Shown one piece after another: positions 1-33,231 of a stretch of DNA of 33,231 nt (positions are counted from its first letter, which is position 1; each line of letters begins with the position of its first letter). The stretch is from a virus (taxonomy: Duplodnaviria > Heunggongvirae > Uroviricota > Caudoviricetes). The translations under genes were made by a program, and so were the position numbers. Where the stretch lies: IMG/VR virus record IMGVR_UViG_2874956758_000003; one strand, given 5' to 3'. The notes beneath the pieces were generated by a model that did not search any database, was not told where the DNA came from, and saw nothing but the letters and a program-made list of their open reading frames with translations.

Positions 1-8694: not shown

Positions 8695-10227
8695 ATGAAC
8701 GACATCTCTTCTGACGACATCTTCCTGCTGAAACAGCGCCTGGCCGAACAGGAGATCCACGCCCTGCAGGAAAAGCTGAGCAACCGGGAGCGCGAAATAG
8801 ACCATCTGCAGGCGCAGCTGGATAAACTCCGCCGGATGAACTTCGGCAGTCGTTCCGAAAAAGTCTCCCGCCGTATCGCACAAATGGAAGCCGATCTGAA
8901 CCGGCTTCAGAAAGAGAGCGATACGCTGACTGGTAGGGTGTATGACCCGGCAGTACAGCGTCCGTTGCGTCAGACCCGCACCCGTAAGCCGTTCCCTGAA
9001 TCACTACCCCGTGACGAAAAGCGACTGTTGCCTGCGGCGCCGTGCTGCCCGAACTGCGGCGGTTCACTGAGCTATCTGGGCGAGGATACCGCCGAACAGC
9101 TGGAGTTGATGCGTAGTGCCTTCCGGGTTATCCGGACGGTACGGGAAAAACATGCCTGTACTCAGTGCGATGCCATCGTGCAGGCACCTGCACCTTCGCG
9201 GCCCATCGAGCGGGGTATCGCCGGACCGGGGCTGCTGGCCCGCGTGCTGACCTCGAAGTATGCAGAGCACACCCCGCTGTATCGCCAGTCAGAAATATAC
9301 GGCCGGCAAGGTGTGAAGCTGAGCCGTTCACTGCTGTCGGGCTGGGTGGATGCATGCTGCCGGCTGCTGTCTCCGCTGGAAGAGGCGCTTCATGGCTATG
9401 TCATGACTGACGGCAAACTCCATGCTGATGATACCCCGGTCCAGGTACTGATGCCGGGTAATAAGAAGACGAAGACCGGGCGGTTGTGGGCGTATGTTCG
9501 TGATGACCGCAATGCCGGGTCAGCGTTGGCACCTGCAGTGTGGTTCGCTTACAGCCCGGACAGAAAAGGCATCCATCCGCAGACTCATCTTGCTTGCTTC
9601 AGCGGTGTGCTGCAAGCGGATGCGTACGCCGGGTTCAACGAGCTGTACCGCAATGGTGGGATAACGGAAGCTGCCTGCTGGGCTCATGCCCGCCGAAAGA
9701 TCCACGATGTGCACGTCCGCATCCCGTCAGCACTGACGGAAGAAGCCCTGGAGCAGCTCGGTCAGTTGTACGCCATAGAGGCGGATATAAGGGGAATGCC
9801 GGCAGAGCAGCGGCTTGCTGAACGTCAGCGAAAAACGAAACCGCTGTTGAAATCCCTGGAAAGCTGGTTGCGTGAAAAGATGAAGACCCTGTCGCGACAC
9901 TCAGAGTTGGCGAAGGCGTTCGCGTACGCACTTAACCAGTGGCCGGCACTGACGTACTATGCGAACGATGGCTGGGTGGAAATCGACAACAACATCGCTG
10001 AAAATGCCCTGCGGGCGGTCAGTCTGGGTCGTAAAAACTTCCTGTTCTTCGGCTCTGACCATGGTGGTGAGCGGGGAGCGCTACTGTACAGCCTGATCGG
10101 GACGTGCAAACTGAATGACGTGGATCCAGAAAGCTACCTTCGCCATGTGCTTGGCGTCATAGCAGACTGGCCGGTCAACCGGGTCAGCGAACTGCTTCCG
10201 TGGCGCATAGCACTGCCAGCTGAATAA
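8695..10227 (+). CDS. IS66-family transposase TnpC
   Basis: 510-aa ORF with N-terminal coiled region, CPNCGG...CTQC zinc-finger-like motif and C-terminal DDE-type domain; ends 37 bp before the right inverted repeat. Confidence 0.85.
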
Positions 10228-10418
10228 CACATCCCCGTCAATACGGCCCTCGCTGTACGCTTACATCCAGACCTGTTTCAACATCAGTCAAAATTCTTTT
10301 AAAGTTCTCACCGTTAAGGAAATTTAGACCAGCATTCTTTACACCATTAGATATTCTAGGCTGTGTCCCTTAATCATCTGAGCTATAGTAACTGTCTGTT
10401 TACACAACATATTGAACT

Positions 10419-10868
10419 ATGGCTCGCTACGACCTTCCCGATGAGGCATGGACCATCATCAAGCCTCTGTTACCTCCTGAACCCGCCACACCACGGGCCG
10501 GACGCCCATGGGCTGAGCACCGTAAAATCATCAATGGCATGTTCTGGGTGTTATGTTACGGTGCACCATGGCGCGATTTACCCGAACGATATGGGGCATG
10601 GAAAACTGTTTATAACCGCTTTAACCAATGGTCAAAGTCAGGCGTGATTAATATTATTTTCAACAGGTTGCTTTCGCTACTTGATGCAAACGGCTTTATT
10701 GACTGGTCTGCCACCGCGCTGGATGGCAGTAATATCCGGGCGCTGAAATGTGCCGCCGGTGCTCAAAAAAACATCCCGATATCGACGGAGATAATGGGCC
10801 GGGTCGCTCTCGCGGCGGTTTTGGCACCAAAATCCATCTGGCAACAGACGGAAGTGGCCTCCCGTTAA
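10419..10868 (+). CDS. IS5-family transposase, OrfA part (DUF4096-like N-terminal domain)
   Basis: MARYDLPDEAWTIIKPLLPPE... N-terminal motif typical of two-ORF IS5-family transposases; overlaps the next ORF by 121 bp in another frame, suggesting a programmed frameshift. Confidence 0.6.
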   Translation: MARYDLPDEAWTIIKPLLPPEPATPRAGRPWAEHRKIINGMFWVLCYGAPWRDLPERYGAWKTVYNRFNQWSKSGVINIIFNRLLSLLDANGFIDWSATALDGSNIRALKCAAGAQKNIPISTEIMGRVALAAVLAPKSIWQQTEVASR

Positions 10869-11263
10869 ATATCGTGCTAAGCCCCGGACAAGCTCATGAA
10901 AGCCAGTTCGCGCAACGACTTCTGGACGGGATTGGCGTTCAGCGTCAGAACGGCAGCATGAAACGCCGTGGACATGCGGTACTGGCTGATAAAGCGTATT
11001 CAGGGCGCGCATTGCGCAACGAGCTGAAAAATAACGGTATAAAGGCAGTAATCCCCCGAAAGTCAAATGAGAAAATGGCATCGGATGGACGTGCACAGCT
11101 TGATCGTGATGCGTACCGCAATCGTAATGTCGTTGAACGGTGCTTTGGGCGGCTGAAAGAATATCGCCGCATCGCCACGCGTTACGACAAAACGGCGAGA
11201 AATTACCTGGCGATGGTGAAACTGGGCTGCATCCGACTCTTTTATCAACGCTTACGTAATTAA
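10748..11263 (+). CDS. IS5-family transposase, OrfB part (DDE domain)
   Basis: C-terminal DDE-type region ...[30 protein letters not shown]...[24 protein letters not shown]... Confidence 0.6.
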
Positions 11264-11365
11264 GGGACACAGCCTAGACTGGCCCCCTGAATCTCCAGAC
11301 AACCAGTATCACTTAAATAAGTGATAGTCTTAATACTAGTTTTTAGACTAGTCATTGGAGAACAG

Positions 11366-11731
11366 ATGATTGATGTCTTAGGGCCGGAGAAACGCAGACG
11401 GCGTACCACACAGGAAAAGATCGCAATTGTTCAGCAGAGCTTTGAACCGGGGATGACGGTCTCCCTCGTTGCCCGGCAACATGGTGTAGCAGCCAGCCAG
11501 TTATTTCTCTGGCGTAAGCAATACCAGGAAGGAAGTCTTACTGCTGTGGCCGCCGGAGAACAGGTTGTTCCTGCCTCTCAACTTGCTGCCGCCATGAAGC
11601 AGATTAAAGAACTCCAGCGCCTGCTCGGCAAGAAAACGATGGAAAATGAACTCCTCAAAGAAGCCGTTGAATATGGACGGGCAAAAAAGTGGATAGCGCA
11701 CGCGCCCTTATTGCCCGGGGATGGGGAGTAA
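11366..11731 (+). CDS. insC: IS2 OrfA (InsC)
   Basis: 121 codons from [47 protein letters not shown] (HTH). Confidence 0.85.
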
Positions 11732-12594
11732 GCTTAGTCAGCCGTTGTCTCCGGGTGTCGCGTGCGCAGTTGCACGTCATTCTCAGACGAACCGATGACT
11801 GGATGGATGGCCGCCGCAGTCGTCACACTGATGATACGGATGTGCTTCTCCGTATACACCATGTTATCGGGGAGCTGCCCACGTATGGTTATCGTCGGGT
11901 ATGGGCGCTGCTTCGCAGACAGGCAGAACTTGATGGTATGCCTGCGATCAATGCCAAACGTGTTTACCGGATCATGCGCCAGAATGCGCTGTTGCTTGAG
12001 CGAAAACCTGCTGTACCGCCATCGAAACGGGCACATACAGGCAGAGTGGCCGTGAAAGAAAGCAATCAGCGATGGTGCTCTGACGGGTTCGAGTTCTGCT
12101 GTGATAACGGAGAGAGACTGCGTGTCACGTTCGCGCTGGACTGCTGTGATCGTGAGGCACTGCACTGGGCGGTGACTACCGGCGGCTTCAACAGTGAAAC
12201 AGTACAGGACGTCATGCTGGGAGCGGTGGAACGCCGCTTCGGCAACGATCTTCCGTCGTCTCCAGTGGAGTGGCTGACGGATAATGGTTCATGCTACCGG
12301 GCTAATGAAACACGCCAGTTCGCCCGGATGTTGGGACTTGAACCGAAGAACACGGCGGTGCGGAGTCCGGAGAGTAACGGAATAGCAGAGAGCTTCGTGA
12401 AAACGATAAAGCGTGACTACATCAGTATCATGCCCAAACCAGACGGGTTAACGGCAGCAAAGAACCTTGCAGAGGCGTTCGAGCATTATAACGAATGGCA
12501 TCCGCATAGTGCGCTGGGTTATCGCTCGCCACGGGAATATCTGCGGCAGCGGGCTTGTAATGGGTTAAGTGATAACAGATGTCTGGAAATATAG
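11689..12594 (+). CDS. insD: IS2 OrfB transposase (InsD)
   Basis: 301-aa ORF with GTG start, overlapping insC by 43 bp; IS3-family DDE motif region ...[11 protein letters not shown]... Confidence 0.9.
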
Positions 12595-12605
12595 GGGCAA
12601 ATCCA

Positions 12606-12634
12606 GGGTGTTGCATTGACAGATTGAATCTACA
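12606..12634 (+). mobile_element. IS30 right-end remnant (29 bp)
   Basis: GGGTGTTGCATTGACAGATTGAATCTACA is identical to the last 29 bp of the IS30 copies at 4256-4284 (reverse) and 29078-29106. Confidence 0.75.
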
Positions 12635-13573
12635 ACAGCGTATTTTGCCCAGGAGTCGCTGAAAAATACGCGTTAGTCGAACAATGGCGACAACAATTCC
12701 CTGTTGAAGCGATGTGTCAGGTATTTGGTGTATCCAGGAGCGGTTATTACAACTGGGTACAGCATGAACCCTCAGACAGAAAACAAAGTGATGAGCGGCT
12801 AAAACTGGAGATTAAGGTGGCACATATCCGCACTCGCGAAACATATGGAACCCGGCGGCTCCAGACGGAGCTGGCAGAGAATGGCATCATCGTTGGTCGT
12901 GACCGACTGGCACGTCTTCGTAAGGAGCTGAGGCTGCACTGTAAGCAGAAACGCAAATTCAGGGCGACCACAAACTCAGACCACAATCTGCCGGTTACGC
13001 CGAATCTGCTGAATCAGAACTTTACGCCCACAGCACCTAATCAGGTCTGGGTCGCAGATATAACGTATGTTGCCACCCGGGAAGGATGGCTGTATCTCGC
13101 CGGCGTCAAAGATGTTTATACGTGCGAAATTGTCGGCTACGCCATGGGAGAGCGCATGACAAAAGAGCTGACAGGTAAAGCCCTGTTTATGGCGCTCAGG
13201 AGCCAGCGCCCACCTGCCGGGCTAATCCACCACACCGTTCGAGGTTCACAGTACTGCGCATACGATTACCGGGTCATACAGGAGCAGTCTGGTCTGAAAA
13301 CATCAATGTCGCGTAAAGGTAACTGTTACGACAACGCTCCGATGGAAAGCTTCTGGGGAACGCTGAAAAATGAGAGCCTGAGCCACTATCGTTTTAATAA
13401 CCGGGATGAAGCCATCTCAGTAATACGGGAATACATTGAGATTTTCTACAATCGTCAGCGTCGTCACTCTCGTCTGGGGAATATCTCCCCGGCAGCCTTC
13501 AGGGAAAAATATCATCAGATGGCTGCTTAAAAAAAGAACAAATGGTAGTGTCCGCTATTGCCAGTACACCTCA
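12635..13573 (+). mobile_element. IS600, 3' portion only (orfA C-terminus + orfB), copy 2
   Basis: Begins at the same IS30/IS600 junction (ACAGCGTATTTTGC...) as the other two copies; ends with the IS600 right terminus ...CCAGTACACCTCA. Confidence 0.8.
12712..13530 (+). CDS. IS600 OrfB transposase, variant with HTVRG in place of HSDRG
   Basis: 272-aa ORF identical to copy 1 except for the DDE-motif segment (HSDRGSQY -> HTVRGSQY). Confidence 0.8.
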   Translation: MCQVFGVSRSGYYNWVQHEPSDRKQSDERLKLEIKVAHIRTRETYGTRRLQTELAENGIIVGRDRLARLRKELRLHCKQKRKFRATTNSDHNLPVTPNLLNQNFTPTAPNQVWVADITYVATREGWLYLAGVKDVYTCEIVGYAMGERMTKELTGKALFMALRSQRPPAGLIHHTVRGSQYCAYDYRVIQEQSGLKTSMSRKGNCYDNAPMESFWGTLKNESLSHYRFNNRDEAISVIREYIEIFYNRQRRHSRLGNISPAAFREKYHQMAA

Positions 13574-13935
13574 TCCCCCTCAGTGATTTCTTCAACAATA
13601 CTCTGGAGGTAAACGCGGCACACCGCCCATACCTCATCACCCCGGATATACGGCAGCATGACGCTACCGACGATCCGCGATTTAAAATCCTCCTCCGTCA
13701 GAACTGCGTCGTCAGGATGGTTTGTGATAACCGGAAGGCCATTGCATCGCCTTAAAAACTCCTCGTTCAGATAGAGCTTTGGATCACGCCAGACGTGCTC
13801 TTTCAGCCCGGCGCGATAGGCAAGCCCGGTTCCGGTTATTCGCAAATTCACCAGCCACATGTTGGAGAATTTCACCGGAGACGGAACGGTTCCGTCCCTG
13901 ATGCGTTCTGCCACTTCAAGCTCGGTTAAACTCAC
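13555..13935 (-). pseudogene. phage hypothetical protein, 3' end replaced by the IS600 terminus
   Basis: 126-aa ORF whose last ~6 codons and stop codon lie inside the IS600 right end (IS ends at 13573), so the native C-terminus is lost. Next gene downstream of the head genes on the minus strand. Confidence 0.35.
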
Positions 13936-14074
13936 GTTTGCCCTTCTCCGTTAAAAATTCGTCGGGTAGTTTCTGAGGGGCGTAGATCGGCAGTGCATCG
14001 CAACTGCAATAAACCTCCTCCCCGGCAGCAGTGATTTCGTCATAAAAACCATATACGGGCTTAATCAGCCCCTG

Positions 14075-14749
14075 CTACAGCGCCCACGAATCGCGGAGGA
14101 GATAAATCTTCTCGTCGCGCTCTTTGTGGTCCTGTCGGTATTTGTAGCCCGGACGCCGCCAGTTCGAATGCCAGCGCAGAGCAATCGCACCACTCTGAAC
14201 AGCCAGCAGATATTTAACGTTGCTCGCCAGCTTATGTCCCTGGTCAATAGCCACCCGGCGACTGATAAAATCCATATCCTTCACGGACTTCTGAAAACCG
14301 GACTTCACTTCCCGGCGATCTATTTCGCTCACCCCGTCAGGTGGAATGGACGTAACCCACCCCTGAAAACGCTGTATGGTTTTCTCGATGGCCTGTTCGC
14401 GGTTGAGTTTTATCAGGTTGGCACTGGCGAAAATTCGCCTGTCGAGTTCCTTGCGAAACTCAGGTTTCAGTTTTTCAACAGTGATTTTTTTAGGGCCGTC
14501 AGGAGGCTGATCCCGTAATGCCCCGCCGTCGATGACAAGACGGCTGTAGATAGCGGTGAGATATTTTCTGGCTACGGTATCATCAGGGGTTTCTCGCTGA
14601 GCGGCTACACGGAGTTTCCGGCACCATTCGAGCAATGATTTTTCGCTATCCCACCCGTGATTTACGTAGTAGTTAACGGCATCCGTCAGAACCTCATACA
14701 GCGTCCTGATCCGTTTCTTCTTCCTCCCCGCCCGGCTGGAAATTGCCAT
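14075..14749 (-). CDS. phage head-morphogenesis-like protein (function uncertain)
   Basis: 224 codons from ATG 14749 preceded by AGGAG; overlaps the portal 3' end by 56 bp. Positioned directly after the portal, as minor head / morphogenesis genes are in many tailed phages. Confidence 0.35.
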   Translation of the reverse strand: MAISSRAGRKKKRIRTLYEVLTDAVNYYVNHGWDSEKSLLEWCRKLRVAAQRETPDDTVARKYLTAIYSRLVIDGGALRDQPPDGPKKITVEKLKPEFRKELDRRIFASANLIKLNREQAIEKTIQRFQGWVTSIPPDGVSEIDRREVKSGFQKSVKDMDFISRRVAIDQGHKLASNVKYLLAVQSGAIALRWHSNWRRPGYKYRQDHKERDEKIYLLRDSWAL

Positions 14750-16130
14750 CAGGCGTCTCCTGCTTCGGTGGTTCATAATTCGCCAGCGCGTCCACATCAA
14801 TGATGAGTGGAGCTTCGCCATAGGTCTGCGTGGCATTAACAAGGCTTGCCAGCCATTCAGTGACGGCGGCACGGTTTTCAGGATCAACCTGTGGCGACAC
14901 GGCAGAGAAAAGTGCTATCGCCTGTTGAATCACTTTACTGTCGCTTTCCCGGCGTTTGTCCGGCGACTCCTCCACCAGCTCCTGCCACGTCGCGGTAAAT
15001 TCACGTCGCCACTGATAAAACGTGGTTTTATAGTCCTCGGTTATGATGTCCGGGTAATCATTTTTCAGCGACTGATAAAATTCCTCGTTCCAGGCGATGT
15101 ACTGCACCAGGCGTTCGAAATAATCCATCACAGGTTCAATCTGCTGGCGTACACCATCGATATACTGGCTGATGGCTTTCGAGTCCTCCTTACCTTCACC
15201 GAATCCGTTACTGAATGCTTCTTCCTTGATAATAATGGCCGGAACGTCACTCCCGGCGGCAATATCAGCAATGATATTGTCGCGGGCAGTATTCAGCGCC
15301 CCGTCGATGTTTTGCAGGTTCAGTGAACTTACGTCTTCGTCTTTTCCAATACTCAACACGCCTTTATTTTTGGCGGCTTTCACGTTTTCCCTTTTACGCC
15401 CCGTGGCAGCAGCCATGATCCCGTCAATTTTCGAACCATTCTGCACAACTTTAGCCACCAGTACGCCTGCCTTCTGGCTGACGAGATCATTCGCCTCCAT
15501 CGTATTGATATAGGATGTCAGGGAATAAAGAACTCGCTGAAACACGCTTCGCCCGGTGAATCCGAACGATGAACTCTGAAACTCCAGATAAATCGGTGTA
15601 CCGTTGAAAATTTTCAACGTACGTGACGGATGCCAGTCTTTTCCGCCAATCTTCAGCTTTTTATTGGCTTCCTGGAAAAACGGACTATTTGGGTTCTGGT
15701 CAGTCACCATCGAACCGGAAGCGTTCAACGGATCCCACGCGTTGATATACACGTCATCTTCTGTCAGTCCGAACGTCGGAAGCGGTTCACGACATGGAAC
15801 GCTGTCGGTGCCCACGCCGATCGCTGCGGCACCGTAGCAACGAGACAGAAAAAACAGATTTTTAATCTTCTCGTTGACCTTCATGCGTTCCCATACCTCC
15901 TGAAAACGCCTCACAACCCTCTCGTCAGGGTCTGTCTCCACGTTATACTGTCGCGGCTTACACATCGCCATCAGTATGGGTTTTTCGACAAGTTTTCCGC
16001 CCAGAGGATGGAATTGCCACAGCTGCTTACACAATTCATAGCCAATGTCGGTTCCCGGCTGAATTTCTTCAGCCTCAAGAATATGCATCAGTGCTGAACC
16101 GAGGCCGCCAGTAATCTCGATCTCTGCCAT
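14694..16130 (-). CDS. putative phage portal protein
   Basis: 478 codons from ATG 16130 (AGGAT RBS); acidic C-terminal tail (GGEEEETDQDAV). Gene order TerS-TerL-this ORF. Assigned by position and size, not by a recognised motif. Confidence 0.5.
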   Translation of the reverse strand: MAEIEITGGLGSALMHILEAEEIQPGTDIGYELCKQLWQFHPLGGKLVEKPILMAMCKPRQYNVETDPDERVVRRFQEVWERMKVNEKIKNLFFLSRCYGAAAIGVGTDSVPCREPLPTFGLTEDDVYINAWDPLNASGSMVTDQNPNSPFFQEANKKLKIGGKDWHPSRTLKIFNGTPIYLEFQSSSFGFTGRSVFQRVLYSLTSYINTMEANDLVSQKAGVLVAKVVQNGSKIDGIMAAATGRKRENVKAAKNKGVLSIGKDEDVSSLNLQNIDGALNTARDNIIADIAAGSDVPAIIIKEEAFSNGFGEGKEDSKAISQYIDGVRQQIEPVMDYFERLVQYIAWNEEFYQSLKNDYPDIITEDYKTTFYQWRREFTATWQELVEESPDKRRESDSKVIQQAIALFSAVSPQVDPENRAAVTEWLASLVNATQTYGEAPLIIDVDALANYEPPKQETPDGNFQPGGEEEETDQDAV

Positions 16131-16148
16131 CAAAAATATCCTGATTTT

Positions 16149-17477
16149 TTACAACGCCGCGTAATTACCGTGCGCGATGATCAACCCATAGGTGTAACAA
16201 TCGAAAAGGTCATCAGCACGTTTATGCGCGTCTTTGTCTGCCAGGTGGAACCCGGCGATTTGTTTTATGAGGTGGTTTGCAGTGGTGCGTTTGAATGAAA
16301 CGGTCTTGTCGTAAGCCTCCCGGACGATTTTGCACATCCCCTGATAGTGGTAGCTGGATGCCATCACCGCCCGTTCGTCTTTGCCCTTGCTGGTTAGTGC
16401 CGATTTAATCGGCGTCATATCCCAGCCTTCGGTTTCCGCCTTCTGGTTGAGGATTGCCCCCATCGCAGCGTCTTCCATAAAAATTCCCTGGCTGCCCAGA
16501 CGCGGACGGCATAATTTCACGAGGCGCTCAAGGTTGTCATAAACGCCGGGGATATATTCAGGAAGCAATGACGCTTTAATTTGCGTCACATCCCAGTCAA
16601 TAATCGTCAGTTTTGGCTCTTCCGAATACGTTGACTCATAAGCGAAATACAACACGCCAGTACCATCATTTTCGGTCCCGCCTTTCAGCGCCGTATCCAT
16701 CACTGCGAAAATCATGTCGCAGTACGGCGGCATCTCAATCGGCTGACCGTCCACCAGCAGCTTATCGACATCGAGTAACGCGTCTTTGGACCAGTCCACG
16801 AACTCGGCAAGATATTCCTGCTGCCAGACGCGCGGATCGGATTTCTTCTCCGTTTCCTCCAGTTCTTCTTTCGGAATATACGGATTCGATGAAGTTGGCG
16901 CATGGTGCATGACAAATCCCAGGGATTCATCGTGGCATATCGCGTAGAAAAAATTGCTCTCGTCGATACCGTTTGGTGTGGAAAATACCCACGCACAGCC
17001 GCGGTAATCGACAAGCGTCGGGCGTATAGCTCGGGGCCAGATTTCCTCGAGCATTTCCGGCGATTTAGTGAATGCTGCCTCATCAATCAGCACAGCGTGA
17101 TATTTACGCCCACGCCCGGCCAGTTTGTTATTGTCCGTTACCCAAAAGTCGATGCGCCCCCCATTACGGAGAATAATGCGCTTTTCATTTTTTGACTGGC
17201 TGAGGATCAGCGGTTGCAGAACGGCGCTAATTTCATCCCAGATTTCCTGGTACTGGCGGTATTGTGCGGTAAAAATCCCCACCCTACCCGCGATAAGTTG
17301 CCCGGTGGTAGGAACGGCAAATTTCCGCGTAGCGAAACTGGTAGCGATGTTTACCAGCATCACCGTTTTACCCCAGCGACGACCACAGCATACCGCGTGG
17401 AAGCGTTCCTCTATTGCCGCCGTCCATGCAGCTATTTGCCCCTCATGAAGTTTTGGGAGGTAGATTTCAATCGACAT
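16149..17477 (-). CDS. phage terminase large subunit
   Basis: 442 aa; Walker A CGRRWGKT near the N-terminus, Walker B-like HAVLIDEAAF, C-terminal nuclease-type acidic residues; overlaps TerS by 11 bp. Confidence 0.85.
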   Translation of the reverse strand: MSIEIYLPKLHEGQIAAWTAAIEERFHAVCCGRRWGKTVMLVNIATSFATRKFAVPTTGQLIAGRVGIFTAQYRQYQEIWDEISAVLQPLILSQSKNEKRIILRNGGRIDFWVTDNNKLAGRGRKYHAVLIDEAAFTKSPEMLEEIWPRAIRPTLVDYRGCAWVFSTPNGIDESNFFYAICHDESLGFVMHHAPTSSNPYIPKEELEETEKKSDPRVWQQEYLAEFVDWSKDALLDVDKLLVDGQPIEMPPYCDMIFAVMDTALKGGTENDGTGVLYFAYESTYSEEPKLTIIDWDVTQIKASLLPEYIPGVYDNLERLVKLCRPRLGSQGIFMEDAAMGAILNQKAETEGWDMTPIKSALTSKGKDERAVMASSYHYQGMCKIVREAYDKTVSFKRTTANHLIKQIAGFHLADKDAHKRADDLFDCYTYGLIIAHGNYAAL

Positions 17478-18222
17478 TATCCACTCCCGGCATCGGCAGA
17501 GAGTTGTGGATAATTATTTCGTTATTCTCACCACCCACGCCTTTTTTGAGGTTTTCAATCTCAGTGCGCAGCTTTTCGTTGCGAAGCCTCAGTCCTTCAA
17601 GCTCCAGATCATTGCGACTGTCAGTTGCACCACCAGCTGAACTTCCTTTCGTCGCCATTATCAGCTTGATAAGTTCGCGCCGGGCGGCAGCCTTATCCTC
17701 CAGCAGGATCTCAACACCAAATTTCCCGAGCTTTGCCCCTGCATATAATTGTCGCGCATCCCCATCAAGCAGAGTGGTATCAGCCATATAAAGCTGTCCC
17801 GTTCCCTCACCGCAGCACTTCGGACAATCCGGATTGGGTATGGCGTTATCAACAAAGCCGAGGCCTCCATATTCCGGCTCGGGTTTGCCATCTCTGGAGG
17901 CCTGTGCCGCTGCCTTATCGAATTCTGCAATATCACGCCACTGGTAGAGATGATTCTCGCCCCAGCAATAACGGCAGTTAACACGGCGAAATTGTGCCAA
18001 CTGATTGGGGTCGGCCTGGACAATAGCCATCAACTGACTCACCAGTAAATCCAGGTCTGCGGTATAGCGTTTCTGATACTGATTGCGGAAGTAGCTGATA
18101 GCACGATAAACCCTGGCATTTCTAAGCATACGGCTGGCGTTGCTGTTAGCTGTCGCACCTTGCCCCTCATAACCAGCCAGTCGGTATGCCTCTGTCGGCT
18201 TTTTCCCCTGAGCAACAAGCAT
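17467..18222 (-). CDS. phage terminase small subunit (possibly the C-terminal part of a frameshifted gene)
   Basis: N-terminus MLVAQGKKPTEAYRLAGYEGQGATANSNASRMLRNARVYRAI resembles the terminase small-subunit DNA-binding motif; immediately upstream of TerL. Confidence 0.55.
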   Translation of the reverse strand: MLVAQGKKPTEAYRLAGYEGQGATANSNASRMLRNARVYRAISYFRNQYQKRYTADLDLLVSQLMAIVQADPNQLAQFRRVNCRYCWGENHLYQWRDIAEFDKAAAQASRDGKPEPEYGGLGFVDNAIPNPDCPKCCGEGTGQLYMADTTLLDGDARQLYAGAKLGKFGVEILLEDKAAARRELIKLIMATKGSSAGGATDSRNDLELEGLRLRNEKLRTEIENLKKGVGGENNEIIIHNSLPMPGVDNVD

Positions 18223-18296
18223 CGCAAACTTAGCCTGCTGGTCAGAAATGCCGAATTCATCGGGGCAGAACGAAAATTCCTCCGCGTCGCCCTCAT

Positions 18297-18557
18297 TCAG
18301 GCACGCATCGGATACTGGCTTTTTTTCTGAGATTTTCCGTTCCGCTTTTGCGCAGTCTGCGCAGATTTTTTCTGCGCACTTTGTTGCGCAGTTTTACGCA
18401 TTTCTGTCTGCGCATTTTTCGGAGGTTTTTTGATGTAACGACGGGCTGTTGCGTAATTCAGTCCCCTTGCTTCACACCATGCCACCGGAGATATACCGGA
18501 GCGGGTGTATTCAGCAATATACTCCTGCTGCAACGCCCCCCAGTCCGGTCTGCTCAT
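18297..18557 (-). CDS. small HTH protein, possible detached N-terminal part of the terminase small subunit
   Basis: MSRPDWGALQQEYIAEYTRSGISPVAWCEARGLNYATARRYIKK (HTH-like) followed by a Lys/Gln/Ala-rich low-complexity tail encoded by the TGCGCA repeat region. Different frame from 17467-18222. Confidence 0.35.
   Translation of the reverse strand: MSRPDWGALQQEYIAEYTRSGISPVAWCEARGLNYATARRYIKKPPKNAQTEMRKTAQQSAQKKSAQTAQKRNGKSQKKSQYPMRA
18349..18414. repeat. periodic palindromic hexamer TGCGCA repeats (5 copies + 1 degenerate in 66 bp)
   Basis: TGCGCA at 18349, 18358, 18373, 18385 and 18409, with ACGCA at 18396; spacing 9-15 bp; each preceded by a T-rich run. Confidence 0.6.
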
Positions 18558-18719
18558 CAGTTAGTCCTGATTTTTATCCACCCTGAGTAGTTCGCACAGA
18601 GCAAAGGCATCCCCTTTTCTGGCAAGCTTAAACAATGCCGCTCGTAACTTGGCTTCACCTTTCGCTCCGCCCTTACGGATGGGCGCATAAAATCTCGCTC
18701 ATACAGCCTTGCTTTATGA

Positions 18720-18757
18720 ATAAAACGCCCCCCAGCAGCCAGTGCTACTGGGGGCGG
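18720..18757 (-). terminator. intrinsic terminator downstream of trkG
   Basis: GC-rich hairpin (GCCCCCCAG...CTGGGGGCGG) followed on the minus strand by UUUUAUUC. Confidence 0.5.
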
Positions 18758-18839
18758 AGGTGTTGCTGGTAAAGTTAGGTATTGGATCAATGAGTGAGTC
18801 AACATAATATTAAACTCACAATTATAAATCAGCCATATA

Positions 18840-20297
18840 TTAGGAGCGCCCAAAAAAACCTGAAAACAATATAATAACAGGATAAATTTCAAGGCGACCA
18901 AGAATCATAGCTATGCACATTAAATATTTTGCAATGTCATTAAGCACTCCGAATGACGATGCAGTAGCCCCAAAACCTAATCCCATATTATTAATACATG
19001 CAGCCACTGTTGCAAATGATGTAAGAAAATCATATCCCATACCATTTAACACCAGTATAAAAAACACCGTGAAGAGAGTATAAAGAAAAAAGAAACTCCA
19101 TACAGACCTCATGACACGATCTGTAACTATCTTCCCTCCTACATTTACACTCAACAACGCTCTGGGATGAGAAAGCTGGTTTATCTCGTGTTTGCTTTGT
19201 TTGAAAAGTATAAGAAATCGAAGTGACTTAATTCCACCACAAGTTGAACCTACACATCCCCCAAAGAAACTTGACAACAGCAAAAACACTATCGTGTGCG
19301 TGGGCCAGTTTGCATAATCCTGCGTAGCTAAACCATTATCAGTGAGCATGGAGCTGGCAAGAAAAAACGAATGAATAAAACTTCCAGGCAAGTCATACAT
19401 ACCTATATGCCAGACCTGGAAAGAGGTAACAATGATCACCCCTAAGGCTATTAACAGAAAGAAACGAAGTTCAATATCTCTGATTAAAGGTTTTATCGTT
19501 TTCCTGCTAATAACAATATACCAAAGGGTGAAATTGAAAGCCGATAGCAGGGAAAAAGAACCAGCCACCAGCTCAACCAAATAGTTATTAAAATATCCGA
19601 TACTCTCGCTATGAGTTGAGAAACCACCAAGCGAAACTGTGGATATCCCGTGACAAATAGCATCAAACAAAGGCATTCCTGCAAGTCTATAACAGACAAT
19701 ACAAGCAATACCTAATAAAGAATAAGTTATCCAAAGTGTCCGTGACGTATCGGCCAAGCGGGGAGTAAGTTTGTCATCCTTAAATGGCCCCGGCATTTCT
19801 GACTGATAAAGCTTTGCACCACCAATACCCAATAATGGCAATACAGCAACCGCCAGAACAATAACTCCTAAACCACCTATAAAATTTAACTGTGACCGAT
19901 AGTACAAATATGCCCGAGGTAATGAACTAACATCATCAATTACAGTTGCTCCTGTTGTTGTTATTCCAGAAACCCCTTCAAATAGAGCATCGATAAACGT
20001 TAAATTAAGTTCTGAGTCAATCCATAAAGGGAATGCACTAATAACAGAAAACAAAATCCAAAACATTACAATTATAATAAACCCATCACGGGTACGTAAT
20101 TGAATACCAGATTTCTTAGTTGTATACCACGCTCCGCCACCAATGCCAAAAAATATAACGAAAGTTATAAAGAAAACGAACAGGCTTTTTTCTTTATAAA
20201 ACAATGCTACAACCATTGGTGGCAACATTGAAAGACTATAGAGCCAAACCAGGAACCCACACATATGAGTAACAACTCTTACATGAGATGTATTCAT
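18840..20297 (-). CDS. trkG: TrkG/TrkH-family potassium uptake membrane protein (prophage moron)
   Basis: 485 codons from MNTSHVRVVTHMCGFLVWLYSLSMLPPMVVALFYKE (track ORF starts 6 codons earlier); multi-pass membrane protein with GxG-type pore loops; markedly AT-rich compared with the flanking phage genes. In E. coli K-12 trkG sits in the Rac prophage. Confidence 0.85.
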   Translation of the reverse strand: MNTSHVRVVTHMCGFLVWLYSLSMLPPMVVALFYKEKSLFVFFITFVIFFGIGGGAWYTTKKSGIQLRTRDGFIIIVMFWILFSVISAFPLWIDSELNLTFIDALFEGVSGITTTGATVIDDVSSLPRAYLYYRSQLNFIGGLGVIVLAVAVLPLLGIGGAKLYQSEMPGPFKDDKLTPRLADTSRTLWITYSLLGIACIVCYRLAGMPLFDAICHGISTVSLGGFSTHSESIGYFNNYLVELVAGSFSLLSAFNFTLWYIVISRKTIKPLIRDIELRFFLLIALGVIIVTSFQVWHIGMYDLPGSFIHSFFLASSMLTDNGLATQDYANWPTHTIVFLLLSSFFGGCVGSTCGGIKSLRFLILFKQSKHEINQLSHPRALLSVNVGGKIVTDRVMRSVWSFFFLYTLFTVFFILVLNGMGYDFLTSFATVAACINNMGLGFGATASSFGVLNDIAKYLMCIAMILGRLEIYPVIILFSGFFGRS

Positions 20298-20434
20298 ATC
20301 TAAATATTCTTTCAATTATAACCACCTTGCTGCAACATTATGATTATACTGTATAAAATTTAACTCCTCTAAGATCTTACTTCACTGTTCCTTATGAAAC
20401 AATCATCAAAATGAATCATATTGTAGTTAAGATT

Positions 20435-20722
20435 TTACTTTAAACACTGTTCGGTTATGTATTGCTGAGCACCTTCAAGTTGGGCCTGCATCATTACCAG
20501 TCGTTCCCGGAGGGTGAAATAATCCCGTTCAGCGGTGTCTGCCAATCTGGGGGAGACTGCATTATCCACGCTGGAGGCGATGGTGGCTTCACGCACGGAC
20601 AGACAGACTGCTTTGATGTGCAACCGACGACGACCAGCGGCAACATCATCACGTAGAGCATCATTTTCAGCTTTCGCATCAGCTAACTCCTTCAGGTATT
20701 TTGCATCGAGTGCAGCAACATC
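20435..20722 (-). pseudogene. Rz (i-spanin) C-terminal fragment, separated from its N-terminus by IS2
   Basis: ...LDVAALDAKYLKELADAKAENDALRDDVAAGRRRLHIKAVC...AERDYFTLRERLVMMQAQLEGAQQYITEQC matches lambda Rz C-terminal half (from memory); the reading frame runs into the IS2 left end. Confidence 0.8.
20494..20679 (-). CDS. Rz1 (o-spanin lipoprotein), intact, embedded in the Rz frame
   Basis: 61-aa ORF MRKLKMMLYVMMLPLVVVGCTSKQ... with lipobox LVVVGC and Pro-rich body, closely matching lambda Rz1. Confidence 0.75.
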   Translation of the reverse strand: MRKLKMMLYVMMLPLVVVGCTSKQSVCPCVKPPSPPAWIMQSPPDWQTPLNGIISPSGNDW

Positions 20723-20813
20723 TAGACTGGCCCCCTGAATCTCCAGACAACCAGTATCACTTAAATAAGTGATAGTCTTAATACTAGTTTTTAGACTAGT
20801 CATTGGAGAACAG

Positions 20814-21179
20814 ATGATTGATGTCTTAGGGCCGGAGAAACGCAGACGGCGTACCACACAGGAAAAGATCGCAATTGTTCAGCAGAGCTTTGAACCGGGG
20901 ATGACGGTCTCCCTCGTTGCCCGGCAACATGGTGTAGCAGCCAGCCAGTTATTTCTCTGGCGTAAGCAATACCAGGAAGGAAGTCTTACTGCTGTGGCCG
21001 CCGGAGAACAGGTTGTTCCTGCCTCTCAACTTGCTGCCGCCATGAAGCAGATTAAAGAACTCCAGCGCCTGCTCGGCAAGAAAACGATGGAAAATGAACT
21101 CCTCAAAGAAGCCGTTGAATATGGACGGGCAAAAAAGTGGATAGCGCACGCGCCCTTATTGCCCGGGGATGGGGAGTAA
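20814..21179 (+). CDS. insC: IS2 OrfA (InsC)
   Basis: Identical to copy 1 InsC. Confidence 0.85.
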
Positions 21180-22042
21180 GCTTAGTCAGCCGTTGTCTCC
21201 GGGTGTCGCGTGCGCAGTTGCACGTCATTCTCAGACGAACCGATGACTGGATGGATGGCCGCCGCAGTCGTCACACTGATGATACGGATGTGCTTCTCCG
21301 TATACACCATGTTATCGGAGAGCTGCCCACGTATGGTTATCGTCGGGTATGGGCGCTGCTTCGCAGACAGGCAGAACTTGATGGTATGCCTGCGATCAAT
21401 GCCAAACGTGTTTACCGGATCATGCGCCAGAATGCGCTGTTGCTTGAGCGAAAACCTGCTGTACCGCCATCGAAACGGGCACATACAGGCAGAGTGGCCG
21501 TGAAAGAAAGCAATCAGCGATGGTGCTCTGACGGGTTCGAGTTCTGCTGTGATAACGGAGAGAGACTGCGTGTCACGTTCGCGCTGGACTGCTGTGATCG
21601 TGAGGCACTGCACTGGGCGGTGACTACCGGCGGCTTCAACAGTGAAACAGTACAGGACGTCATGCTGGGAGCGGTGGAACGCCGCTTCGGCAACGATCTT
21701 CCGTCGTCTCCAGTGGAGTGGCTGACGGATAATGGTTCATGCTACCGGGCTAATGAAACACGCCAGTTCGCCCGGATGTTGGGACTTGAACCGAAGAACA
21801 CGGCGGTGCGGAGTCCGGAGAGTAACGGAATAGCAGAGAGCTTCGTGAAAACGATAAAGCGTGACTACATCAGTATCATGCCCAAACCAGACGGGTTAAC
21901 GGCAGCAAAGAACCTTGCAGAGGCGTTCGAGCATTATAACGAATGGCATCCGCATAGTGCGCTGGGTTATCGCTCGCCACGGGAATATCTGCGGCAGCGG
22001 GCTTGTAATGGGTTAAGTGATAACAGATGTCTGGAAATATAG
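21137..22042 (+). CDS. insD: IS2 OrfB transposase (InsD)
   Basis: Identical 301-aa product to copy 1. Confidence 0.9.
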
Positions 22043-22053
22043 GGGCAAATCCA

Positions 22054-22235
22054 ACATCACGCTGGCGTATCTGCATGTCAGTAATGATTGCGGTCGCCTG
22101 GTTGAGTTTTTCCTTCACATTATCGCGCTGCTCTTTGTAGGTAATGGCGTTATCACGGTAATGATTAACAGCCCATGACAGGCAGACGATGATGCAGATA
22201 ACCAGAGCGGAGATAATCGCGGTGACTCTGCTCAT
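22054..22235 (-). pseudogene. Rz (i-spanin) N-terminal fragment
   Basis: [39 protein letters not shown]...DMQIRQRDV matches the lambda Rz N-terminus including the TM segment; continues into the IS2 right end. Confidence 0.8.
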
Positions 22236-22729
22236 TGCTGCCCCCACAAACAGACTTCACGCTCAATCTCACGACGGGTCATCAGCCCTTTCCATTGCTT
22301 ACCGCCAGCATATGTCCAGCGACGTAGCTGGTCACATGCGCCTTTGATATCGCCCTGGTTTATTTTGCGAAGAAGCGTCGATGTTCTGAAATTGCCAGCG
22401 CCCACGTTGTAAACGAACGAGTAAAGAGCGCCGCGCGTTGTTTCCGGTATATCGACTTTGATGTACGGGTTAATTTGTCTGGCGACAGTGGCAAGGTCTT
22501 TATTCAGGAGAGCTTTGCATTCTGCTTCGGTATACGTTTTACCAGGCATGATGTCTTTTCCGGTGTGTCCGTGACATACAGTCCATACACCAATGATATC
22601 TTTGTATGGTATGTAGCTGACACCTTCCAGACCATCGTTACCACCTGGGCCAGTGATTAACACAGATGCTATAGCAACAGCCCCGCCACCAATAGCAACT
22701 GCAACAGCCTTGCGTAATGATGGCGACAT
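22232..22729 (-). CDS. SAR endolysin (phage 21 R-like lysozyme)
   Basis: 165 aa; N-terminal signal-arrest-release segment [27 protein letters not shown] followed by a lysozyme catalytic region (...[12 protein letters not shown]...CHGHTG...), near-identical in pattern to phage 21 R as I recall it. Confidence 0.85.
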
Positions 22730-22944
22730 TATTCACCTCTCGCAGCCTTACGCTTATCTTCTCTTATTTTGAAATACAGATTCGTCAGATAAGTCAGAAG
22801 CCCCAGAAGCAGACTTCCCAGCACACCAATCGCAGCCCACTGTGATGGACTGACCTGATCCAACCACTGCAAAAACCAGTAGCCGGCACTGCCGGCGGAG
22901 GTGCCGTAGGCAATGCCTGTTGATATTTTTTCCATCTGATACAT
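22729..22944 (-). CDS. class II holin / pinholin (phage 21 S-like) with dual-start motif
   Basis: 71 aa [71 protein letters not shown]; two TM segments; Met1/Met4 dual start as in S21 antiholin/holin; 1-nt overlap with R. Confidence 0.85.
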
Positions 22945-22978
22945 ATCCCGCCCCCGACAGACCTGTGCTATCGGAAAG

Positions 22979-23009
22979 AAAAAAGGCCATCAGCAAAACT
23001 CTGATGGCC
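22979..23009 (-). terminator. intrinsic terminator immediately upstream of the holin gene
   Basis: Perfect 9-bp stem GGCCATCAG / CTGATGGCC with a 7-nt loop, followed on the minus strand by U6; 34 nt before the S start codon. Confidence 0.6.
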
Positions 23010-23118
23010 TGAATCACCTTTACCAATATTGTATGAAAAAACACGCACGACTAATTGACAATAATTTTCATTTCCATTAAAAAAGATCGCGTAGCATTCT
23101 TAATTCATGAGGAACTTT

Positions 23119-23186
23119 ACCCGCCAGCAATCTGAGTAGCGAAAGCTGTTCATCCCCAATGTTTTTGCTGGCGGGTCCTTTTTTCT
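23119..23186 (+). other. 12-bp perfect inverted repeat with 34-bp spacer followed by T6 (plus-strand terminator-like or structured element)
   Basis: ACCCGCCAGCAA ... TTGCTGGCGGGT then CCTTTTTT; lies in the non-coding stretch between the tRNA array and S. Confidence 0.4.
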
Positions 23187-23621
23187 ACGGTCCTCCTCCC
23201 CGGAGGGGGCATTTCATTATTTTTCTAATCGTTACTGGTGAGAAGGCGGAAGAAAAAGCCAGTTCTTCGCCCCTAAATAACAGCATGATTCCAGTCCATG
23301 CAAAATCTGACTTCCAGCTCACACATACCGAACACTGTACAAAAAACCGCCGGCCAAGGCAGTTAAGAGTGTGTTCCCGGGGGGGCTTAGAATATTTTGT
23401 AAGTTGTCCGAAGAGATATTTACAACACCAGAATGATGCATTATCAGTCCCCTGCCAGAGATTCACTACGTAACCTGACCGACAATGCACCATTCTGGTG
23501 CTGAAAAAAGAGCACTGGAACTGCAACAAAACAACATCGCAGAACAGGAGATGGTAAGGAGTCAGACATTCCCACACAATATTGTGTCAGTGCAAATAAC
23601 AACCTTCGTCTCAAATCTCGC

Positions 23622-23696
<75 letters not shown>

Positions 23697-23699
23697 ATA

Positions 23700-23774
<75 letters not shown>

Positions 23775-23776
23775 CG

Positions 23777-23853
23777 CTGGCCCACCACCGAGGACTCGAA
23801 CCTCGCACCGTCAACTTAGAAGGTTGATGCTCTATCCGGATGAGCTAGTGGTG
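23777..23853 (-). tRNA. tRNA-Arg (anticodon UCU)
   Basis: 77 nt; anticodon stem-loop TCAAC-CTTCTAA-GTTGA, T-arm CGAGGTTCGAGTCCTCG, acceptor stem CCACCAC/GTGGTGG, encoded CCA. The 5' C is unusual, so ends are approximate. Confidence 0.6.
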
Positions 23854-23854
23854 G

Positions 23855-23931
23855 TTGGTGGCCCTTGCTGGACTTGAACCAGCGACCTGGCGATTATGAG
23901 TCGCTCGCTCTGACCAACTGAGCTAAAGGGC
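23855..23931 (-). tRNA. tRNA-Ile2 (anticodon CAU, ileX-like; formally could be Met)
   Basis: 77 nt GGCCCTTTAGCTCAGTTGGTCAGAGCGAGCGACTCATAATCGCCAGGTCGCTGGTTCAAGTCCAGCAAGGGCCACCA; resembles E. coli ileX (from memory), anticodon loop CTCATAA. Confidence 0.7.
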
Positions 23932-24021
23932 CGGAGGCAGAATAATAACCATATGTCATCACATCTGCAAACTCATCTGACCACCAGCACGTTTAACGTC
24001 CTGTGCCGTTTTTCAGGTATA

Positions 24022-24045
24022 AAAAAACCCGCATAAAGCGGGCTC
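24022..24045 (-). terminator. intrinsic terminator ~80 bp downstream of the Q-like gene (tR'-like)
   Basis: Minus strand reads AGCCCGC-UUUAU-GCGGG followed by U7. Confidence 0.6.
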
Positions 24046-24121
24046 TTTCAAATGTCCATGTCTGCTATTCGCCTCGCGGCACAGCTTTGCGAAGCGTACA
24101 AGAATTGAAGCAGTTTTTACG

Positions 24122-24676
24122 TCAAAAAGCAATAACTTTTTTCTCTATACCAAAAGCCATAACCATTGGTTTGTACAAAATAAATTCTGCCACCTTTAGC
24201 CAATGCTCAATGCGTCTTTCACAGGTTCTTAAACTCCATTTCGGGTGTGCATCATTCAGCAGTTCAGCCATTTTGCGTTTGGTCATCCCCCGCCCCTCAT
24301 ACCGTTGCCGAAGGACGCTAATCAATCCTGGATGCTCTGCCAGCACCTCACTTATGACCCGATCAATACATAACGCCTCTGCATCAGTACAATGCGCCAG
24401 CCAGCTCTTTTGCTTACCGTTAATCATATCCCGCAAAAAAGCCTCAAGTTCAGACTTGTTCAGACCTGCTTTTTTCATCCTCCGGAGCGCCTCGTTAATT
24501 GCCGTTTTTGTCAGCTTTTTAGAGGTCAACATCAGGTTAAACATATTCCCCGTCTTACCGCCACCAATATACGACCAGCGCCCCCACATACGTAGTTTTC
24601 CCTGAATCCAGACACTTTCCAGCGTGGTGAGACGAAGGTGTTCTCCGCTTTTTCCTGTATTCGTTGGGTAAATCAT
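24122..24676 (-). CDS. putative late-gene antiterminator Q-like protein
   Basis: 184 codons from ATG 24676 (RBS AAGGAGGG; ATGA overlap with the upstream gene's stop). Contains an LRMWGRW segment of the kind found in Q-type antiterminators, and sits between nin-region-like genes and the terminator/tRNA/lysis block. The track ORF extends 40 codons further upstream. Confidence 0.45.
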   Translation of the reverse strand: MIYPTNTGKSGEHLRLTTLESVWIQGKLRMWGRWSYIGGGKTGNMFNLMLTSKKLTKTAINEALRRMKKAGLNKSELEAFLRDMINGKQKSWLAHCTDAEALCIDRVISEVLAEHPGLISVLRQRYEGRGMTKRKMAELLNDAHPKWSLRTCERRIEHWLKVAEFILYKPMVMAFGIEKKVIAF

Positions 24677-24963
24677 AAATATCCCTCCTTTCTCCAGATT
24701 TCTTGTGTGCGAAAAACACCTTCTGCATGCATCAGGCGTAATTCTTCTTTGGTGTAATCGCTGGTTTTTACCCGCCCGTCGATTAAATCGTGGCACGAGC
24801 TACAGGCAATCGCTGCCTGCATATCGTGTGGCTTTATCGCTGTTCCGCACGTTCCCGCCAGTCGGTAATGCGCCAGCACAGACGTTTCCGGATCGTGATT
24901 GCAGTAGCCAGGAATTCTGACGGTGCACATCTGCCCCCGCGCCACTTTACGTAAATCCACCAT
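24673..24963 (-). CDS. YbcO-like phage protein (DUF1364, Cys-rich putative nuclease)
   Basis: 96 aa MVDLRKVARGQMCTVRIPGYCNHDPETSVLAHYRLAGTCGTAIKPHDMQAAIACSSCHD..., matching the DLRK.ARG..C.VRIPG.CN..PETSVLAH pattern of DLP12 YbcO as I recall it. Confidence 0.6.
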   Translation of the reverse strand: MVDLRKVARGQMCTVRIPGYCNHDPETSVLAHYRLAGTCGTAIKPHDMQAAIACSSCHDLIDGRVKTSDYTKEELRLMHAEGVFRTQEIWRKEGYL

Positions 24964-25562
24964 TACGCAAACTCCAGCAGCTGCGCGGCCACATTTTCGA
25001 CTTGTTCCGGAGAGGAAAATTTACGGAACAGGATCCAGTTCCACAGCACATTCAGAACAGATTTATAAACCTGCTGAAACTCGGTTTCGTCCATGTTCGC
25101 AAATGCGATAGATTTTGCCCTGCGCCCACGACTACCATCAGGATAAATATGCTCGGTGTAAAATCCTGCCTGAATGGTTACCCACTCGCGGAAAGCCTCA
25201 AACGACTTTAGCAATGCCGTATTCCGGGTTCTGCATGTCGCAACGGTATTAAGGTATTGCTCTGCGGCATCACTCAGGGCTGGAGTGTGTTCCCGACCTA
25301 CTGATTCGCACAGGTAATCAACGAAGCCTGATACCAGTTTTCGTTCGCGAGGCGTGATCGCCCCACCGCTCGGAGTCCAGTAATCGAATCCCAGTTGCAG
25401 GAGTTTGAAAAAACGCTTGTGAAATGCGTAGTTACGCACACGCTTAAAGTCTGCGTGTATCCACTCACCTGTTTTGATTTGATGCAAAAAATCGCAACTC
25501 TCCGGCGTCGCCGGAAGAAGTAATCCGGAAGAGGTTTGTTTGACCAGTTGTATATGCGCCAT
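24963..25562 (-). CDS. phage protein, DUF1367-like (nin-region protein)
   Basis: 199 aa MAHIQLVKQTSSGLLLPATPESCDFLHQIKTGEWIHADFKRVRNYAFHKRFFKLLQLGFDYW...; position upstream of the ybcO-like gene with 1-nt overlap. Confidence 0.4.
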   Translation of the reverse strand: MAHIQLVKQTSSGLLLPATPESCDFLHQIKTGEWIHADFKRVRNYAFHKRFFKLLQLGFDYWTPSGGAITPRERKLVSGFVDYLCESVGREHTPALSDAAEQYLNTVATCRTRNTALLKSFEAFREWVTIQAGFYTEHIYPDGSRGRRAKSIAFANMDETEFQQVYKSVLNVLWNWILFRKFSSPEQVENVAAQLLEFA

Positions 25563-25633
25563 CGTAGTTCTCCGCTGGCGCAGTAGAATGGGTGTTCAGC
25601 CCGTTATGTAGTATACCAGAATTAATGCCAATA

Positions 25634-25885
25634 CTAACAGGATGCTCTGACTCGCAATTCATCCAGCAGTTTATCATTTCCCATAATGTCACTTACCCTC
25701 ATCGGTAAAAAAATTGCCTTTCGACCATTACGATACATTATTGACTTTGGGGTTTCAGGGAAGTAATCCATTTCGACTATAACTGACAGGTCATCACGAC
25801 GTATGACTGCGTATTTGCTACTAAATAGTTTCTTTATTTTTTCCACGATGCCTCTAGGTTTATAAGTACAAACGGTTATATCCAC
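25634..25885 (-). CDS. small phage protein (83 aa), Rem-like by size and position
   Basis: AT-rich 83-aa ORF between hok and the DUF1367-like gene, the position held by rem in the Qin prophage of E. coli K-12; no motif recognised. Confidence 0.3.
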   Translation of the reverse strand: MDITVCTYKPRGIVEKIKKLFSSKYAVIRRDDLSVIVEMDYFPETPKSIMYRNGRKAIFLPMRVSDIMGNDKLLDELRVRASC

Positions 25886-26030
25886 ATAGAGACAAAAATA
25901 TTAATTTGAAAAATATTTATTTCACGTCGTATATTTGATTATTTAATGTGCAAGTACAATGACTTTTATTTTTTGTTGTGTATATAATCAAATATATGGT
26001 TATTTTTCACCCTGCGTATTCAGCGCGCAA

Positions 26031-26053
26031 CAAAAAACCCGCCGAAACGGGTT
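26031..26053 (-). terminator. intrinsic terminator at the 3' end of the hok transcript
   Basis: Minus strand AACCCG-UUUCGG-CGGGUU followed by UUUUGUUG; ~75 nt downstream of the hok stop. A longer GC hairpin (GGGCGGGG...CCCCGCCC, 26093-26120) lies between it and the CDS. Confidence 0.5.
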
Positions 26054-26128
26054 AAGTGCGGGTGCGTTAAGGATGCCTGACACATCAGAGGTGGGCGGGG
26101 ATGGGATCAGCTCCCCGCCCGGTCACTC

Positions 26129-26284
26129 TTACTTCCTGGATTCGTAGTCTACGAAGACAGCGACCTCCGTCTGGCCGGTTCGGATTCGTACCTCACAGAG
26201 GTCTTTCCTCGTTACCAGTGCCGTCACTATGACGGTTAAACAGATGACGATCAGGGCGACTAACATCGCCTTTTGCTGCTTCAT
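26129..26284 (-). CDS. hok: Hok/Gef-family type I toxin (HokD/RelF-like, 51 aa)
   Basis: MKQQKAMLVALIVICLTVIVTALVTRKDLCEVRIRTGQTEVAVFVDYESRK: single TM helix plus the conserved RKDLCEVRIRTGQTEVAVF core of Hok toxins. An in-frame upstream ATG (26341) extends the ORF to 70 aa. Confidence 0.85.
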   Translation of the reverse strand: MKQQKAMLVALIVICLTVIVTALVTRKDLCEVRIRTGQTEVAVFVDYESRK

Positions 26285-26626
26285 AGCCTGCTTCTCCTTG
26301 CCTTCCGGCACGTAAGAGGCTAACCTACGTGTGCAAGTCATAGATATGGCCTCAGATTAATGTTAAGCGTCCTGCAAGACGCGTAATGTTAACTGGGGCT
26401 TTTCTCTGTCTGCCTTACAGTGGCATGCCCGAGGCAGACAGCCTCAAGCACCCGCAGCCATTCTACTTAACCTTTTAGCTGTTTCCAACATTTTATCTTT
26501 GCACCAAAATTCGCTCGCAACCTATCGATAAATCTAGAATTTTTAAATTAATAGATTGCAATAACATGCGATGTTCTCTTTAACCAAAATCAGGTCACAC
26601 AAAAACCATTCTACAATCCTTGTTGA

Positions 26627-26645
26627 ATAATTATCTGATAATTGT
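26627..26645 (+). promoter_or_regulatory. near-palindromic candidate operator upstream of the XRE-HTH gene
   Basis: ATAATTATC-T-GATAATTGT (one mismatch between half-sites), ~55 bp upstream of ATG 26700, overlapping -35/-10-like hexamers (TTGAAT ... TTTAAT). Confidence 0.4.
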
Positions 26646-26699
26646 TTAATGTATCTTCAATGGTAGTAAAAGACTACCTCCCTTGATTAGGAGGTCACA

Positions 26700-33231: not shown

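Follow-up and report, generated by a model that had tools for sequence, protein, structure and literature searches.

Does a cluster of short palindromes inside a small terminase subunit gene mark the place where packaging of a phage genome begins? The question is raised by a 33,231-bp stretch of viral DNA (the window), in which repeated TGCGCA hexamers had been noticed from the letters alone at the start of the packaging module. They lie in a small helix-turn-helix (HTH) ORF, and a TerS-like body follows in another frame, for which that sequence-only reading had proposed either a frameshifted terS or two genes flanking a recognition array of the kind from which pac sites are built. Pac sites set which DNA is packaged, including host DNA in generalized and lateral transduction, and to our knowledge they are known in only a handful of phages. 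The features on which the following analysis turns are:

14694..16133, minus strand: portal protein (Phage_portal_3 PF06381, E 9.4e-14)
16149..17477, minus strand: terminase large subunit (TerL), 442 aa (Terminase_6N, E 5e-5)
17467..18319, minus strand: distal terS in the -1 frame, comprising the linker remainder, a Terminase_2 domain that includes a further HTH, a Cys-rich insertion and a C-terminal tail
18320..18326, minus strand: frameshift site, A7 on the coding strand (T7 on the plus strand), where aligned relatives have A8 or GA7
18297..18557, minus strand: 86-aa ORF, a truncated TerS N-terminal fragment consisting of the HTH, linker and seven out-of-frame residues (SQYPMRA)
18426..18557, minus strand: terS codons 1-44, N-terminal three-helix HTH (MSRPDWGALQQEYIAEYTRSGISPVAWCEARGLNYATARRYIKK), supported by AF2, hhalign and conservation in 160 loci
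18426-18455, minus strand: putative recognition helix YATARRYIKK, within the N-terminal HTH domain

A single terS gene broken at a homopolymer

Window positions 17467-18557 (minus strand) are one terS gene of a Rac-like prophage, broken by the loss of one A. Intact homologous prophages, the comparison that the sequence-only reading had called for, do carry a single continuous terS: in close E. coli relatives (98-99% DNA identity) it is 1092/1095 nt long and encodes a TerS of 363/364 residues. The homopolymer reads GA7 in 27, A8 in 11 and A7 in just one of 39 related loci, and 38 of the 39 have a single ORF with A8 or GA7. Diverged homologues are likewise all single ORFs, and the two-frame layout is not kept in homologues. 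The continuous gene in relatives, together with A7 in the window against A8 or GA7 elsewhere, therefore identifies a frameshift and not a two-gene design, as the first of the two earlier alternatives had it.

Owing to the 1-nt deletion, the N-terminal reading frame terminates at 18297-18299. Translation confirms that the TerS-like body and the HTH ORF lie in different frames; the Terminase_2 ORF as listed spans 17467..18222, and the 3' end of distal terS overlaps the start of terL. An intact 363-aa protein, P0121, which represents 170 database sequences, is 100% identical to the downstream frame of the window over the alignment and carries PF03592 (Terminase_2). In the repaired homologue this family matches residues 122-311 (E 7.6e-9, 36.8 bits vs a cut-off of 26.1). 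The gene order terS-terL-portal is present in the window, and the Terminase_2 terS there is not one continuous ORF.

The A7 allele reflects either genuine decay through a recent 1-nt deletion or a sequencing error in the homopolymer. The prophage-trkG junction of the window also occurs in two IMG/VR contigs, L013, where terS is intact, and L033, which is frameshifted and has the A7 allele. Searching databases with the 86-aa ORF yielded nothing but short fragments, most of them frameshifted. Public data contain dozens of different N-terminal TerS fragments, 66-91 aa long and broken at different A-runs of the linker, and some of these come from complete genomes (proteins P0001-P0120). The A-rich linker is a hot spot for frameshift mutation or homopolymer sequencing error, be it biological or technical in origin.

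The hexamer array in the window

18349..18414, no strand: hexamer array, with TGCGCA at 18349, 18358, 18373, 18385 and 18409 and a degenerate copy at 18395-18400

Five exact hexamers and one degenerate copy within 66 bp had been counted earlier, and our counts agree. The array corresponds to gene nt 144-209, within the coding sequence of a K/Q/A-rich linker. The degenerate copy reads TACGCA on the plus strand and TGCGTA on the coding strand, and is an exact TGCGCA in relatives; it encodes M-R-K, and so lies in a different reading frame from the other five, which encode x-A-Q.

TGCGCA is not enriched globally. The window holds 14 copies against 13.9 expected from shuffles, which is the chance level, and five of these 14 fall within 66 bp, so that the hexamer is not similarly frequent elsewhere in the window. 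In 1000 base permutations the maximum was two per 66 bp, and the Poisson bound for five in 66 bp is <3e-6. Synonymous codon resampling of the 86-aa ORF gave a mean of 0.72 copies, five never being reached in 3000 trials. Successive copies are 9, 15, 12, 10 and 14 bp apart. The spacing of about one helical turn described earlier is thus approximated by the mean (12 bp), but with a range of 9-15 bp the copies are out of phase and do not lie on one helix face. The T-runs near the hexamers are the complement of Lys/Gln/Thr codons in the A-rich linker. No second cluster was found in the window when one mismatch was allowed, and a search of the window by eye revealed no IHF consensus.

Architecture of TerS and relationship to P1 PacA

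TerS residues 1-44 form a three-helix domain (AF2 helices 6-20, 24-31 and 35-38; pLDDT 78-88 over residues 1-40), of which the third helix is short in the model. The small HTH ORF had been likened to the DNA-binding N-terminus of a TerS, and it is indeed a truncated N-terminal piece of TerS that includes the putative DNA-binding HTH domain (N-domain). Foldseek comparison of this domain with the PDB gave generic HTH matches only, all with E >1, and a PDB sequence search gave nothing useful. No Pfam family matched the N-domain, and NCBIfam yielded only a sub-threshold match to the IS66 TnpA HTH. Residues 45 to ~100 constitute a K/Q/A-rich basic linker of ~55 residues, predicted to be disordered; in the part covered by the AF2 model (45-86) confidence is low, with a helix at 47-62 at pLDDT ~50-65 and values <50 over 65-86. 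The Terminase_2 body that follows presumably carries oligomerisation. Relatives that differ in terL also differ in the C-terminal tail, as the TerL-binding end should.

Profile comparison shows homology between the N-domain and the N-terminal part of P1 PacA. Alignment with PacA residues 1-67 by hhalign has a probability of 89.8% (E 1.8e-6, 39 columns), the two share the pattern W..F...G.S..W....LN..TARRY[IL], and tblastn with the N-domain finds pacA of phage D6 (E 4e-4). D6 PacA (L170) has a homologous N-domain with the helix NTARKHLNM, and its gene has GGATCA/TGATCC elements at gene nt ~330-470, clustered farther downstream than in P1.

Comparison with known packaging sites

P1 pac is a ~161-bp site inside pacA with seven hexamers that contain Dam-methylated GATC. 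Synonymous recoding of the P1 hexamers lowered the titre ~9-fold (PMC10028697). In the annotated P1 genome, TGATCA/G occurs at pacA nt 194, 201, 213 and 228 and again at 324, 336, 347 and 375 (spans 194-233 and 324-380), in two reading frames encoding x-D-H/Q, and cleavage is annotated at pacA nt 276-285, adjoining an IHF site. The window resembles P1 in three respects. The recognition protein of P1 is a small terminase subunit with a homologous N-terminal HTH; a cluster of palindromic TGnnCA elements lies in the coding sequence just past the HTH domain, in more than one reading frame; and several hexamers fall in the 5' third of terS. In the kind of protein partner, in the nature of the element and in its position, the window array thus corresponds to a mapped pac site. 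There are also differences. The window has a single cluster of six instead of four plus three around an IHF site, its TerS body is of the Terminase_2 type and not PacA-like, and its TerL is unrelated to PacB. Unlike the P1 elements, TGCGCA contains no GATC, and Dam methylation therefore cannot gate the window array. The frameshift itself is ordinary; the part of interest is the array, a probable form of the P1 pac design that uses TGCGCA and does not depend on Dam, and one example of a widespread pairing of HTH and array.

Resemblance to other mapped sites is looser. In Bacillus phage SPP1, G1P binds pacL, pacC and pacR of the pac site, and in lambda, gpNu1 binds the R sites of cosB; both sets are short repeats recognized by a TerS N-terminal HTH. 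As in those phages, where the N-terminal HTH of an oligomeric TerS binds, several short repeats lie in or beside terS. In contrast, there is no sequence relationship, the SPP1 and lambda sites are longer or non-palindromic boxes, and the window TerS has an extra HTH on a long linker besides that of Terminase_2. SF6/SPP1-like TerS is treated in PMC4737164. Pac sites of the P22/Sf6 type lie inside the terS coding sequence (gene 3 / gene 1), as does the window array. P22 pac is, however, a single asymmetric site of ~22 bp and not a hexamer array, and the TerS families are unrelated. P22 pac is discussed in PMC11260489.

Taken with the frame independence, codon bias and helix covariation described below, the PacA homology and the P1-like position give strong comparative support to the earlier suggestion that these hexamers form a pac array recognized by terminase. 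More specifically, the terS array is probably a P1-type pac recognition site bound by the N-terminal HTH of TerS itself, here in a decayed prophage. In the ancestor, the linker DNA carried six TGCGCA, five of which are left in the window, and these are most likely sites for the protein's own N-terminal HTH. The HTHs of a TerS oligomer would be held on flexible linkers, each taking a 6-bp site of low information, and a cluster of five or six such sites would supply avidity and specificity. Terminase would then assemble at the array to start packaging, and TerL would cut nearby.

A literature search produced no relevant paper on TGCGCA with terminase or pac or on related Yersinia phages, and none with binding, cleavage or end mapping for this N-domain TerS family. 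The nearest phages to the window TerL are uncharacterised and it has no similarity to P1 PacB, so this comparison does not reveal the packaging class, headful or cos. For E. coli LF82 phage Gally a pac peak has been mapped in terS, but its TerS is an unrelated 140-aa protein, which precludes comparison.

The array could instead be a DNA site, for TerS or another factor, with a regulatory role such as terS-terL autoregulation. An HTH protein that binds its own gene is a frequent autoregulatory layout, the array falls within the earliest of the late packaging genes, and regulation and pac would look alike in sequence. This alternative is nevertheless unlikely: the protein is a terminase small subunit, with a known role in pac/cos recognition, the homologous P1 array is a packaging site with mapped cleavage, and the array sits 130-210 nt inside the ORF and not at a promoter.

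If a pac function is correct, the P1 pac design is not a peculiarity of P1 but a widespread Enterobacterales prophage module, with one form that is independent of Dam (TGCGCA) and, in Stx phages, another that contains GATC, and with a readable protein-DNA specificity code. Pac sites could then be predicted from sequence. This would guide phagemid and transduction-vector design, as recoding of the P1 hexamers already does, and help to predict which chromosomal regions beside such prophages are mobilised.

DNA-level constraint across homologues

Loci encoding the N-domain (160) were taken from IMG/VR and from one genome per species, and near-duplicates were removed (clusters at ~80% identity) to leave 46 representatives. 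These belong to Escherichia, Klebsiella, Enterobacter, Citrobacter, Pantoea, Serratia, Proteus, Providencia, Morganella and Xenorhabdus. Every representative (46/46) has 3-10 hexamers in gene nt 121-300, just after the 44-aa N-terminal HTH. Hexamer density is 3.9 per 60 bp at gene nt 120-179, compared with ~0.02 in the 1.5-kb flanks on both sides. Two further loci were examined separately from the 46: Aeromonas phage phiARM81mr has seven TGCGCA despite a quite different linker peptide, and a frameshifted Vibrio salinus prophage gene has four copies plus six further downstream.

The hexamer is used in all three reading frames. Among the 46 representatives, 136 copies are read as nnT-GCG-CAn (x-A-Q/H), 37 as nTG-CGC-Ann ([LMV]-R-x) and seven as TGC-GCA (C-A). 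Ala-Gln is written as T-GCG-CA in 127 of 139 cases (91%) in the linker, compared with 25 of 96 (26%) elsewhere in the same genes. The single frame and ordinary codons expected of a repeat kept at the peptide level were thus not found, and the comparison shows that the hexamers are constrained as a DNA element and are not a by-product of a K/A/Q-rich linker.

Relatives of the Klebsiella type and from Vibrio carry a further 3-6 TGCGCA, which form a second cluster ~150-200 nt past the first (gene nt 348-403 in L005, L070-L077, L126, L128 and L135; gene nt 314-430 in L165). It sits in the coding region of the Terminase_2 HTH (IAQAIAQ), and the resulting layout is bipartite, like P1 HEX4/HEX3.

Hexamer type follows the putative recognition helix

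Hexamer and HTH are linked across homologues. A TA-R-RYIKK helix (R-type) is paired with TGCGCA in 116 of 117 distinct loci, the sole exception being a degraded gene, and a TA-K-RYIK[IVAT] helix (K-type) with TGCGAA(T)/(A)TTCGCA in 13 of 13. The K-type array is often a 12-bp palindrome, TGCGAATTCGCA. Over residues 1-35 a K-type and an R-type domain can be identical (L115/L070, L129/L084) or one residue apart (L008/L151), so that the difference between the types is confined to helix 3 and the array. As the helix 3 coding sequence is <30 nt from the array, the covariation could partly reflect, in place of selection, physical linkage of two module lineages inherited as one recombination block.

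Small terminases of Shiga-toxin phages (933W L0112, VT2-Sakai, phi24B and others) have the same N-domain at 53% identity. Their 933W-type array repeats (C/T)GATCAT four times with a period of exactly 12 bp, encoding K-I-D-H-E-I-D-H-K-T-D-H-E-I-D-H, with 1-2 TGCGCA ~60 nt beyond. In 933W (L171, AF125520) the elements span 2130-2185 of the locus, or L0112 gene nt ~130-185; they are also present in L172. The 933W system differs from the window in its helix (NTARTRIKMG), in the GATC-containing hexamer and in a TerS body that has no Pfam match, and its GATC cores recall the Dam-controlled hexamers of P1. No paper on pac mapping for 933W or on its GATCAT array was found in the literature search.

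The helix-hexamer pairs are ARRYIKK with TGCGCA, AKRYIK[IVAT] with TGCGAAT, ARTRIKM with CGATCAT and, in P1, ARRYLRA with TGATCA. P1 PacA also has TARRY and yet uses TGATCA, which means that residue 39 alone does not set specificity. The TerS bodies that carry N-domain and array together are of several unrelated kinds: Terminase_2 (in several lengths), the 933W type, PacA, and others without a Pfam match. This variety suggests that the array is partnered by the N-domain and not by the HTH of Terminase_2. The 44-residue HTH and its array may form a portable packaging-specificity cassette, found on at least four unrelated terminase bodies, in which specificity is switched by 1-2 helix residues and the hexamer; we consider this wider proposal as likely as not. 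If it holds, hundreds of Enterobacterales prophages, Shiga-toxin phages among them, would have pac sites that could be read from sequence and re-programmed.

These comparisons bear on the possibility that the hexamers are a by-product of an (S/T)-A-Q-K linker, amplified by 12-nt slippage and kept for the protein, the DNA motif being without function. In its favour, x-A-Q in a single frame accounts for most copies, the intervals between copies are for the most part multiples of 3, and the linker, rich in K/Q/A, has predicted disorder. Against this, ~25% of copies use one of the remaining two frames, where they read L/M/V-R-x or C-A; A-H is also used, keeping TGCGCA; and T-GCG-CA reaches 91% in the linker as opposed to 26% elsewhere. 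Linker peptides vary widely while the hexamer stays, as in Aeromonas, the hexamer type follows helix 3, and in P1 the homologous site is proven to work at the DNA level. An origin at the peptide level, largely refuted by the frame and codon tests, is very improbable.

RNA folding and the two reading frames

Self-complementary hexamers might also act in RNA or single strands, with hairpins in terS mRNA modulating translation or promoting frameshifting at the downstream A-run to give an HTH-only protein beside full TerS. RNA of 18300-18440 folds better than its shuffles (z -3.35), as do the corresponding Klebsiella (z -3.76) and 933W (z -3.30) regions, an A7/A8 run lies downstream of the array, and N-terminal fragments of 66-91 aa abound in databases. 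The better folding arises because a self-complementary hexamer is repeated; the Yersinia K-type array, made mostly of direct TGCGAAT repeats, has a z of only -0.60. Known stimulators of -1 frameshifting lie downstream of the slippery site, whereas the putative structure here is upstream of the A-run. The truncations are scattered over many A-runs, the pattern expected of mutations or sequencing errors, and programmed frameshifting is not supported because intact relatives read through in one frame. We regard a role in RNA as less probable still than a peptide-level origin.

A true two-gene arrangement, with a small DNA-binding protein ahead of TerS, is the least credible explanation and is rejected: the window does show two ORFs and one IMG/VR contig (L033) has an identical 86-aa ORF, but the Terminase_2 frame, although open upstream to 18393, has no ATG, GTG or TTG before the ATG at 18222, which is codon 113 of the intact protein and lies inside helix 1 of the Terminase_2 HTH, and the single ORF of 38 of the 39 related loci is matched by hundreds of 363-aa proteins.

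Decay of the surrounding prophage

18693..18702, no strand: deletion junction upstream of terS, from comparison with relatives
11274-12606, 20722-22053, 32314-33231: IS3-family element, first type (one copy cut by the window end)
3316-4284, 12606-13573, 29078-30046: IS3-family element, second type

The packaging system of the window is a relic: terS is frameshifted, genes upstream are deleted and the region is rich in IS elements. Its putative packaging site is probably not used now, because terS is broken. In relatives, a 69-aa ORF, a GREB1-like gene and a ParB/Srx (ynaK) gene lie between terS and trkG. Only part of the 69-aa ORF is left in the window (remnant ~18560-18700), and trkG (18840-20315) almost adjoins it. 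The 69-aa ORF (L001 4163-4372) matches PHROG 309, 'terminase small subunit', at positions 157-218 of 319 (E 2e-17), and on this match it could be a piece of a different terS or an accessory protein for packaging. The two IS3-family elements (HTH_Tnp_1 and rve ORFs) are present in six copies, three of each, and a longer inverted pair of 1890 nt is found at 3316-5205 / 28157-30046.

Follow-up and report, generated by a model that had tools for sequence, protein, structure and literature searches.

A predicted, apparently intact hok/mok/sok type I toxin-antitoxin cassette in a degraded lambdoid prophage

The 33,231-nucleotide stretch of Caudoviricetes DNA analyzed here (hereafter, the window) carries on its minus strand a 51-aa reading frame that resembles the Hok toxins. 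This raises the question of whether the frame belongs to a complete type I toxin-antitoxin cassette, with a regulated messenger RNA and an antisense Sok gene of its own, or is a toxin gene that has lost its antitoxin or its activity. The earlier note on this DNA had interpreted it as a hok-type type I locus of a lambdoid prophage without relBE, and that interpretation is supported. From sequence comparison and folding, we propose, with a probability of roughly 0.9, that positions 26030-26490 form a type I hok/mok/sok cassette that is self-contained and apparently intact, falls within the hokW/hokD subgroup and sits, as a 'moron', within the nin region of a lambdoid prophage that has itself degraded. 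No disrupted element was found (Table 1): the locus retains, in conserved form, both promoters, tac, ucb, the mok Shine-Dalgarno (SD) sequence and AUG, the hok SD and reading frame, the 3' stem-loop, fbi and the terminator.

Table 1. Positions of the cassette elements and of the 5' neighboring gene in the window
Feature	Position	Strand	Details and basis
Predicted hok/mok mRNA promoter	26460..26488	-	-35 TTGGAA (26488-26483), 17-nt spacer, -10 TAGAAT (26465-26460)
Full-length hok (mok-hok) mRNA, ~424 nt	26030..26453	-	Rfam leader match, fold, shared homology
tac element	26442..26453	-	GGGUGCUUGAGG; mRNA 5' end, pairs with fbi; MFE fold
5' leader hairpin	26406..26441	-	GCUGUCUGCCUC...AAGGCAGACAGAG; MFE fold; first stem of the Rfam model
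ucb / anti-SD box	26393..26403	-	AAAAGCCCCAG; MFE helix 4; pairs with mok SD in the closed form
mok Shine-Dalgarno	26350..26353	-	GAGG, 8 nt 5' of mok AUG; direct reading
mok reading frame, 70 aa	26129..26341	-	Shares hok's frame and stop codon; ORF list
hok Shine-Dalgarno	26299-26294	-	AAGGAG, 5' of hok ORF
hok toxin gene, 51 aa	26129..26284	-	MKQQKAMLVALIVICLTVIVTALVTRKDLCEVRIRTGQTEVAVFVDYESRK; Pfam PF01848
Candidate TadA A-to-I editing site (Tyr to Cys)	26143..26146	-	TACG motif at the Tyr47 codon
G+C-rich 3' stem-loop	26093..26120	-	GGGCGGGG...CCCCGCCC; MFE fold
fbi element	26060..26081	-	CCUUAACGCACCC (26072-26060) pairs with tac; adjacent GUCAGGCAU pairs with mok start region
Intrinsic terminator of hok mRNA	26030..26053	-	AACCCGTTTCGGCGGGTT (26053..26036), then TTTTTG; terminator scan
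Predicted Sok promoter	26298..26326	+	-35 TTGCCT (26298-26303), 17-nt spacer, -10 TAACCT (26321-26326)
Predicted Sok RNA, ~71-75 nt	26333..26407	+	Transferred from annotated sokW of 933W (AF125520)
Sok 5' single-stranded tail, 15 nt	26333-26347	+	GCAAGUCAUAGAUAU; antisense to mok AUG region
Sok terminator hairpin	26348-26400	+	Followed by UUUUCUCU; folding; U tract 26400-26407
HTH gene, divergent 5' neighbor of hok	26700-27095	+	M78/ImmA gene beyond

Toxin gene and predicted closed messenger RNA

The Hok/Gef core that had been recognized by eye in the 51-aa frame is present, and so is the in-frame upstream extension that had been regarded as possibly mok-like. The resulting 70-aa product matched all 42 positions of the Pfam HOK_GEF (PF01848) profile (E = 6.3e-23; 80.6 bits, cut-off 22 bits) and PHROG 251, 'MokW-like host killing', at 9e-32. 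The Pfam match points to the traits of the family, namely a short toxin (about 50 aa) that bears the conserved Hok/Gef core and an N-terminal transmembrane helix. The NCBIfam matches were all sub-threshold, the Hok subfamily scoring 55.5 bits under its 73-bit cut-off. The likeness to HokD noted earlier stands, in that 45 of 51 residues are identical to K-12 HokD, but the toxin is nearer to HokW of 933W and Sakai prophage 5 (Sp5), with 49 of 51 identical residues and the differences I9V and E50R; a copy in Shigella flexneri SFBU1023 is identical at 50 of 51. The identical Hok protein is encoded in at least 10 public contigs, and those listed are all NCBI assemblies. The mok frame is co-linear in the alignment with the annotated mokW of phage 933W.

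To compare the RNA elements, homologous loci were gathered from three sources, namely species-representative genomes, phage and E. coli records, and contigs encoding the identical protein, and 28 distinct transcripts, from Escherichia, Kluyvera, Photorhabdus, Pantoea, Erwinia and Kalamiella and including hokC-type loci, were aligned from tac to fbi. The context GAGGC of the mok SD was invariant in all 28 loci, and its GAGG motif has been proven functional in R1 (PMC9841398). The sequence TACGAA around the candidate editing site was likewise invariant (28/28), and editing at the equivalent position has been reported for hokC, hokD and hokE (PMC5630033). In the ucb box, AAGCCC was invariant and the adjacent fourth C nearly so. 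Upstream, the predicted hok promoter matches the consensus at 9 of 12 positions in the promoter scan and would start transcription at G26453, 7 nt past the -10 hexamer; TAGAAT and the GGGTGC that follows it were invariant in a four-locus alignment.

Next, we folded the 424-nt transcript. Its minimum free energy (MFE) was -179.2 kcal/mol, compared with -139.1 ± 6.3 for shuffled sequences (z = -6.4). In the MFE fold, nucleotides 1-12 (tac) are paired with the CCUUAACGCACCC portion of fbi, the mok SD GAGG with the conserved CCCC box of ucb, and the mok AUG region with the stretch just 5' of fbi. This predicted fold is the closed, untranslatable architecture described for the R1 hok mRNA (PMC9841398). 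The leader hairpin that had been read as GTCTGCC...GGCAGAC forms in it at 26441-26406 on the minus strand, as does the G+C-rich 3' stem-loop at its own position, and the intrinsic terminator was recovered by the scan. By analogy with R1 (PMC9841398), the 3' stem-loop probably guards the 3' end of the processed active mRNA; it occurs in all loci (helix 15), with the alignment there disturbed by indels.

The window's fold was then projected onto the 28-locus alignment. Standard pairs occupied 87.7% of the cells, compared with 36-43% when the partners were slid by 1-3 columns, a control that is biased toward the fold because the window's sequence, which supplied the structure, is itself in the alignment. 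Pairs changed on both sides numbered 39, against 25.8 ± 2.7 in shuffled alignments, and none of 500 shuffles reached 39. The tac/fbi helix (helix 1), whose pairing the earlier note had proposed to look for by folding, was maintained at 98.5% over the 28 loci and shows a compensatory switch from U-A to C-G with a U-G intermediate; the leader hairpin (helix 2) was paired at 88.6%, with four pairs carrying two-sided changes. Anchored alignment and pair counting took the place of an RNAduplex test of tac against the 3' untranslated regions (UTRs), which was noisy and often chose the G-rich 3' stem-loop over fbi (z from 0 to -6). The conserved leader fold, the mok frame and the tac/fbi pairing, whose absence would have spoken for an orphan or inactive gene, are all found here, as is the Sok gene predicted below.

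We also folded the 3'-trimmed RNA without fbi. The mok AUG region was freed from its long-range pairing, and the MFE structure contained a local tac hairpin resembling the known metastable structure instead of tac/ucb pairing. By inspection, tac GGG(U)GCUU could pair with the conserved ucb AAGCCCC. For the processed mRNA, ucb is put forward as a possible partner of tac, a role modeled on R1 (PMC9841398). In the presumed refolding step, tac/ucb pairing would free the mok SD.

An intact sequence is no guarantee of activity, since some chromosomal hok loci are reported to be inactive: according to work summarized in a preprint (bioRxiv 10.1101/2025.08.07.668861), the hokA, hokB and hokC loci of E. 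coli are unable to mediate post-segregational killing. The window's cassette might, in the same way, be intact in sequence yet functionally silent, a passenger in decay, like the chromosomal hok loci of K-12, that makes too little active mRNA or toxin. Consistent with such decay, the lambda-like host prophage is riddled with insertion sequences, the adjacent ImmA gene has a nonsense mutation, and the window's fbi differs from that of most relatives by one C-to-T change that turns a tac/fbi G-C pair into G-U. However, the G-U pair keeps tac and fbi paired, every element of the cassette is present and conserved, and the transcript is 100% identical over its whole length in two other public assemblies and over the 347 nt contained in the contig of a third. 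In addition, the hokW system, whose toxin is 96% identical, is active (PMC8621323). We therefore regard a silent cassette as unlikely.

Predicted antisense Sok gene

A scan of the whole window with Rfam gave a match to RF01794, 'sok antitoxin (CssrC)', at 26279-26453 with 111.7 bits and E = 7e-25 over model positions 1-157 of 157. Alignment to the hok/sok covariance models, which had been proposed as a check, thus yielded nearly twice the gathering score of 59. The match lies on the hok-coding strand, where the model begins at 26453 and extends from tac as far as the SD and AUG of hok; the plus strand scored 15 bits only. RF01794, though named 'sok', recognizes the hok-sense leader, whose complement contains Sok. 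Therefore, this match alone is no proof of an antisense gene. The family also bears the Shigella sRNA name 'CssrC', on which a literature search returned nothing relevant.

Next, we located the Sok signals, using homology to the annotated sokW together with folding and alignment. sokW of 933W aligns to 26333-26403 on the plus strand, while mokW and hokW align exactly to the two reading frames. An antisense gene had been expected on the plus strand around 26340-26420; the predicted gene, co-linear with sokW, maps from 26333 to about 26405 by homology and fold. Its 5' end, G26333, lies 7 nt past the -10 hexamer, and both promoter hexamers are invariant among the window, 933W, CFSAN029787 and pPE4. 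Sequence and homology place this promoter within the mok-hok overlap. The homologous sokW promoter has been inactivated experimentally in Sp5, where HokW is toxic and sokW, expressed from its own promoter, neutralizes it in a manner that depends partly on RNase III and Hfq (PMC8621323).

The predicted Sok RNA folds at -27.6 kcal/mol (z = -5.2), compared with -18.9 kcal/mol for the same interval on the hok strand. RNAalifold recovered the Sok stem from the 28 loci with four compensatory pairs. Four pairs of the stem are G-U in at least 21 of the 28 loci and in up to all 28 (U25-G69, for example), and these correspond to A-C mismatches on the hok strand. The strand specificity of these pairs is thus evidence for selection on the antisense RNA itself.

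These results bear on the possibility that the toxin gene is an orphan without an antitoxin, as in the state of K-12 hokD. A generic scan called no plus-strand promoter or terminator within 26290-26410, as would be expected for an orphan, but the promoter was missed because its hexamers match the sigma-70 consensus at just 7 of 12 positions, and the terminator because its stem has a bulge and a mismatch. Against an orphan, the promoter, 5' end and hairpin line up with those of sokW, which is annotated and experimentally supported, folding finds the hairpin followed by a U tract, and the hairpin is conserved with its strand-specific pairs. Moreover, all of the sequence 5' of 26298 that is missing from the K-12-type truncation is present here. 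An orphan toxin gene is accordingly very improbable.

Relatives, neighbors and distribution

By sequence, the window's cassette belongs within the hokW-sokW subgroup of the Stx2 phage 933W and Sp5, a type already studied in Shiga-toxin phages. The hokW-mokW-sokW cassette of these lambdoid prophages (AF125520; PMC8621323) has the same element order and spacing, an in-frame 70-aa mok and about 89-90% nucleotide identity over about 405-415 nt, and is prophage-borne like that of the window. The -35 and -10 hexamers of sokW are identical, and its stem-loop differs from that of the window at 4 of 53 positions. In contrast, the window and 933W disagree at 8 of 15 positions in the predicted Sok recognition tail and mok start region, and cross-neutralization between the two is therefore not assured. 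The sequences are also divergent past fbi, the window's terminator sequence being absent from 933W in the alignment. The 933W cassette lies at the end of the late region, whereas that of the window lies in the nin region beside HTH/ImmA.

[quoted passage not shown] The mok-hok coupling and the free 5' tail and terminator hairpin of Sok described for R1 (PMC9841398) also have counterparts here, and the presumed mechanism matches. R1, which was compared through the literature, is a plasmid rather than a prophage, and its sequence is distant, with HokW only 44% identical to R1 Hok (PMC8621323). The Escherichia hokC (gef)/mokC/sokC-type loci have the same tac, ucb, mok SD, in-frame mok, fbi and overall fold at about 75% nucleotide identity, but their Sok hairpin is 18 nt shorter, and the mok region and 3' UTR differ. 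In some hokC-type copies, an insertion removes fbi.

We also compared the window with hokD (relF) of the K-12 Qin prophage, where relBE precedes the toxin gene. The 3' UTR of that locus, with fbi and terminator, is homologous to that of the window (89.5% identity over 26298-26033). The K-12-type homology begins only at 26298, 14 nt 5' of the hok AUG (and spans query positions 263-532 in the complete-genome search), and the K-12-type gene therefore has no tac, mok start or Sok 5' end; its own promoter, the leader and the Sok -10 are likewise missing. There relE abuts hokD, and in one K-12-type locus RelB (79 aa) and RelE (95 aa) are encoded directly 5' of it, whereas the window has the full leader and no relBE. 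A tblastn search of the 33-kb window with RelB and RelE from this locus gave chance matches only, the best with E = 4.4. A relBE-hokD (relBEF) arrangement was thus rejected for the window, which has the full leader and Sok and encodes neither protein. The contrast that the earlier note drew with K-12 is correct as regards the missing relBE. It does not make the window peculiar, however, because the K-12 arrangement is the truncated exception and the absence of relBE is the rule for complete cassettes.

Divergent from hok and 5' of it, the plus strand carries the HTH and M78/ImmA genes and insertion sequences, as well as DnaT/DUF1376-type and lambda-P-type replication genes. On the minus strand past hok are an 83-aa phage ORF (PHROG 1813), DUF1367, YbcO and a DUF1133/Q-like antiterminator, then four tRNAs, a holin and a lysozyme, and, farther on, trkG. 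The divergent HTH/ImmA pair named as the 5' neighbor does adjoin the cassette, but the association is not fixed: among loci with the identical Hok, the 5' neighbor is HTH/ImmA in some and an ORF6N or a CCDC90-like gene in others. Because these neighbors vary and the position in 933W is different, the cassette behaves as an autonomous moron and not as a partner of HTH/ImmA. Its own promoter and terminator also speak for autonomy. A three-part system in which HTH/ImmA, for instance as a repressor and protease module, controls hok transcription from the intergenic region they share is hardly credible and was rejected, for although E. coli CFSAN029787 and two assemblies with the identical cassette have the same adjacency, other genes take this place beside the identical toxin, and 933W has its cassette elsewhere in the genome. 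Moreover, the conserved block stops at 26471, just 5' of the hok -10 and leaving the hok -35 outside, and in the window ImmA has its premature stop and the HTH gene is frameshifted while hok is untouched.

The cassette is widely distributed. Matches occurred in 4712 of 5426 complete E. coli genomes (~87%), at a median of two and up to nine places per genome, and the homology block common to thousands of E. coli copies spans 26034-26471. Enrichment of hok genes in prophages has been reported (bioRxiv 10.1101/2025.08.07.668861). Among the complete RefSeq E. coli genomes, none exceeded 94% identity over the cassette, and the copies with a 100% identical transcript come from other public assemblies (L006 and L010 over the whole length; L011 over its 347 nt); the window itself is 99.9% identical to GCA_031665835.1 over 12.2 kb. 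Its many insertion sequences, together with the Rfam names CssrB and CssrC, may point to a Shigella-like host. The kind of cassette is already known and its exact sequence is already public, so that nothing here is novel. The significance is mainly one of annotation, in that coordinates are provided for every regulatory element, the Sok gene included. Two mildly useful by-products are the finding that the 'sok' Rfam model matches the hok-sense leader and the concentration of divergence in the Sok recognition tail.

Presumed regulation and the Sok recognition tail

The mechanism proposed for the window's copy follows from its homology to R1 hok/sok and Sp5 hokW-sokW. The minus strand would give a stable mRNA of about 424 nt, closed by the pairing of tac at the 5' end with fbi at the 3' end, and this closed form would hide the mok SD and AUG, so that neither ribosomes nor Sok could act. 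Slow 3' trimming would remove fbi and let the RNA refold, after which mok could be translated, and the overlapping hok would be translated only via mok translation. The plus strand would constitutively yield the short, unstable Sok RNA, whose free 5' tail would pair with the mok start region, block mok and hence hok, and trigger cleavage by RNase III. If Sok synthesis stopped, because the element was lost, an infecting phage shut off transcription or the prophage was induced, the stored hok mRNA would be translated, and the 51-aa Hok peptide would depolarize the inner membrane.

The likely benefit to the element would be that the prophage DNA is retained, that other phages are excluded or that lysis comes earlier upon induction, as has been shown for hokW-sokW. 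The host prophage of the window is probably non-inducible; the assistance to lysis demonstrated for hokW may not extend to it.

Finally, among hokD/W-type loci, the Sok tail and mok start differ at 3-9 of 15 positions, whereas the adjacent Sok stem-loop differs at 0-4 of 53. We tentatively raise the possibility, which we consider less probable than its opposite, that the tail is a specificity code insulating co-resident prophage hok/sok copies from each other's antitoxins. If this speculation is true, then each prophage would stay individually 'addictive', and the window's tail, GCAAGUCAUAGAUAU, would define a specificity group of its own. Alternatively, the divergence may simply mean that the first mok codons are under relaxed constraint. 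Three copies that reside together in one Shigella flexneri genome have three different tails and almost identical stems.

Rfam models and variable positions of the cassette

The Rfam model RF01794, labelled 'sok antitoxin (CssrC)', scored 111.7 bits on the hok-coding strand (26279-26453, minus), over the stretch from tac, the 5' end of the hok mRNA, to the hok AUG. The opposite, antisense strand gave the same model only 15 bits (26395-26573, plus). Despite its 'sok' name, RF01794 is in effect a model of the hok leader, and annotation of Sok on the strand of the hit is therefore unwarranted. The window also has a match to a second Rfam model, CssrB (see the table).

Within the cassette, variation was greatest in the predicted 5' tail of Sok, at the mok start region (window 26333-26347, plus). 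We compared this tail between the window and the homologous hok loci L013-L025 and L014/L017/L019, and found 3-9 differences in 15 positions among hokD/W-type loci, against 0-4 in 53 for the neighbouring stem-loop. Three hok copies that share the genome of Shigella flexneri SFBU1023 carried three different tails. The divergence may reflect antitoxin specificity, or the first mok codons may simply be under relaxed constraint.

The Tyr47 codon of Hok is TAC, placed inside a TACG motif (26143-26146, minus), and TACGAA was invariant in all 28 loci of the transcript alignment. Cys30 is hard-coded in the window. A pattern of A-to-I editing by TadA has been reported for hokC, hokD and hokE (PMC5630033); at the sequence level, the Tyr47 TACG and the hard-coded Cys30 together match this pattern, which makes Tyr47 a candidate TadA editing site.

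Gene order and decay around hok

The HTH/ImmA cassette beside hok is decaying, and hok itself is untouched. We took as references L006, a public assembly locus that is 99.9% identical, and E. coli CFSAN029787, which has the same HTH/ImmA-hok adjacency. With the 1-nt deletion in the window, the HTH protein is 131 aa long instead of 118, and the nonsense change splits M78/ImmA into fragments of 31 and 127 aa.

Coordinates of annotated features in the window
Feature	Position	Strand	Remark
CssrB ('Chromosome-encoded Shigella sRNA B'), Rfam RF02799	1286-1468	-	144.6 bits (gathering score 76); full model length
Insertion-sequence stretch	3360-5414
Insertion-sequence stretch	11321-13530
Insertion-sequence stretch	20769-22042
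tRNA genes, four in tandem	23625-23932	-	between Q-like antiterminator and holin
HTH gene	26700-27095	+	1-nt deletion in A run at 27043
M78/ImmA gene	27070-27627	+	C-to-T at 27163, early Gln to stop
Insertion-sequence stretch	27947-30002
Insertion-sequence stretch	32326-33231

The HTH/ImmA genes and the replication genes (DnaT/DUF1376 type, lambda-P type and DUF1627) occupy 26700-32401 on the plus strand, and hok and the nin, Q and lysis genes point away from them on the minus strand (18840-26453), so that both groups diverge from the intergenic region 26480-26700. In lambda, by contrast, the genes follow a single rightward order. In CFSAN029787 the inversion is confined to HTH/ImmA. The position of the tRNA genes is shared with Stx-type lambdoid phages, and CFSAN029787 carries Ile, Arg, Thr and Gly tRNAs in the equivalent place.

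The density of insertion sequences is very high. A 272-aa rve (IS3-family) ORF and a pair of ORFs of 136 and 301 aa are each present in three copies, and a frameshifted IS30-like element (HTH_38 + rve) adjoins ImmA. The prophage is probably defective.

Copies of hok in other records

The cassette was also found, at 90.7% identity, in L003 (PP818812.1, 'Actinobacillus phage vB_Apl-pPE4'), whose recorded host is Actinobacillus pleuropneumoniae. Its downstream flank is the same as that of the window and its nin region resembles those of E. coli phages; the assignment to an Actinobacillus host looks doubtful. Near-identical hok fragments (L031, L033 and L063) occur in assemblies that bear the labels Acinetobacter idrijaensis, Xanthomonas pisi and gut MAG. 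The contigs that carry them are very short, between 275 nt and 3 kb, and the fragments are probably enterobacterial contamination rather than true occurrences.

Two E. coli loci, L004 and L026, have a broken stem-loop in the hok 3' UTR (GGGGAG..ATCCCATAAGCGCTAACTTAAGGG...) and a displaced fbi, the 3' pairing partner of tac. This state resembles the inactivation by insertion that has been described in chromosomal hok loci of K-12. An IS4-like element is annotated adjacent to the broken stem-loop in L004.
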